Below are positions 1-64,000 of a DNA stretch of 64,000 nt, one piece after another. A program made the position numbers and the translations under genes. Numbering within the stretch: position 1 is the stretch's first letter; every line of letters begins with the position of its first letter. The notes beneath the pieces were generated by a model. The model searched no databases, was not told the origin of the DNA, and was given only the letters and a program-made list of their open reading frames with translations. The stretch comes from Candidatus Doudnabacteria bacterium RIFCSPHIGHO2_01_FULL_46_24 (GTDB lineage Bacteria > Patescibacteriota > Doudnabacteria > UBA920 > O2-02-FULL-48-8), in NCBI GenBank assembly GCA_001777575.1, contig MFEL01000018.1, positions 72,264 to 136,263 of the forward strand. Direction: 5' to 3'.

Positions 1-346
1 TACGATATAAAAATTCGCCAATTGGCGTCTTAAACTTCTCCGTCTTCTTGCTGGTGGCGGAAGTTATGGCATACACTCCTTCCGGAATTAAGCCATAATA
101 GGACAAGGCCATTTGAAACGAAACATAAGAAGGCGCATAGAGCTTGTTGGCGATCAGGAAAAGCTTTTCCTCATTCAACTGCACATCCACAAACATATAA
201 TAACCGCGGCGCAGCTTCCTGAGATAACCCTTGTCCTGCCATTCGTTCAAACGCCGACGATGAAATTGTGGCTCAATCTTGCGAATGTCCATCAAGGAAA
301 ATACGAAAAAATCCTTTAATTGTGCTTGAAGTTGATTATATTGCAT
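1..346 (-). CDS. AbiEi-family (type IV TA) antitoxin / transcriptional regulator, truncated by window edge
   Basis: Not in the ORF track. Manual translation from ATG at 346: MQYNQLQAQLKDFFVFSLMDIRKIEPQFHRRRLNEWQDKGYLRKLRRGYY...IANKLYAPSYVSFQMALSYYGLIPE. The PSYVS..ALSYYGLIPE motif is typical of AbiEi-like proteins. Confidence 0.7.
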   Translation of the reverse strand, partial: MQYNQLQAQLKDFFVFSLMDIRKIEPQFHRRRLNEWQDKGYLRKLRRGYYMFVDVQLNEEKLFLIANKLYAPSYVSFQMALSYYGLIPEGVYAITSATSKKTEKFKTPIGEFLYR

Positions 347-429
347 ATATCCCTAAAGAATGCTATTATCCACACCCTTTAGAAACAAAATAACATATAA
401 TCTAAAAAAAGACAAATCCCCACAATAAA

Positions 430-1269
430 TTACCTGGCAGCATTAATCACAGTATTTTCAAGCAATTTAGCCACCGTAATCGGCCCCACTCCGCCGGGAG
501 TAGGAGTGATTAGGCTGGCTTTTTTTGAAACCGAAGCGAAATCCAAATCCCCCTTCAACTTCCTACCTTCGAAAGAGACTCCGGCGTCAATCGCCACTAC
601 GCCTTGCTTGACCATACTGCCTTTAATCATTCCGGGCTTGCCCACGCCGGAAATCAAAATATCGGCCATTCTGGTAAATTTCGGCAAATTTTTGGTGTCC
701 TTGTTGCAGACGGTTAGGGTCAAGGGCAGTTTGACTAGAATGTTCTTGAGCGGCTTGCCGATCAAATCCCCAGAACCCACCAGCACCACGTGCTTGGCCT
801 TAAAAATAATTCGATGGTGCTCCAGAATTTCCATCACCGCGGCTGCGGCTGGCGGCAACATTTGATTCTCTCCAATCAATAATTTACCCAAAGAAACCCA
901 AGTCAAAAAATCCACGTCAATCTCCGGCCTGATCCGGTTGAGTATGGCTTTCTTGTCCAAACCCTTGGGCAGAGGCAGTTGGACTATAATTCCATCCAAA
1001 GGATCTTCTTGAATGGCATCCATTTCCACGATCAATTGAGACTGTGAGATATTTTCCGGAAACCGGTATAGCGAAAACTTGACGCCAATAGCTTCGGCAG
1101 CTTCTTGTTTTTTGCGGACATAGGTCAAGGAAGCTGCATCGGACCCAACTAAAACTACGGCAAGGTGCGGCCTGGACCGCCGCCTTGCGATTTCTTTTTT
1201 GAGGCGCTTTAAGATATCGTCGGCAATTTTTTTGCCATCGACTACAATAGGCTTCATAGACTTAAGCAT
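430..1269 (-). CDS. folD: Bifunctional methylenetetrahydrofolate dehydrogenase/cyclohydrolase
   Basis: Motifs YVRKK, GIIVQLPLP and ITPTPGGVGPITVAKL. The true start may be the second Met. Confidence 0.95.
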   Translation of the reverse strand: MLKSMKPIVVDGKKIADDILKRLKKEIARRRSRPHLAVVLVGSDAASLTYVRKKQEAAEAIGVKFSLYRFPENISQSQLIVEMDAIQEDPLDGIIVQLPLPKGLDKKAILNRIRPEIDVDFLTWVSLGKLLIGENQMLPPAAAAVMEILEHHRIIFKAKHVVLVGSGDLIGKPLKNILVKLPLTLTVCNKDTKNLPKFTRMADILISGVGKPGMIKGSMVKQGVVAIDAGVSFEGRKLKGDLDFASVSKKASLITPTPGGVGPITVAKLLENTVINAAR

Positions 1270-1306
1270 TTTACCATGTAACCCAATTCCTTGTATAATC
1301 GTTATA

Positions 1307-1855
1307 ATGGTTACAGAAAAACAAATTAAGGCCTTGGTTAGGCAGGCTCAGCAGGGGGATACCGAAGTTTTTTCCGAAATCTATGATTTGTACGCGCCGA
1401 AACTCTACAATTTTCTTTACGCTCGCCTGCGGCATAAAGAAACCGCCGAAGATTTGCTGAGTACGGTGTTCATGAAGGCCTGGGACAACTTGGGTTCCTA
1501 TCAGCCTCGGGCTTCCGCCAAATTTTCGACCTGGCTGTTTCAGATCGCCAACTTCACGCTCATTGACCACTGGCGAACTAAAAAAGACGTCATAGATATG
1601 AGCAAGGTCGAAAATCTTTCCATTTTCGCCCAGGAGGCGAAGCTTTACGAAAATTACGAATTTCTTTTTAGCGAACTGATCAAGCTGCCGTCAGAATACC
1701 AGACAGTGCTGGAGCTGAGATTCAGGCAGGACTTGTCTGTTTCAGAGACGGCAGAGATCATGAACAAAAGTGAAGTCGGAATACGAGTGCTGCAGCATCG
1801 GGCGCTGAAGCTTCTCAAAAAAAACTTAGCCCTGCGGGGAATCACAGAATTATGA
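1307..1855 (+). CDS. ECF sigma-70 factor
   Basis: AEDLLSTVFMKAW and FSTWLFQIANFTLIDHWR (region 2); LSVSETAEIMNKSEVGIRVLQHRAL (region 4). ATG at 1307 chosen as start. Confidence 0.9.
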   Translation: MVTEKQIKALVRQAQQGDTEVFSEIYDLYAPKLYNFLYARLRHKETAEDLLSTVFMKAWDNLGSYQPRASAKFSTWLFQIANFTLIDHWRTKKDVIDMSKVENLSIFAQEAKLYENYEFLFSELIKLPSEYQTVLELRFRQDLSVSETAEIMNKSEVGIRVLQHRALKLLKKNLALRGITEL

Positions 1856-2565
1856 AATTTTTCAGAAACAATGACAAACTGAAAGAGATGCTGAAGCAAT
1901 CGCAGCGCGATTTTTCCTTTGATCAGAAAGCGGTTAAGCAGACGGTTCTGGCGCATGCTGGGACTCATCAGCCCGTTCTGCTCGCGAAAAGTTATCGCTT
2001 GGCTTGGGCTTACACTTTTGCGGCCTTAATGCTGTTTATCGGACTCGGCACGACCTTAACGTATGCCAATACTGCCAAACCCGGGGACCGGCTCTATGCG
2101 ATGGACACCCTGCACGAACAGGCGATCTTGAAGCTGCCCCTGCCAGCGCAGACGAAAGCCAAAATCCAAGCCAACATTGCCGCCGAACGGACAGCGGAGC
2201 TAAACCAAATCAAAATCACCGGCAACAAAGTCGAACTGAAACTGAAAGCCGTCGAAACTTCCCAGCAGTCGCTGACGCAAGCAGTTGACAAAATTACGGA
2301 GAATCGCGCCAAATTCAAATTGCGCGGAAAAGAAAAGAGCGTCCATCAAATGGACGCGGTCCTGCTGAAACTGGAACAGCTGGCCTCGGAACAAGAACAA
2401 AAAGGCATCGAAATAAAACAGGAGCTGTCCGATCCCCTAGACCGGCTCGAGATCGAAAACCGGCTTGAGGAAATCAAAAAGGCGAGAACCAAAGCTCACC
2501 GACACCTGCTCGATCAAGAAGTGGAGATCGAGGGCCCAACCAAATATTTGGACAGTCCTTTGTAA
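1852..2565 (+). CDS. Putative anti-sigma factor, DUF5667-like membrane protein
   Basis: Overlaps the ECF sigma stop; single TM followed by AKPGDRLYAMD..E (DUF5667-like) and a helical C-terminus. Confidence 0.65.
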   Translation: MKFFRNNDKLKEMLKQSQRDFSFDQKAVKQTVLAHAGTHQPVLLAKSYRLAWAYTFAALMLFIGLGTTLTYANTAKPGDRLYAMDTLHEQAILKLPLPAQTKAKIQANIAAERTAELNQIKITGNKVELKLKAVETSQQSLTQAVDKITENRAKFKLRGKEKSVHQMDAVLLKLEQLASEQEQKGIEIKQELSDPLDRLEIENRLEEIKKARTKAHRHLLDQEVEIEGPTKYLDSPL

Positions 2566-3272
2566 AAATCACGCTGGGTAGCAAGCTGCCCGCTGACCCC
2601 GGCCCAGACCAATTGCTTGTTTTCCAAATCAAACACTATTTTATCCAAGACCCGGGCCGGGACTTGGGGATTTTGGAAAACTTCCAGCTGGGAGGCGGAT
2701 AATTGCAAATTGATGCTTAAAAATTGCGACAACGCGCTGTATTCTTCCGCTCGCAATAACTTATGCGCCGTATACGCTCCGGCCGCGGTCTGCCAATCGG
2801 AATTGGAATAAACATCAGACAGGTAGGCGATATAATTTCTGGTTGCCTCTTTCGGCTCGGCCCGCTTAAATTCTTCATCGGTAATCCCCATGGCCGCAAG
2901 CAATTTAAGCCATAGTTCGCGGTCATGGCCAAGCTCGTCGCTGCGGCTCTGCTCCAACAGTGAGAGCGATGTTTCAGCCAAGGGGTCGTTTGACTCCGAG
3001 AGGTTGCCTATGGCGAAGCCCAAAAATCCCGGGTCGCCGGAGGGGCTGCCCCAAAACGCTTCTTCTGCCAGGAACCGCTGGAGCATAAACTTGCGCATTT
3101 TTTCAATCCGCGGCTTAGCGCCTCGAAGCAGCTGCAATTCGGTCCAGGCTTTGACCTCTGTGCCAATAAAGGCAAACAGCCACTCGATAAATTGTTCGCC
3201 CAATAAATTTTGGATTGCTTCTTCGGGTTTCTGCATGATTCTATTGTAAGCTGGCTTACGCCTTTTGTGCAA
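2514..3272 (-). CDS. Heme-oxygenase-like / TenA-PqqC-CADD-type helical protein
   Basis: DELGHDRELWLKLLAAMG and AAGAYTAH resemble the iron-containing redox enzyme family. Confidence 0.45.
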   Translation of the reverse strand: MHKRRKPAYNRIMQKPEEAIQNLLGEQFIEWLFAFIGTEVKAWTELQLLRGAKPRIEKMRKFMLQRFLAEEAFWGSPSGDPGFLGFAIGNLSESNDPLAETSLSLLEQSRSDELGHDRELWLKLLAAMGITDEEFKRAEPKEATRNYIAYLSDVYSNSDWQTAAGAYTAHKLLRAEEYSALSQFLSINLQLSASQLEVFQNPQVPARVLDKIVFDLENKQLVWAGVSGQLATQRDFYKGLSKYLVGPSISTS

Positions 3273-3476
3273 CTGTGCTAAAATGGCCTTATTAACATGC
3301 CTTTCCCGGACTCTGCTCCAGGATCTAATCCCAAACCCAATGCAAGCTCAAAATTTCAAAGAAATAGCCCAGGGTATTTACAATATCATCGCCAGTGGCT
3401 TAATCGTCTTGCTTGAATGGGTTCGAAAAAAATCCCCTCGTTAAAAAACCCCGCTGCTCGCGAGCTGCGGGGTTTT

Positions 3477-4433
3477 TTAACCTCTCATTATAATCACGGT
3501 TAAATAAAAAATATAAAACGCCACGAAAACTCCGCCTTCCCAACGCTCCAGCCGGTGGTGCTTACCAATAAACATCCAGCCGAACAGCAGCACTGCGGCG
3601 GCGGCGGCGATCATAATATCGAAGTTCAGATCGGAATTGAGGGGCAGCGGCCGGATGACCGAACTTAACCCCAGAATCAAAAAGACGTTGAAGATATTCG
3701 AACCCACGACATTGCCCACGGCTATATCCGGGCTTTTTTTGTATGCGGCAACCAGAGAGGTGGCCAGTTCCGGCAAGGATGTGCCCACGGCGACGATGGT
3801 CAAACCAATCAGGGCCTCGGATAGACCAAAGCTCTGGGCAATGCTAATCGCCCCGTTGACAATCCACTGGCCTCCGACCACCAACCCGAACAGGCCAAGT
3901 GCAATCATCCCGATGGAACGGAATAACGAATACTGCTTGGGATGAGCCAAAAACTCCTCGCCTTGGGCCTTGGCAATGCCAAAAGTGTAGTAAAGGAAAA
4001 TGATAAAGAAGGCCAATAAGGACAATCCATCGCTGCGCGTCAATAAATCAAAATCCATCCGGTCAACCAATCGGTCGTTGGCCATAAAAAACACCAAGGC
4101 AACGGCCAGCAAAGACAATGGAATCTCCTTCCAAACCGTGCCCTTGGTGACTTTCAGCGGGTAAATCACCGCTGCCAAGCCCAAGATAAATAACATGTTG
4201 ACGATATTGCTGCCAATGATATTGCCAACGGCGATGTCGGTATTGCCCTGCATGCTGGCAAAAATATTCACGAACAGTTCGGGTGCCGAAGTCCCGAATG
4301 CCACAATGGTCAATCCGATGACCAGATCTGAGACTCGCAGCCGCCGGGCAATGGAGGAAGCTCCGTCCACCAAAAGATCCGCGCCTTTGATCAGGACTGC
4401 AAAGCCTAGCAAAAACAAAGCGTAAGTAAGCAT
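3477..4433 (-). CDS. Calcium/sodium antiporter (CaCA, YrbG-like)
   Basis: Duplicated alpha repeats GTSAPEL/GNIIGSNI and GTSLPEL/GNVVGSNI. Confidence 0.93.
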   Translation of the reverse strand: MLTYALFLLGFAVLIKGADLLVDGASSIARRLRVSDLVIGLTIVAFGTSAPELFVNIFASMQGNTDIAVGNIIGSNIVNMLFILGLAAVIYPLKVTKGTVWKEIPLSLLAVALVFFMANDRLVDRMDFDLLTRSDGLSLLAFFIIFLYYTFGIAKAQGEEFLAHPKQYSLFRSIGMIALGLFGLVVGGQWIVNGAISIAQSFGLSEALIGLTIVAVGTSLPELATSLVAAYKKSPDIAVGNVVGSNIFNVFLILGLSSVIRPLPLNSDLNFDIMIAAAAAVLLFGWMFIGKHHRLERWEGGVFVAFYIFYLTVIIMRG

Positions 4434-4519
4434 GTAAATATTTTACACTTTTATCCGGGTGTTGACAAAACCGCCTTTTTCAGGTATACTATACTGTTTA
4501 ATAAGCGAAAGGATCAGAC

Positions 4520-5194
4520 ATGTCGAAGCTGGTGACACTTTCAATCCTGATCGCTATTGTCTATTCCTGGGAAGACCTCAAACGCTTCCTCTGGATGATT
4601 ATTCGCTCTAAAGCTCGAAACAAAAACACAACTCGCAGTTTGCATCTCGATCAATTCGTCGCAACTGTCTTGATGTTTGTCAGCTTGCCAATAAGCCTGA
4701 TGTATTTTTTGACCAGCGAAATAGACTTAGGTCACAAACTAATCTTTATCGCAGTAGAGCTTTTGCTCATATCTATTTTGGCCTGGAGTTTGGGCATTTT
4801 TCTCAATCGCCTGCGGTTGCTCAAATTCGCCTCCGGCGCGGAAAAAATCGGCGTAGTCGCCTACTCTGTCATGGGTTTGGTCAGCCCGGGCCTAAGGTGG
4901 GTTGATCCTTGGAACATTGAACGAAGGCTCATCGCCAAATTTACTTTATTCCTGAGTATTCCCGCTCTGGTTGGCTTGGCGTTAAAACAGCTGGTCAATT
5001 GGAGCCCGACAACCGAAGCTTTGCCCAACCTCGATTTCTTGATCCAAATAGCAGTGGCCGGCCTGATGATCAACGTGACAGTCGAATTCCTTGAGCGGCA
5101 CATGAGACGCCATCGCTGGGTCTACCTGTCTGCTTATCTTCGGATTGTGCTTGGGATAGCGATTGGTTTTGCCCTCATCCGCGGCCTAAACTAA
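4520..5194 (+). CDS. Multi-pass membrane protein, distantly UppP/BacA-like
   Basis: Hydrophobic; AKFTLFLSIPALVG and AYLRIVLG resemble the BacA C-terminal segments, but the catalytic N-terminal motif is not evident. Confidence 0.4.
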   Translation: MSKLVTLSILIAIVYSWEDLKRFLWMIIRSKARNKNTTRSLHLDQFVATVLMFVSLPISLMYFLTSEIDLGHKLIFIAVELLLISILAWSLGIFLNRLRLLKFASGAEKIGVVAYSVMGLVSPGLRWVDPWNIERRLIAKFTLFLSIPALVGLALKQLVNWSPTTEALPNLDFLIQIAVAGLMINVTVEFLERHMRRHRWVYLSAYLRIVLGIAIGFALIRGLN

Positions 5195-5225
5195 AACAGC
5201 CCGGTCGACTGACCAGGCTGTTTTT

Positions 5226-7394
5226 TTAATTTAGTCCAAGGACAAAGAACAAGGACTTAAGCAAATCGAATTGATATTGGATCGAGATGCCACGAACTTC
5301 TCCAGAGGCGGATGGCGGTTCCAAACTTGGAGCAGTTGATTCCACAGGCGGTTTGAAATCAAAGGTTGGCGGCTGAAAGCTGCCTGTGGGCGGCTGTGAC
5401 ATCTCTGGTTTTTGCAATGAATCGGAAGGCCTGTCAAATACTCTGTCCTCGGAGCGCTTTTGGCAGAATCGGCCGTTCCAGCTGCCACCCTCCTGGATAC
5501 ACTGCCTCTGCGGATTGAATTCTTCCCTTTTTGGAACAGGAAGATTACCGTCCTCTTCCGGCCTGCGCTTAGATGCTTCATCCGATCCGCCAGCTGGAAG
5601 ATCACCTTCGCGCCGCGGCTCCTCAATCCCTCGGCCCGGAAACTGCTGCTGGCCTGGAAATCCTTCGCCGATCTTTTCCTGAAAAAATGCATTTCTCTCT
5701 TCCGCCCGCTCTTCAAACTTTCGGTACTGGTCTTCAAACTTAAATTCATACCGGCTCTCGAACCGCTGCTTCAAATCCTGCGGGATTTCCCGCTCAAAAT
5801 GCTGCTCAAATTTACGAACCTTATCAGGATCGTCTTGCACATCAAGTAGTTTTCGGAAATTGGCCGCTTGTTGGCGTTCAATCTCGCGAAACTTCGATTC
5901 AAAATTCGCGACTTCGCCCTGCAACTCGCCCTTAAGCTTTTCCAGGTATTCGATATCAGCGGGATTGAATGAGCCTAAGCGCTGGGCAAAATTGCCGTCC
6001 TGCTTCATCCGCTCAGCCATTTCCCGCTTGCCCACCTCCTCCATTTCGGCAACAAACTTTTGCTGCTGGGGCGAAAGCCTGGTTTTCAAATCTTCCATGG
6101 TTTTGAAAAAATTGGCGTCCGGCACAACCTCACCGCTCTCAACTCTGCGGTTTAAGGCCTGAAACTCTTCAGTCAGCGCCTGGGCATTTTGGTCATCGCC
6201 AAACCGGTTCAAAAATTTATCAACGCTCTCCTCATGCTTCTGCTGAACGTGCCGACGGATTTCTTCACTCGGCACAATATCTTTAATTTCATTCATGAGC
6301 TTGAGGTCCTCAACTTTGCCTTCTTTGAACTGAAACATGGCTTCGGTGATGGCTTGGCGGACCGCCTCCGAAGGGCCTGTCTCGATTCGCTTGCTGATAT
6401 GCTCGGCAATTTTGGCTTTCATTTCCGTCATCTTTTCAATCATTTCCGGCGGCAAATCGGCCCGGCTTCGGAATTGTTCCACCACTTTCATGCGCGAAAG
6501 GCCGGAACCGGGCAGTTGCTCGACATATCTTTGAAAAGTTTCAGCCTTGCGGGTGTCAGAACCAGAAAGCGTTTGGAGGTTGTTCTCGACATTGTCCAAA
6601 GACGCTTTGATGGCTTCATCCAGCGCCTCGTACCCATCTGGCAAATGTTCTTTGGCCAGTACCAGCGCCTCGGCCGCCGCAATGCCGGAAAACGGCGTCT
6701 TGAAATGTTTAAACGCCGCAGTCTTAAAAGCCTCGGCGGCTTCGGCGGAATCATCAGACGCTTTCAGCACCGCTTCGGAAGCCACAGCCAGTGCCTCTCC
6801 TTTGGTCCTTATAAAATCCGGGATCACCTCCGGATGATGCGCAAAAAGATTTTCTTGAATACTCGACAATACTCTAGGCGCGACAAATAAATTATCTTCC
6901 GCGACTCTGGCCGCCAACTCCTTGGCAAAATCCCCGTCTTTGTCTTTGATTTTTTCAATTTTATCCCGCACCGCGCCGAGCCTTGATTGGTAATCATCCA
7001 AAATTCCGACAACTTTTTCATTGCCGGGATCCAAGCTTTGCAACTTCACGGCTTCGGCTAAAGTTTTGTCTGATTGCCTCTTGAGCAGCGCTGCTGCTTT
7101 TTGGTCAGAAGCAAATGCCGAATATGCGGCTTTCTGGACATTGCGGCCGAATTTTTTGAAGCTGTAGCGAACTGAATTGAAAAAATTATTCGGCACGACC
7201 GGATCAAAATCAGCCGGCAGGCCAAATTCGGCTTTGATATCAACTTCGCCATCTGCAACCGCTTCGGCCGAAGTGGTTAACTCCTGTTCAACTTCAGCTC
7301 TGATCTCTTCCGATACCTCCTGAGCAAACGAGGCTTGAGGCAAAACTATTAATGACAAAGCCAAAAATCCTGACACGATAATTAACTTGCGCAT
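5226..7394 (-). CDS. Large secreted/surface helical protein, hypothetical
   Basis: N-terminal signal peptide, E/K/Q-rich helical body and P/S-rich tail; 722 aa. Confidence 0.7.
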   Translation of the reverse strand: MRKLIIVSGFLALSLIVLPQASFAQEVSEEIRAEVEQELTTSAEAVADGEVDIKAEFGLPADFDPVVPNNFFNSVRYSFKKFGRNVQKAAYSAFASDQKAAALLKRQSDKTLAEAVKLQSLDPGNEKVVGILDDYQSRLGAVRDKIEKIKDKDGDFAKELAARVAEDNLFVAPRVLSSIQENLFAHHPEVIPDFIRTKGEALAVASEAVLKASDDSAEAAEAFKTAAFKHFKTPFSGIAAAEALVLAKEHLPDGYEALDEAIKASLDNVENNLQTLSGSDTRKAETFQRYVEQLPGSGLSRMKVVEQFRSRADLPPEMIEKMTEMKAKIAEHISKRIETGPSEAVRQAITEAMFQFKEGKVEDLKLMNEIKDIVPSEEIRRHVQQKHEESVDKFLNRFGDDQNAQALTEEFQALNRRVESGEVVPDANFFKTMEDLKTRLSPQQQKFVAEMEEVGKREMAERMKQDGNFAQRLGSFNPADIEYLEKLKGELQGEVANFESKFREIERQQAANFRKLLDVQDDPDKVRKFEQHFEREIPQDLKQRFESRYEFKFEDQYRKFEERAEERNAFFQEKIGEGFPGQQQFPGRGIEEPRREGDLPAGGSDEASKRRPEEDGNLPVPKREEFNPQRQCIQEGGSWNGRFCQKRSEDRVFDRPSDSLQKPEMSQPPTGSFQPPTFDFKPPVESTAPSLEPPSASGEVRGISIQYQFDLLKSLFFVLGLN

Positions 7395-7525
7395 AATTTT
7401 TGTTTTATTTTTTGTTTCTGAGAGCTTTTTTCTCTTATATATAATTATAGCATATTTTCAAATTTTATGCAACATCCCAAAAACCGCAATCCTTAGCGGT
7501 TGCGGTTTTCCCTTTTTTAGAACAT

Positions 7526-7753
7526 TTACATTTGCTGTCCGGCGCTGTCGTTTTTGCACATCTTGCAGTGCTTGCTATGCATAATCAATTCATAAAGCGC
7601 GGAAAGGCCGACTAACACGTAAACCACTTTCGATACGGCCGATTCCATGCCGCCAAAGATCTGGCCCACATCCCAGCCGGTTAACGCCCAAACGCCCCAG
7701 TTGAGTCCGCCGATGGCCAGCAGGATAAAAGTGACCATGTGTAATGCTTTCAA
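7526..7753 (-). CDS. DUF378 family small membrane protein
   Basis: LLAIGGLNWG...VYVLVGLSAL signature. Confidence 0.85.
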   Translation of the reverse strand: MKALHMVTFILLAIGGLNWGVWALTGWDVGQIFGGMESAVSKVVYVLVGLSALYELIMHSKHCKMCKNDSAGQQM

Positions 7754-7944
7754 GTTTGTCTCACCCCCTTTTATATAGGCTAGTTATTAACTTAAGCAAT
7801 ATCACTATAGCACAAATTAAATTATCCCTCGCCAACCAGCCCGGGTTTAGTTATTAGTTAATGGTTAACTCCGATTGTTCGCTTTACTGGCGTAATCGTG
7901 ATACGATTAATTAAGAATCAAGGATGGACAGTTGAATAAAAAAT

Positions 7945-8220
7945 ATGCCAGAAGCAAGGCGGTTCGAACCCAACAATCGGGACTTAGAGATTGAACAACT
8001 CAAGAGAGACTTAAGCAGTTTTGGCATTCAACTTGAAGCCGCGACTGAACAATCGGAAACGAATTATGAACAGATGTCGCCGGATGAAATCATTACGCGG
8101 TTAGTAGAACAGGGAGCCGAGTTTGGTCCGGATTTAAGAAAAGCGTTGAAACGAGCGCTGGCGGGCTTGGGAGGCGCGATGGTCAATGTCAGCAACAAAT
8201 CTATCCGTGTCTTGCTTTGA
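7945..8220 (+). CDS. Hypothetical protein
   Basis: 91-aa ORF with ATG in a run of co-oriented orphan ORFs. Confidence 0.5.
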   Translation: MPEARRFEPNNRDLEIEQLKRDLSSFGIQLEAATEQSETNYEQMSPDEIITRLVEQGAEFGPDLRKALKRALAGLGGAMVNVSNKSIRVLL

Positions 8221-8356
8221 ACAAAGCGCCAGCCATGGACAAAATCCGAAAAATTTACTATAATATAAGAAAGTAAATCAAGAGGCCGCAAAAAAACCTC
8301 TTTAGTAATATATACTGAAACAAAATCAGGCTAGAATCTAATTACATGTTAATTAC

Positions 8357-8809
8357 ATGAATGAACAAACAGAAAAGAATCGCGAGGCTGCCCGGGGAGA
8401 TTTATTGCAAAAAATCGAAGACGCTATTGATCGGGTGGTTGATTTAGGCGAGGAGGCCATGGACCTGGGCATGGACGCGCTGGAAAAAGTCGGTGATAAG
8501 CTGGAGCAAAGCTGGCTTGCGCATCAGATAATAAAGCGGTACGACCGTAGAGGATTTATTGATCCCCGGTTGATTAGTGGCTCTTCCGATGAGTATCTGT
8601 TATCTGTGCACCAAAGGATGAAAGCATTTACCGGGCTTTTAGAGGAGGAAAAAAAATTCATAGCCGCTAGCCCAACCGGTAACGAAGTTCAGGATCGCCG
8701 TGTTCTTGATGAGCAAAACGCTTTAATCGAAGGCAATGCCAGGGATTTGGAAATTTTGCTGACAGAAATAAAAAAGAGAGGACTTGAAAATGCTGCCGAA
8801 ATTGGATAA
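8357..8809 (+). CDS. Hypothetical protein
   Basis: 150-aa acidic helical ORF after an AT-rich spacer. Confidence 0.6.
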   Translation: MNEQTEKNREAARGDLLQKIEDAIDRVVDLGEEAMDLGMDALEKVGDKLEQSWLAHQIIKRYDRRGFIDPRLISGSSDEYLLSVHQRMKAFTGLLEEEKKFIAASPTGNEVQDRRVLDEQNALIEGNARDLEILLTEIKKRGLENAAEIG

Positions 8810-8919
8810 TTTATTTTAAATTTATTGTCTTGCTCGTTCCAAATAATCACTACTCCTGAAACAAAAAATAATTAAAATAAAAAAATATAAATAGAGCCAG
8901 GGGCGATATTCCTCCGAGA

Positions 8920-9180
8920 ATGGATTCATCGGATCCTTACTATAATCCTGATGCCGAAAGTTTAAGGCAGGGAATAATTGAAAAACATCAGGCTAGAATG
9001 GAATCTGAGCTCGCAGATGCGCTTTGCCCGCACGGCAATATAAAATGGCAATGCCGCAAATGCCACGAACAAAACGAAGCCAAAAGAGACGCAGAAATAG
9101 AAAAGATGAGAGCCGACGCGGTTGAGGAAGCAGAGCATTTAGCAGAAAATAAGAATAATATTTATGAGCCAAGACATTGA
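8920..9180 (+). CDS. Hypothetical protein with CPHG..CxxC motif
   Basis: 86 aa; overlaps the next ORF. Confidence 0.5.
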   Translation: MDSSDPYYNPDAESLRQGIIEKHQARMESELADALCPHGNIKWQCRKCHEQNEAKRDAEIEKMRADAVEEAEHLAENKNNIYEPRH

Positions 9181-10327
9181 TCCAAAAAATTTAGGAATCA
9201 ACCCCGAAGAAATGCTGACGGATGAAATTCGGGAGAGTTCGCTGGTGTCAACCCGCCCGTCGCAAACCGGAGAATTGGTCTCGGAAGAAAAAGCTATAAG
9301 TTACCAGGAGAGGAGAGAGCTGAAATTTCAGGAAAAAATAGCGATTTCGCTGGAAAAACTTGCCGGGTATGAGGATTCCCAGTTGCTGGCCGTCTATCCG
9401 GAGTACGCTTTTAACGGTCAAACCACGGAATCCGGCGGGCCTTTGGAGGTTTTAACTGTTGCTGAAATCAGGGAAAAAATAATCCAGATGAGAGACCCGC
9501 AAAAAAATTTTTCCGGCGCCAGACCCGGCATTGGAGCGGGACCGGAACAGATTATTATTGTCTATGATGACTTGCCGCCTTTGACTCAAACAGAGGATGC
9601 AAAAGCCCGCTGGCGCGATTTTTATTCGCGGACCAGGGAGGGTAAAGAACTATTTACCCCTGAAGGAGATCGGAGATATATCGAACGGCTTAAGTTTGAG
9701 GCTCTGAACGAATTGCGCGGCCTGCGCGACGACCGGAGGATAGCGATCCGGAGTATATACGATGAAGAACTGCACATTATTGCCGTGGGCGAGCTTCGCG
9801 AACTTGTTTTGGACATGGAGAACCCAGAAAACAAACTGACTCACGGCCAGGCGTTTGATTTTTGGATTGAAGAGTATTATGAACCGGAACAATATGTACA
9901 GCGAGAGAGGGCTGATCTGGCCTTGCGAGACATCCGGCAGCGTGAACACTTGCTGGCGGAGTTGGCCGAATATAGTGACGACAAGCTGTTAACCTGGGTT
10001 TATCCAAATGAATCTCGTAATTTTTCAACTGGTCAACACGTGATTATGCAAGACTTGGCAGGCGATTTAAGGAAGAGGATAAATCAGGCTGATCATGACG
10101 AATTAGATTGGTTCAGCCACGCCGGAGGAATTAGAGTGATTGCCGTGGGTGAGGTTGACCTGGGTTTAATCGAGCAAAAAATCAGGCAAGCCGAGCAAAA
10201 TTTCCAGGTATTGCTGCAGCAAGTCATCAGGGAAGCTAATCAACGCCAAGTTAAACCCAGAAAAGACAGCGGGATAATTGACATAATCCCGGTTGACCGC
10301 AAATCCTTGCCAGGGGATGAAACATGA
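9164..10327 (+). CDS. Hypothetical protein
   Basis: 387-aa ORF with no motif recognised. Confidence 0.65.
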   Translation: MSQDIDPKNLGINPEEMLTDEIRESSLVSTRPSQTGELVSEEKAISYQERRELKFQEKIAISLEKLAGYEDSQLLAVYPEYAFNGQTTESGGPLEVLTVAEIREKIIQMRDPQKNFSGARPGIGAGPEQIIIVYDDLPPLTQTEDAKARWRDFYSRTREGKELFTPEGDRRYIERLKFEALNELRGLRDDRRIAIRSIYDEELHIIAVGELRELVLDMENPENKLTHGQAFDFWIEEYYEPEQYVQRERADLALRDIRQREHLLAELAEYSDDKLLTWVYPNESRNFSTGQHVIMQDLAGDLRKRINQADHDELDWFSHAGGIRVIAVGEVDLGLIEQKIRQAEQNFQVLLQQVIREANQRQVKPRKDSGIIDIIPVDRKSLPGDET

Positions 10328-11196
10328 AATATCTTTGTGGTATTTGCGGCAGTGTAAGCCACCCTACCGAGGAACATATAAGCCTGATTGAGGAAGAAGC
10401 ACAGGCCAAACGAAAAGCCCCGCTGTCACACGCCCTGGATGTACTTGCCCGTTTGGATACGTCTCCTTCAACCCAGGAGACGATAGATTTCGTAAACCAG
10501 CCAGTGGAGGAATGGCTGAAGCAGACGAAAAACGCCTGGTTAAAAAAGACGATTTTGGCCGAAAGGAAGAAACACGAGTCACGGCGATTAGATACTTTAT
10601 ATTCTGAAGCTATATTGAAGTCAATGTACGGCAGATTGCATGATGCCGCAGAATCAAGGCCGAGAGGCATGACACACAAAGAATTTACAGCTTATCTCGT
10701 CAAAAAAATGAGAGAGTTAGAGCTTTTTCGCGGTTTCCATAGAATCTGGGCTAAAAATCTTAGCCGTTCAGAAATAGAAACCATATATTTCTATGCGCTT
10801 AAAGATGCCGAGGATTTGTTGAAAATGCTGGAAGTCGGGCCGGGGCCTAGCCGGGACGCTGCTAGCATAATAAGGCTGCTTCACCGGCGGGACGATTTGG
10901 ACGGCGTACAAATGATTTTACTTGATTGGGAGCAGGTCAACGATACAAATTTAGACGAATCTCACGCCAATAATAATTTATCAGCATTGATAAAAAAGAT
11001 AGATGAAGCTGGAGATAAAATAATGAGAGATTTGTCCGGCACCACAATGTCTTTCGCTGACGAAAGACTGGAGAGGATCGTGCGGCTTGATGCCTGGCAA
11101 GCGGAAGACAATGATTGGTGGCTGAGGCCGGCAAGTAAGAAAATAGACGAGGAAAATGAGCGGTTCTTGAAAGAATTTAATGATGAAACTCCCTAA
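10324..11196 (+). CDS. Hypothetical protein with N-terminal CxxC..H..H motif
   Basis: 290 aa; ATGA overlap with the upstream ORF. Confidence 0.65.
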   Translation: MKYLCGICGSVSHPTEEHISLIEEEAQAKRKAPLSHALDVLARLDTSPSTQETIDFVNQPVEEWLKQTKNAWLKKTILAERKKHESRRLDTLYSEAILKSMYGRLHDAAESRPRGMTHKEFTAYLVKKMRELELFRGFHRIWAKNLSRSEIETIYFYALKDAEDLLKMLEVGPGPSRDAASIIRLLHRRDDLDGVQMILLDWEQVNDTNLDESHANNNLSALIKKIDEAGDKIMRDLSGTTMSFADERLERIVRLDAWQAEDNDWWLRPASKKIDEENERFLKEFNDETP

Positions 11197-11232
11197 TTAT
11201 AAGACAGTAACCTGGCAGCTGCTGCCGAACTC

Positions 11233-11261
11233 TTGAAAATCTTGACTTTTTTTTGTATACT
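11233..11261 (+). promoter_or_regulatory. Sigma-70 promoter for tRNA-Glu
   Basis: TTGAAA-17 nt-TATACT just upstream of the tRNA. Confidence 0.55.
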
Positions 11262-11276
11262 ATCTGGGCTTATCAG

Positions 11277-11351
11277 GGCCTCATCGTCTAATGGTCAGGA
11301 CACCACGCTTTCAATGTGGTAATCCGGGTTCGATTCCCGGTGGGGCTGCCA
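11277..11351 (+). tRNA. tRNA-Glu (TTC)
   Basis: Cloverleaf: acceptor GGCCTCA/TGGGGCT, anticodon arm CCACG-CTTTCAA-TGTGG, T arm CCGGG-TTCGATT-CCCGG, encoded CCA. Confidence 0.95.
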
Positions 11352-11399
11352 CAAATCTAATTCTCGTATAATAAAATCAAACTAAGTAAACATGAGCAC

Positions 11400-12146
11400 A
11401 TGGAATCCGAAGAATCAAGGCAAAAAGAATGGGAGATCAGGACAGCCGAGCTGAAACCAATCGTGGACAGGACGAGAGACTTAGAAACTCTAGGAATCGA
11501 CGCTGTTTCGGAATATCAGGTCATGATTGCTGAATTTGGCAATGCGCTTCTGGCCAAATACCCCGATGCCCCTAAGTTTATGCTTTGGCATATTCTCGCA
11601 GGCAGCAGTCCTGACCCAAATAGCCCAACCTCTGACTTTGACACGCCAGAAGGATCAATAGAAAAATTTATTCGCAACAAACTTGGCGGACAGCAAGGCT
11701 TCATCATTGGCAAACTACTGAGTCTAATTGGATTGGCGCTGATACTTATGGTTCTTTTGTTTCTCTCGCGATTCGCGCAAGAAGGAGAAAACTTTTATCC
11801 CATGCGCGTTTTGGGCGAACAAATCGAATACTCGCTCATTCCGACTGAGAGTGGGAAGATCAATTACAAAATCGAACAGCTGGATGACAGCGCTTTCTCT
11901 TCGCGGAAATCCGCAGCACTTGACGATTTTGACAAAGTCAGACGAAACTCCGAAAAGTTCGTGGAAGAACGCCAAGAACTTCAAAAACGAGCCGAGAGCG
12001 TCCCCGATGAAAAAACCAAACAGGAACTCCAGGCCGGCCTTAATGCCGCGGTGGAAAACCAAATCTGCGCGTTAAACGATGCAATTGCCAAGGCTCCTGA
12101 GGAAGAACGGCAAAAGCTTCTGGAAATCCTGGCAAAATCGCAGTAA
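11400..12146 (+). CDS. Hypothetical membrane protein
   Basis: Central TM segment and helical C-terminus. Confidence 0.6.
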   Translation: MESEESRQKEWEIRTAELKPIVDRTRDLETLGIDAVSEYQVMIAEFGNALLAKYPDAPKFMLWHILAGSSPDPNSPTSDFDTPEGSIEKFIRNKLGGQQGFIIGKLLSLIGLALILMVLLFLSRFAQEGENFYPMRVLGEQIEYSLIPTESGKINYKIEQLDDSAFSSRKSAALDDFDKVRRNSEKFVEERQELQKRAESVPDEKTKQELQAGLNAAVENQICALNDAIAKAPEEERQKLLEILAKSQ

Positions 12147-12157
12147 ATGCGAAATTC

Positions 12158-12325
12158 CTAAAAGCCCGGCCATAATTGGACGGGCTTTTAGCAAAAGTGT
12201 GATTCTGCCATTTTGTTTCGAACGTTATTTTTGTTGTTTTTGCAGGCTTAACCGCCTGTGAGTTTACGTTAGAATCAGCAGAATTCACACTTGCGCGGCA
12301 ACTGATTCATCCGTATAATCCTTTC
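12158..12325 (-). ncRNA. Candidate structured ncRNA (rod with internal bubbles)
   Basis: Long-range complementarity between 12191-12208 and 12278-12294, inner hairpins, terminal hairpin 12158-12191, and TTGACA upstream on the minus strand at 12354-12359. Confidence 0.3.
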
Positions 12326-12367
12326 ATATTAACTCTAGCCCTTCCATATAATTTGTCAAGCAATGAA

Positions 12368-12487
12368 TCCCGTTAGAAATTGGTTGCGCTTAATCGGTAA
12401 TAGGGCGCAATGATAATAATTTTAGTTAAGTCTAGATAGAGCATATTGCATATATTAAAGCCGGAGGTTAATCTATTTCTAACAGGA
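12368..12487. mobile_element. 120-bp MITE-like element, copy 1
   Basis: TIRs TCCCGTTAGAAAT / ATTTCTAACAGGA with TGAA on both sides; homologous in reverse orientation to 46825-46944. Confidence 0.75.
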
Positions 12488-12945
12488 TGAAAATCACAAG
12501 CCCCGCGTTTGAGCACGGCGATATTATCCCCCAAACTTACACTTGCGACGGAATGGACATCAGCCCCCCGCTGTTGTTTATTGACGTCCCGAAAGAAGCC
12601 CAAAGCCTGGCCTTGATTATGGAAGACCCGGACGTGCCCAAGACCATCCGGCCGGACGGCTTGTGGGTGCATTGGCTGGTCTGGGACATGCCGTCGGACG
12701 TCGCGGAAATTCCGGAAGGAGTAGAAGCGCCAGGGGTGATTGGGCAGAATACTTCAGGCGAAGCGCGCTACCATGGCCCTTGTCCGCCCCAGGCCGAGCA
12801 TCGCTATTTCTTCAAGTTGTTCGCGCTGGATATAAATTTAACCGAAGCCCGCATCGCCAGCCGCGAGGATTTTTTCGCCGCCATGGCAGGACATATCTTG
12901 GCTGAAACGGAACTGATGGGCAAATACAACCGACAAAAAACATGA
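12487..12945 (+). CDS. YbhB/YbcL family (PEBP/Raf kinase inhibitor-like) protein
   Basis: YTCDGMDISPPL, DPDVP..WVHW and YHGPCPP..HRYFFKLFALD. Confidence 0.93.
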   Translation: MKITSPAFEHGDIIPQTYTCDGMDISPPLLFIDVPKEAQSLALIMEDPDVPKTIRPDGLWVHWLVWDMPSDVAEIPEGVEAPGVIGQNTSGEARYHGPCPPQAEHRYFFKLFALDINLTEARIASREDFFAAMAGHILAETELMGKYNRQKT

Positions 12946-13664
12946 AACCGAAATATTTTTTAGTCGTTGTTGCCTTTATCACAGCAGGCTTGTTGGCGAC
13001 TATAAACCAGGAGCCTCCTGCGCAAAACCTACCCGACGCAATCAGTTATGAGCAAACTGCTCAACCGGTAGCCACAGGAATCCAAATTGAGCAACTGCCG
13101 GATGAGGTCAACCTGGCAGTGCCGTTTACCAGCCAGGCGCCTCATAAAATTTGGGATGAAGAGCATAATGAATTCTGCGAAGAGGCTTCAGTGCTCATGG
13201 CCGCCCACTACATTCAAGGACTGCTCATTGCCAATGCTGACTACGCAGAGGAGCAGCTGCAAAAAATCAAGAACTGGGAAATCATAACGCTTGGATTTCA
13301 CAAAGACACGACCGCGCAAGAAACTTCCAGAATATTGACCGAATATTTTGACATCGAAAATGTCAAACTGCTCCGAGACCCAGATTTGGATCAAATCAGG
13401 AAATTCTTGGCCGAGGGTAAACTGATCGTCACACCGGCCGCTGGCCGCCTGCTCGGCAATCCCAATTTTCACAGTCCAGGACCCTTGTACCACATGCTGG
13501 TCATCAAAGGCTATACCCAAGACGGCAAGTTGATCACCAATGACCCAGGTACCCGCAAAGGAGCTGACTATATTTACGACCCGGAAGTCATCATGAACGC
13601 CATGCATGATTGGAATGACGGCGACGTATACAATGGACAAAAAATCGTGATTATTATTGGGTAA
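12942..13664 (+). CDS. Peptidase C39-like family protein
   Basis: VPFTSQAP, CEEAS, YHMLVIKGY and NDPG; N-terminal signal/anchor. Confidence 0.85.
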   Translation: MKPKYFLVVVAFITAGLLATINQEPPAQNLPDAISYEQTAQPVATGIQIEQLPDEVNLAVPFTSQAPHKIWDEEHNEFCEEASVLMAAHYIQGLLIANADYAEEQLQKIKNWEIITLGFHKDTTAQETSRILTEYFDIENVKLLRDPDLDQIRKFLAEGKLIVTPAAGRLLGNPNFHSPGPLYHMLVIKGYTQDGKLITNDPGTRKGADYIYDPEVIMNAMHDWNDGDVYNGQKIVIIIG

Positions 13665-13669
13665 CAAAC

Positions 13670-14689
13670 ATGAGAATCCTAGCGATCGAAACCAGTTGTG
13701 ATGAAACCGCCGCTGCGGTCATTGAAAACGGCAGGGTCAAATCCAATATCATCGCTTCCCAAGCCAAGCTCCACGGCAAGTATGGCGGCGTGGTGCCGGA
13801 GGTGGCTGCTCGCGAGCATGTGCCCGCCATAATCCCCACGATCAAGCTGGCTTTGAAAGATGCCAAACTCAGCTTAAAACAAATTGATGCAATTGCGGTT
13901 ACGCAGGGACCGGGACTTATGACGTCGCTCATGGTCGGAGTGGATACTGCCAGGGCTTTGGGGGTGGCTTTGGGCAAACCTGTGATTCCGGTCAATCATT
14001 TGGAAGGGCATATCTACGCGAACTTCACGTATCACGTATCACGTAACACATATCATATCTTTCCCGCGCTCATCCTCATCGTCTCTGGAGGACACACGCT
14101 TCTTGTCCTCATGAAAAATCACGGCAAGCTAAAAATCGTCGGCGAAACCGTGGATGACGCGGCGGGCGAGGCCTTTGACAAAACCGCCAAGCTTCTGGGC
14201 CTCGGTTATCCTGGAGGTCCGGCGCTTGCCAAGCTGGCAAAACAGGGCAACCCTCAAGCTTTTAATTTTCCCCGCCCCATGATCAATTCCAAAAATCTAG
14301 ATTTCAGTTTCTCTGGCCTTAAAACCGCCGTGCTTTATAAAATCACGAAACATGTACCACGCAACATGTATCATAAAACTAATCTTGCCGCCTCTATCCA
14401 GCAAGCCATTATAGACGTCCTGATTGCCAAAACCGAACAGGCTATCAAAAAATACCGCCCGAAAACCATCATGCTCGGCGGCGGCGTGGCGGCAAATAAT
14501 CTTTTGCGCCAGCGCTATCAACTATTATCTATCAACTACCAACTAAACGTAACCATCCCGGCTTTGGAATACTGCACCGACAACGCCGCCATGATCGGCT
14601 TGGTTGCTTACTATAAGATCAAAGGTCAAAGATCAAAGGTCAAAAAATACGGACCATTCTCCGCAGACCCGCACCTTATGTTAAAATAA
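13670..14689 (+). CDS. tsaD: tRNA N6-threonylcarbamoyltransferase
   Basis: ILAIETSCDET, HLEGH, VSGGHT, DDAAGEAFDK and CTDNAAMI. Confidence 0.97.
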   Translation: MRILAIETSCDETAAAVIENGRVKSNIIASQAKLHGKYGGVVPEVAAREHVPAIIPTIKLALKDAKLSLKQIDAIAVTQGPGLMTSLMVGVDTARALGVALGKPVIPVNHLEGHIYANFTYHVSRNTYHIFPALILIVSGGHTLLVLMKNHGKLKIVGETVDDAAGEAFDKTAKLLGLGYPGGPALAKLAKQGNPQAFNFPRPMINSKNLDFSFSGLKTAVLYKITKHVPRNMYHKTNLAASIQQAIIDVLIAKTEQAIKKYRPKTIMLGGGVAANNLLRQRYQLLSINYQLNVTIPALEYCTDNAAMIGLVAYYKIKGQRSKVKKYGPFSADPHLMLK

Positions 14690-14693
14690 AATC

Positions 14694-16865
<2,172 letters not shown>

Positions 16866-16887
16866 AGAGCTAACCCTAGGCCGGTTC

Positions 16888-16924
16888 AACGCCTCACATG
16901 GTATGTGAGGCGTTAACTTTTTTA
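16888..16924 (+). terminator. Rho-independent terminator after valS
   Basis: AACGCCTCACAT-ggt-ATGTGAGGCGTT 12-bp stem followed by a T run. Confidence 0.65.
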
Positions 16925-16937
16925 TCAAGGCTAAACA

Positions 16938-16979
16938 ACATTCTACCTTTTTGCCCGTACGGGCAAAAAGGTAGAATGT
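16938..16979. repeat. Perfect 42-bp palindrome
   Basis: ACATTCTACCTTTTTGCCCGTACGGGCAAAAAGGTAGAATGT is its own reverse complement. Confidence 0.9.
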
Positions 16980-17111
16980 CAAATATGGTCGACTCTGGCG
17001 GAAAGGGTGGTGATAAATTGGCTGATGCCTAATTCGTTCGCCATTCCGGATCCCGCCGACGCCAAAGCTTTGGCGGGCAGGCAAGTCCGGGGTGATTTTG
17101 CCAAGGCAAAA

Positions 17112-17594
17112 TCATCTAAATTTAACCGGGATGGCGAACGAGGCATCATGCTCCGGCAATCCGGAGGGGTTGTCTTTTTCGATGATGAGGCGACCAAATT
17201 CGGTTTCCGGCTGGGTAAATTCCAAGACATCCTCAAAAGGCACGTACTCTTCAGTCATCCAGCCTGCCCCGTACCCAGACGAAGTCTGTGGTTCGGGGTC
17301 TCCCTTTGCCTGGAAACCCTTCTGGGCTAAGATTTTTCCATCCTGGTCTTCCAAGCGCGCCGGCAAATTGGCTTCAAAATACCAAGTGCCCCGCGCCTTG
17401 CCCGAAACCTGCATGGGGCTAGTCACCAGCTGGCCCCAAGTCGGAGTGTCAATAATCACTTCCGGGTTTTCCTGCCCCTCTGGAGTGACTTCCGGCTCCT
17501 GCTTACTGGGGGCAAAATACAGCACAGCTAGGGCCAACGCGACCAATAAGAACACTTTGACGATATTTCTCATGGCACCATTATAACCCTGCAA
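17112..17594 (-). CDS. Gmad2 immunoglobulin-like domain protein
   Basis: VSGKARGTWYFEAN, WMTEEYVPF and KDNPSGLPE; signal/anchor. Start probably at MRNIVK. Confidence 0.8.
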   Translation of the reverse strand: MQGYNGAMRNIVKVFLLVALALAVLYFAPSKQEPEVTPEGQENPEVIIDTPTWGQLVTSPMQVSGKARGTWYFEANLPARLEDQDGKILAQKGFQAKGDPEPQTSSGYGAGWMTEEYVPFEDVLEFTQPETEFGRLIIEKDNPSGLPEHDASFAIPVKFR

Positions 17595-17654
17595 AAAAAT
17601 AAAGCAACCCGAGTATTTCCCCGGGTTGTTACATGATACGTGTTACGACGTGGC

Positions 17655-20600
17655 CTACGCGTTATCCGCAGCTTCTGCCGCCTCTTTTTCGCCCAAAGCC
17701 TCCGGCCGATAGCCTGTGCCGGCTGGGATCAGCTTGCCGATGATGACGTTTTCTTTCAAGCCCCGTAAGTAATCGGTCTTGGCCGTGATGGCCGCTTCAA
17801 TCAAAACGCGGGTGGTTTCCTGGAACGACGCGGCGGCCAGAAACGATTCAGTATTTAGCGATGACTTGGTGATGCCCATCAGCAGCTGCTCTATCTGCGC
17901 TCCCTTACTCTTGCCGACTTTTTGGTTAGCCAAAGCCAGCCTGGATTTATCAATAATGTCCCCGATAGTCAATTCGGTACTGCCCGCATCAGCTACCCGG
18001 ACCTTGGAAAACATCTGTCTGACAATAATTTCAATATGTTTTTCATTGACATTCTGCCCCTGCGACGCGTAAATTTGTTGGACTTCTTTAATAATGTAAT
18101 CTTGGCAGGCTTCAATGCCTTTGAGGTGAAACAACTGGTGCAGGTTGAGGTTGCCTTCGGAAAGCGGCTGGCCTTGGGCCACCAGATCCCCTTCCTTCAC
18201 AATCAAGCCTAGGCCGGTTGGGACAGTGTACTCCTTAAAGCTTTCTGATTCGCGCACCACAGTCAGTTTGCCCTCAGACAACTTAACCACGCCCGATGCC
18301 GTGGCTTTTTCCATGCTCCCGGAGGCGCTGGTAAACAACGGATCGCCTTCCGACACGCTCTCTCCATCCTTGAGCTGCAGCTTGCTGTGGGCAGGGAGCG
18401 GATATTCGTCTTTGGCCACTTCTTTAGCATCGATCTTGATAACCGATTCTTTGCTCGAGGATTTGACCGACGAGACGAATCCATCAATTTCTGAAATGGC
18501 GGCTTGCCCTTTGGGCTCGCGCGCTTCCAATAACTCTTCCACGCGTGGCAAGCCCTGGGTGATGTCCAAGCCGGCCACGCCGCCGGTATGGAATGTTCTC
18601 ATGGTCAGCTGGGTGCCCGGCTCGCCAATGGCTTGGGCCGCCACAATGCCTACGGCCGCGCCCAAAGACACGGGCTTGTTGAACCCCAGGTCAAAGCCAT
18701 AGCATTTGCCGCACACGCCGCGAGTGAGGTGGCAGCGCAGCACCGTGCGCACTTCCACTTCCGAAGCGGAAGATTTATCAATCATTTCCGCGGTCTTGTC
18801 ATCAATGAAGCCACCAGCTTCCAAAAGCACTTTGCCGGAGGCGTCCAGAACATCTGAGGCTGCCACGCGGCCAAAAATCCGGCGATGCAACGGCCGGCCA
18901 AGGGCTTCGGACTGGGCACGCGTGATTATCCGGCCCTCTTTCGTCCCGCAATCTTCACCGTTAACCACAATATCCTGCGCCACATCCACCAAACGACGGG
19001 TAAGATAACCTGCGTCAGCGGTGCGGAGCGCCGTATCAGTCATCCCTTTTCTTGAACCATGAGTGGAAATGAAATATTCCAAAATATTCAAACCTTCCTT
19101 AAACGAATCTCGGGCCGGCAGCTCGATAACCTCGCCCGCCGGGTTAGTCACCAAGCCCTTCATGCCGGCCATCTGGGCAATCTGCGAAACCGATCCTCTA
19201 GCCCCGGAATTGACCATGGAATATACCGAACCGAATTCATCCAGCGTGCTGGTAATCGCTTCCGTCACCCTATCCCGCACCTCGGCCCAGATTTCTATGA
19301 CGCGGTTGTAGCGCTCCGAAGCGGTCAGCAAGCCTTGCTGGTACTGCTCGAAGGTTTTGAGCACTTCTTCGTCGGCTTTCCTAAGCAGCTCGGCTTTGAT
19401 TTGCGGCACGCGCAAATCATCCATGCCCCAGGAAATTCCAGATTTGGTGACATAATGGAAACCCAAACGCTTGATATCGTCCAAAAGCTCGCTGGTCCGC
19501 TCAATCCCATAGTCCCGGTAGCAGACTGCCACTGCCTGCTGCAGCCGTTTCTTATCCATGACATCGTTTAGGAAGCGCATGCTTTGCGGCAGAACTTCGT
19601 TAAACATCACTCTCCCGACACAAGTCTCAATTATGCCCTTGGCTCCCCATTGGCCGCCAAGCCTGATTTTAACTTTGGCCTTGAGACTGATGACATCCGA
19701 TCGGTAGGCCAGAATTGCTTCTTCGGCCGAGGCGAAAATTTTGCCTTCGCCCCGCTCGCCGGGCCTGATCTTCGTCAGCCAGTAACAGCCCAAGACCATA
19801 TCCTGGTTTGGTCCCATGATCGGCTCGCCCGAAGCTGGCTTCAACAAATTCTTAGACGAAAGCATGATATTGCGCGCTTCATCCTGGGCCGCGGTAGTCA
19901 AGGAAACGTGCACGGCCATCTGATCGCCGTCGAAATCCGCGTTAAATGCCGGACAAACCAAGGGGTGGATTTGGATGGCTTTGCCCTCAATCAAAACCGG
20001 CAGAAAGGCCTGGAAGCCCAGGCGGTGCAGAGTCGGCGCGCGGTTAAGCAAGACATAGTGGTCTTTGGTCACCTCTTCCAAGATGTCATAAACCTCGGTC
20101 CGGCCCTGTTCGATCAGGCGGTTGGCCGAACGGACATTGTGGGCATATTCGCGTTGGATGAGTTTGGAAATCACGAACGGTTTGAACAGTTCCAAAGCCA
20201 TTTTCTTGGGCAGTCCACACTGGTGCAGTTTAAGGCTGGGGCCGCCGACGATGACGCTGCGGCCGGAATAATCCACGCGCTTGCCCAAAAGATTCTGGCG
20301 AAAACGCCCCTGTTTGCCCTTGAGCATGTCGGCTAACGAGCGGAGTTTGCGTTTCTGGCCGGTCGAGGCCGTGACTTCTTTGCCGTGGCGGATGGAGTTG
20401 TCAATCAGCGCGTCCACCGCTTCCTGCAGCATGCGCTTTTCGTTGCGGGTAATAACTTCAGGTGCGCCGATTTCCAAAAGTTTTTTGAGGCGGTTGTTGC
20501 GGTTAATGACGCGGCGGTACAAGTCGTTTAGGTCAGAGGCAGCGAACCGGCCGCCGTCGAGCTGAACCATCGGCCGCAAATCCGGCGGAATCACCGGCAG

Positions 20601-21518
20601 GTTTTGAATAATCATCCATTCGGGACGAATCCCGGCTTTGATCATGGATTTCACCAGCTTGAGCCGACGAGTCAATTTTCGATAACTAACCCCCTCGGCT
20701 GTGGCGGTCTCCTCTTGCAGTTGCAAAAATAGTTTCTCTAAATCGATCTCTTCTAAAAGCTGGGAGACGGCAGAAGCCCCAATCCCGGCTTGAAACACGG
20801 GCCCATATTTCAGTGACAAGTCCCGGTATTCCAGTTCGGAGATAATTTGATACTTCTTGATCGATTTCAACTCTGAGCGGGCCAACTCGCGGATGGATTC
20901 CAAATGCTCCGATTCGTGAGCGAGCATATCAGTCAGCCTCACAACTTCCGCGTTCTCCGTCTCTTTTTCTCCCGATTTGCTTTTTGACCTGGCTTGGTTG
21001 ATCAAAACCTCATACCTAGTCTCGATTTCTTTTTTCTTGCCCTTAAACTCCCGCTCAATCTGCTCGGCGATTTGCGCGCGGGCATCCTCGTCGACGTTGG
21101 TTATGACATAAGAGGCAAAGTAGACGACTTTCTCCAACTCCTGCACCGACAGATCCAAAATTAACCCGATGCGCGAGGGCACGCCGCGCAAAAACCAGAT
21201 GTGCGTAACCGGGGAGGCCAGCTTGATGTGCCCCATCCGCTCGCGCCGCACGGCCGAGCGCGTCACCTCCACCCCGCACTTGTCACAAATTATCCCTTTG
21301 TAGCGGATGCGCTTATACTTGCCGCAATAGCATTCCCAATCCTTGATTGGTCCAAAAATTTTCTCGTCAAACAAGCCGTCCTTCTCCGGACGCTGGGTGC
21401 GATAGTTGATCGTCTCCGGCTTCGTGACTTCCCCGTAAGACCAATTGAGAATATCCTGAGGAGAGGCCAATTTGAGCCTGACGGCTTTGAATTCTTCTGT
21501 TGCTTGGATAGCGCTCAT
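17655..21518 (-). CDS. rpoC: RNA polymerase beta' subunit
   Basis: NADFDGDQMAVH catalytic motif and zinc finger CYCGKYK...CDKC. Confidence 0.99.
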   Translation of the reverse strand: MSAIQATEEFKAVRLKLASPQDILNWSYGEVTKPETINYRTQRPEKDGLFDEKIFGPIKDWECYCGKYKRIRYKGIICDKCGVEVTRSAVRRERMGHIKLASPVTHIWFLRGVPSRIGLILDLSVQELEKVVYFASYVITNVDEDARAQIAEQIEREFKGKKKEIETRYEVLINQARSKSKSGEKETENAEVVRLTDMLAHESEHLESIRELARSELKSIKKYQIISELEYRDLSLKYGPVFQAGIGASAVSQLLEEIDLEKLFLQLQEETATAEGVSYRKLTRRLKLVKSMIKAGIRPEWMIIQNLPVIPPDLRPMVQLDGGRFAASDLNDLYRRVINRNNRLKKLLEIGAPEVITRNEKRMLQEAVDALIDNSIRHGKEVTASTGQKRKLRSLADMLKGKQGRFRQNLLGKRVDYSGRSVIVGGPSLKLHQCGLPKKMALELFKPFVISKLIQREYAHNVRSANRLIEQGRTEVYDILEEVTKDHYVLLNRAPTLHRLGFQAFLPVLIEGKAIQIHPLVCPAFNADFDGDQMAVHVSLTTAAQDEARNIMLSSKNLLKPASGEPIMGPNQDMVLGCYWLTKIRPGERGEGKIFASAEEAILAYRSDVISLKAKVKIRLGGQWGAKGIIETCVGRVMFNEVLPQSMRFLNDVMDKKRLQQAVAVCYRDYGIERTSELLDDIKRLGFHYVTKSGISWGMDDLRVPQIKAELLRKADEEVLKTFEQYQQGLLTASERYNRVIEIWAEVRDRVTEAITSTLDEFGSVYSMVNSGARGSVSQIAQMAGMKGLVTNPAGEVIELPARDSFKEGLNILEYFISTHGSRKGMTDTALRTADAGYLTRRLVDVAQDIVVNGEDCGTKEGRIITRAQSEALGRPLHRRIFGRVAASDVLDASGKVLLEAGGFIDDKTAEMIDKSSASEVEVRTVLRCHLTRGVCGKCYGFDLGFNKPVSLGAAVGIVAAQAIGEPGTQLTMRTFHTGGVAGLDITQGLPRVEELLEAREPKGQAAISEIDGFVSSVKSSSKESVIKIDAKEVAKDEYPLPAHSKLQLKDGESVSEGDPLFTSASGSMEKATASGVVKLSEGKLTVVRESESFKEYTVPTGLGLIVKEGDLVAQGQPLSEGNLNLHQLFHLKGIEACQDYIIKEVQQIYASQGQNVNEKHIEIIVRQMFSKVRVADAGSTELTIGDIIDKSRLALANQKVGKSKGAQIEQLLMGITKSSLNTESFLAAASFQETTRVLIEAAITAKTDYLRGLKENVIIGKLIPAGTGYRPEALGEKEAAEAADNA

Positions 21519-21589
21519 GGAGATTGATTAATTACGGATTAACGAATTACGAATTGGCAATTCGTTAATTCGCAATCCGCAATTGAATT

Positions 21590-24940
<3,351 letters not shown>

Positions 24941-25091
24941 AAAAGAATGTAAAATATTGACAGAAAAAAGGGCTAACTTTAGCCATTTTTCGCGATATGA
25001 GACACAAAAATAACCTCTTTTTGCGCATATGCAAAAAGAGCCGCGGAGGCTTTAATTTCTTATTAAATTATAAGTCACATCTATATATTAC

Positions 25092-26312
25092 TCACGCGCT
25101 CGATTTTGTCAAGGAGGTACGGTAAAAGCCATAGGCAAACAGCAACATGAGCAGGCCAAGGCTTAAAAAAATCACTTTCAAAGATACGGCGTCGGCCCAA
25201 GCTCCCACCAGCACCGTCGGCAATGTTGCCGAGGCCTGGAGAAAAACGTACAAAGCTCCGTAAATACGCCCCCGGGCGGTTTCGTTGGCATAGGTCTGAA
25301 GCAGCGCATGGGCTGGGGCAAAAATATGGGCATTGAAAAATCCGGCTAGCAGCCCGGCGGCAAAATAATAAGCGAAGCGGAAAGGCAAGTCGTTGAGCAA
25401 TCCAAAACTGGCAATCATCAAACCCATGCCGGCAAACCCGATCGCCACCAGCCGGTGGCGGCTGAAGAACCGATTCTGAAAACCCAAACTCAATGCCCCA
25501 AGCAAAATACCCAACCCCAAGGGTGCGATGACCAAAAACGAACCGCTCTCTAAATTCAACCCAAGCCACCTGTCCACAAACACGGGTGCTAACATAATCA
25601 AAATTCCGTTAATCAGCTGACCTAAGATCAGCGCAATCAAAGGGAAATGCAAAAACTGATCATTCCAAAAATACCTGACACCGCCCTTGAATTCGTGCCA
25701 GACGTTCTCCAAAAATTCAAACTTAGGTAAGTTTGGCTTCAAGGCTGGAAGCGAGAGCGTAGCTATGCCGGCGATCCCCAACAGCACCATGCCGATGAAA
25801 AAAATCGCCTGGAAGCCGAAATACGAAACGATCGGGCCGGCGGCGGCAAAACCCAAAACCATGGAACCGTTGGCCGTGAAAGAAAAGTAACTGTTGGCAA
25901 TCAGCACTTGCTCCTTCTTAACCAAATTGGGTATGGACGGCGCTTCTGACGGCAGATAAAACTGGTTAAGGGAAGAATACAAAAACGTAACTCCGGCCAG
26001 AGCCCAAAAATTATTTTCAGACAACAGGAAGAGCCCCAAGACCGCAGCCTGCGCAAAATTGACAATGGTCATGATCCATTTCCGGTCAAAACGATCCGCA
26101 TACACCCCGGCAAATGCGCCAAAGACCAAAGTTGCGGCCCCAAACGACAAAATGATCAAAGAGACAGCCAACGAAGACTCAGTCAGACGAAACACCTTAA
26201 TCAGCACCGCGTAACTGAGTAAGAAATTGGTCAATTGGGAGCAAAGCTGGGAAACCCAGAGCTTGGTAAAATCAGTATTCTTCAATACGGATAAATAGGC
26301 GACAAGCGTCAT
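25092..26312 (-). CDS. MFS transporter
   Basis: About 12 TM segments; GVYADRFDRK motif A. Confidence 0.9.
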   Translation of the reverse strand: MTLVAYLSVLKNTDFTKLWVSQLCSQLTNFLLSYAVLIKVFRLTESSLAVSLIILSFGAATLVFGAFAGVYADRFDRKWIMTIVNFAQAAVLGLFLLSENNFWALAGVTFLYSSLNQFYLPSEAPSIPNLVKKEQVLIANSYFSFTANGSMVLGFAAAGPIVSYFGFQAIFFIGMVLLGIAGIATLSLPALKPNLPKFEFLENVWHEFKGGVRYFWNDQFLHFPLIALILGQLINGILIMLAPVFVDRWLGLNLESGSFLVIAPLGLGILLGALSLGFQNRFFSRHRLVAIGFAGMGLMIASFGLLNDLPFRFAYYFAAGLLAGFFNAHIFAPAHALLQTYANETARGRIYGALYVFLQASATLPTVLVGAWADAVSLKVIFLSLGLLMLLFAYGFYRTSLTKSSA

Positions 26313-26668
26313 CTTTTAGACTTGGTTATATTTGGCGGTTTTTGATAAAAAGGCAAAACCAGCCGGCTAAACTTCTTTTCCTTCTGGCCAACCTCAACTC
26401 CGGCAACCCGAATGTTCAGCCCATACGCCAAGGCATTGGCAGTGGCAACGCCGGTCCTCACCCGGCTAAAAAAACCTGGCCCTCTGACCACTATAATTTT
26501 TTTTAAGTCTGAAATTTTTTTCTTGTTCTTTTCAATAAGCGCGGAAATTTGCGGCATCAAAGTTTCGGACAATCGCCTCGTCCGCCATTGTTTGGAAAAC
26601 TTTTTGTCCTTCACGAGCAGTGTGATTTTGACCAAATCATTGTCCGTGGTGTCAATAAACAATGTCAT
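26309..26668 (-). CDS. tsaB: tRNA threonylcarbamoyladenosine biosynthesis protein TsaB (short form)
   Basis: LFIDT and GPGFFSRVRTGVATANALA. Confidence 0.8.
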   Translation of the reverse strand: MTLFIDTTDNDLVKITLLVKDKKFSKQWRTRRLSETLMPQISALIEKNKKKISDLKKIIVVRGPGFFSRVRTGVATANALAYGLNIRVAGVEVGQKEKKFSRLVLPFYQKPPNITKSKR

Positions 26669-27930
26669 GAAATTTTAGCAAGCTCCTCTCTGATCAACTT
26701 TCGATCGTCCCATTGAATATAACCGCCCCTGACAGCCATCTTCTGTTCCGCGCCTTTTCCAGTGACAATCACCAAGTCCCCCGCTCTGGCTAAACTTAGC
26801 GCTTTGGCAATCGCTTCTCGCCGGTCGAGAATCTTGATGGCTTTCAGGCTGCCCGCTGCAACATCATCAATAATTTGCTGGGGGTCATCATCGTACGGGT
26901 CTTCGTTGGTGACAATGACAACATCCGCAAACTGATCGGCGATCTGGCCCAGGATTTTTCGACGCGACACGTCTCTGCCGCCGCCAGTCGAGCCCAAAAT
27001 ATGAATAATCCGATTCTTAGGCCATTGAACAATCGAGGCATACATCTGGCGCAAGGATTCCGGCTCCGGCGCATAGTCAACCAGCACTTTGAAATTTGGA
27101 CCGTCAATGATTTCCATGCGGCCAGGAATATTCTGCACTTTTTCCAATGCCTGTCTGCAAACAGCCAAATCTATACCCAATGCTTTGGCCGTGGCGATCG
27201 CGGCCAAAGCATTATAAAAATCGAAGCGCCCTTTCAAGTGCAGATTGAAACTCTGATTGCCCACTTCGAAGCTGATTCCCTGCTCCGCAACAGTCAGCCT
27301 CTGTCCACGAATGTCTGCATTCGAGTTTTGGCCGAAGCTAATCACTTGAGGAACTCTGAAATTCGTAAACTCAGCATAATATGGATCGTCCACGTTGGCC
27401 ACGATGGCTTTTTTTGCCTGGGCAAATAATTTCAACTTAGCCCGTTTATAGTTCTCAAATCCGCCATGAGCTTCGAGATGCTCCGGTGTGAGGTTGGTAA
27501 ACACGCAAACATCAAAATGAACGCCGCGGTGGCGGTGGTGCTCAATGCCTTCGGAAGAAACTTCAAGAACAGCATGAGTGCAGCCAACCTTAACTCCCCT
27601 GGCCAGAATGCTCTGCAAGAAAAACCGTCCCGGCATAGTCATCTTCAAATCATTCAGTTTTTCATCTGAACCGATTTTGAAATTCACAGTTGATGTTGCC
27701 ACCACTTTTCCGCCAGCTGGCGGACCCGCCTCTTCAAGAATCTTAGCAATCAGGTTGACTGTAGTGGATTTGCCATTAGTGCCGGTAACACCAATCACGA
27801 CCAGCTTTTCCGAAGGGTTGCCATAAACCACTGCCGCCAGCCACGACAAAAACCGGTGATACCCGCTCACCACACGTCTGCCCACCAATTTTTTAATCAA
27901 ATTCTTGATTGCGTGCACGCCTACTATCAT
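26665..27930 (-). CDS. murE: UDP-N-acetylmuramyl-tripeptide synthetase
   Basis: GVTGTNGKST, EVSS, FTNLTPEHL, DYA and TNEDPY. Confidence 0.9.
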   Translation of the reverse strand: MIVGVHAIKNLIKKLVGRRVVSGYHRFLSWLAAVVYGNPSEKLVVIGVTGTNGKSTTVNLIAKILEEAGPPAGGKVVATSTVNFKIGSDEKLNDLKMTMPGRFFLQSILARGVKVGCTHAVLEVSSEGIEHHRHRGVHFDVCVFTNLTPEHLEAHGGFENYKRAKLKLFAQAKKAIVANVDDPYYAEFTNFRVPQVISFGQNSNADIRGQRLTVAEQGISFEVGNQSFNLHLKGRFDFYNALAAIATAKALGIDLAVCRQALEKVQNIPGRMEIIDGPNFKVLVDYAPEPESLRQMYASIVQWPKNRIIHILGSTGGGRDVSRRKILGQIADQFADVVIVTNEDPYDDDPQQIIDDVAAGSLKAIKILDRREAIAKALSLARAGDLVIVTGKGAEQKMAVRGGYIQWDDRKLIREELAKIS

Positions 27931-27954
27931 AACAAAAAATCGCCCTCAGGGCGA

Positions 27955-28530
27955 TTATGCCACCTCTCTGTGCCGTTCCACTTCCTTTTTGTGGCGCTGG
28001 TGGAAGCGGACCAATTTGATGACTTTTTTCACCAATTTTTTGGGATCGGAATCAAACACGATATTCCGCCGGCCGCGTTTGGCGGCTTTAAGAATATGGT
28101 CAATCTCCGTTTCCGTGCCCCCGGTACCGGTAAGTACTCCGATCACTCGTTTTTCCTCAAAGGCCGTGGTGAATTCGTTGATCGTCCCGATGCGGCCGCA
28201 GATGACAATCACGGCATCCGCCGCCCGGGTCATGAGCATGTTGCGCCCCGAATAATCAAAACCGGTATAGATAATCAAGTCCATGTAACCTGTAGGTAAA
28301 TGGTACGTGTTTACGTGAGCGCTGCGGGAAATTGCCGGAGAGAGGCCAATGGAAATGCCGCCGGCCGACTTGGCTCCCCTCGTCGCCCACTGTGGCACGC
28401 CAATGGTCGCGCCGGTTAACAGCACCGCACCCTGCAGGGCAATCTGCCGGCCAACCTCATAGGCTTTTTTGAAGGCGCCGCGGGCGCAATTGTTTTCGGC
28501 GGAACCTGAGACGGCGATTTTATACTGCAT
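27955..28530 (-). CDS. LOG / TIGR00725-family protein
   Basis: KIAVSG, GRNMLM and GRIGTINE. Start placed at MQYKIA; the upstream extension in the track runs through a repeat region. Confidence 0.8.
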   Translation of the reverse strand: MQYKIAVSGSAENNCARGAFKKAYEVGRQIALQGAVLLTGATIGVPQWATRGAKSAGGISIGLSPAISRSAHVNTYHLPTGYMDLIIYTGFDYSGRNMLMTRAADAVIVICGRIGTINEFTTAFEEKRVIGVLTGTGGTETEIDHILKAAKRGRRNIVFDSDPKKLVKKVIKLVRFHQRHKKEVERHREVA

Positions 28531-28642
28531 AAATGTGATGCGAATAATACAAATTTTATGCGAATCTACGGATATGCAAATCTCGGAGAATTGGCATATT
28601 TGCCAGATCCGCATTACATTCCTAGATCCGCATCACACTAAA

Positions 28643-29614
28643 CTATTGCCTCAACAGCTTTCGGACAAGCCGGGCTTGCTTATAGACATTATACCAGACC
28701 GGGGAAAAAACTAAATCAAAGCTGCCCGGATAGACCACTTCGAACCCGCCAAAAGATTTTTTGAAGCGTGTAATTCCCGCCCAGGAGCCGGTTGGTTCCC
28801 GCCCATCTTTGATGGGCGAGGCTCGCCCAGACTGTGTCTGGACGGCTATGCCACCAAAATCGTAAGTTGCAAGTCCCAGTCTTTTTGCCAATCGTATGGC
28901 TTCCCAGTGCAGCAAGTAAGGCGCCATGGCATCTTTCATCTGCCACGATGAACCGCCGTGCACATACGCGGCCGTTGAGCCAAACAAAGTCAGGAGCATG
29001 GCAGCCAAAGGTTGTCCTTTATATTCCGCCACCTGGAGTTTCAAAAATTTCGGGGAAAGATGCTCATGCATCTGCCAATAATAATTCTGCGGATGCAGTT
29101 GAAACTTGTTCCGACCAGCGGTTTCCAGAAATAACCGGTAAGCCACGATTAAATCTTGTTTGCTTCCTTCCCGCACCGTCACTCCCTTACGCTGCGCCAA
29201 ATTGATGTTGTAGCGGGTTTTGGGCTTCATGCGCATCAAAATTTCTTCGTCACTTTTATCCAGACTCAGCATCCAATTATGGCTGGGCTGGGTTTCTTTT
29301 GGTGACGACGGCAAGTTGAGTTTTTCATTCGGTTCCACTCGGCTGAACACGATCGAAGTATCCTCGGACAAACTCTTCAAATCAGCCAAGGCTGCTTGGG
29401 CGTCCCCCAACGGCCCTCGCGGGCAATAAGCATATTTCTTATTCAGCGGCAGGGCGATTTCCAAAGCCTGGGCCATGAATTGATCAGAAGAAAATCTATG
29501 TAATCTATACCCGAAACTTTCCTGAAACTGCCCCCAGGCCCAGGATTGCAAAATCGAGCCTCCGAGCTCGACCACTTTCGCATCCCATTGTTCTTGGGTT
29601 AAGCTTGAGATCAT
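28643..29614 (-). CDS. FemAB/FemX family lipid II peptidyltransferase
   Basis: ILQSWAWG, YCPRGP, KTRYNINLA, YDFGG and GITRFKKSFGG. Confidence 0.92.
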   Translation of the reverse strand: MISSLTQEQWDAKVVELGGSILQSWAWGQFQESFGYRLHRFSSDQFMAQALEIALPLNKKYAYCPRGPLGDAQAALADLKSLSEDTSIVFSRVEPNEKLNLPSSPKETQPSHNWMLSLDKSDEEILMRMKPKTRYNINLAQRKGVTVREGSKQDLIVAYRLFLETAGRNKFQLHPQNYYWQMHEHLSPKFLKLQVAEYKGQPLAAMLLTLFGSTAAYVHGGSSWQMKDAMAPYLLHWEAIRLAKRLGLATYDFGGIAVQTQSGRASPIKDGREPTGSWAGITRFKKSFGGFEVVYPGSFDLVFSPVWYNVYKQARLVRKLLRQ

Positions 29615-29722
29615 ATAGTAAAAACGTTGAGAGGTTACGACGCCCGTATCGTGAGAGGGTGACGTTAGACGTTTAACTCTAAACGATACTGGCTTCGTTA
29701 CCGACTAACGCTAAACGACGAG

Positions 29723-30289
29723 CTATTTGCTAAAACTTTTTAACACAAACCTAACCTTGTCCTGAAGTTTTGTTATCTCATTTGGCACGGCCTTTAATGC
29801 CTCCCGCGCTTGCTGTTGGCTGTAGCCCAAAGCCAAAAGCGCATCCACGGCATCCGAATGTTCCCTGGCCACCGGCATTTTATCCGCCTCTCCTTTCAAT
29901 TTGTCCTTCAGCTCAATAATCACCCGTTCCGCGGTTTTTCTCCCGATGCCGGAAACTTTGGTGAATACACTCGGATCTTCAGACACAATGGCGGATTTGA
30001 TCATGTCCACGGAAGCTAGAGACATGATGCCTAAGGCTGATTTCGGTCCAACTCCCGAAACAGTCAAAAGCAGCTCAAAAAATTCGAGCTCGGCAAGCTT
30101 TTCAAAGCCATACAAAGTAATCTGGTCTTCGCGGACATAAGTGTGAATTACCAAGCTTAATTCTTGACCTGTTTTCAGGCTGACATGCAAAACCGGAGTG
30201 ACAAAAACCTTGTAGCCGACTCCTGATGTTTCCAGAATGATGTAGTTGACCGCTTTATGACTAATTTTCCCTTTAATTGAACCGAGCAT
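29723..30289 (-). CDS. ruvA: Holliday junction branch migration protein
   Basis: HTYVRED, VSGVGPKSA and GIGRKTAERVIIEL. Confidence 0.97.
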   Translation of the reverse strand: MLGSIKGKISHKAVNYIILETSGVGYKVFVTPVLHVSLKTGQELSLVIHTYVREDQITLYGFEKLAELEFFELLLTVSGVGPKSALGIMSLASVDMIKSAIVSEDPSVFTKVSGIGRKTAERVIIELKDKLKGEADKMPVAREHSDAVDALLALGYSQQQAREALKAVPNEITKLQDKVRFVLKSFSK

Positions 30290-30379
30290 AAGTCTATTAT
30301 AGAACTCCTTGATAAAAATGCCAAAGTATACTATATTAATTTACTGATCTTCTCTGACACTGACTGACGGAGGAAACTC

Positions 30380-30562
30380 ATGAATCTGACCGATTCGCAA
30401 CGCAGATTGTTGAAATCAGCCGACTGTGACGGTCGAGTGTTCGCGAGGCTAAGTCGAGAACTGGAAGAACTAATCCAGGGAGGATACCTCGAAGAGAACG
30501 TATACAACGGCAACTGCTACCGGGTTCGAAAAACTGCTGACGGGAAAAACGTCCCTCCCTGA
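30380..30562 (+). CDS. Small hypothetical protein
   Basis: 60 aa with GGAGGA SD and a downstream hairpin + T run (about 30595-30636). Confidence 0.5.
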   Translation: MNLTDSQRRLLKSADCDGRVFARLSRELEELIQGGYLEENVYNGNCYRVRKTADGKNVPP

Positions 30563-30706
30563 CGTGCTGGCCGACGGCGTCTATGCGACCGCCAAAAGCG
30601 TCGACTCTCTATAGGGATCGGCGCTTCTTTTTTTTACCTTAGGCCTCTATACAAAAATTTCTTAAATCTGTTAAACTGCAATTTGAGCCCTTTACAACCA
30701 TCACGA

Positions 30707-30788
30707 GCGACTGCTTTAGATCAAGGTCCAACCTTGATCTAAGAATCATCTTTAGCTAAAGGTTGGACCTTTCGCTAAGAGCAGTCGC
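30707..30788. repeat. REP-doublet-like palindromic element
   Basis: Outer IR GCGACTGC/GCAGTCGC enclosing TTAGATCAAGG-tccaa-CCTTGATCTAA and an inverted AAGGTTGGACCTT unit. Confidence 0.7.
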
Positions 30789-30826
30789 AGCCGCCTTGAC
30801 TCGCAATGGGTTACTTTTCTATAACT

Positions 30827-32938
30827 ATGAATTTTAAATTAGTATCACAATTCAAACCCGCCGGGGATCAACCCCAGGCCATTGAAAAACTCGTTAAGGG
30901 TCTGAAAAAAAATTACCTCTACCAAACACTGTTGGGTGTCACGGGCAGTGGTAAGACTTTTACCATGGCCAATGTCATAGAAAAAACCCAGCGGCCGACT
31001 CTGGTCATTTCCCACAACAAGACCCTGGCTGCGCAGTTGGCGAGCGAATTTCAGGATTTTTTCCCGGACAATGCCGTGCATTATTTTGTTTCCTATTATG
31101 ATTACTACCAGCCTGAAGCCTATATTCCCCGCAGTGACACATATATTGAAAAAGAAACCGAGATTAACGAGGAAATTGACAAACTACGCAATGCCGCCAC
31201 GCAAAGTTTGCTTTCGCGCCAGGATGTTCTGATCGTCGCCTCTGTCTCGTGCATTTACGGCCTGGGCAACCCGGGCGACTATCTGGAACTTTCCATTCCG
31301 CTCAAGGTCGGGACGAAAATCAAACGCGACAAGTTCCTGCGACGGCTGACTGATCTGCAGTTTATGCGCAATGACGTGAATTTACAGCGCGGGACTTTCC
31401 GCGTGCGGGGGGATGTGGTGGAAATAATTCCGGCTTCGGAAGACAAAATTTACCGGATAAATTTTTTTGGCGACGAGATTGAGAAAATTACCCTGCATGA
31501 TCCGTTGACCGGGCAAGATTTAACAAATAGGTTAACGTTGGACGGCAGCGCGACGCGTATCGGTAAACGTGAACCGGCAGGCGTCTTGAAGACGTATTAC
31601 GCCACCGAAAAACGAAACGCGCAGCGCCGCCCATCAACGCTTGACGCATTAACTATTTTCCCGGCTAAGCACTTTGTCACGCCGCGGGAAAAAATGCTGG
31701 CAGCCATCAAAAATATCCAAAACGAACTGGCCGAGCGGATCAAGTTTTTCAAAAGCCGGGATAAACTCATAGAAGCCCAAAGGATCGAGCAGCGCACCAA
31801 CTTTGACCTGGAGATGATGGTGGAAACCGGCTTTGTTAACGGCATTGAAAATTATTCCCGGCATCTGGATTTCCGCCGAAGCGGCGAGCCGCCGTCCACG
31901 CTCATTGACTATTTCCCGGACGATTTTTTGCTATTCATTGATGAGTCGCACATCACTTTGCCGCAGATCGGCGGCATGTACGAAGGCGACCACTCTCGCA
32001 AACAAACTTTAGTGGATTTCGGCTTTCGTCTGCCCAGCGCCATGGACAACCGGCCATTGAAGTTCGAGGAGTTTGAGAAAAAAATTGACCAGACAATTTT
32101 TGTCTCGGCCACGCCGAAAGCTGAACGCGAACTCAAAATTTCCAAACAAGTCGCCGAGCAGTTAATCCGCCCGACGGGATTGCTGGATCCAGAAATAGAA
32201 ATCCGGCCGATCAAAAACCAGATTGACGATTTGATGGAAGAAATCCAGACACGCGTCAAAAAGAAACAGCGCGTGCTCGTCACCACTCTGACCAAAAACA
32301 TGGCCGAGGAACTATCAAATTACTTGACCGAATACGGAGTAAAAGTCCATTATCTGCATTCCGACGTGGAAACCTTGGAGCGGCTGGAAATCCTGCGCGA
32401 TCTTCGCCTGGGGGTTTATGACGTGGTCGTGGGCATCAACCTTTTGCGCGAAGGCCTGGATCTGCCGGAAGTTTCCCTGGTCGCAATACTCGACGCGGAC
32501 AAGGAAGGATTTTTGCGAAGCGAAACATCGCTCATCCAAACCATGGGCCGGGCCGCCCGGCATGTCGAGGGGCGCGTGATTATGTATGCTGACCAAGTCA
32601 CGGGGTCAATGGACAGGGCTATGAAAGAAGTCGAACGGCGGCGCAAGATCCAAGAAGCATACAATAACAAACACGACATTACGCCGATGAGCATCCAAAA
32701 AGCCATCAAGGAGTCGCGTCTTGCCGGCATGAAGCAGGAAACAGAAATCAGTAAACAGAAATCAGAACTAGACCTAACCCGGATGGACAAGAAAGAAATC
32801 GCTTACCTGATTGAAGAGCTGCGCGACCAGATGGATCTGGCGTCCCGCAATTTGGATTTTGAAAAGGCCGCCGCTCTACGGGACCAAATCCAAGTCATTC
32901 GCGACAAGAGTCGCATGAAGCGGCATAAGTTTGGTTAG
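30827..32938 (+). CDS. uvrB: Excinuclease ABC subunit B
   Basis: [32 protein letters not shown] and C-terminal UVR motif; carries an insertion of about 40 aa. Confidence 0.98.
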
Positions 32939-33049
32939 TAATTAATAACGAGTAACAAATAAAAAGCTCAACGCTTAATTGACCGTCATTGGTTTTTTTG
33001 CTAAACTTTTGAAGTTCTCCTTATTACTAATTACTCCTTACTATTTACT

Positions 33050-33289
33050 ATGCCTAACACTAAATCCGCCATCAAGGCCGCCAGGCAAAATATCAAGCGC
33101 CGGGTTGCCAACCTCCTGACCCTGGAGAAAATCAAAAAAGCCGCCAAGCAGGCGCGCAAGCTTAAAACAGCTGAATCGCTGATTGAGGCTTTTTCCGCCC
33201 TGGACAAAGCCGCCAAAAAGCATGTCATCCACAAAAACAAGGCTTCGCGCCTCAAATCCCGGCTGTCGAAACTTTTAGCAAAGAAATAA
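33050..33289 (+). CDS. rpsT: 30S ribosomal protein S20
   Basis: MPNTKSAIK...LDKAAKKHVIHKNKASRLKSRL. Confidence 0.95.
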   Translation: MPNTKSAIKAARQNIKRRVANLLTLEKIKKAAKQARKLKTAESLIEAFSALDKAAKKHVIHKNKASRLKSRLSKLLAKK

Positions 33290-33363
33290 AGTTGAAACAA
33301 ATTGAAATACAATAGAAACAGGCTCCGTCACTTTCGAGGTCTTGGAATTTAATATAACTATTT

Positions 33364-33915
33364 CTATTTGTTTCCATATGTTTCTATTTTGTTTCTATCT
33401 GTTTCAATTGTATTTCTACTCTGTTTCGCCTTCTGTATTTCCTCAATCGCCTTTCTAATTGCCTCGACTGCCTCGTTTTTATCTCCGAAGCCGGTAATCT
33501 CAACGGTTTTCTGCTTTTGCCTGGCGACTTCGGCGTAAAAATCTCTAAATTTTTGTTTTTCTTCTTCGGTCAGATTTCGTTCCAGTTCATCTGCGGGAAC
33601 GGCAATGATTTTATCATCTTGGACTCCACGATCCAGTTGTTTGATCACGGCAATCGGACGGCAAAGAATAATGCTGCCGGAGAGTAAAATTTTTTCGGTC
33701 AAAATAAAGACGTCAAGAGTGTCGCCGTCGCCTGTGGCTGTTTGAGGGATAAAGCCATAGTTATTTATGAACCGCAAGCCCTTCTTAAAGACAAAATCCA
33801 CAAACATTTTATCTTTGTTTTCGTCATATTCAATTTTATCCACGGAGCCGCGAGGAATTTCTACGATAACATTAAACCGCTCCGGGCTTCCGAGAGGTGT
33901 ATCTTTAAGCGCCAT
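33364..33915 (-). CDS. ppa: Inorganic pyrophosphatase (family I)
   Basis: VEIPRGS, NYGFIPQT..DGDTLD and DDKIIAV; C-terminal tail encoded by decamer repeats. Confidence 0.85.
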   Translation of the reverse strand: MALKDTPLGSPERFNVIVEIPRGSVDKIEYDENKDKMFVDFVFKKGLRFINNYGFIPQTATGDGDTLDVFILTEKILLSGSIILCRPIAVIKQLDRGVQDDKIIAVPADELERNLTEEEKQKFRDFYAEVARQKQKTVEITGFGDKNEAVEAIRKAIEEIQKAKQSRNTIETDRNKIETYGNK

Positions 33916-36175
33916 ATTTCTCCATGTCTTTCCAGTTTGGGCCAAGTTTGGCTTCGACCACGATCGGCACCTTCAATTGATAAACCGATTCCATAATTTG
34001 TTTGAGCTTAAGGATAAGCTCATCAACTTTTTCTGGTTTGATTTCGAACACCAGTTCGTCATGCACAGTCAGCAGCATTCGGCAATCTCGTGATTCGTGA
34101 TTCTTGATTCGTGATTCGATTTTTATCATGGCCATTTTCAAAATATCCGCAGCCAGGGATTGCATGGGCATGTTGACGGCCGCGCGCTCGGCAGCAGCCC
34201 GCAGCCCCCAATTCGGCGAGTGAATGTCGGGGAAAAAACGCACCCGGCCCAGCGGATTTTTGACAAACCCGTCTTTGTGCGCCTGCTCAATGACGCTGTC
34301 AATGTATATTTTAAGCTGCTTAAACACTTCATAATATTTTTTGATATGCTCGCCGGCTTCGGCCCGCGTCATTTCCGACCGCTCGGACAGGCCAAAAGCC
34401 GACACGCCATACAACACGCTGAAGTTGATAGTCTTGGCATCGCGCCGCTGCGCAGGGGTGACTTCTGATTCCTTCACGCCGAAAATACGAGCAGCCGTGG
34501 CCGCGTGAAAATCGCCGCCGTTTTGGAAAATTTTAATCATTTCGGGGTCATTGGCAAGCGACGCGGCAATGCGCAATTCAATTTGGGAATAATCAAGCGA
34601 AGCCAGAACGTATCCTTTGTCTGCCACAAACGCCTGGCGGACTTGGTTGCCCAACTCGGTTTTGATCGGGATATTTTGGAGATTCGGCTCGGATGAAGAC
34701 AGCCGTCCAGTAGCCGCAATAGTTTGGCTGTACTGCGTATGCAGTCGGCCGTCTTTGCCCACTAACTTTGGCAGGGCATCCAGATAGGTGGATTTAAGCT
34801 TAGTCAGTTCGCGGTAGTCAAAAATCGAATCAACAATTGGGTGCAAACCCCGCAATTTTTCCAGCTGCCCAGCCGCGGTGGACAAGGCCTTGGTCTTGCC
34901 GGTTTTACGCAGGCCTTCTACGGGAATTTGCAGCTTGTCAAACAAAATTTCGCGCAACTGGATGGGGGAAGCAATATTAAACTCGCCGCCAGCCAACTTG
35001 TGGATTTTTTGAGTCAACTTACCGATCTCGCTCTCCGCGTCTTTCGAAAGCCGGGCCAAATATGCCGTATCGAGCTTGATGCCTCGCTTCTGCATATTTG
35101 CCAAAACCTGCATCAGCGGCAACTCGATCTCTTGATATATCCCAAAAAGCCCATGTTTTTTCAATCGTTCAATCAGCACGGCCAAATCTTGCGGCTCATA
35201 ACTGCGCTGACCGGGATTCAAAAGATACGCCGTAATTAGAGCTTCTGGTTTCTGCTCTAAAGAGGAGTTCTTTTTAGTGTCAAAGATTCCCTTTGACACT
35301 AATCCTGGTAAGCGATTAATTAAAGCCTTAATCCCCAGTTCATTCAATAATTTTATAACTTTCTGCCTATCATAATCTCCGATTTTTGTTTTCTCAAAAT
35401 CGAAATCGAGATGATTTTTTTGATCAATGTACGCAAGTTTTTTTGACAAATGTGCCTTATCTTTTCCGTCAACAAGTTTTTTCAGAATTCCCGGCTTGAT
35501 TTTTTTGTCTTGTTTTTCTACTGCTTCATATACACCGTCGAGCGAACCGAAGGTTTTGATCAAATCCAACGCGCCTTTTTCGCCAATACCGGGTACACCC
35601 GGAATATTATCCGAAGCGTCCCCGCGGATGGCTTTGTAATCCACCCATTGCGATGGCTTGAGGCCGTAAATTTCCACCATTTTGTCCGCGTCAAAAATTT
35701 GGATATCCGAAAAGCCGATTTTGAACCGGTAAACTTCCGTATGGCTGTCAATCAGCTGCAGCAAATCCAAATCCCCGGTGACAATGATGTTCAAAACATC
35801 TTTCGCCGTTTTGGCAGCAATAATACCCAGCAAATCGTCAGCTTCAAATCCCGCTTTTTCGTAAATGGGAATATCCAGCCCGGCCAAAATCTCTTTGACT
35901 TTCGGCAGCTGCATGGTCAGTTCATCAGGCGGCGCTTTTCTCGTGGCTTTGTAATCCGCGGCCAATTTATCGCGGAACGTCCCCCCGGGCACATCAAAAA
36001 CAACCACGGCATGCGTGGGTTTGATGTCAGCCAGCGCTTTGAAAAACATGGAAAAAAATCCAAAAATCGCCCCGGTGGGGAATCCATCCGAGTTGCTCAT
36101 GGCCGGCAAGGCATGGAAAGCGCGGTGGAACAGCGCATGCCCATCAATCAATAAAAGTTTTTTCTTGAGCTCCAT
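33905..36175 (-). CDS. polA: DNA polymerase I (5'-3' exonuclease + polymerase; 3'-5' exonuclease region largely absent)
   Basis: LIDGH, EADD, GDASDNIPG, TGRLSS, DYSQIELR and VHDELVFE. Confidence 0.96.
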   Translation of the reverse strand: MELKKKLLLIDGHALFHRAFHALPAMSNSDGFPTGAIFGFFSMFFKALADIKPTHAVVVFDVPGGTFRDKLAADYKATRKAPPDELTMQLPKVKEILAGLDIPIYEKAGFEADDLLGIIAAKTAKDVLNIIVTGDLDLLQLIDSHTEVYRFKIGFSDIQIFDADKMVEIYGLKPSQWVDYKAIRGDASDNIPGVPGIGEKGALDLIKTFGSLDGVYEAVEKQDKKIKPGILKKLVDGKDKAHLSKKLAYIDQKNHLDFDFEKTKIGDYDRQKVIKLLNELGIKALINRLPGLVSKGIFDTKKNSSLEQKPEALITAYLLNPGQRSYEPQDLAVLIERLKKHGLFGIYQEIELPLMQVLANMQKRGIKLDTAYLARLSKDAESEIGKLTQKIHKLAGGEFNIASPIQLREILFDKLQIPVEGLRKTGKTKALSTAAGQLEKLRGLHPIVDSIFDYRELTKLKSTYLDALPKLVGKDGRLHTQYSQTIAATGRLSSSEPNLQNIPIKTELGNQVRQAFVADKGYVLASLDYSQIELRIAASLANDPEMIKIFQNGGDFHAATAARIFGVKESEVTPAQRRDAKTINFSVLYGVSAFGLSERSEMTRAEAGEHIKKYYEVFKQLKIYIDSVIEQAHKDGFVKNPLGRVRFFPDIHSPNWGLRAAAERAAVNMPMQSLAADILKMAMIKIESRIKNHESRDCRMLLTVHDELVFEIKPEKVDELILKLKQIMESVYQLKVPIVVEAKLGPNWKDMEKYGA

Positions 36176-36207
36176 AAGGATAGAATAACAAAAAAGCCCT
36201 TTCGGGG

Positions 36208-37779
36208 CTATTCTATCAGTCCGAGCTTGGCCAGGCGCGATCGGATGGCGCCTGTTTTGCGGCCAAAGATTGCCGCTAATTCCTTGACGGGCAGATTTTG
36301 CCCAAACGATTCCCGCAGCTTTTGATCTTGCTCTTCATCCCACGGCCGGTAAGCGTTTGGGTGAGTCTTCCTGGTCTGTTCAAAAGTCCCCTTAACCTCC
36401 TCGCTTGGCTCATTGACTTGCAAAATTTCTCCGCCGCTTCCGCGGATAAAATTTTCGTGCATCTTTTTTAGTTCCTTGGCCTCGAGCCTGCCAAATACCG
36501 CTACCGCTTCGTCCGAAGCCTGGCGAAACTCCTGGTCAGCCTCCAGGATTTCCGGGTGAACCTCAAACGTTCGCTCATTCCAGCCCAAAAGATGCAAACC
36601 AGCCAATGACCGGACTCTTGATAACGCCACGTAACCTTGCCCAAATTCAAACACGGCTCGTAAATCCATGACCGCCGCGTCCAGGCTCATGCCCTGGCTT
36701 TTGTGAACCGTGATGGCCCAGGCCAGGCGCAAGGGCAGCTGCGTGATGGTGGCCAGCACCCGGCCATTATCTTCCACAGTCCAGTCCATGGGCTCAACGT
36801 GGATTTTCTGGCCGGTGTGAGTTTTAACGATTGGATAACCAGATTGACTGTCGAAGCCTGCGACCAGGCCCAGAGTCCCGTTGACAAACCCCTCGCGCGG
36901 ATTATTCTTGGTAAACATAACCGCGGCCTTGGGCTTGAGTATAAGCCGCTCCGGCGACAAACAGGTTCTCTTCAAGACTTCCACTAATTTCGGCCGGCCT
37001 TTTTGGCGCATGGCAAACGTCCGCGGCTGGCCGGGCAGCTGGTTCAATTTTTCCTCGTTGACGCGATCCACGTCGGCATTGTGCGAAAACAGCTTGGGAA
37101 TGTTTTGCGGATGATTGTCAGCCTGGACGATCCGGCCCTCCAGATGCTGCAAATGGCTGCCGTCATTATTGAATTTATTGCCCCGAATCGCGCTCAAAAT
37201 CGTCAAAAAATCCAAATCTTCCTGCCGATACTGCTCGGTCAGATAGCAAACCGCCAGCTTGGCCGCAGGCCAGGCTTGGGACTTGTAAGCAAACCGGTCG
37301 AAAAGCCCTTGCAGCAGTCTGGGTTGCTGCTCATCCGCGCTTTGCACCGGCGGCAGCTGGAAAAAATCGCCGACCAAAATTATTTGCAAGCCCCCAAACG
37401 GCTCCTGATTTCTTTTAATTTCGCGGCAAACCGCATCCACCAGTGACAAGGTTTGAGCCGAGAGCATGGAGACTTCGTCAATGATCAAAACCTTGGCCCG
37501 GTTGACCCGCTCAAAGACATAGCGATTGCCGCTCAGCCGGTCCAGCTCGTAACGGTCCAAAAAAGTTTTGATGCCAATGCCGCTCCAGGAATGAACAGTC
37601 GTGCCGCCAATGTGCGTGGCCGCAATGCCGGTCGAGGCCGTGATGGCCGGCTCAATCTTGCGCTGGCGCAAATAGGAAACATATTGGTTGACGAGGTAGG
37701 TCTTGCCCGAACCCGGCTCGCCGGTCAAAAACACGTTGGCCCCGGTTTTGAGGATATTAAGCGCTTGTGCTTGAGTCAT
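36208..37779 (-). CDS. PIF1/RecD-like SF1B helicase
   Basis: GEPGSGKT, IDEVSM, GDFFQLPP, AITVHKSQG and YVALSR. Confidence 0.9.
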   Translation of the reverse strand: MTQAQALNILKTGANVFLTGEPGSGKTYLVNQYVSYLRQRKIEPAITASTGIAATHIGGTTVHSWSGIGIKTFLDRYELDRLSGNRYVFERVNRAKVLIIDEVSMLSAQTLSLVDAVCREIKRNQEPFGGLQIILVGDFFQLPPVQSADEQQPRLLQGLFDRFAYKSQAWPAAKLAVCYLTEQYRQEDLDFLTILSAIRGNKFNNDGSHLQHLEGRIVQADNHPQNIPKLFSHNADVDRVNEEKLNQLPGQPRTFAMRQKGRPKLVEVLKRTCLSPERLILKPKAAVMFTKNNPREGFVNGTLGLVAGFDSQSGYPIVKTHTGQKIHVEPMDWTVEDNGRVLATITQLPLRLAWAITVHKSQGMSLDAAVMDLRAVFEFGQGYVALSRVRSLAGLHLLGWNERTFEVHPEILEADQEFRQASDEAVAVFGRLEAKELKKMHENFIRGSGGEILQVNEPSEEVKGTFEQTRKTHPNAYRPWDEEQDQKLRESFGQNLPVKELAAIFGRKTGAIRSRLAKLGLIE

Positions 37780-37829
37780 AAAGTATCGATACCGCTACTA
37801 CGTATACGCAAACCACGTGGTTTCCGCAG

Positions 37830-37880
37830 TTATTTCTTGTTGATCAAATTCACGATCAATTTGATGATCGTGTCTTTCTG
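37830..37880 (-). repeat. Duplicated 3' end of the RhuM/Fic gene (direct repeat of 38496-38546)
   Basis: 43/51 nt identical; encodes QKDTIIKLIVNLINKK* versus QKDVIIKLIVNLINKK*. Confidence 0.85.
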
Positions 37881-37886
37881 TTCCCG

Positions 37887-38156
37887 CTAAGATATCGATA
37901 CTTTTAGTTTGCTGTCTAATGCTTTGGCCACTCGCCCAAGAAATTTTAGACTCGGGTTGAAGTTTCCTTGCTCCAAGCGGGAAATGACTGGCTGTTTAGT
38001 ACCAATCCTTTTGGCTAGTTGCTTTTGGGTCAAACCTTTTTGCAAACGCTTGGCAATCAACGTTTCTACCAAAGCAAACTCAACGCCTAATTCATCATAG
38101 GCTCTTTTAACCGCTTTGTCTTGCAGTAATTTAGACTTGAACCGTTTATATTCCAT
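37887..38156 (-). CDS. XRE-family HTH antitoxin (HigA-like)
   Basis: LTQKQLAKRIGTKQPVISRLE; downstream of a RelE-like gene. Confidence 0.85.
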   Translation of the reverse strand: MEYKRFKSKLLQDKAVKRAYDELGVEFALVETLIAKRLQKGLTQKQLAKRIGTKQPVISRLEQGNFNPSLKFLGRVAKALDSKLKVSIS

Positions 38157-38170
38157 ATTACCAATATAAC

Positions 38171-38488
38171 TTATAAGTTATAACTTGTCAAGGCCTTAAG
38201 TTTACTCTTGGCTCTGTCTAATTCTTTCCGGGGCGTTTGTTGAGATTTCTTAACGAACCCTGAAAGCAGATAAATTTTACCTTGACAAAAGCAATAAAAT
38301 ATTCTCACTTCCTGTCGGCCTCGAGTTCTTAGCTCAAATAAATTCCCGGTAATTTTTTTGCTATGCGGCATTGGCAGGCGGTAACTAAATCTTTCCAGTA
38401 AATCAACGGTTCGCAAAACTTTGGCAATCGTCTGCTTCTCTAGCGAGAAAATAAATTCTTCTATTTCTGAGTTAGTAATTATATCCAT
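38171..38488 (-). CDS. RelE/HigB (Gp49-like) toxin
   Basis: LPMPHSKKI..LFELR..RIFY..LLSGFVKKSQQTP. Confidence 0.85.
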   Translation of the reverse strand: MDIITNSEIEEFIFSLEKQTIAKVLRTVDLLERFSYRLPMPHSKKITGNLFELRTRGRQEVRIFYCFCQGKIYLLSGFVKKSQQTPRKELDRAKSKLKALTSYNL

Positions 38489-38495
38489 AAAAGGA

Positions 38496-39488
38496 TTATT
38501 TTTTATTGATCAGATTCACGATCAGCTTGATGATTACGTCTTTCTGCGAAGGATCAGACTCCGCCGTCAGCAGCGTCACGGCGGTCAGTGCCGCATCATT
38601 GATCTTGCGCTCGCCGCGCCGGTTGTAAAAAATGTCGTTCTGGATCAGATACTGCAAAAACAGCAAGGATCCGACGCGCTTATTGCCGTCCACGAACGGG
38701 TGCCCCTTGACCACAAAATACAACAAGTGCGCCGCCCGCTCCTCCAAACTTGGGTAAAGCGGCTTGCTGTTAAAAGATTGGTCAATGCTGCCGACGATGG
38801 AAGCCAGCTTGTGGCTGACTTCCACGCCGAACAGATCGCTGGCCTGTTTCGCGTTTTGCAGACGCTGCCGGAAGCGCTTGATGCTTTTGAGCACTTCTTC
38901 ATAGTTAAGCACTCTACCCGGTTTTTCGCTGACATTACTGATCGCCAGTTTCTGCTCATCATACAAATTCAAAACAAACCAGGTGTTGGCGTAGTCGGAA
39001 ATGATTTTCAAAAGTTCGCGTTCGTAGCCCTCGGCCCGATACGATTCCAGCGCCTGCTGGATGAGTTTATGCGCGGTTTCCAGTTCCTTGAGTTTCGCCA
39101 CGTGAGCTTCGGGAAGGCGCTTAGCGTTGACGACAAACCCCTTGATCAGATAGTCGCGCATTTTCTGCGTCGCCCAGATACGAAACTGGGTTGCCCGTTT
39201 GGAATTGACCCTGTATCCCACGGATAAAATAAAATCAAGATTATAAAATTTTACCGGTTTATCAGAATTTGCAATGTGCAAATTTTGCACATTGCTTTTT
39301 TCTGCCAATTCCCCTGATTTTATTATGTTTCTAAGGTGCTTGGCAACAGAACTCCGATCAGTCTGAAAAAGCTCAGAAATGCCAGCTTGGGTCAGCCAGA
39401 CAGTTTCATCATAAAGACTAACCCGCAGTTCCGGGCCGGTTTCGGCCTTATAAATGACAATTTCGCCCTTGTGTTCTTGCTTGTCCAT
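38496..39488 (-). CDS. RhuM/Fic-Doc family protein
   Basis: N-terminal RhuM (YNLDFILSVGYRVNS..FRIWAT) and Fic motif HPFVDGNKR. Confidence 0.92.
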   Translation of the reverse strand: MDKQEHKGEIVIYKAETGPELRVSLYDETVWLTQAGISELFQTDRSSVAKHLRNIIKSGELAEKSNVQNLHIANSDKPVKFYNLDFILSVGYRVNSKRATQFRIWATQKMRDYLIKGFVVNAKRLPEAHVAKLKELETAHKLIQQALESYRAEGYERELLKIISDYANTWFVLNLYDEQKLAISNVSEKPGRVLNYEEVLKSIKRFRQRLQNAKQASDLFGVEVSHKLASIVGSIDQSFNSKPLYPSLEERAAHLLYFVVKGHPFVDGNKRVGSLLFLQYLIQNDIFYNRRGERKINDAALTAVTLLTAESDPSQKDVIIKLIVNLINKK

Positions 39489-39557
39489 ACTTGTCCATAA
39501 TAGAAAAACGGCCTTCGAAACGTCTGACGTTTCTTCCGCCGCCTTTATTATTATACT

Positions 39558-41198
39558 CTATTCCTCGGTCACGCGGAAGACTTCCTCCACATCAGTAATT
39601 CCGGCAAGCACTTTCAAGATGCCGTCTTGGGCCATGGTCAGCATGCCGGAGGCTAGAGCCTGCCGCTTGATTTCCGTATTCGACGCGCCTTGGTTGATCA
39701 GCTTCTCGATTGATTCGTTGACTACAAAAATTTCATAAACCCCGACCCGCCCCTTATAGCCCAATCCTTTGCATTTGCCGCATCCCGGGCTGTGATAAAA
39801 TTTCAAATTTTTCGGCACGTCAACTTTGGCATTCTTGGGAACGGCGGCCAAAATTGTTTCCACGTGCTGAATAAGTCGCGGAGCCGGTTGATACTCAACC
39901 TTGCAGGCTGAGCAGATCTTGCGCACCAATCGCTGTCCGATGATGGCATTGATGGCCGGGGAAAGCGTAAACGGTTTGACGCCCAAATCCAAAAGCCTCG
40001 GAATGGCCCCGGCCGCATCGTTGGTGTGAAGGGTCGACAACACAATATGCCCGGTCAGCGCCGCCTGGCAGCCGATTTCAGCCGTTTCCAAATCGCGCAT
40101 TTCTCCGACCATGACAACATCCGGGTCCTGCCGCAACACCGCGCGCAAGCCTGAGGCAAACGTCATGCCAGCTTGCGCATCAATTGGGGTCTGGGTAATA
40201 CCGGCAATTTTGTATTCCACCGGATCCTCCAGGGTGATGATCTTCACCCCCGGCTCATTGAGTTTGTTCAAAATGGCATAGAGCGTGGTGGTCTTGCCGC
40301 TGCCGGTCGGGCCAGTGGTCAAAATCATGCCATTAGGCTTCTCCATTTCTTTCAGTAGCTGATCATAAGCCAGCCCTTTGATGCCCAATTCTTCAAACTG
40401 AAGCGCGCCCTTGTCCTGCCGCAAAATTCTCATTACCACTGATTCACCGAACGCCGACGGCAGCACGGAAACGCGGACATCCACCTGCTGGCCATCATAT
40501 GTGAGGCTAAATGAGCCGTCCTGGGGCGTGGTCGTGACATTGAGCTTGAGCTTCGACAAAACTTTGATGCGGGAAACCAGCTGGTGCTGGAGCTCGCGGG
40601 ACAGCACCGTGACATCCTGCAGCACCCCGTCGATGCGGAAGCGGACATGCATGTCTTTGGCTGTTGGCTCCACGTGAATGTCCGAGGCGTCCAAATGCAA
40701 CGCGTTGCCCAAAAGCATTTCTATCACTTCCGTGGGCGAAGCATTGGTCAGTTTCTCCCCCATGTCCTTGAGCGTTGCCCCGCTTTGTTGGAAAGATTTG
40801 CTTATTAGGAGAATCTCCTGTGATTTTCTTTTGCCGGACACCAACCGGTCATACATGCTGAGCGCTTTGTTAAAACTGCTTTGAGAAATGATGAACAGCT
40901 CGACATAATAGCTCTGCTCTTTGAGCTGGCCCAAGAACTTGTTAATCTCATCGCTTGGTTCAAGCGCCCCGAGCTTGATATTCCGCCCTTCTTTGTAGAA
41001 TGTAGCGACCTTCAAACGCTCGGCTTCTTCCTTGGGCACGATTGCCAAGGCTGCATGATCAACCGGGAAGCCGTAAAGGTTGATATAAGGCAAACCAAAA
41101 GACTCGGCAGTGCGCTGGGCCTGCTCTTCCTCGTATTTGCGGTCAAGTTCCGAATAGATTTGTTTCAGCCGGATGGCCTTGTCATCGGCGCTAAGCAT
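39558..41198 (-). CDS. GspE/PilB family type IV pilus assembly ATPase
   Basis: ASDIHVEP, GPTGSGKTTT, LRQDPD, TGHIVLSTLHTN and CxxC pairs. Confidence 0.93.
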   Translation of the reverse strand: MLSADDKAIRLKQIYSELDRKYEEEQAQRTAESFGLPYINLYGFPVDHAALAIVPKEEAERLKVATFYKEGRNIKLGALEPSDEINKFLGQLKEQSYYVELFIISQSSFNKALSMYDRLVSGKRKSQEILLISKSFQQSGATLKDMGEKLTNASPTEVIEMLLGNALHLDASDIHVEPTAKDMHVRFRIDGVLQDVTVLSRELQHQLVSRIKVLSKLKLNVTTTPQDGSFSLTYDGQQVDVRVSVLPSAFGESVVMRILRQDKGALQFEELGIKGLAYDQLLKEMEKPNGMILTTGPTGSGKTTTLYAILNKLNEPGVKIITLEDPVEYKIAGITQTPIDAQAGMTFASGLRAVLRQDPDVVMVGEMRDLETAEIGCQAALTGHIVLSTLHTNDAAGAIPRLLDLGVKPFTLSPAINAIIGQRLVRKICSACKVEYQPAPRLIQHVETILAAVPKNAKVDVPKNLKFYHSPGCGKCKGLGYKGRVGVYEIFVVNESIEKLINQGASNTEIKRQALASGMLTMAQDGILKVLAGITDVEEVFRVTEE

Positions 41199-41219
41199 GC
41201 CATAAGTATAACAAATTTG

Positions 41220-42344
41220 TCAGCTGATTGCTTCGCGCAGCTTGCTCAGCACCAAGCTTTCGGTTTGGTTCAAGTTTTGGAACGATTCAAACCTGATGGC
41301 CGAGCCCTGAATCTGGGGCTTATATTCCAAAAAGGCCTGCGGCAGATTGACCGGTGAAATTGTCTGGCCGAAAATTTCGACCTTGTCCCCCCGTTCCACC
41401 ATAAAAAAGAAAGTCTTGGCAAAAGACAGCTGCAATGTCATTTCCTTGATAACCATGCCCACGTCTTCGGCCGTGGCTTCGGCCTTGTCAACATCAGAGG
41501 CGACAATCATTGAATAGACCAAAGACAGCTGGGGGTCTTGTTTGAGGCGGGCCAACACCCGGCCCCACAACTTCAGGAATCCCATAGACTTGCTTTTGTA
41601 AAGCCGGCTCATGATCTGCGGCTGGTCCGCGCCGAGGCTGATCAAATTCGAAGCTTTCAAAAAAGCCGCCGGAGTCGTGCGGACATGCTGGAAACTGTTG
41701 GTCTCGGCAATAATGCCGGTCAATAGCGCCGTGGCGATGGATTGGTCGAGAAGCGAACTTTCAAACACGGAGATGAGATCAAGCATAATCTCGGAGTTGG
41801 AAGTGGCAGACAGGTCAATTAAATTGTACGAGCCATAGCTTTCATTTTGGGCGCTGCGGTCAATGTTGATGATCGGGGTTTCAAAAAACAAATCCGAATT
41901 CTGGATATAGAACTCGCCTAAATTTTCGAGGCTGAACACACCGATGCTGACGATTAAGTCAAACGGAAAATTGGAGCTGCGGAAACTGACGTCCTTATCG
42001 CTAAACTGCCCCTTTTTCGGTTTGACATAAATCGACAGCCGTTCCGGTTCCTTTTTGTAGCTCAACTCATCAATCTCCGACGCTTTGGTGGACAAATCAA
42101 TGACAAAACTTTTGGCGATGCTGAGGTGGTCTTTGACCTCCTCAAACCCGGTCAAAAAATCGAATTTGGCGTTGGGGGGACCGGGACTGATTAAGACTAC
42201 CTCTTTTTCCAGTTTGCGCAGGAAAGTCCGCAAAGCCAAAGCCGCCGACAGATCATCACCCGAGGCCTGCGGCGGGGTCAAAATCAAAATACTGTTGGCT
42301 TTATTCAGTTTATCCGCGATGGGATTGAGTTCTTCTGCCTGCAT
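41220..42344 (-). CDS. DHH-superfamily phosphoesterase-like protein (degenerate motifs)
   Basis: GDDLSAALAL, IINID and LLTGIIAETNSF. Start at MQAEEL. Confidence 0.7.
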   Translation of the reverse strand: MQAEELNPIADKLNKANSILILTPPQASGDDLSAALALRTFLRKLEKEVVLISPGPPNAKFDFLTGFEEVKDHLSIAKSFVIDLSTKASEIDELSYKKEPERLSIYVKPKKGQFSDKDVSFRSSNFPFDLIVSIGVFSLENLGEFYIQNSDLFFETPIINIDRSAQNESYGSYNLIDLSATSNSEIMLDLISVFESSLLDQSIATALLTGIIAETNSFQHVRTTPAAFLKASNLISLGADQPQIMSRLYKSKSMGFLKLWGRVLARLKQDPQLSLVYSMIVASDVDKAEATAEDVGMVIKEMTLQLSFAKTFFFMVERGDKVEIFGQTISPVNLPQAFLEYKPQIQGSAIRFESFQNLNQTESLVLSKLREAIS

Positions 42345-42411
42345 AAATTCATTAAGAAATCTTAATAATATACAGTGTTGGCAAGCCAATGTCAAACTGT
42401 TAAAATAAGCT

Positions 42412-42837
42412 ATGGTCCAAAGCTTTGAAAATCTCACGCTGAAGCAGGTGAAAAAACTGGCAGCGGACTTAAGTACGCAGCTTAATAACAGCAGAGCCAA
42501 GATCGGGCTGGTCGGAAGCTTAGGCAGCGGCAAGACAACTTTTGCCAAACAATTTGCCCACCGCTTAGGCCGGATCAGACTGAAAAGCCCGACGTTTACC
42601 GTAATTGACACGCATAAATTCGGAAAAAAAATTCTGCACCACATCGACTTATACCGCCTCCGCCATTATTCAGAGCTGCGGGCCATCGGATTTGAAGAAC
42701 TGCTTCAACCAAACACCGTGATTTTGATCGAGTGGGCGGATAAATTTAGGCAAGTAGCAAAACAGTGCGGCTTGCTGATTGAATTTAAGTTTACCCCACA
42801 ACACAATAGACGCGATGTCAAAATTACTTTTAAGTAG
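42412..42837 (+). CDS. tsaE: tRNA threonylcarbamoyladenosine biosynthesis ATPase
   Basis: GSLGSGKTT, SPTF, HIDLYRL and IEWA. Confidence 0.93.
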   Translation: MVQSFENLTLKQVKKLAADLSTQLNNSRAKIGLVGSLGSGKTTFAKQFAHRLGRIRLKSPTFTVIDTHKFGKKILHHIDLYRLRHYSELRAIGFEELLQPNTVILIEWADKFRQVAKQCGLLIEFKFTPQHNRRDVKITFK

Positions 42838-43909
42838 CATAATATTCGCCAGTCTTTTGCTGACGGCCCACAAAGCCGCAGCGGGGACAAATGACGCCGT
42901 CAGTATGCGCAACTGGGGGGCTGTTCAAACAGCCAAATTGGTTTTGCTAAACCAAGCCCCGCCAGCGCCACCCCTGCTTGACCCTGAGGAATTGAGTCAA
43001 ATTGAGGCGGTGGTGGCAGAAACCAATCAAAAAAGTGCCTCAGCCAAACTGGTCATCGAAAACGGACGCGCGGTGGAATTTGAGCGGGGCCAAAACGGCC
43101 AAAGCGTAGACGTATACGCGCTTTCTCAGCTGCTTATAAAACAAGCAGGTCTCGCCTTCGTCCCCATGTTCGTTTCCCAGCCAGCAGTTAACCTTGCCGA
43201 CACCAACAGCCTGGGCATTGCGGAACTCGTGGCCGTGGGCGAATCGGATTTTTCCGGCTCGCCCAAAAATCGGATTCACAACATCAAGGTCGGCAGCGCT
43301 AAATACAACGGCATTATCATCCAGCCAAGTCAAGAATTTTCTTTTAATAAATTCCTGGGCGACGTGGATGCGGAAAACGGCTTTTTGCCCGAGCTGGTGA
43401 TTAAGCGCACGGGTGTCGTGCCGGAATTCGGCGGTGGGCTCTGCCAGGTTTCCTCCACCGCGTTCCGGGCCGCCATGAATGCCGGCCTGCCGATTGTGGA
43501 ACGGCGGAACCATTCCTTTGCCGTTAAGTACTATGCCCCGCAAGGCACGGACGCCACTATTTATCCGGGTTCCACCGACCTGCGCTTCACCAATAATCTC
43601 TCCTCCCACCTTCTGATTTGGACACGAATCGAAGGCTATAAATTATACTATGATTTTTACGGAACCAAAGACGACCGGCTGGTTGAATTTGACGGCCCGA
43701 CCCAGTATGATAAAAAGGCGGACGGCTCCATGAAGGCGATCTGGACGAGGCACGTCAGCTTAAACGGCCAACAGAGCGAGCAAATCTTCAAAAGCACTTA
43801 TCTGCCGCCGGCCCTGTTCCATCCGGAAGAGCAGGCCACTACCCCAAACCCGCAAACGCCGCCGGAGCCTGCCGAAACTACACAACCCACACCAAACGAA
43901 CAGCCATGA
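42815..43909 (+). CDS. VanW family protein
   Basis: RIHNI, FSFN, GGGLCQVSST, RRNHS and DATIY. Confidence 0.9.
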   Translation: MSKLLLSSIIFASLLLTAHKAAAGTNDAVSMRNWGAVQTAKLVLLNQAPPAPPLLDPEELSQIEAVVAETNQKSASAKLVIENGRAVEFERGQNGQSVDVYALSQLLIKQAGLAFVPMFVSQPAVNLADTNSLGIAELVAVGESDFSGSPKNRIHNIKVGSAKYNGIIIQPSQEFSFNKFLGDVDAENGFLPELVIKRTGVVPEFGGGLCQVSSTAFRAAMNAGLPIVERRNHSFAVKYYAPQGTDATIYPGSTDLRFTNNLSSHLLIWTRIEGYKLYYDFYGTKDDRLVEFDGPTQYDKKADGSMKAIWTRHVSLNGQQSEQIFKSTYLPPALFHPEEQATTPNPQTPPEPAETTQPTPNEQP

Positions 43910-43915
43910 CATTAA

Positions 43916-44989
43916 CTATCGCTCTGGTATGACAGCCGTGCCCGTTCTTTCAAAATACTCCCTATCAAAAACCAACTGAAGCAAATCTTGCTCCAAGCCA
44001 TGGCCATTGCAGTGCGTGAGCATACCCAAATACGATTGGATTGTCTGGATAAAAGATCCTTGACTTAATTGCCCGGCTTCAAATTTATTGCGGGCCAGTG
44101 CTATTTTTCTAAACATCCGCCTTTTAGTCTTATTTCTCAAGACTATATGATGGGGCAGAATTATATAGCCCAGAGAATCAATTCCTTGCCCAAATTTTCT
44201 GATCGATACTTTATCGGGGTGCAACGATAGCTGCAGTTCTTGCTGCAAAAGATGTTGAATGGTAGCGCACTGGTTTATCAGCTCGTGTTTATTCGACGAT
44301 AAAATTATAAAATCGTCAGCGTACCGAAAATAATGCCTGGCATGCAGCCGATGTTTAATAAACTGATCTAGTTCATTCAAATATATGTTGGCAAAAATCT
44401 GCGAGCTTAAATTCCCAATCGGAAGTCCTGTAACTCTCTCTCTCTCTCTTGAAAAATTATCCACAACAAAACTTTTAACAACCTCTTCAATTAGCCACAA
44501 AAAGTGTTTGTCGCTGATTTTATTTTTAATTATCTGCAACAGCTTCTGGTGAGAAACGCTGTAGAAAAACTTGTAGATGTCGCATTTGAGCGCAAATACA
44601 TTCCTGCTATTGTTGCGGCTTACCTTTCTTAAAGCGATTGCCAAATTATTAACAGCCAAATGCGTTCCCTTATCCAAACGGGAAGCATAGGAGTGGTAAA
44701 TAAATTTGGGGTCAAATATCCGATACAGTTCATTAAAAATCAGATGATGAACCAGGCGATCACGAACAGTCGCCTTGCTAATAACCCGGTGTTTCGGATC
44801 CCAAATATGGAAAGTAATATAAGGTCCGTGCCGATAAGTCTGATTCTCAAGTTGTCGGTGAAGTTCAAAAATATTATCTTCCAAGTGCCGCTCAAATTCC
44901 AAGACATCCCTCTTCTTTTGTTTCTCTTTCCTAAATTCGTCCCAGCATAAAAATAAATTATCAATATGCAAGAATTGCCTATTCTCCAT
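43916..44989 (-). CDS. DGR reverse transcriptase
   Basis: PKHRVI, RDRLVHH, KGTH, KCDIYKFF, GLPIGNLSSQ (DGR-type SQ) and RYADDF; no maturase or endonuclease domain. Confidence 0.95.
   Translation of the reverse strand: MENRQFLHIDNLFLCWDEFRKEKQKKRDVLEFERHLEDNIFELHRQLENQTYRHGPYITFHIWDPKHRVISKATVRDRLVHHLIFNELYRIFDPKFIYHSYASRLDKGTHLAVNNLAIALRKVSRNNSRNVFALKCDIYKFFYSVSHQKLLQIIKNKISDKHFLWLIEEVVKSFVVDNFSRERERVTGLPIGNLSSQIFANIYLNELDQFIKHRLHARHYFRYADDFIILSSNKHELINQCATIQHLLQQELQLSLHPDKVSIRKFGQGIDSLGYIILPHHIVLRNKTKRRMFRKIALARNKFEAGQLSQGSFIQTIQSYLGMLTHCNGHGLEQDLLQLVFDREYFERTGTAVIPER
44434..44449. repeat. (CT)8 / (GA)8 microsatellite inside RT
   Basis: CTCTCTCTCTCTCTCT encodes RERER just before GLPIGN. 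Confidence 0.9.
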
Positions 44990-45304
44990 AAATTAACCGA
45001 ATTTTATAAAACATTTTATCTCTATCTCGCCTCTTTTCCTCAAAAGGATAAATATGCCCTTGGCGCCAAATGCGAAGGCTATATTATTTCAACTCTTGAA
45101 TTATTATTGGCAGCGGAATACGCCAGCAAAAATCAAAGGCTGCAACTAATACAGCAGGCTTCCGTCAAATTCGATATGCTTAAGTCTTTTATCCGTATCG
45201 CCAAGGAGCTGAAAATTCTGGATCAGAAAAAATACATCCGCCTGGAAGCGGAATTACAAGAGATCGGCCGCCAGCTGGGAGGCTGGCAGCGATCTTTGAG
45301 CTAA
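44966..45304 (+). CDS. avd: DGR accessory variability determinant (Avd-like four-helix bundle)
   Basis: 112 aa; LPILHK, FPQKDKYALG and EIGRQLGGW; lies between RT and TR. Confidence 0.88.
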   Translation: MQELPILHKLTEFYKTFYLYLASFPQKDKYALGAKCEGYIISTLELLLAAEYASKNQRLQLIQQASVKFDMLKSFIRIAKELKILDQKKYIRLEAELQEIGRQLGGWQRSLS

Positions 45305-45316
45305 AGCATAGACGCA

Positions 45317-45433
45317 ACCCGAGGAGGCACACGCCGCCGGAGTAGTTGTCGTTGGCATTCAGATTCCTGTTGTCGAACTTCAACTTGTCGTCGTTGGCCT
45401 TGAAGTAGAGCGAGTGCTGCTTCGACTGCCAGA
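45317..45433 (-). repeat. DGR template repeat (TR)
   Basis: 117-bp copy of the VR; 30 adenines on the minus strand, in codons such as AAC, AAT, AAG and GAC. Confidence 0.95.
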
Positions 45434-45612
45434 ATTTGTCTTTTTCCTTCCACTAGCACCGGAGAATAATTACTTATCCTCCTGAATTTCATTTCGTCCG
45501 CAATGGACGTTGAAAAAAGACAAGTAGTGTCTATACTTTTTGCATGTATAGGATTTCAGCGGCTTAAGTCCGTAAACTTAAGCGCATTAACCTACTTTCA
45601 AGAATAATTTTA

Positions 45613-45652
45613 TAACAAAAGAAAAACGGGAGCAATCAAGGACTGCTCCCGT
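45613..45652 (-). terminator. Rho-independent terminator of the DGR target gene
   Basis: ACGGGAGCA/TGCTCCCGT 9-bp stem followed by TTTTCTTTTGTT on the minus strand. Confidence 0.7.
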
Positions 45653-45654
45653 CC

Positions 45655-45672
45655 GGACTCCTCCGAGAGTCC
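45655..45672 (-). promoter_or_regulatory. Candidate DGR homing hairpin downstream of VR
   Basis: GGACTC-6 nt-GAGTCC inverted repeat 32 nt past the target stop; absent after TR. Confidence 0.55.
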
Positions 45673-45704
45673 AAAACCCAAAACCCGAGAAACCGACGAA
45701 TGCA

Positions 45705-46646
45705 CTACCCGAGGAGGCACACGCCGCCGGAGTAGTTGTCGTAGGCACACAGATCCCCGCAGCCGAACCACAACCGGTCGCCGAAAGCCCTGAAGTAGAG
45801 CGAGTGCTGCCCCGACTGCCAGAGCACTGCGGCACAGTCCAAACCCGGCGTCTGGTAATCGCGCGCCAGCACGTCTGGGTAGGTGGTCAGCGCTGCTGCC
45901 GGCTCGATGACCCCGCACAGCAACACGTCCGCAGGCAGCGTAGCCATCTGCTCCCGATCTGCCGGGATCGAAAATCCCTGCAGGCAGTTCGGGGAATAGC
46001 CCAGCACAACCGAACCTTCGGCCAGCTTGCGCAGCAGGCGGTTGTGGCTTTGGGCCACGACCTTGACCTGCTTGGCCAGTTCCCCTTCGCGGTAGTTCTT
46101 GAAGCTGCGCCCGGGAAATTGCTGCTCGTAAGCCCGCTTGACCCCGGCCAGCAGCTTGTCGTCGGTAAACTGGCCTAGATCGCCAATCTGCATTTTCGGC
46201 AACGCCAACGGCAACACCATGCCATGAGTAGGCAGGTTGGCCATGAGCGGATCAGTCGCGAGACGGCAGAGAATCGCCGCGAACCGCGCTTCGAACTCGT
46301 CAGCTGACATGAACGCGCTGCCGCCGAAGTGCTCCACGAACCGCTCGAGACGCGCCGCAAAGTCCACTTTCGGCTGGTCGAGGTAGAACGACCGGTTCGC
46401 ATCCACAGCCTTGGCCTTCATGCCTTGGGGTGGGATGCGACGGCCGTTGCTGTCGAACAGCGGTTTGATCGGCTCTTCCAGCACGAACTCGCCCGATTCG
46501 TTTTCCGTGTCTGGCTTGGTAATCTTGAAAACGAGCCTGCCGCTCTTCACGGCTAACGCGTTCTCATTACCGCCAAGGTTGCTGATGAGCGAGCGGTAGT
46601 CGTTCCCGCTCCAAGGCCCCAACGTTTCCCATTCTATGAGTTTCAT
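45705..46646 (-). CDS. DGR target (hypervariable) protein of unknown function
   Basis: 313 aa with C-terminal VR, AAGGAGG SD and GC-rich coding sequence. Confidence 0.92.
   Translation of the reverse strand: MKLIEWETLGPWSGNDYRSLISNLGGNENALAVKSGRLVFKITKPDTENESGEFVLEEPIKPLFDSNGRRIPPQGMKAKAVDANRSFYLDQPKVDFAARLERFVEHFGGSAFMSADEFEARFAAILCRLATDPLMANLPTHGMVLPLALPKMQIGDLGQFTDDKLLAGVKRAYEQQFPGRSFKNYREGELAKQVKVVAQSHNRLLRKLAEGSVVLGYSPNCLQGFSIPADREQMATLPADVLLCGVIEPAAALTTYPDVLARDYQTPGLDCAAVLWQSGQHSLYFRAFGDRLWFGCGDLCAYDNYSGGVCLLG
45707..45823 (-). repeat. DGR variable repeat (VR)
   Basis: Encodes the last 38 aa of the target: WQSGQHSLYFRAFGDRLWFGCGDLCAYDNYSGGVCLLG. Confidence 0.95.
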
Positions 46647-46755
46647 ATTTCCTCCTTCAGGCTAACTTGCCCGAAGAACATTTGCCCCTTATCCCGAGGC
46701 CCAGGGTCCGAGTTCTGTCGGAGCCGCAGTTGTCCCCCTGATTGCAGGACATCGT

Positions 46756-46784
46756 ATCCTAGCCATTTTTGACGAATTTGTCAA
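46756..46784 (-). promoter_or_regulatory. Sigma-70 promoter for the DGR target gene
   Basis: TTGACA-17 nt-TAGGAT on the minus strand. Confidence 0.6.
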
Positions 46785-46824
46785 GGCTGGGTTACAATAC
46801 CAATAAGTATTCATCAACCATGAA

Positions 46825-46944
46825 TCCCGTTAGAAATAGGCCAACCTCTTCCTTTAATATAAGCTCGTTGTTTTATCAAAATTTAAGCAAAATTAATTAT
46901 CATCGCGCTTTGTTTCCGTTAAGCGCGGCTGATTTCTAACGGGA
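46825..46944. mobile_element. 120-bp MITE-like element, copy 2
   Basis: Perfect 13-bp TIR TCCCGTTAGAAAT/ATTTCTAACGGGA with TGAA on both flanks. Confidence 0.75.
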
Positions 46945-48188
46945 TGAAAAAAAATTACCAACCGCCCCAAATCATTCTTGACCGCTACGCCAAAGTTTTG
47001 GTGCGGTTTGCGCTGGGCGGCGGCAAGGGTATCAAAAAAGGCGATGTCGTGCGCGTTTCCAGCAGCGAATCCGGGCGCCAGCTGTATTTAGCCGTGTGCA
47101 ACGCCGTGATTGACGAAGGCGGCCACGTCCTGCCGCATTATTCGCCGGATGACGAACAAGGCGATAAGCGCCGCAACGAAAGCTTTACCCGATACTTCTA
47201 TGAACACGCGCAGGACCACCAGATGGATCACTTCCCGCATAAATATCTCAAGGGCTTGGTCGAGCAGATGGATCATTCAATTTTTATTCTGGCTGATGCC
47301 GACCCGCATGCGCTCAAAGGAGTCAATCCTAAAAAAATTATGCGCCGCGGCGTGGCCTTAAAGCCGTTCATGGACTGGCGGCACAAAAAAGAGTGGCAGG
47401 GCAGATTTACCTGGACCATTGCGCTTTATGGCACGCCGGCCATGGCCGCCGAAGCCGGCCTTTCCCCGAAAGCGTATTGGAACCAAATAATCAAGGCCTG
47501 CTTTCTTGACCAGAAAGATCCAATTGCGAAATGGAAAGATGTTTACCGGAAATTGGAACACTATCGCCGAGCGTTAAATCGGCTCTCGCCCCGAATTGAC
47601 CGGCTCCATGTTGTCGGGCCGGATGTCAATCTTTGGATCAAACCGGGCGAGAAAAGGCTGTGGCTGGGCGGCAGCGGCCGCAACATTCCCAGTTTTGAAC
47701 TGTTCACTTCTCCAGACTGGCGCGGCACTAAAGGTTGGATTCGGTTCAACCAGCCGCTTTATCGTTACGGCAGTAAGGTCACCGGCATTCAACTTTGGTT
47801 TGAAAACGGCCAGGTTATCAAAAGCCAGGCCAGAACAGGCGAAAAGCTGCTGAAAGAAATGATTGCCACGCCTGGCGCCAATAAGGTTGGAGAGTTCTCC
47901 TTAACCGACCGCCGCTTCAGCCGCATCACCAAGTTCATGGCCGAAACGCTGTTTGACGAAAACATGGGCGGGCCCCACGGCAACACCCACATCGCCCTGG
48001 GCATGTCTTACCGCGATACGTTCGACGGCAACGCCGCCAAACTTTCCAAAAAACAAGCCGAGGCCCTGGGGTTCAACGACTCGTCTGTCCATACCGACAT
48101 CATCTCCACCGCGCCCCGCACGGTCACGGCGCATCTGAAAAACGGCCAAGAAAAAATCATCTACAACCGCGGTCAGTTTGTCATCTAA
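46944..48188 (+). CDS. Aminopeptidase (M29, AmpS/T family)
   Basis: NIPSFELFTSP, GEFSL, LFDEN..HIALG and SSVHTDI. Confidence 0.92.
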   Translation: MKKNYQPPQIILDRYAKVLVRFALGGGKGIKKGDVVRVSSSESGRQLYLAVCNAVIDEGGHVLPHYSPDDEQGDKRRNESFTRYFYEHAQDHQMDHFPHKYLKGLVEQMDHSIFILADADPHALKGVNPKKIMRRGVALKPFMDWRHKKEWQGRFTWTIALYGTPAMAAEAGLSPKAYWNQIIKACFLDQKDPIAKWKDVYRKLEHYRRALNRLSPRIDRLHVVGPDVNLWIKPGEKRLWLGGSGRNIPSFELFTSPDWRGTKGWIRFNQPLYRYGSKVTGIQLWFENGQVIKSQARTGEKLLKEMIATPGANKVGEFSLTDRRFSRITKFMAETLFDENMGGPHGNTHIALGMSYRDTFDGNAAKLSKKQAEALGFNDSSVHTDIISTAPRTVTAHLKNGQEKIIYNRGQFVI

Positions 48189-48220
48189 GCCGCATGCGAT
48201 GGTCATGCTATACTTAAGAC

Positions 48221-49258
48221 ATGATTCAGACCAACGCGGATGAAATAGACATTGTCAATCCATCACCCAAAAAAAACGAGGGGTTTTTCGAAGCAACCCT
48301 CCGGCCCCAAACCCTCGGAGAGTATGTCGGCCAGGGCAAAATCAAAGACAATCTGAAAATTTTCATTGACGCGGCGCAAAAAAGAAAAGAGGTCCTGGAG
48401 CATATCCTGCTCTACGGCCCGCCGGGCTTGGGCAAAACCACGCTCGCCCACATCATTGCCCGCGAAAGCGGAGTCTCGATCAAGGTCACTTCCGGCCCGG
48501 CCATCGAAAAAAGCGGCGACTTGGCTTCCCTGCTGACCGCGCTGGAGCCCAATGACGTTTTGTTCATTGACGAAATCCACCGCCTGCCCAAAGCGGTGGA
48601 GGAAATTCTCTACCCGGCCATGGAAGATTATTGCCTGGATATTGTCTTGGGCAAAGGCGCCGGAGCCAAAGCCTTGCGCTTGGATTTGCCGAAATTCACT
48701 TTAATCGGCGCCACCACGCGCATCGGGCTGATTTCCGCACCCCTTCGCGACCGTTTCGGTTCCACTTACCGGCTCGACTATTATGAAGAAAATGAAATCG
48801 AGCAAATCATCGAACGGGCCGCGCACATTCTGAAAATCAAGATTGACCGCGGCGGCAAACAAGAAATCGCCAAGCGCAGCCGCCGCACCCCCCGCATCGC
48901 CAACCGGCTCTTAAAGCGCGTGCGCGACTTTGCCCAAGTCAAGGCGTCGGGCAAAATCACTGGCGACATTGCCCATGACGCGCTCAACATGCTGGAAGTG
49001 GACAGTCTGGGCTTGGATGCCAATGACCGCCGCCTCCTTTCCGCTTTGATCGAAAAATTCAGCGGGGGGCCAGTCGGGCTTTCCTCCCTAGCCGCAGCCA
49101 CCTCAGAGGAGCAGGAGACTTTAGAAGACGTCTATGAGCCATTCTTGATCCGCATCGGATTTCTAGCCCGCACGCCCAAAGGGCGCATCGCCACCCCTGC
49201 GGCCTACGAGCATCTGAGGGTATCTATGAAACAAGCCAAAGGGCAAACACTACTATAA
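48221..49258 (+). CDS. ruvB: Holliday junction branch migration helicase
   Basis: [32 protein letters not shown] and YEPFL. Confidence 0.98.
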
Positions 49259-49342
49259 TTTGCAATTATCAATGGTCAATAGAAAACTGAAAATTAGAAA
49301 ATTAATTGAAATTTGAAATTTGTAAATTGATAATTCTCCCAT

Positions 49343-49567
49343 ATGCTCAACGTCTACCAACCCACTAACCTTCTGCACACCGGCATTGCGCTGGTTTTTT
49401 ACCTGCTCATGGCCGGCTTTGTAGTCTATAGTTTTTTGGCGCTGTATGCCCTCAACCGCTTTGGCCATTCCAAACTTTTAGCTACGGTCATTTCGCTGAT
49501 TTACATTGTCATCATCGCCAGCCTGTTTGCCGCGGCCCAGACGAATCTGAATAGCATTAAATTTTGA
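49343..49567 (+). CDS. Small two-TM membrane protein
   Basis: 74 aa, hydrophobic, in tandem with the next gene. Confidence 0.6.
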   Translation: MLNVYQPTNLLHTGIALVFYLLMAGFVVYSFLALYALNRFGHSKLLATVISLIYIVIIASLFAAAQTNLNSIKF

Positions 49568-49568
49568 C

Positions 49569-50144
49569 ATGTATCTACCAAGTCTCAAAAAAATCCTCGG
49601 CGAAAGCCAGTTTCCCGGCCAGCAGGAAAACGAGGAAGTCTGCCTGGTCATCCGCCAGCACTGGTTCGTGTTTTTCATGCGCCTTACGCTTTGGCTCCTG
49701 TTCGCCGCCATTTTGCTCGCCACGGACTGGTACATCGGCCGCTACGCGCCGGTCCTAGCAAATTCACCCTATGCCGAAATCGTCTCGCTCATCAAAAGCA
49801 TTTACCTCATGTTTTTGATGTTGGGACTGCTCATGCTTTGGACCATTTATTATTTGAACATGCAGATTGTCACCAACGAACGGCTGGTGGACATTGATCA
49901 GCATTCGCTTTTGCACCACAAAATTTCCGAGCTCTACCTCTCGCGCATGCAGGACGTCACGGCCGAAGTCAAGGGCTTGTTTCCGACTTTTTTCAACTAC
50001 GGCAACGTCTACATCCAGTCCGCGGCTGAAGTTGAGCGGTTTGTGTTCACCAACATCCCCAACCCCACAGCCGTGGCCAAGCTCATCTCCGACCTCTACG
50101 AAAAACTCCCGGTTGATGAAAAACAAAAAGGCCGGACAGAATAA
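49569..50144 (+). CDS. Membrane protein with bacterial PH domain
   Basis: RQHW, two TMs, IVTNERLVDIDQ..IQDVT-like and NYGNVYIQSA. Confidence 0.8.
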   Translation: MYLPSLKKILGESQFPGQQENEEVCLVIRQHWFVFFMRLTLWLLFAAILLATDWYIGRYAPVLANSPYAEIVSLIKSIYLMFLMLGLLMLWTIYYLNMQIVTNERLVDIDQHSLLHHKISELYLSRMQDVTAEVKGLFPTFFNYGNVYIQSAAEVERFVFTNIPNPTAVAKLISDLYEKLPVDEKQKGRTE

Positions 50145-50288
50145 CTATAGTGCAATATCTTTGTTTTAAAGGCTCAACCGTCGGTTGAGCCTTTGCGGTA
50201 CCTAAAATAGGCATGGCACAAATAGGTACCAGTGATTATAAAAAGAAAAAAGCTTGGGCAACCGTGGCGGTCGCCCAAGCGAGAATGC

Positions 50289-51812
50289 TCACCGCGAGGC
50301 GGTGGCTTTTTGATAGACAACTGTGAAGAACTGCTCCCACTCGGGGTGGACCACGACGTGAATCGTGTCCTGCGACCCTTCGGGGATGAACGCCAACATG
50401 CCCACACTCTCAAGGTCCGAGAGTATGAACAACAGATCGCGGCGGTAGGCCGAGGACTTGCCTTTGAGGGGCAAATCGAACGCCTTGCCGATGGTGTGAG
50501 TCGGGAGTGCCGTGCGGGCGTTGGGGTTGCTTCCCTGCAGCCGCCCCTGGTATTCCTCGCTGCGCACCAGACTGTTGACTTCGATTGCCTGGAAGTTGCG
50601 GCCGGCAAGCAGCCGCGCCTCATTGGCGATGTAGATCAGCAGCCCGACCGTGGCCGGCTCCGAAGCGACGTACGCCTGCCGATTTTTCGGATCCCTCTCC
50701 GCAATCGGTGACTTACCAGCCAACCGCGGCGACAGTCCGTACTGAGCGTACGGGACCGGCAGGGGTACCAATCGCCGCTCTGCGGTGACAGAGCCAGTCG
50801 CTTGGCGCGTGGCCTCCTGGATCGCCGCCAAGTCCTCAAACTTGAGCTGTTCAACCTGCTCGGGCGTGAAGAAGGTCCACATGCGGCTGGGGGCCACCCG
50901 GTCGTCAAAGCGGTTGCGGTGAAGCGCAAACCGCTTGGCGTACGAACTGGGGTCCTTGCGGAAGTTGGCCAGCAGCTCCCACGCCTTGATGACGCGGGGA
51001 TAGTAGGTCTTGCCGAAGTCCGGCAGACGTTGGAGAGCCGAATACACCCCGGTTCGATAGTAGGGAGTGTTGCCGAAGTACACCGAGGCGTAGCTCAAAC
51101 CGTGACGCTTGATTGCCGCCGCAGCCGTACTACTGTTCACCGAGCCACCGGCTGCCGCAGACAACACCCGCAACACTCGACCCATGCCGTCGTGGTATTC
51201 CTGGACGGCAAAATCTCCGCGGTTGCCGAACAGTCGGATGGTGCGGCTAAACCTGCGCGCCATAGCCGGAATGATTTTCTCCGGCATGAGCCGCTCGTCA
51301 TAAACCACCACGTCCCCATAAACCGGCTTTGTCACTGCCGGAATCAGGCGGCGGTTTTTGCCAGTCCCAACCCAGCGCGCCTTGCGCGTGACGCGCGTGC
51401 CAATCTGCCTCCGCTCGGTCTTGATAACCAGGCCTTCCTCTTTGGCCGAGGCGCGGGAGAATTGTCCAAGGCCACGAGGTCCGGTCGGCGATTGTGCATC
51501 TGCCTCGCAGTAGCTTTCGACGAAAGCTACGGACGCGAGCAGGAACGGATCGATTCGCGGAGTGACTGAAGTACTGCCAGACTCGAAGAGCGGCCAGTAC
51601 TTCATGCACCTCGCCGGCGCGCCTTCAGCCTTGGGGTGCCGCAGCAGCCAGAACTCTTGGGCGTCTTGCAGCAGCCTCATCCGCGCCTCGAGCAATTGAG
51701 GCGTGAGCTTCTCCCGATCCTTGCCCACTCCGACAATGCGATCGAAGGAGGAGGCGTGCAGTGCAACGATGCCGGCAAGCATAACTATTGCCAGTATCAG
51801 CAGTTTCTTCAT
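50289..51812 (-). CDS. Secreted lytic transglycosylase (SLT) + DUF5715/M15-like domain protein
   Basis: Signal peptide; IDPFLLASVAFVES..A.SPTGPRGLGQF (SLT); SLVRS..YQ..L...N.NA....THTIGKAFDL...IHVVV. GAGGAGG SD. Confidence 0.75.
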   Translation of the reverse strand: MKKLLILAIVMLAGIVALHASSFDRIVGVGKDREKLTPQLLEARMRLLQDAQEFWLLRHPKAEGAPARCMKYWPLFESGSTSVTPRIDPFLLASVAFVESYCEADAQSPTGPRGLGQFSRASAKEEGLVIKTERRQIGTRVTRKARWVGTGKNRRLIPAVTKPVYGDVVVYDERLMPEKIIPAMARRFSRTIRLFGNRGDFAVQEYHDGMGRVLRVLSAAAGGSVNSSTAAAAIKRHGLSYASVYFGNTPYYRTGVYSALQRLPDFGKTYYPRVIKAWELLANFRKDPSSYAKRFALHRNRFDDRVAPSRMWTFFTPEQVEQLKFEDLAAIQEATRQATGSVTAERRLVPLPVPYAQYGLSPRLAGKSPIAERDPKNRQAYVASEPATVGLLIYIANEARLLAGRNFQAIEVNSLVRSEEYQGRLQGSNPNARTALPTHTIGKAFDLPLKGKSSAYRRDLLFILSDLESVGMLAFIPEGSQDTIHVVVHPEWEQFFTVVYQKATASR

Positions 51813-51864
51813 TGTCTCCTCCTCTGGAAACAAAAAGGTGCCCGGACCTATTCCGGAACACCAA

Positions 51865-51931
51865 ATCCTAGCATTTTAGGCCTCTTTCGTCAAGCACTGC
51901 TCTTGACAAATTGGCCAGAAAGGAGTATACT
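51865..51931. promoter_or_regulatory. Back-to-back divergent sigma-70 promoters
   Basis: Minus strand: TTGACG-17-TAGGAT (51865-51893). Plus strand: TTGACA-17-TATACT (51903-51931). Confidence 0.65.
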
Positions 51932-52005
51932 TAGGGGTTTCAAGCTGCCCATGCAACAGGAGAGCTTGGAACAGCAGATTTCAATATAGAAGGGGGGGAT
52001 ATTTT

Positions 52006-52269
52006 TTGAAGGCAAGAGGGCGACCGGCGTGCGCCGGGTATGTCGTGGGCTTTGAAGTTTCCAAGCATGATCCAACGCGGGTCAATTGGAAAGTCAAAGT
52101 CCAGGCCGGCCCTCGAGCGCTCGTCGGCAAGAAGTTCTGCATTGAGTCGCACCACGTGCCCAAGAACATTCACGAGGGCATGGACGTGTTGTTCGATGTG
52201 GACGACCACGGGGTAGGGAAACCGGTGGCGATCAACGTGTTCCGCGTGGTGATCGTCGCCAACCGTTAA
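52006..52269 (+). CDS. Small hypothetical beta-rich protein
   Basis: 87 aa, TTG start after a purine-rich SD-like stretch. Confidence 0.5.
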   Translation: MKARGRPACAGYVVGFEVSKHDPTRVNWKVKVQAGPRALVGKKFCIESHHVPKNIHEGMDVLFDVDDHGVGKPVAINVFRVVIVANR

Positions 52270-52312
52270 CCGCTCGGGTAGTCCCGCACAAGGCGGGACA
52301 AGGAGAGCAGAG

Positions 52313-53194
52313 ATGAAGCGATTCACGTCGTTCCTCGTCGTCCTGGCCGTGCTGTGCATGGCCAACCTCGCGTTCGCGCAGGCCAACCCGGCAGGGCTGC
52401 CGACCGGTCCCTCGACCGGCGGCGTGAACCCCGCGCAGACGCCGCCCACCGCGACCTCGCCGGACGCCGTGCGCCAGGCCATGGCTGACAAGGCCAAGGC
52501 CGACGCGACCGAGAAGGCGACCAAGGACAAGGCGGCCATCGATGCGCGTCTCTCGATCGCAACGGCGCAGGCCGAGGCGGACAAGGCTGCGGTCGATTCG
52601 CGACTCGCGGTTCTCAACGCGCAGATTGACGGGCAGCTCAGCACGAACGCCCCGATCAATGTGGCCGGCGTGAACCTCACGACGACCATGACAGCGGCCG
52701 TCCCGAGCGAGAGCGACCCGCTGTTCCGGTCGTTCCTCCGCGGCATGGCCGAGGAGTACGGGGTCAACTACAACGACCTCGTTAAACTCCTGCAGTCCCG
52801 GAAGGCCGGCACGTCGAAGCAGGCCGTTGAGACGCTCTTCGCCGCGCGGGAGAAGAGCTTCAGCGACCGCATCGAGCAGCGGCTCGCCGAGCTCGCGACC
52901 AAGGCCGAGGTCAATACCCTCGGCTCGCGCATCAACGGCGCGGCAACGGAAGCCGCAACGGCCATCGCCGCGGCGGACACAGCTTCCAACGACGCCGCAT
53001 TCGCCCTCGAGGGTGTCGGCGTCATCACCAACGCCCTCAACCGGGCGACGGTGACGGAGCGGAGACCGACGCCGGTGCTGTCGATTTTCGGCCACAGTAA
53101 GGCTGTGGAGCGGCCGTTGTTCGAGGATCCCCTCGTCATCGACCGCGTCGTCGCGCGAATCGCCGCGCTCAGGAAGACGGGCGTCATCAAGTAG
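52313..53194 (+). CDS. Secreted Ala/Thr-rich coiled-coil protein
   Basis: Signal peptide ending AFA-Q, AGGAG SD and strongly GC3-biased codons. Confidence 0.8.
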   Translation: MKRFTSFLVVLAVLCMANLAFAQANPAGLPTGPSTGGVNPAQTPPTATSPDAVRQAMADKAKADATEKATKDKAAIDARLSIATAQAEADKAAVDSRLAVLNAQIDGQLSTNAPINVAGVNLTTTMTAAVPSESDPLFRSFLRGMAEEYGVNYNDLVKLLQSRKAGTSKQAVETLFAAREKSFSDRIEQRLAELATKAEVNTLGSRINGAATEAATAIAAADTASNDAAFALEGVGVITNALNRATVTERRPTPVLSIFGHSKAVERPLFEDPLVIDRVVARIAALRKTGVIK

Positions 53195-53243
53195 TAGGCC
53201 TAATCGCGGACTCTATATCCGCGAACAGGTCTCGAAGTGTGAC

Positions 53244-53280
53244 AGAAGGCAATCCCACAGTGGATTGCCTTCTTCTTTTT
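53244..53280 (+). terminator. Rho-independent terminator
   Basis: AGAAGGCAATCC-6-GGATTGCCTTCT followed by a T run. Confidence 0.8.
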
Positions 53281-53291
53281 GTGCGCGGAAA

Positions 53292-53495
53292 TTAATGCTT
53301 AAATTTCCGGCAGGTGTTTATGAGAACTTCATAAACCCCTTCACGATTTTCGAGTAAATCATTATTCCAAAACCTAAATTCTGTTATTTTATAAGCACTC
53401 AAAATGCTCCAAAGAATTCGCTCGCAATCAGTTTGGGTTTTCCTTAACTGCCGACGGCGGTCCTTGAAATTGGCTTTGTTATATACTACTCCCAT
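53292..53495 (-). pseudogene. DUF559/Vsr-like endonuclease remnant with internal deletion
   Basis: N-terminus (RRRQLRKTQTDCERILW) joined directly to the C-terminus (RFWNNDL..N.EGV); the central RRQ..DF..ELDG core is missing. Confidence 0.7.
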
Positions 53496-53565
53496 TTATT
53501 TGCTTTAAACACAACTCCCCCGCTAGGGTTTTGGCTTTAGTGCCTAAGGCATTGCGGCGGAGTTC

Positions 53566-54771
53566 TTACTTTATTTGATTCTCTTCCACCTTCAAGACCT
53601 GCGCATCCTCGGCCAATTTCGGCAAGTGATGTTCTTCCGTGGAGGTGATGAAGATCTGGTGCCCGCTTAAATTTTCCAAAAGCTTGGCCCGCCGGGTTTC
53701 ATCCAATTCCGAGAAAACATCGTCAAGTAAAATGATCGGCGGCTTTCGGTGCTGGTCCAAAAACCTGGCTTCCAGAAGTTTCAGGGCCAGGACTTGCGCG
53801 CGCAATTCGCCCTGCGAAGAATTATTGAGGTTATGCTCACCGTCTTTTTTGAACATGAAATCTTCGCGGTGCGGACCCGCAAGGTTTTGCCCCAGCCGAA
53901 TTTCCTGCGGGCGCAATTTTCTTAACTGCCCCAAAAACTCTTCCTTACTCGGGGCTGCAGGCGCATACTCGATCTCAAACTTATTCTCAAACCCGGTCAG
54001 GTTCTTAAGAATTCCAGGCAGGCCCTGCTTAAGAAACTCCGCCAGAACGGATCTGGCCGCGTCAATCTTCACTGATATCTCAGCCAGTTGCTCGTCCCAC
54101 AGTCCCAGTTCGCTCTCTTGAGCGCGGCGCTCGAACAATTGCTCCAAAAGCGCTTTGCGCTGTTTGAGCACGTAATCCAAAGACACCAAGTCAGCCGCGT
54201 ACTCGCTGAAGGTTTGGGCCAGGGTTTCGTCCAGGAATCTTCTTCTGAGGCTGGGCCCGAGGCTGAATAAGTTTAAGTCCGGCGGAATAAACAGCACCGC
54301 GGCAAACGAGCGCCAGAGCTGGCGGGAAACTTTCTGCCCGTTAATTTTGAACGCGCGCCTAAGGACGGGCTTGGTTTGGACTATGGCTTCAAGTTCCAGG
54401 CCATCCCGGACTTGACGTGTCCCAGACCCCGATCCGGGATCCGGGATCCTATCATGACCCCTGTCAAGATCCCCGATTTCTCCCCAAGTCCTCGCCTCGG
54501 GGATGGACATAAAGGGAGAGCCTGTTCCTTGCGTCGGGGGTGGGGCGCTGTGCATGCGGGCTCCAACCCTAAAAAAATCCTCTCCTTTTTTGACCAATAC
54601 CTGGTCCGCCGCGCGAAAGGATCTAAGCGCGGAAAGATAATAAATGCTTTCCAGAAAATTGGTTTTACCCGAAGCGTTCTCCCCCAAAATCAAAACGAGA
54701 TCGGAGTTTATCGCGACCTCAGCTTTTGAGTAATTTCTAAAATTATCTAAGGTAATTTGAGTTAATCGCAT
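53566..54771 (-). CDS. recF: DNA replication and repair protein RecF
   Basis: NFRNY, GENASGKTN, GPHRED, SQGE and LLDDVFSELD; insertion of about 50 aa. Confidence 0.93.
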   Translation of the reverse strand: MRLTQITLDNFRNYSKAEVAINSDLVLILGENASGKTNFLESIYYLSALRSFRAADQVLVKKGEDFFRVGARMHSAPPPTQGTGSPFMSIPEARTWGEIGDLDRGHDRIPDPGSGSGTRQVRDGLELEAIVQTKPVLRRAFKINGQKVSRQLWRSFAAVLFIPPDLNLFSLGPSLRRRFLDETLAQTFSEYAADLVSLDYVLKQRKALLEQLFERRAQESELGLWDEQLAEISVKIDAARSVLAEFLKQGLPGILKNLTGFENKFEIEYAPAAPSKEEFLGQLRKLRPQEIRLGQNLAGPHREDFMFKKDGEHNLNNSSQGELRAQVLALKLLEARFLDQHRKPPIILLDDVFSELDETRRAKLLENLSGHQIFITSTEEHHLPKLAEDAQVLKVEENQIK

Positions 54772-54835
54772 AATATCCTAGTATCTTGATATCCCAATAT
54801 CGATATTAGGATACTGAGATATTTAGATATTGACT

Positions 54836-55930
54836 CTAGAGTTTAATCGGCATGACGATGTAGAGGTAATTGTCGCGGCCCTCGGGGACAATTTGAGCAG
54901 GCGACGCGTCATTGATCATCCGAAACACCACTTTCGGCTCAGCCAGATTGTTCAGGCAGTCAAGCATGTACCGGAAATTAAACGTTGCCGTATTTTTCTC
55001 GCCCGTAACCTTAGCTGAAACCTTGGTCACGTTTTCACCGGCTTGCGCGGAAGAGGCATTAACCGTTACCCCGTCTTTATCCACGCTGATTTGGACATTG
55101 TTCGATTCTGGCGCAAATAAACTGGCGGCCTTAAGCGCATGTGTCAAATCATCTTTGGACAACCCCGCCTCGGTCTTAAACTCTTTGGGGATGATTTGGC
55201 GGTAATCCGGATAATTTCCGTCAATCAGGCGCGAGATTATTTCGGTTTCGTCGAATTTGAACAGAACTTGGGTTTCTGAAAAATAAATCTCAACCATGCC
55301 CTTGCTGCTGCCGAGGATTTTGTAAAGCTCCATGACAGTGCGGGACGGCACAATGGCTTCGCGGGAAGCGCTGACTGGTTGGTCCAAAACCACCATTCTT
55401 TCAGCCAACCGGTAGCGGTCAGTGGCGGCAAGCCTAAGTTTACCCTCTTCGAACGCCATAAAAATTCCGGAAATTTCCGGCTGGGTTTCGTTTTGAGAGG
55501 AGGCCCAGACGGTTTCAGAAAGCGCTTTCCTCAACTCTTCGCTGTCGATTTTGGTGTAAGCTTCATCTAAAACTTGGGGGATAAGCGGGAAGTCTTCGGA
55601 CGAAAGCCCGCGAATATTGGTATGGTAATTCTCCGATTCCAGGCTTAGGGTGGTGTCTTTAACACTCATAGTCACCTTGTCCGTTGGCAGGTTAGTGATA
55701 TATTCATTTATCAGCCGCGCTGGAACCGTCAGCGCCCCCTCCTCCTCCACCTTGCCGCCGATCCACGTGTTGACCCCAATTTCTAAATTAGTAGAGGAAA
55801 GTTTAAGCCGCCCTTGGTCGGTTTTGAGTAAAATATTATTAAGTACGGCCAGAGAGTTGCCGCTGCCCACCACCCGGCTGACCGCAAACAGACCTTTTTT
55901 TAAGTTATCCTTAGTGCATACTAACTTCAT
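54836..55930 (-). CDS. dnaN: DNA polymerase III beta clamp
   Basis: STNLEIG, ATDRYRL, RLIDGNYPDY and YIVMPIK. Confidence 0.97.
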   Translation of the reverse strand: MKLVCTKDNLKKGLFAVSRVVGSGNSLAVLNNILLKTDQGRLKLSSTNLEIGVNTWIGGKVEEEGALTVPARLINEYITNLPTDKVTMSVKDTTLSLESENYHTNIRGLSSEDFPLIPQVLDEAYTKIDSEELRKALSETVWASSQNETQPEISGIFMAFEEGKLRLAATDRYRLAERMVVLDQPVSASREAIVPSRTVMELYKILGSSKGMVEIYFSETQVLFKFDETEIISRLIDGNYPDYRQIIPKEFKTEAGLSKDDLTHALKAASLFAPESNNVQISVDKDGVTVNASSAQAGENVTKVSAKVTGEKNTATFNFRYMLDCLNNLAEPKVVFRMINDASPAQIVPEGRDNYLYIVMPIKL

Positions 55931-56108
55931 AAATTTATAAAATGATAATGATAATAGAAACTGTTAATTTGTGTATTTGTTAAAATTATCTATTGACGAA
56001 TTGCGAATTAACGAATTAATTATTTGAATTACTGTTTTTATTTTGGGTGTAAGTTGGGTATAAAAAACCGAAATCCGAAACCCGAAATTTTTAATTCACA
56101 ATTTATCC
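55931..56108. other. AT-rich dnaA-dnaN spacer, possible oriC component
   Basis: Position and AT richness; only degenerate DnaA-box-like 9-mers are visible. Confidence 0.35.
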
Positions 56109-57443
56109 CTATGGCATATACAACCTATCCTTAATCAAATCAATCTCCTGTTTGAGGCTGTTGCGCTCTTTCATGTGCCGCTCGATCTTGTCGACGGCGT
56201 GGATGACTGTGGTGTGATCGCGGCCGCCAAAGAATTCGCCGATGGACGGCAGGGACGTTTCCAATTCGCGGCGGATGATGAACATGGCGATTTGTCTTGG
56301 ATTGACGTACTCCTTCTTTCTTGACTGTTTGAGCAGGTCTTCCACGGAAACATTGTAGAAATCCGCCACCACCTCAATGATTTTTTTGGCGGAAATCCCG
56401 CGTTTTTTGGGTGGGGTGATGACGTTAACTAGGATACTTTTGACCTGTTCGATGGTCGGGTTGGTGTTGTTGAGTTGGCAGTAAACCATGAGCCGGTTTA
56501 AGGCCCCCTCCAGTTCGCGGATGTTGCTCTGGATGGTTTCCGCGATGTAAGTTAGGATTTCCGGCTCAATGTTATAATTTTTTTCCCGGGCTTTGGTTCT
56601 TAAAATTGCCAAGCGGGTTTCCAGATCCGGCGCTTGGATATCCGCCACCATCCCCCATTCAAATCGGGACACCAGCCGCTCTTCAATGGCTGGAATTTCC
56701 TTCGGCAGCCGATCCGAAGTCATGACCACCTGCTTGTTGTTTTGGTGCAGCGCGTTGAAAGTGTGAAAAAATTCTTCTTGTGTGCCTTCGCGGCCGGCCA
56801 GAAACTGGATATCATCCACCAACAACACATCGACGTTGCGGTAAAGGGATTTGAAAGTGTTGGTTTTGCCTGCAGAAACGGCAGTCACGAATTCATTGGT
56901 GAATCTTTCCGAGGTTACGTATAAAACCTTGGCTTCCGGGGTTTTTTTAAGCACCTCTGCCCCGACAGCTTGCATTAAATGGGTTTTGCCCAACCCCACG
57001 CCCCCATAGATGAACAGCGGGTTGTAGATTTGCCCGGGCTTTTTGCTGACTGCCTGGGAGGCGGCGTGCGCCAATTGGTTGTTGGAGCCGACGACAAAAC
57101 TGGTAAAGGTGTATTTGGGGTTGAGGTTTTGGTTTTCCGCTCGTTTGGCAGATTGGGGCCTGACCACCTCTTTGGTTGCGGGCAGCGGCATGGCTGAGGG
57201 GCTGACAATCTGATACTTAACCTCTTTGATTTCCGGAGAAATGGTTTTGAGCGCTTTCAGGATCTCTTGGTGATACTTGTTCTGCAGCCACTCTTTGGAA
57301 AATGCGCTCGGCACGCCAACCGCAATTCCGATTTCACTCTTTTCAATAATTGAGGTGTGCTTAAACCATGTGGTGAAATTAGCTTTGCTTAAAGTTAACT
57401 CCAAATTTCCCAGTATTGCCTGCCAAAGTTGCTGATTAGTCAT
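56109..57443 (-). CDS. dnaA: Chromosomal replication initiator
   Basis: YNPLFIYGGVGLGKTHL, DDIQF, NIRELEGAL and GGRDHTTV. Confidence 0.99.
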   Translation of the reverse strand: MTNQQLWQAILGNLELTLSKANFTTWFKHTSIIEKSEIGIAVGVPSAFSKEWLQNKYHQEILKALKTISPEIKEVKYQIVSPSAMPLPATKEVVRPQSAKRAENQNLNPKYTFTSFVVGSNNQLAHAASQAVSKKPGQIYNPLFIYGGVGLGKTHLMQAVGAEVLKKTPEAKVLYVTSERFTNEFVTAVSAGKTNTFKSLYRNVDVLLVDDIQFLAGREGTQEEFFHTFNALHQNNKQVVMTSDRLPKEIPAIEERLVSRFEWGMVADIQAPDLETRLAILRTKAREKNYNIEPEILTYIAETIQSNIRELEGALNRLMVYCQLNNTNPTIEQVKSILVNVITPPKKRGISAKKIIEVVADFYNVSVEDLLKQSRKKEYVNPRQIAMFIIRRELETSLPSIGEFFGGRDHTTVIHAVDKIERHMKERNSLKQEIDLIKDRLYMP

Positions 57444-57621
57444 AAGTTAGGTCAACCGTCATTTTAGCAGATTAGTTATCAACATGTAAATCCTGAAATT
57501 TTGGCTAATCTTAGCCTAAATTATTTTAGAGTGTTAATAAAGTGTGGAATGCTGGTTGAAAGCTTGTGTGAGCGGCAGCCTAGGTGACAAAAACGAGAAA
57601 ATTTAGTATAATCATCTGGCT

Positions 57622-57756
57622 ATGCAACCGACATATAGGCCGAAAAAATTGAGAAGAAAGCGTGTGCATGGGTTCCGAGCTCGCATGAAAAGCCGAGCCG
57701 GCCGCTTGGTTTTGTCGCGCCGACGCGCCAAGGGCCGGAAGCGGCTGACAGTTTGA
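57622..57756 (+). CDS. rpmH: 50S ribosomal protein L34
   Basis: Below the ORF-track cutoff: [44 protein letters not shown]. Confidence 0.96.
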
Positions 57757-58085
57757 TGAAGCCAATATTTCTTACAAGTAAAGCGGATTTCGAGAAATTC
57801 CGCACCAGCAAAGCGTTTTACAGCGAAGGCATGAAACTGCGGGTGGCTTGGTCGAACCAAAACTTTCCTCGTTTTGGTTTTATTATTCCAAAAAAAGTCC
57901 TGCCTAAAGTTTCCGACCGCAATAAGCTCAAGCGCCGCTTGCGCGCGATCATCCGCGCAAATTTGAGCCGGGTTGCCAGCAAAGACCTGCTCATTTTCCC
58001 GAAATCGGGCGCCATCAGAAAAACTTACAAGCAGTTAAATGCTGAATTTATTTCCCTTTTAACCCAAGCGAGATTATGGAAATGA
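57756..58085 (+). CDS. rnpA: Ribonuclease P protein component
   Basis: RFGFIIPKK..RNKLKRRLR; follows rpmH with a TGATG overlap. Confidence 0.9.
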   Translation: MKPIFLTSKADFEKFRTSKAFYSEGMKLRVAWSNQNFPRFGFIIPKKVLPKVSDRNKLKRRLRAIIRANLSRVASKDLLIFPKSGAIRKTYKQLNAEFISLLTQARLWK

Positions 58086-58339
58086 ACACGGTTCAAGTAT
58101 TGAATAAAACACTGGCCCTGCCTATGGTTGGGGTGATTTATCTTTACCAAAAAACCCTCTCGCCTGATCATGGAATTTTTCGAAGCCGCTACCCCTATGG
58201 TTTTTGCAAGCATTACCCCAGCTGCTCCATGTATGCCAAACAGATTTTTATTAAGCGGGGCGTGCTGGGTTTGCCTCGCGTAATGCGCCGAATTATCTCG
58301 TGCAACCCCTGGAGCTTGGGAGGAATTGATTTGCCATGA
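58076..58339 (+). CDS. yidD: Membrane protein insertion efficiency factor
   Basis: YQKTLSP, CKHYPSCS.Y and RIISCNPWSLGG.D. Confidence 0.9.
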   Translation: MEMNTVQVLNKTLALPMVGVIYLYQKTLSPDHGIFRSRYPYGFCKHYPSCSMYAKQIFIKRGVLGLPRVMRRIISCNPWSLGGIDLP

Positions 58340-59040
58340 TCAGTCAGATTTTTAATCAAGCTTTGGTTTATCCCCTGCTGAACCTGCTGGTGTTTTTTTA
58401 TAATTATATTCCGGACATCGGCGCGGTAATTATTATTTTGACCGTGATTGTCCGGCTGATTTTGTATCCGTCCTTCCACCGCTCACTTAAGCACCAGCGC
58501 GCGCTTTCCGCCCTGCAGCCCAAGATGAATGAGATCAAGGAGAAATACAAGGACAATAAAGAACAGCAGGCCAAGGCCATGATGGAACTGTACAGTGCCC
58601 ACAAAGTCAACCCGTTAAGCTCCTGTCTGCCGCTTTTGGTCCAACTGCCCATTTTGATTGCGCTTTATCAGGTGTTTATTCAAAGCCTCAACGGCGCTGG
58701 CTTGCAGGGCATTTACAATTTTATCCCAACGCCCGATAAGATTGATCCCATGTTTCTCAATTTTATTAACCTTAAGGACCGCAATGTCTGGATGCCGGCC
58801 ATTGCCGCCATCCTTCAGTACTTCCAAAGCAAGCTGACCCTGCCCAAGGCTTCCGGCGGAGACACCATGAGCAAAATGATGGCCATGCAAACCTTGTATA
58901 TGTTTCCAGTTTTGACTTTCTTCATCGGCTTGCAGTTCCCGGCCGGCCTTACGCTGTATTGGATAGTCACCACTCTTTTTGGCATCGGCCAGCAGTATTA
59001 CATTTTGCGTAAAGAAGCCAAGGAGGCATTGACATCATGA
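58336..59040 (+). CDS. yidC: YidC/Oxa1 membrane insertase
   Basis: LQPKMNEIKEKY, NPLSSCLPLLVQLPI and PAGLTLYW. Confidence 0.93.
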   Translation: MISQIFNQALVYPLLNLLVFFYNYIPDIGAVIIILTVIVRLILYPSFHRSLKHQRALSALQPKMNEIKEKYKDNKEQQAKAMMELYSAHKVNPLSSCLPLLVQLPILIALYQVFIQSLNGAGLQGIYNFIPTPDKIDPMFLNFINLKDRNVWMPAIAAILQYFQSKLTLPKASGGDTMSKMMAMQTLYMFPVLTFFIGLQFPAGLTLYWIVTTLFGIGQQYYILRKEAKEALTS

Positions 59041-59537
59041 ATGAGAAAGAGTTGATAAAACAACAGCTCCTGGACCTGCTCAAACACATGGGGTTTGATG
59101 CGGACATCCTGGAGCGACAGGAAGAGGGGCGGATGGTGTTTAACATCAAAACGCAAGATGCTCAGCTTTTGATTGGCAAGCAGGGGGCCAATCTTGAGGC
59201 GCTGCAGTACATCATTCGCGCCTTCAGCCGCAAAAATCCGGAGTCCGAGCGGTTCCCGTTCGCACTGGATGTGGATGATTACAAAGACAAGCGCGTGATT
59301 TATCTGAAAGAACTGGCGCGCCGCGCTGCGCACCAAGCGCGCAGCAGCAAGCGCAGCGTCGGCCTGCCGCTGATGCCGGCCTTTGAGCGCAAAGTCGTGC
59401 ATGACTACCTTTCACTATTTGCCGATATTTCCTCTGAAAGCCAGGGAATGGAGCCCAACCGCCGCGTGGTCATCCGAAACAAAAAATCTACCCCCCAGCA
59501 ACCCTCAGACGACTTCGTGTTTATAGAAAATTCCTAA
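59037..59537 (+). CDS. jag: Jag/KhpB (EloR) KH + R3H RNA-binding protein
   Basis: LIGKQGANLEALQ, ERKVVH and S.G.EPNRRVVI; synteny after yidC. Confidence 0.88.
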   Translation: MNEKELIKQQLLDLLKHMGFDADILERQEEGRMVFNIKTQDAQLLIGKQGANLEALQYIIRAFSRKNPESERFPFALDVDDYKDKRVIYLKELARRAAHQARSSKRSVGLPLMPAFERKVVHDYLSLFADISSESQGMEPNRRVVIRNKKSTPQQPSDDFVFIENS

Positions 59538-59613
59538 ACCCGAGATTGACAAAATGATTGCTGGCGGTTAGCATTTAAATATACAAGGCGGCGGAAAGGC
59601 CGTTTTTGTATTT

Positions 59614-60024
59614 ATGAACAATAACTTCTCAAAGACAATCCAGCGCTTTGCTGATTGGGCCAAGCTGAAGCTTGGTATCCACTTAAATCGAAAGCCTTAT
59701 GCGATTTATTTCAAACCGCGCCAAATCTGGTGGGTAAACTTAGGACAAAATATTGGTAGTGAACAAAACGGCAAGCATAAAAATTTTGAACGGCCGGTTT
59801 TAATTCTTAAAAAATTTAATGCTGAAATATTTTTGGCAGTTCCACTGTCAAGCCAGGTTAAGTCCGGAGCTTTCAGGGTTGTGTTTCAGAAGGGCAATAA
59901 TAATTTCACGGCCAATCTTTCTCAAATTAGAGTTTTGAGCAGTAAACGCCTGCTTCGTCAGATTGGTAAAATGGACAAACAGGCATATGAAACGATTAAG
60001 CAGGTGTTCCACAAACTGGCGTGA
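59614..60024 (+). CDS. PemK/MazF family toxin, orphan
   Basis: IWWVNLGQNIGSEQNGK..FERPVLIL..VPLSS..SQIRVLSSKRL; own promoter TTGACA-17-TAGCAT at 59546-59574. Confidence 0.88.
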   Translation: MNNNFSKTIQRFADWAKLKLGIHLNRKPYAIYFKPRQIWWVNLGQNIGSEQNGKHKNFERPVLILKKFNAEIFLAVPLSSQVKSGAFRVVFQKGNNNFTANLSQIRVLSSKRLLRQIGKMDKQAYETIKQVFHKLA

Positions 60025-60029
60025 ATCTT

Positions 60030-60090
60030 AAATAATAAACGGCTCCCTATTTCTAGGGAGCCTCGGAACTCCTTGCGGAGTCAAAATGTA
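60030..60090 (-). ncRNA. Candidate small RNA convergent with the PemK toxin
   Basis: Minus-strand TTGACA-17-TAATGT (60096-60124), GCAA tetraloop hairpin (60068-60081), then a 9-bp hairpin (60041-60062) + T-rich tail. Confidence 0.4.
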
Positions 60091-60268
60091 TTTATACATT
60101 ATCAGCTATCTGAACTTTTGTCAATAGCGCTGCCATAAGAAAATTATTTGGACCTGTTCTTAAATAGTGGTTATAGAGTTCCCTTGTTAAAGCCTCAAAA
60201 GTTTTCCACCTGTCTCGACCACAGTACCAGAAGCTTCGCTTCGGTACGTGGCATGCTTGGTCGGGCAA

Positions 60269-61423
60269 TTAGTTTTTGATATAAAACAAAGAAATCATAA
60301 ACCAAAACAGGATCGAGAGATCGTTTTTGAAGTAAGGGACATCAACCAACCCATGAACAACTATCGTAACCAGGAACATGGCTGCGGCCAAGCGGAGGGG
60401 GGTTGGTTTTAGTTTGTGTTGCTTAAGGCAAACAAGGATCAGAAAGAAAAAACTTAAGAGCCCGAGCATGCCAAGTTCCAGCCAGAAGTTAAGGAAAATA
60501 TTGTGGGGGTAATTAAGAACTTCCTGCTTGAATTGCATGCTTTCCAGAGTATGGCGAAAGCCGGAGAGACCGTTGCCCAGGATCGGACTTTGCAGAACTG
60601 CCCGCGCGGAATATTTGTAGAGCTCAAGCCGCGCTGAAGCAGACGGGTCGGTTAATATTTGTTTTCCCGGATACAATAAGGCCGCGGCTGTGATGGCCAG
60701 TGCCAAAAACGGCACGACAATTTTCCAAGGGATTTTTTTTGCAGCCAAAATAGCCAAGACAACCAACACAGCTAGCCAAGCACCGCGGGAGAAGGTTAGA
60801 ATTAAGGCGATCAATCCCAGTCCCGTTGTCCAAAACAATAGCTTGCGGTTGATTAATGTGCTTTTGGAATAGATTAATGCAAGAAAAAAGGCAAGCAGAG
60901 GCCCAAGATATAAAGCCAAAGCATTTGGATATTCGAACACGCTGACAATTCTTTTGACGCCTTCCCCAAACCCCCAGAACCGCAGAGGCAAACCCAAAAG
61001 CGTGACGTACTGAATAAGCCCGAACAGACTAATGACTAATATCGATAACGATAACAGCGTCAGCGGCAGCTTGAGGTCGCTTTCTTTTCTAAGGATCAAC
61101 ACGCAGGCATAAAAAAACAACACAGGTTCGATAATAAAGGCTTTCAGCTGGCCCAGGGCCTTGATCGGCTCCGGTGAAATAATCGTGGAAATTATTCCCG
61201 CCAAAACAAAGGCTATTATGGCCAGGTTTGCCGGGCCGAGTTTTTTTAGTTCCGCAACCAGGCTCCGCGGGTGAGTGAAAAAAACAGCCAACAAAAAAAT
61301 CGCCAAAATAATTTCCAGCAGAGTGGTGGGCAAGCCAAAAATTGTAAACCGAACCAGGTATGTCGGCAGCAGGGCCAAGACCAGCCCCAATAACCACCTA
61401 TTGATTTGCGTTAGCCGTGACAT
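60269..61423 (-). CDS. O-antigen ligase family protein
   Basis: Multi-TM; PNALA, LTFSRGAW and YPHNIFLNFWLELG. Confidence 0.9.
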   Translation of the reverse strand: MSRLTQINRWLLGLVLALLPTYLVRFTIFGLPTTLLEIILAIFLLAVFFTHPRSLVAELKKLGPANLAIIAFVLAGIISTIISPEPIKALGQLKAFIIEPVLFFYACVLILRKESDLKLPLTLLSLSILVISLFGLIQYVTLLGLPLRFWGFGEGVKRIVSVFEYPNALALYLGPLLAFFLALIYSKSTLINRKLLFWTTGLGLIALILTFSRGAWLAVLVVLAILAAKKIPWKIVVPFLALAITAAALLYPGKQILTDPSASARLELYKYSARAVLQSPILGNGLSGFRHTLESMQFKQEVLNYPHNIFLNFWLELGMLGLLSFFFLILVCLKQHKLKPTPLRLAAAMFLVTIVVHGLVDVPYFKNDLSILFWFMISLFYIKN

Positions 61424-63968
61424 TGATTCGAATGCTGTTTTGGATGACTTCGCCGTTTTGGAGTTTGACCACAGCTGTCAGCGTCTGCCAGCCTTTTTTT
61501 GCACTCTCAACCGTGAAGCTGTAGGGCGGCGAAATTTTGGAGCCAAGATATTCCCCTTCCAAAATCAGATCCAGACCTGCCACACTGCTGCCGCTGATGT
61601 TGACCTGGACATTGAAGGGCGCGATCACTTCCTGGTCATTGACCGGAGTTAAGAAACTAACTTGGTTTGGGAGCAATTCCGGGCTGATACTGCCGTCATC
61701 CTCTTCGGTCGGAGGAAAAGAGTAGCCAGCCGCCTCCGCCCAGGCCCGGACCGGCCCTTCCCAATCGGGATTGTCCGGCATTTCGGAATGAATAACAGTA
61801 TAAATTCTGGTTTCAACAAGCTCTTGAGGAGTTTGCGCATTTGCGCGTTTGCCGTTTTGTTTGTTGATTTTGACCGCTATGTGTACGTCATCGAATTGCT
61901 GCGGCAGAGCGAACTCAGCAAAGACCTCAGTTTTGGTGGACTGGGTGTATTGCGTGGGCAGTTTGCCGGAAATGGCATCCACCACTACGTGCTGAATCCC
62001 GGCCGGCTCGGTGAACTGTTCCGGCGGCGTATCTGTCAAAGCCGCGCGCATGAATTGGTTCCAAATCGGGGCTGCGACGATGACGCCGTCCGCCCCGGCT
62101 CGCATTTCTTCCCCGCGGCTGTTGCCGCGCCACACGCCGGCTACGAGCGAAGGCGTGAACCCGATGGTCCAGCCGTCTTTCCAGGCCTGAGTGGTGCCGG
62201 TTTTGGCAGCCACGACGCGGTCAGGCAAGACCAAGGGGGAACGGGACCCAAAGATGAAACTGCGCGCGTCGTTGTCTGACATGATACTCACAACCTGGTA
62301 GGCGATTTGCGGGTCCAAAACTTCTTCGGCGTTATCCTCGTATTTTTCCAAAACATTTCCCTTGCTGTCCAGTACTTCCAGGATCGGGGTTTTTTCATGA
62401 CGCACGCCTCCGGCGGCAAATACGCCCATGGCCGAGACATGGTCTATAAGCTTGAGTTCGCAGCCGCCCAAAACCAAGGCCAACCCGCAGCGCTCGGCGC
62501 TGATGTTGGAAGTAATCCCCAAATCTTTGGCCAGGCTAATGGCTTTATCCACGCCGGTTAGAGCCAGAGTTTTGACTGCCGGCACGTTTAGCGAACCGGC
62601 CAGCGCTTTGCGCATGGAGAGAATGCCGTGGTTTTGCCCGTCATAATTTTGCGGGATGTATTCATCGTTGCCGTAAGTGCCGAATGAGGTTTTGACATCC
62701 ACCAGCATGGTGGCTGGCGAATAGCCTTCTTTGAACGCGGCCGCGTAAATATACGGCTTGATTGACGAACCAGGCTGGCGGTCGCGCAAGGCGACATTGA
62801 CCTGGCCGTCATGCTCCTCATCAAAGAAATCGCGGGAGCCGACCATAGCCAGAATTTGCCCGGTTTTCGGGTCAATGGCCACCAAGGCGGCGTTGTGTGC
62901 CTTGTTCCGGTTTTCGTCTTTGGCCACCCCTTCGGCAACAGTTTTTTCCGCAATTTCCTGCAGGCGATAATCCAAGGTGGTAATGATTTTTAAGCCGCCT
63001 TCCTCCAAAGTTTTCTCGCCGTATTTTTCAGCCAGCAGATCCTGGACGTAGAGCACAAAGTGTGGAGCGATGATGGCATCTTTGATTTTGCTGAAAGTCA
63101 CTTTTTCGGCTTTGGCTGTATCATGCGCAGTCTGAGTGATGTATCCCTGGTCCAGCATTGCCGCCAGCACGAGATTTTTGCGGTTTTCCAGCCGGTCGCG
63201 GTTGGGACCGGAGGGCGAGTAGAAGGTCGGAGCCTGGGGCAGGGCGGCAAGGTAAGCCGATTCGGCCAGAGTCAGATCGCGGGCGCGCTTGCCAAAATAT
63301 GTTTGGGACGCAGCCTCGATGCCGTAAGCGTTTTGGCCGTAAGGAATTTCATTGAGGTACAATTTGAGGATCTCGTCCTTGGTGAATTTTTGCTGGATTT
63401 CAATGGCCAGGACTATCTCCTTGATTTTGCGCGTAAAAGTTTTTTCGCGCGTGAGTATGGCGTTGCGGACAAACTGCTGCGTGATGGTCGAACCGCCCTG
63501 GCCAGTCAGTTCTCCGCGCGTGATGTTGCGGAATACCGCCCGCAGAATCCCCCGCCAATCAACACCCGGGTTGTTGTAATAATTTTTGTCCTCAATGGCG
63601 ATGGTAGCCTCTTTCGCATAATCGGGAATTTCAGCAAGCTCAATCAATGTTCGTTTAGCCTCCCCGTGAATTTCATAAAGCAGGGTCGTCCCGTCCCGGG
63701 CGTAAATTTTGGTTGATTGGGGGACTATGCGCGCATTAATTTTGTTGGGGTCAGGCAGTGAGAGTGAGACCACAGCGAAAGTCAGGCTGACCAGGATCAA
63801 AAATGCCGCGGCCAAATACAAAGCCAGCTTGAAGATTCTCCTGCGCAATTTTTTTTCCTGTTTCAATCTTAACCATAGGCCTCGTGGCAGGCTCCAGACC
63901 GATTTCAAAACCTTTTTGAAAGAAGGCGAGCGATGGTTGCGGTTCCAATTGGAGTGATAATGTTGCAT
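61398..63968 (-). CDS. Class A penicillin-binding protein (PBP1A family)
   Basis: EDKN, GGSTITQQ and RKIKE (transglycosylase); QPGSSIKP, SLN and KTGT (transpeptidase); C-terminal Ig-like domain. Confidence 0.95.
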   Translation of the reverse strand: MQHYHSNWNRNHRSPSFKKVLKSVWSLPRGLWLRLKQEKKLRRRIFKLALYLAAAFLILVSLTFAVVSLSLPDPNKINARIVPQSTKIYARDGTTLLYEIHGEAKRTLIELAEIPDYAKEATIAIEDKNYYNNPGVDWRGILRAVFRNITRGELTGQGGSTITQQFVRNAILTREKTFTRKIKEIVLAIEIQQKFTKDEILKLYLNEIPYGQNAYGIEAASQTYFGKRARDLTLAESAYLAALPQAPTFYSPSGPNRDRLENRKNLVLAAMLDQGYITQTAHDTAKAEKVTFSKIKDAIIAPHFVLYVQDLLAEKYGEKTLEEGGLKIITTLDYRLQEIAEKTVAEGVAKDENRNKAHNAALVAIDPKTGQILAMVGSRDFFDEEHDGQVNVALRDRQPGSSIKPYIYAAAFKEGYSPATMLVDVKTSFGTYGNDEYIPQNYDGQNHGILSMRKALAGSLNVPAVKTLALTGVDKAISLAKDLGITSNISAERCGLALVLGGCELKLIDHVSAMGVFAAGGVRHEKTPILEVLDSKGNVLEKYEDNAEEVLDPQIAYQVVSIMSDNDARSFIFGSRSPLVLPDRVVAAKTGTTQAWKDGWTIGFTPSLVAGVWRGNSRGEEMRAGADGVIVAAPIWNQFMRAALTDTPPEQFTEPAGIQHVVVDAISGKLPTQYTQSTKTEVFAEFALPQQFDDVHIAVKINKQNGKRANAQTPQELVETRIYTVIHSEMPDNPDWEGPVRAWAEAAGYSFPPTEEDDGSISPELLPNQVSFLTPVNDQEVIAPFNVQVNISGSSVAGLDLILEGEYLGSKISPPYSFTVESAKKGWQTLTAVVKLQNGEVIQNSIRINVTANANQ

Positions 63969-64000
63969 ATATGCTTGGTTATTGTATCAAAAAGTTGCTA

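Follow-up and report, generated by a model that had tools for sequence, protein, structure and literature searches.

The 64,000-nucleotide stretch of DNA analysed here (the window) carries a real and intact diversity-generating retroelement (DGR) of the published CPR layout B3 (Table 1). We are highly confident that this CPR-type element has rewritten adenines in the last 38 codons of a gene for a binding protein with a predicted lectin fold, and that its activity is likely switched by an in-frame AG repeat in its reverse transcriptase (RT). In DGRs a complex of RT and Avd copies an RNA bearing the template repeat (TR) and misincorporates opposite A, and the cDNA replaces the variable repeat (VR); in the present element RT and Avd would likewise copy the TR RNA with errors opposite A, the cDNA then taking the place of the VR in the target gene. 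Since such DGRs are common in CPR bacteria, the DGR itself adds little, and the main interest lies in the control features attached to it, that is, the repeat tract, which has probably been published, and a unit of leader and N-terminal module at the target gene.

Table 1. Coordinates of the DGR and associated features in the window
Feature	Position	Strand	Remarks
RT of the DGR	43916..44989	-	357 aa, intact; PF00078, 86.5 bits
AG dinucleotide tract, 16 bases	44434..44449	-	inside RT, directly before GNLSSQ; in frame; candidate phase-variation switch
avd	44966..45304	+	112 aa; PF22296, NF033474, phrog_3206
TR	45317..45433	-	30 adenines; outside any annotated gene; 12 bases from avd stop
Conserved structured RNA	45430..45551	-	adjoins TR on its 5' side; weak likeness to Rfam RT-16 (RF03019)
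Terminator-like hairpin	45624..45654	-	after target gene
Adenine-free G/T-rich stretch	45671..45700	-	directly after target stop
Target gene	45705..46646	-	313 aa; predicted divergent C-type-lectin fold in residues ~108-313
VR	45707..45823	-	final 38 codons of target gene
N-terminal module, ~45 residues	46506..46646	-	common to targets of other VR classes
Structured 5' leader (predicted)	46651..46722	-	hairpins P1, P2, P3; P3 abuts Shine-Dalgarno sequence
Sigma-70-type promoter of target	46756..46784	-	TTGACA, 17 bases, TAGGAT
Inverted-repeat element, 122 bases	46824..46945	.	right edge of insertion; 76% identical copy at G000:C18:84630-84751

Adenine signature and reverse transcriptase

The ungapped alignment of TR and VR spans 117 bases and contains 19 mismatches, 18 of which fall on TR adenines. 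On the coding (minus) strand the changes from TR to VR are 11 A>G, 6 A>T, 1 A>C and 1 C>T, the last being the sole change away from adenine and a synonymous one (GCC>GCT). Changes were found at 18 of the 30 adenines as against 1 of the 87 other bases (Fisher p = 2e-12). The adenines are spread over 20 of the 38 codons, which sets an upper bound of 2.6e17 on the peptide diversity. The final 36 bases are identical in both repeats and form an IMH-like end, and divergence begins at the target stop codon, as it does in the relatives. On recomputation the coordinates, the ungapped alignment and the 19 mismatches given in the preliminary description proved exact, its breakdown of the changes came out the same, and the adenine-bearing codons and both peptides read as it had written them. 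It had also proposed a genome-wide search for remote VR copies; no second VR for the TR at 45317-45433 was found in the genome assembly, which leaves this TR with one target only. Adenine-free G/T-rich stretches similar to that at 45671-45700 also follow the VRs of most relatives and that of a second DGR on contig C12 of the same genome.

The RT had been described beforehand from its GNLSSQ and YADD motifs, and we indeed find both, at residues 192 and 223, in an intact 357-residue enzyme with one Pfam domain. It has the properties of the DGR class (300-500 aa, SQ motif, YxDD and no extra nuclease domain), and RT matches at E 1e-20 were obtained in 56 of the 146 genomes of the taxonomic class. 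The closest solved chain is 8ub7_A (129 bits, E 1.8e-36), which we take to be the BPP-1 enzyme, followed by group II enzymes at 73 bits. The preliminary description had reasoned that an RT grouping with group II introns or retrons would speak against a DGR. It is scarcely conceivable that the enzyme is a group II intron maturase or a retron RT and the repeat an ordinary duplication: the best NCBIfam match is to a group II model (TIGR04416), but its 146 bits are below half the cut-off of 300, 129 bits to the closest solved RT stand against 73 for group II enzymes, no Rfam match to group II intron or retron RNA occurs within 43500-47200, TR/VR pairs are present in relatives as well, and a plain duplication is ruled out by the concentration of 18 of 19 mismatches on adenines together with the avd gene adjoining the RT.

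The AG tract and the activity of the element

The AG tract encodes a RERER loop that precedes GNLSSQ, and it is the only AG/CT run of at least 12 bases in the 847-kb genome. In a tree of 51 RT copies, calculated with the loop columns excluded and without a group II or retron outgroup, the window RT falls into a clade of nine RTs (support 98/100), eight of which carry a purine tract at that loop site, namely AG runs of 16, 18, 18, 30, 32 and 38 bases and G runs of 7 and 10. Of the eight tract-bearing RTs, six are out of frame at the tract, compared with 1 of 42 among the tract-free RTs that could be scored (one row was unscoreable); the nominal p of 1e-5 for this difference is overstated, because split RTs were fetched on purpose and kin are not independent. 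In all six shifted RTs both halves are free of stops and the catalytic motifs are kept. The window RT is one of two tract-bearing RTs of the clade that are in frame and the only one free of other damage; the other, in genome G001, has the longest tract but also a stop and an N run. As the only undamaged in-frame copy with a tract in its clade, the window RT offers the natural starting material for reconstituting a B3-type DGR. Tract-free RTs (L001, L009, L098, L099, L100) often have 20-40 additional codons at the loop site of the tract, ahead of GNLTSQ, in part with a palindromic appearance, and the loop evidently tolerates insertions.

As in a contingency locus, the tract lies within a gene, varies in length between lineages and shifts the reading frame of the RT. 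Within the species its length did not change, 6 of 6 cluster members carrying one tract peptide. Paul et al. (2017, Nat Microbiol) reportedly described tracts of AG and poly-G in the RTs of CPR DGRs and proposed slipped-strand control, so the tract itself has probably been published already. We consider it fairly probable that slipped-strand changes in tract length gate the RT, which would be turned on and off as the frame is restored and lost. Against such a switch speak the constant length within the species and the fact that six out-of-frame copies among eight correspond to the two thirds expected of random tract lengths; the out-of-frame tracts of the relatives are, moreover, possibly assembly errors.

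The preliminary description had taken the near absence of changes outside adenines as a sign of recent activity. We found no support for this. Nine runs contain the stretch, all of DNA and all as contigs, and eight of them were compared; in each of the eight a contig spans the variable part of the VR with no differing letter, where six of these runs may be the source of the assembly and contigs lose rare variants. Five cluster members cover the VR; four of them agree fully, and the fifth has a difference at a codon in which TR has no adenine. Relatives with an out-of-frame RT have equally clean patterns, with 19/19, 21/21 and 15/15 mismatches at adenines, though one has 12/15, and differences restricted to A-to-N are given for 65% of DGRs in the available text of Wu et al. 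(PMC5758913). A clean adenine pattern therefore does not date the activity.

An unchanged VR in the contigs of all eight runs would also be expected if the DGR, genuine as it is, were dormant or spent after one fixed round of mutagenesis, the AG tract being a fragile loop insertion that kills the RT and not a reversible switch, and the targets persisting as fixed genes. We regard this as unlikely, while granting it some weight. It agrees with the absence of an RT from the fetched stretch at 10 of 18 target-homologue loci, with a further one of the 18 that retains only decayed pieces of avd and RT, with the lack of any RT match in G012 (97% complete), which bears the closest target homologue, and with the combination of longest tract, stop and N run in G001. 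However, the six shifted RTs are free of further lesions over ~330 codons and have kept clean TR/VR pairs, the type of tract varies (AG or G runs) at a constant site, and a second AG run of at least 12 bases is absent from the genome, all of which argue against this reading.

The target protein, its leader and its N-terminal module

The target protein gave no sequence match in Pfam, NCBIfam, PHROG or PDB and has no strong hydrophobic segment; it is predicted to adopt a divergent C-type-lectin fold, and the VR lies in frame at the 3' end of its gene. Its named homologues come from CPR phyla. In two proteins (P0068 and P0069) the C-terminal domain of the target family is joined to a TIR/SEFIR domain. 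In the broader proposal given below, these fusions would point to intracellular sensors and not to surface adhesins. The target may be pictured as a soluble ligand sensor, the amount of which would be controlled by its N-terminal module and its mRNA leader.

The 72-base leader is 70% identical (E 1e-7) to that of the otherwise unrelated target of the C12 DGR, and the two targets also have the ~45-residue N-terminal module in common. Across 27 distinct leaders aligned to a model 81% of cells paired, compared with 71.5% in shuffles (0/500 as high) and 31-54% in slid controls, for a structure that was specified by the analyst and a set of which 19 leaders had trained the model. A possible pseudoknot of P1 with P2 can form in 27/27 leaders, without covariation support. 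In the last stem G-U combinations outnumber A-C ones by 30 to 3, which points to RNA. Boxes similar to those of the target promoter precede the homologous leaders. Matches to the leader model in the class had a module gene downstream in 6 of 6 strong and 0 of 4 weak cases, and those in a phylum sample in 7 of 9; an exact-pattern scan of GTDB returned 23 hits, 13 of which precede module genes (some of them already counted) and 10 of which lie in unrelated genomes. The leader had no Rfam match, and no earlier description of the leader-module unit was found in the literature searched.

The module has a helix-helix-helix-hairpin pattern with weak winged-helix look-alikes (TM < 0.5), which makes autoregulation a testable guess, and we put forward only tentatively that module and leader together autoregulate the target. 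There is an even chance that the leader is instead a general element of translation or transcription, such as a ligand switch, a host-factor site or a stabilising structure, which the module does not bind and which moves together with the 5' part of the gene. In favour of this, promoter, leader and module adjoin one another and would be inherited as one piece; among three module genes found independently of the leader model, a recognisable leader precedes one and a degenerate leader another, while the third lacks a leader; a truncated leader copy in G041 (E 0.0015) precedes an unrelated gene of 100 aa; and the likeness of the module to winged helices stays below TM 0.5. On the other hand, leader and module occur together with C-termini of at least four VR classes (by eye) and in several families, and a search of 30 DGR loci with different targets, the 5' ends of which are perhaps not all covered, gave no leader; both facts speak against a general element. 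The truncated copy (G041:C16, L086:1501-1579) has no last hairpin, and the 100-aa gene behind it presumably resembles a PpnP-type nucleoside phosphorylase.

Leader and module provide a handle on the function and control of CPR DGR targets, and the leader model locates targets far from any RT. A broader proposal, which we regard as rather doubtful as a whole, is that regulation is built into the DGRs of this CPR clade, so that a slippery repeat switches the mutator, an upstream RT-16-like RNA replaces the spacer and a portable promoter-leader-module unit doses varied lectin domains through their own mRNA. The leader would then bear a pseudoknot, and the 45-residue module would bind nucleic acid and be swapped onto different hypervariable lectin domains.

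Genomic setting, template RNA and comparison with known systems

The avd gene passes the cut-off of 40 for PF22296 with 72.2 bits and misses that of 80 for NF033474 by 5 (75 bits), which bears out the Avd-like gene noted earlier beside the RT. It runs antiparallel to RT, TR and target and shares 24 bases with the start of the RT. The gene order target-TR-(avd)-RT, in which avd is reversed, is architecture B3, the term used by Wu et al. for TR-(avd)-RT, an order found in 90% of their CPR set according to the available text (PMC5758913). Among 50 RT-avd pairs, taken from loci picked from the homologue and RT matches and not from all matches, 48 have avd antiparallel to the RT. In five loci, L052 (G028:C16), L106, L114, L125 and L128, the target lies beyond the RT on the strand opposite to TR, and in two, L049 (G127:C3) and L050 (G139:C18), a tandem pair of same-family targets matches one TR.

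The flanking genes are VanW-like and an M29 aminopeptidase, ordinary chromosomal neighbours as the preliminary description had it, and its view of the element as a complete chromosomal DGR stands, with all core parts intact. The 3-kb cassette is an insertion in a tsaE-vanW-aminopeptidase-ruvB block: in 8 of 12 family relatives holding the aminopeptidase the site is empty, with vanW directly before the aminopeptidase and no DGR between them, and the remaining four have a more distant aminopeptidase in another context. GC content is 0.40 in RT, 0.41 in avd, 0.61 in the target and 0.53-0.54 in the flanks. The 122-base inverted-repeat element is probably outside the DGR. Elsewhere in the window, a GC-rich (~0.6) segment at 50289-53194 holds two genes, one of 514 aa that weakly matches SLT transglycosylase and one of 293 aa for which Pfam gave no match, and a small helix-turn-helix gene, a 105-aa gene that appears toxin-antitoxin-like from its sequence and a RhuM/Fic gene lie in a row at 37887-39488.

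The DGR on contig C12 (L001:7029-9717) is separate and also of type B3. Its TR (8541-8637) and VR (9017-9113 of L001) differ at 16 positions, 15 of them adenines, its RT is 42% identical to the window RT, and its target joins the same leader and module to a different C-terminal domain. Nine consecutive C (G on the strand of the RT) at L001:8132-8140, where the starts of the C12 avd and RT overlap and across which both genes are in frame, form a second candidate slippage site. The C12 target is adjoined at L001:9964-10926 by a gene transcribed away from it, a XerC/D-type tyrosine recombinase look-alike by sequence impression.

The 122-base RNA 5' of TR folds with a z of -4.6 (0/200 shuffles), and two-sided changes occur in 12 of 20 predicted consensus pairs among 8 sequences. 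It resembles Rfam RT-16 in matching RF03019 over the whole model directly 5' of TR, and differs in that the score of 30.4 bits does not reach the gathering score of 50. A similar match below cut-off lies at the same position, directly 5' of TR, in G127, and weak matches lie near RT loci in G025 and G109; none of the 146 genomes of the class has a match at or above the cut-off. RT motifs are speculated to function in DGRs in the available part of Weinberg et al. 2017 (PMC5737381). BPP-1, as far as the available text goes (10.1101/344556), requires a spacer of ~140 bases 3' of TR with priming at A56, whereas in the window 12 bases separate the end of TR from the avd stop. A terminator-like hairpin lies within ~30 bases of the TR end in most clade relatives (by eye). 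The template RNA would begin with the RT-16-like structure and end soon after TR, in which case it would not be primed from a downstream spacer of the BPP-1 type, and we infer that the RNA 5' of TR takes over the role of the spacer. The avd antisense sequence folds as well (z -2.3) and possibly forms the spacer. In its present form the spacer model of BPP-1 would not account for priming in a B3-type DGR. At 45299-45304 of the window, a low-depth contig of a related organism (runs X1 and X2) has 119 extra letters between TR and the end of avd.

The likeness to BPP-1 drawn in the preliminary description holds in part. Adenine-specific change from TR to VR, the presence of RT plus Avd, a C-terminal VR and an identical 3' end of TR and VR are common to both elements; gene order and RNA layout differ. 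As described in the available text (10.1101/344556), BPP-1 has the order mtd-avd-TR-brt, whereas in the window an antisense avd separates TR from RT, structured RNA 5' of TR stands in place of the downstream spacer, no GRNA-loop hairpin occurs within 34 bases of the VR, unlike in BPP-1, and the host is a bacterium and not a phage. For the target, the DGR variable proteins of CLec fold TvpA, Mtd, TaqVP and AvpA are close known proteins (PMC5006420, in part). The tract is comparable to simple-sequence contingency loci, in which an intragenic repeat of variable length likewise shifts the frame.

Close known systems are DGR clade 2 of Roux et al. 2021 (PMC8144416) and the CPR B3 DGRs of Wu et al. 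2018 (PMC5758913). The available portions of these two papers mention neither a tract in the RT nor an RNA 5' of TR, and they are silent on the leader and the shared module of the target and on a fold for its family. The ungrouped 'misc' VRs of Wu et al. include, by eye, a VR of the same family (entry t266). As far as their available text describes them, the CPR B3 DGRs agree with the window element in gene order, strands, chromosomal site and an uncharacterised target without transmembrane or known domain, and in its core the window element shows no difference from them.

Follow-up and report, generated by a model that had tools for sequence, protein, structure and literature searches.

In the msr-msd RNA of retrons, reverse transcription is primed internally, from a primer that lies 5′ of the template and is held in place by long-range pairing. 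The priming group of retrons is a 2′-OH (PMC6182149). The diversity-generating retroelement (DGR) of BPP-1, as described in the parts of the work covered here, has a 140-nt spacer after its template repeat (TR), with an Avd-binding hairpin. The spacer primer, Sp47-56, pairs with TR117-129 and is followed by a two-base linker, Sp57 facing TR117, then by a stop strand that pairs with the segment preceding the TR and a short stem-loop with adenosines, and last by a single-stranded ring and a stem that binds the reverse transcriptase (RT) (bioRxiv 10.1101/2023.10.23.563531). In the same preprint, Handa et al. reported that the stop duplex lies downstream in 207 DGRs out of 278, from taxa that include CPR; because the folding covered only 40 nt upstream of the TR, that survey could not have seen an upstream layout. 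Priming in BPP-1 was attributed to an internal 2′-OH in vitro (Handa et al. 2018, PMC6182149) and to a nicked RNA end in vivo (PMC5703328).

Of all distinct DGRs, about 40% are found in CPR bacteria (PMC8632793), whose elements include a DGR clade 2 (Roux et al., bioRxiv 10.1101/2020.04.01.020958). The architecture TR-(avd)-RT was named B3 by Wu et al. 2018 (PMC5758913) and makes up 90% of their CPR set; as far as that paper was covered, a term search of its supplement included, it treats gene order alone, with no mention of an overlap, an RNA layout or repeat tracts. Among RNA motifs found near RT genes, RT-10 is the BPP-1 spacer and the sole RT motif assigned to a DGR in the part of Weinberg et al. 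2017 (PMC5737381) covered, where a role of the other RT motifs in DGRs is offered as speculation.

The window analyzed here is a 64,000-nucleotide stretch from Candidatus Doudnabacteria bacterium RIFCSPHIGHO2_01_FULL_46_24 (GCA_001777575.1, MFEL01000018.1:72264-136263). The genome measures 847 kb and is rated complete, the sequence occurs in groundwater and soil datasets, none of those listed being an RNA dataset, and the host probably belongs to the CPR, judging partly from the names of its RT relatives. The window contains a complete DGR of TR-(avd)-RT layout, composed of the following genes and repeats.

43916-44989, minus strand: DGR RT, an ORF of 357 aa, frame intact, PF00078 over cut-off
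44434-44449, minus strand: (AG)8 tract inside the RT, in frame; candidate phase-variation switch
44966-45304, plus strand: avd, 112 aa, inverted; PF22296 72 bits against a cut-off of 40
44966-44989, both strands: 24 nt shared head-to-head by the two ORFs, avd and RT, without a repeat tract
45317-45433, minus strand: TR, with 45317 as the base predicted to be copied first
45624-45654, minus strand: 14-bp hairpin and T-run after the target gene, a putative terminator or post-IMH DNA hairpin
45705-46646, minus strand: target gene, 313 aa, with the variable repeat (VR) at its 3′ end
45707-45823, minus strand: VR

The RT has the catalytic motif YADD at residue 223 and a GNLSSQ motif, and its next methionine after the start is residue 292. 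Avd, with a predicted pI of 9.3, scores 75 bits against NCBIfam DivGenRetAVD, slightly short of the cut-off of 80. TR and VR differ at 19 of 117 nt, and 18 of these 19 mismatches face TR adenines. The VR ends at the stop codon of the target gene, whose product has no Pfam match and no sequence match in the PDB, its Atlas look-alikes being hypothetical proteins; neither a CLec nor an Ig fold, as in DGR targets, was recognized by these searches. A first-pass annotation of the window had placed target, TR and RT on the minus strand and avd on the plus strand, and the ORF and repeat coordinates agree; both the 24-nt avd-RT overlap and the 12-nt gap between the avd stop codon, ending at 45304, and the end of TR/VR identity were recovered from them. 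The avd borders, which might have been assembly breakpoints, are crossed by contigs of five runs, all possibly the source sample, with 0 differences: X1 and X2 span 43000-45346, and X3, X6 and X7 span 44300-45346, so that the RT/avd junction and the avd stop are both covered. Two runs without a source flag cross the RT/avd junction, also with 0 differences (X8, 44856-45132; X9, 44657-45234). The whole TR is not covered by any single contig, as expected at a repeat.

Several other features were noted in the window. Short tandem GGGTTTT-like repeats directly follow the VR stop codon (45664-45690), ahead of two hairpins. A VanW-like protein (42779-43909), which passes the cut-off of PF04294 and falls far short of those of the NCBIfam vanW models, converges on the 3′ end of the RT. 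An imperfect inverted repeat around an intergenic stretch is present in two copies 34 kb apart (46820-46950 and 12367-12488); the ends of the 46820-46950 copy are common to many contigs of other organisms while the middles differ, and it looks like a widespread small repeat element. Finally, a 51-nt direct repeat, 84% identical, occurs at 37830-37880 and 38496-38546, 666 nt apart, and encloses a gene pair that we take to be a small toxin-antitoxin-like pair.

The inversion of avd is common and already described among CPR DGRs. Order and orientation at the Doudnabacteria locus are those of the published B3 architecture (PMC5758913). We collected GTDB loci with related RTs and kept the best 80 of 315 (L-numbered below); they come mostly from genomes titled as Patescibacteria lineages, and the best of them adjoin TR/VR pairs. 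An adjacent inverted avd is present in 70 of the 76 evaluable relatives, the other four of the 80 having too little upstream DNA. Of the remaining six, one (L013, 2169-3179) is rearranged, its target-TR-(avd) block being flipped relative to the RT with avd still antisense to the TR, and in five (L026, L031, L041, L052 and L065) no adjacent avd was found. These five keep the leader, TR, TR tail and 3′ hairpin described below and show A-specific VR differences, and four of them have a G-run of 9-11 ahead of the RT; avd seems to have been cleanly removed. The same Doudnabacteria genome has a second TR-(avd)-RT DGR (L117; contig C12, 18500-23500), with a G9 run at the junction, upstream primer pairing and a leader without the usual central motif. 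The inverted avd on its own is thus ordinary and its gene order already known; what appears new, in the literature covered, is the probable layout of the RNA.

Alignments of relatives revealed a conserved, structured leader of about 105 nt upstream of the TR. The elements predicted in and around it are, in the order of the minus strand:

45526-45539, minus strand: predicted primer strand, corresponding to BPP-1 Sp47-56 and able to form 11 contiguous pairs with the TR tail
45524-45525, minus strand: two-base linker, equivalent of Sp57-58
45512-45523, minus strand: predicted stop strand b, equivalent of Sp59-70; 12 bp with 45436-45447
45495-45509, minus strand: short stem-loop and three adenosines, resembling in sequence the cPRT-stop stem-loop
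45457-45494, minus strand: conserved A-rich single strand together with a 9-bp hairpin (45461-45482) and a GGTG motif
45436-45447, minus strand: predicted stop strand a, directly ahead of the TR; equivalent of avd369-379 in BPP-1
45430-45551, minus strand: match to the full Rfam RT-16 model (RF03019), 30.4 bits, E 0.063, gathering score 50
45303-45316, minus strand: TR tail, predicted to serve as the template strand in the primer duplex
45261-45295, minus strand: 3′ hairpin, antisense to the last avd codons; candidate Avd-binding stem-loop or terminator

In an unconstrained fold of 45612-45255, four of the five predicted helices form: the primer duplex, stop duplex, leader hairpin and 3′ hairpin at probabilities of 0.5-1.0, the pairs of the primer duplex at 0.78-1.0. 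The weakest element is the short stem-loop at 45495-45509, with a pair probability of only 0.21-0.24. In the leader hairpin, 7/7 pairs covary among 32 short-loop sequences chosen from 49. The stretch 45457-45494 is a candidate for the thumb-ring and RT-binding elements on the basis of its place in the order. The predicted priming nucleotide is 45526 or 45525, an ambiguity that arises because the terminal primer pair is U-U here instead of the usual U-A. The last 2 nt of the TR tail are antisense to the avd stop codon. A local hairpin at 45531-45551 could mask the primer strand; its probability is about 0 in the full fold, and it might form during transcription. Upstream of the primer there is no enrichment of -10 elements (29 of 84 loci, against 40, 15 and 23 in controls).

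The predicted pairings were tested on 63 non-redundant loci (66 with a TR, this locus included, less 3 duplicates) by comparing each strand's own partner with the partners of other loci; these permutations ignore relatedness, and the p values overstate the signal. Own partners are favored between the leader from -150 to -100 and the TR tail (z=-6.7, 0/5000) and between the leader from -125 to -75 and the pre-TR strand (z=-9.8, 0/5000); two control windows were null. In a comparison of 58 loci, the near leader (-70 to -1) gave no signal with the TR tail, whose partner sits further upstream. When the strands were anchored by sequence motifs, 6.79 of 10 positions were Watson-Crick, against 5.20 ± 0.13 in permutations (0/2000), and six shifted registers showed no excess; the terminal U-A of the primer duplex is found in 58/63 loci. 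Test windows and motif seeds had been picked after the pairing was seen here; only a further set of 21 loci, analyzed with the motifs frozen, was held out (30 loci less 2 duplicates and 7 that lacked a usable TR). In this set, primer-tail pairs numbered 7.0 versus 5.70 ± 0.23 (0/5000) and the stop duplex reached -14.5 versus -7.4 kcal/mol; the own partner was best for the stop duplex in 17/21 held-out loci and in 36/63 of the first set. In 32/84 loci, the linker base next to the primer can pair with the base that precedes the TR tail, against 21.8 ± 3.2 permuted (26/20000). Three relatives with a divergent avd and leader type (L006, L010 and L018) also have an upstream segment that pairs with the TR tail. 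A mirror control used 32 of 37 non-redundant BPP-1 relatives, in which the pre-TR strand finds its partner downstream (z=-8.4, 0/3000), the upstream tests being null (z 0.0 and 1.0). The argument rests on the null registers, the held-out set and this mirror control.

The edge of the primer duplex nearly coincides with the end of faithful copying. At TR bases other than A, TR/VR mismatches number 11/1339 in the body and stay at most 9% up to position -2; they jump to 16/25 at -1 and are about 35% or more beyond (66 of 80 loci, 14 with fewer than 6 pairs being left out). Faithful TR-to-VR copying thus ends within 1-2 nt of the edge of the primer duplex, and here TR/VR identity ends at 45317, the base adjoining that duplex. 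A seemingly sharp edge of adenine mutation (14/28 at -1 against 2/35 at 0) was discarded as biased by BLAST alignment ends; in a forced register the figures are 21/41 versus 15/62, and non-A bases diverge at -1 too.

These results support the first-pass annotation's expectation of a different priming RNA architecture, with the predicted partners lying upstream of the TR and not in antisense avd as proposed there. The template RNA is probably a permuted form of the RNA of BPP-1: pairing and copying boundaries suggest that its primer and stop strands lie on the upstream side of the TR. As in BPP-1, the predicted elements run from primer and two-base linker through stop strand and stem-loop with adenosines to single strand and long hairpin, and a hairpin lies just 3′ of the TR; unlike in BPP-1, where the elements come after the TR, only the 3′ hairpin is predicted behind it and the others in front. 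No BPP-1-type downstream spacer with primer and stop strands was found here, and in B3 loci the stop strand pairs upstream. Any homology between the leader and the BPP-1 spacer would lack a match at the sequence level: a model of the leader found 6/7 further B3 loci and had no match in 14 BPP-1-type or phage loci.

We propose the following pathway, in which pairings and boundaries are computed while transcription, priming chemistry and protein contacts are borrowed from BPP-1. RT and Avd would be made from overlapping divergent messages, and a separate RNA of about 350 nt (about 45610 to 45260) would carry leader, TR, tail and 3′ hairpin. Its 5′ leader would fold over the TR and pair with both TR ends. 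With 45539-45526 of the leader paired to the TR tail, RT-Avd would prime cDNA from an internal leader nucleotide, most plausibly by its 2′-OH, the group reported for BPP-1 in vitro. The enzyme would begin copying near 45317, make errors at adenines and halt at the 12-bp duplex before the TR, and the cDNA would then replace the VR. The 3′ hairpin would stay behind the TR, written here into the last avd codons. Because little functional RNA would be needed behind the TR, avd can sit there inverted.

The upstream layout is not tied to the inversion of avd. In Pseudomonas phage PP083311 and Burkholderia phage Magia, avd is co-oriented, a leader of about 150 nt is present and the TR lies 7-14 nt before the RT. 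Among 45 loci of this type, 40 with a TR and 8 non-redundant, all 8 have a TR ending 6-16 nt before the RT and 6-8 upstream primer-tail pairs, with changes on both sides of the pairing by eye, eight being too few for statistics. Phage DGRs with the TR less than 40 nt from the RT (L119, L121, L225, L228, L231 and L233) group together in an unrooted RT tree. We infer a common origin of the CPR and phage leaders; the CPR leader model misses the phage loci given to it. The leader also matches Rfam RT-16 (RF03019) over its full length, with the same central motifs and outer stem; at 30.4 bits against a cut-off of 50 this is a resemblance and not membership, and 10 relatives had no match to the RT families at gathering. 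As in retrons, a primer strand with long-range pairing is predicted 5′ of the template; unlike in retrons, the RT is of the DGR type and TR/VR and Avd are present (retron St85 model, 62 bits against a cut-off of 235). It is rather likely that the TR-(avd)-RT DGRs of CPR and the proteobacterial phage group whose TR abuts the RT share a permuted, retron-like RNA, with RT-16 as its leader. A full-text search of the literature found no description of an upstream-primer DGR RNA in the parts covered, and the table of Handa et al. may include cases.

The element could also be decaying, inactivated by its compact junction and a loss from the RT. L104, the relative closest to this locus at 70% identity across the N-terminal half, has 9 more RT codons after an overlap of identical size, so that 27 nt would have been lost from the RT here. 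These codons belong to the conserved N-terminal helix, and the enzyme may be impaired. This junction is more compact than any other seen: the distance between the aligned cores of the two genes is -24, whereas 69 of 70 relatives have values of 15-160; the L007 value of -86 was set aside as an artefact of an unaligned N-terminus, and aligned cores were preferred because repeat tracts shift the frame and make start codons unreliable for most loci. No VR variants were found among contigs, which drop rare variants. The ORFs are nevertheless all open, catalytic motifs and RNA helices are intact, and the RT N-terminus is as long as those of L005 and L107, making decay unlikely.

The first-pass annotation had read the head-to-head overlap as possible built-in antisense control of mutagenesis. 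The ORFs alone require the two messages, RT and avd, to share 24 nt or more. Read on the opposite strand, the RT ATG is part of avd and encodes a His of Avd, and an ATG stands opposite that codon in 30 of 69 inverted loci, this one included, and in the RT frame in 8; L104 shares the 24-nt overlap. Against a dedicated switch, the start-to-start spacing varies, several relatives having starts that abut or are separated by 0-21 nt, and a promoter search placed none for avd (6 sites against 3.7 ± 1.8 expected). Repeat tracts would be the more direct switch: 54 of 70 junctions carry a G-run or short tandem repeat, and this junction, without one, is accompanied by the (AG)n inside the RT. We therefore doubt that the overlap is such a switch, which is in any case compatible with the permuted RNA, as both can be true.

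The (AG)8 of the RT is the only tract of at least 7 AG units in the 847-kb genome. A tract occurs at the same place of the RT in six relatives; it is in frame in this locus (8 units) and L005 (10), out of frame in L104 (16), L107 (9), L108 (14) and L123 (9), and adjoins an N gap in L008 (19). These loci form one group in the unrooted RT tree (support 0.999) that also holds L007, which has no tract. The five of these relatives with a readable avd junction have no repeat there, and four of them are out of frame at the tract. The RT is probably switched by slippage of (AG)8 and ON in this assembly, to judge from the frames of the relatives. Contingency loci undergo phase variation through simple sequence repeats of variable length. 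The tract resembles them in that its length puts the gene in or out of frame across relatives, and differs in that a mutator would be switched and that length change within this population was not seen: contigs of the Doudnabacteria genome contain no (AG)n length variants. In the literature covered, no description of repeat switches in DGRs was found.

The permuted RNA would itself be misread if the leader-tail pairing were a scaffold or an inhibitory fold and the primer a nicked end, another RNA or target DNA. Covariation shows pairing and not chemistry, and the chemistry of BPP-1 is itself disputed between a nicked RNA (PMC5703328) and an internal 2′-OH (PMC6182149). That the duplex edge falls within 1-2 nt of the end of faithful copying, and that primer, two-base linker and stop strand follow as in BPP-1, speaks for a primer and makes this explanation quite improbable.

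The RNA 3′ of the TR had been expected to be antisense avd, and for the 3′ hairpin of this locus it is, while the primer and stop partners are predicted elsewhere. The hairpin (-24.2 kcal/mol) is more stable than synonymous recodings of the region (-11.1 ± 4.6; 13 of 3000 as stable or more), the region having been chosen after the hairpin was seen. Of 57 inverted loci, 30 have their strongest nearby hairpin ahead of or across the avd stop and 6 have it inside avd; the other 21 have none that reaches -12 kcal/mol. Across 13 window pairs compared in 58 loci, the TR tail showed no own-partner signal with antisense avd in four windows (p 0.06-0.27, at low power), a null of little weight because the tail is null downstream in the BPP-1 group too; the pre-TR strand gave a weak signal (z -2.1 to -2.2, against -2.6 for an unrelated control). 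A hand-drawn spacer pairing in antisense avd at a BPP-1-like distance failed across relatives, with limited power. That antisense avd supplies primer and stop strands downstream of the TR, as the BPP-1 spacer does, is very unlikely: pairings at a BPP-1-like distance can be drawn for the tail (7 bp, near 45239-45233) and, with a bulge, for the pre-TR strand (near 45232-45220), and the latter forms when most of the leader is left out, but the upstream partners are longer and prevail in the full fold, and TR, leader and A-specific VR differences persist in the five relatives that have no adjacent avd.

From a biological perspective, the work on DGR priming covered here rests on BPP-1 alone, with its spacer behind the TR. 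Given that 90% of the CPR set is B3, an upstream primer would mean that the BPP-1 model RNA is not general. If the permuted layout is true, primer, stop and RT-binding elements would lie 5′ of the template in a large share of DGRs, and the space behind the TR would be freed for an inverted avd or for the RT itself. The two chemistries would leave different products: priming by nick and 3′-OH would yield cDNA on a short leader fragment without the TR RNA, whereas priming by a 2′-OH would yield a branched molecule that keeps the TR. The upstream model gives exact nucleotides to mutate, and the cultured phages PP083311 and NC_070954 would be open to assay.
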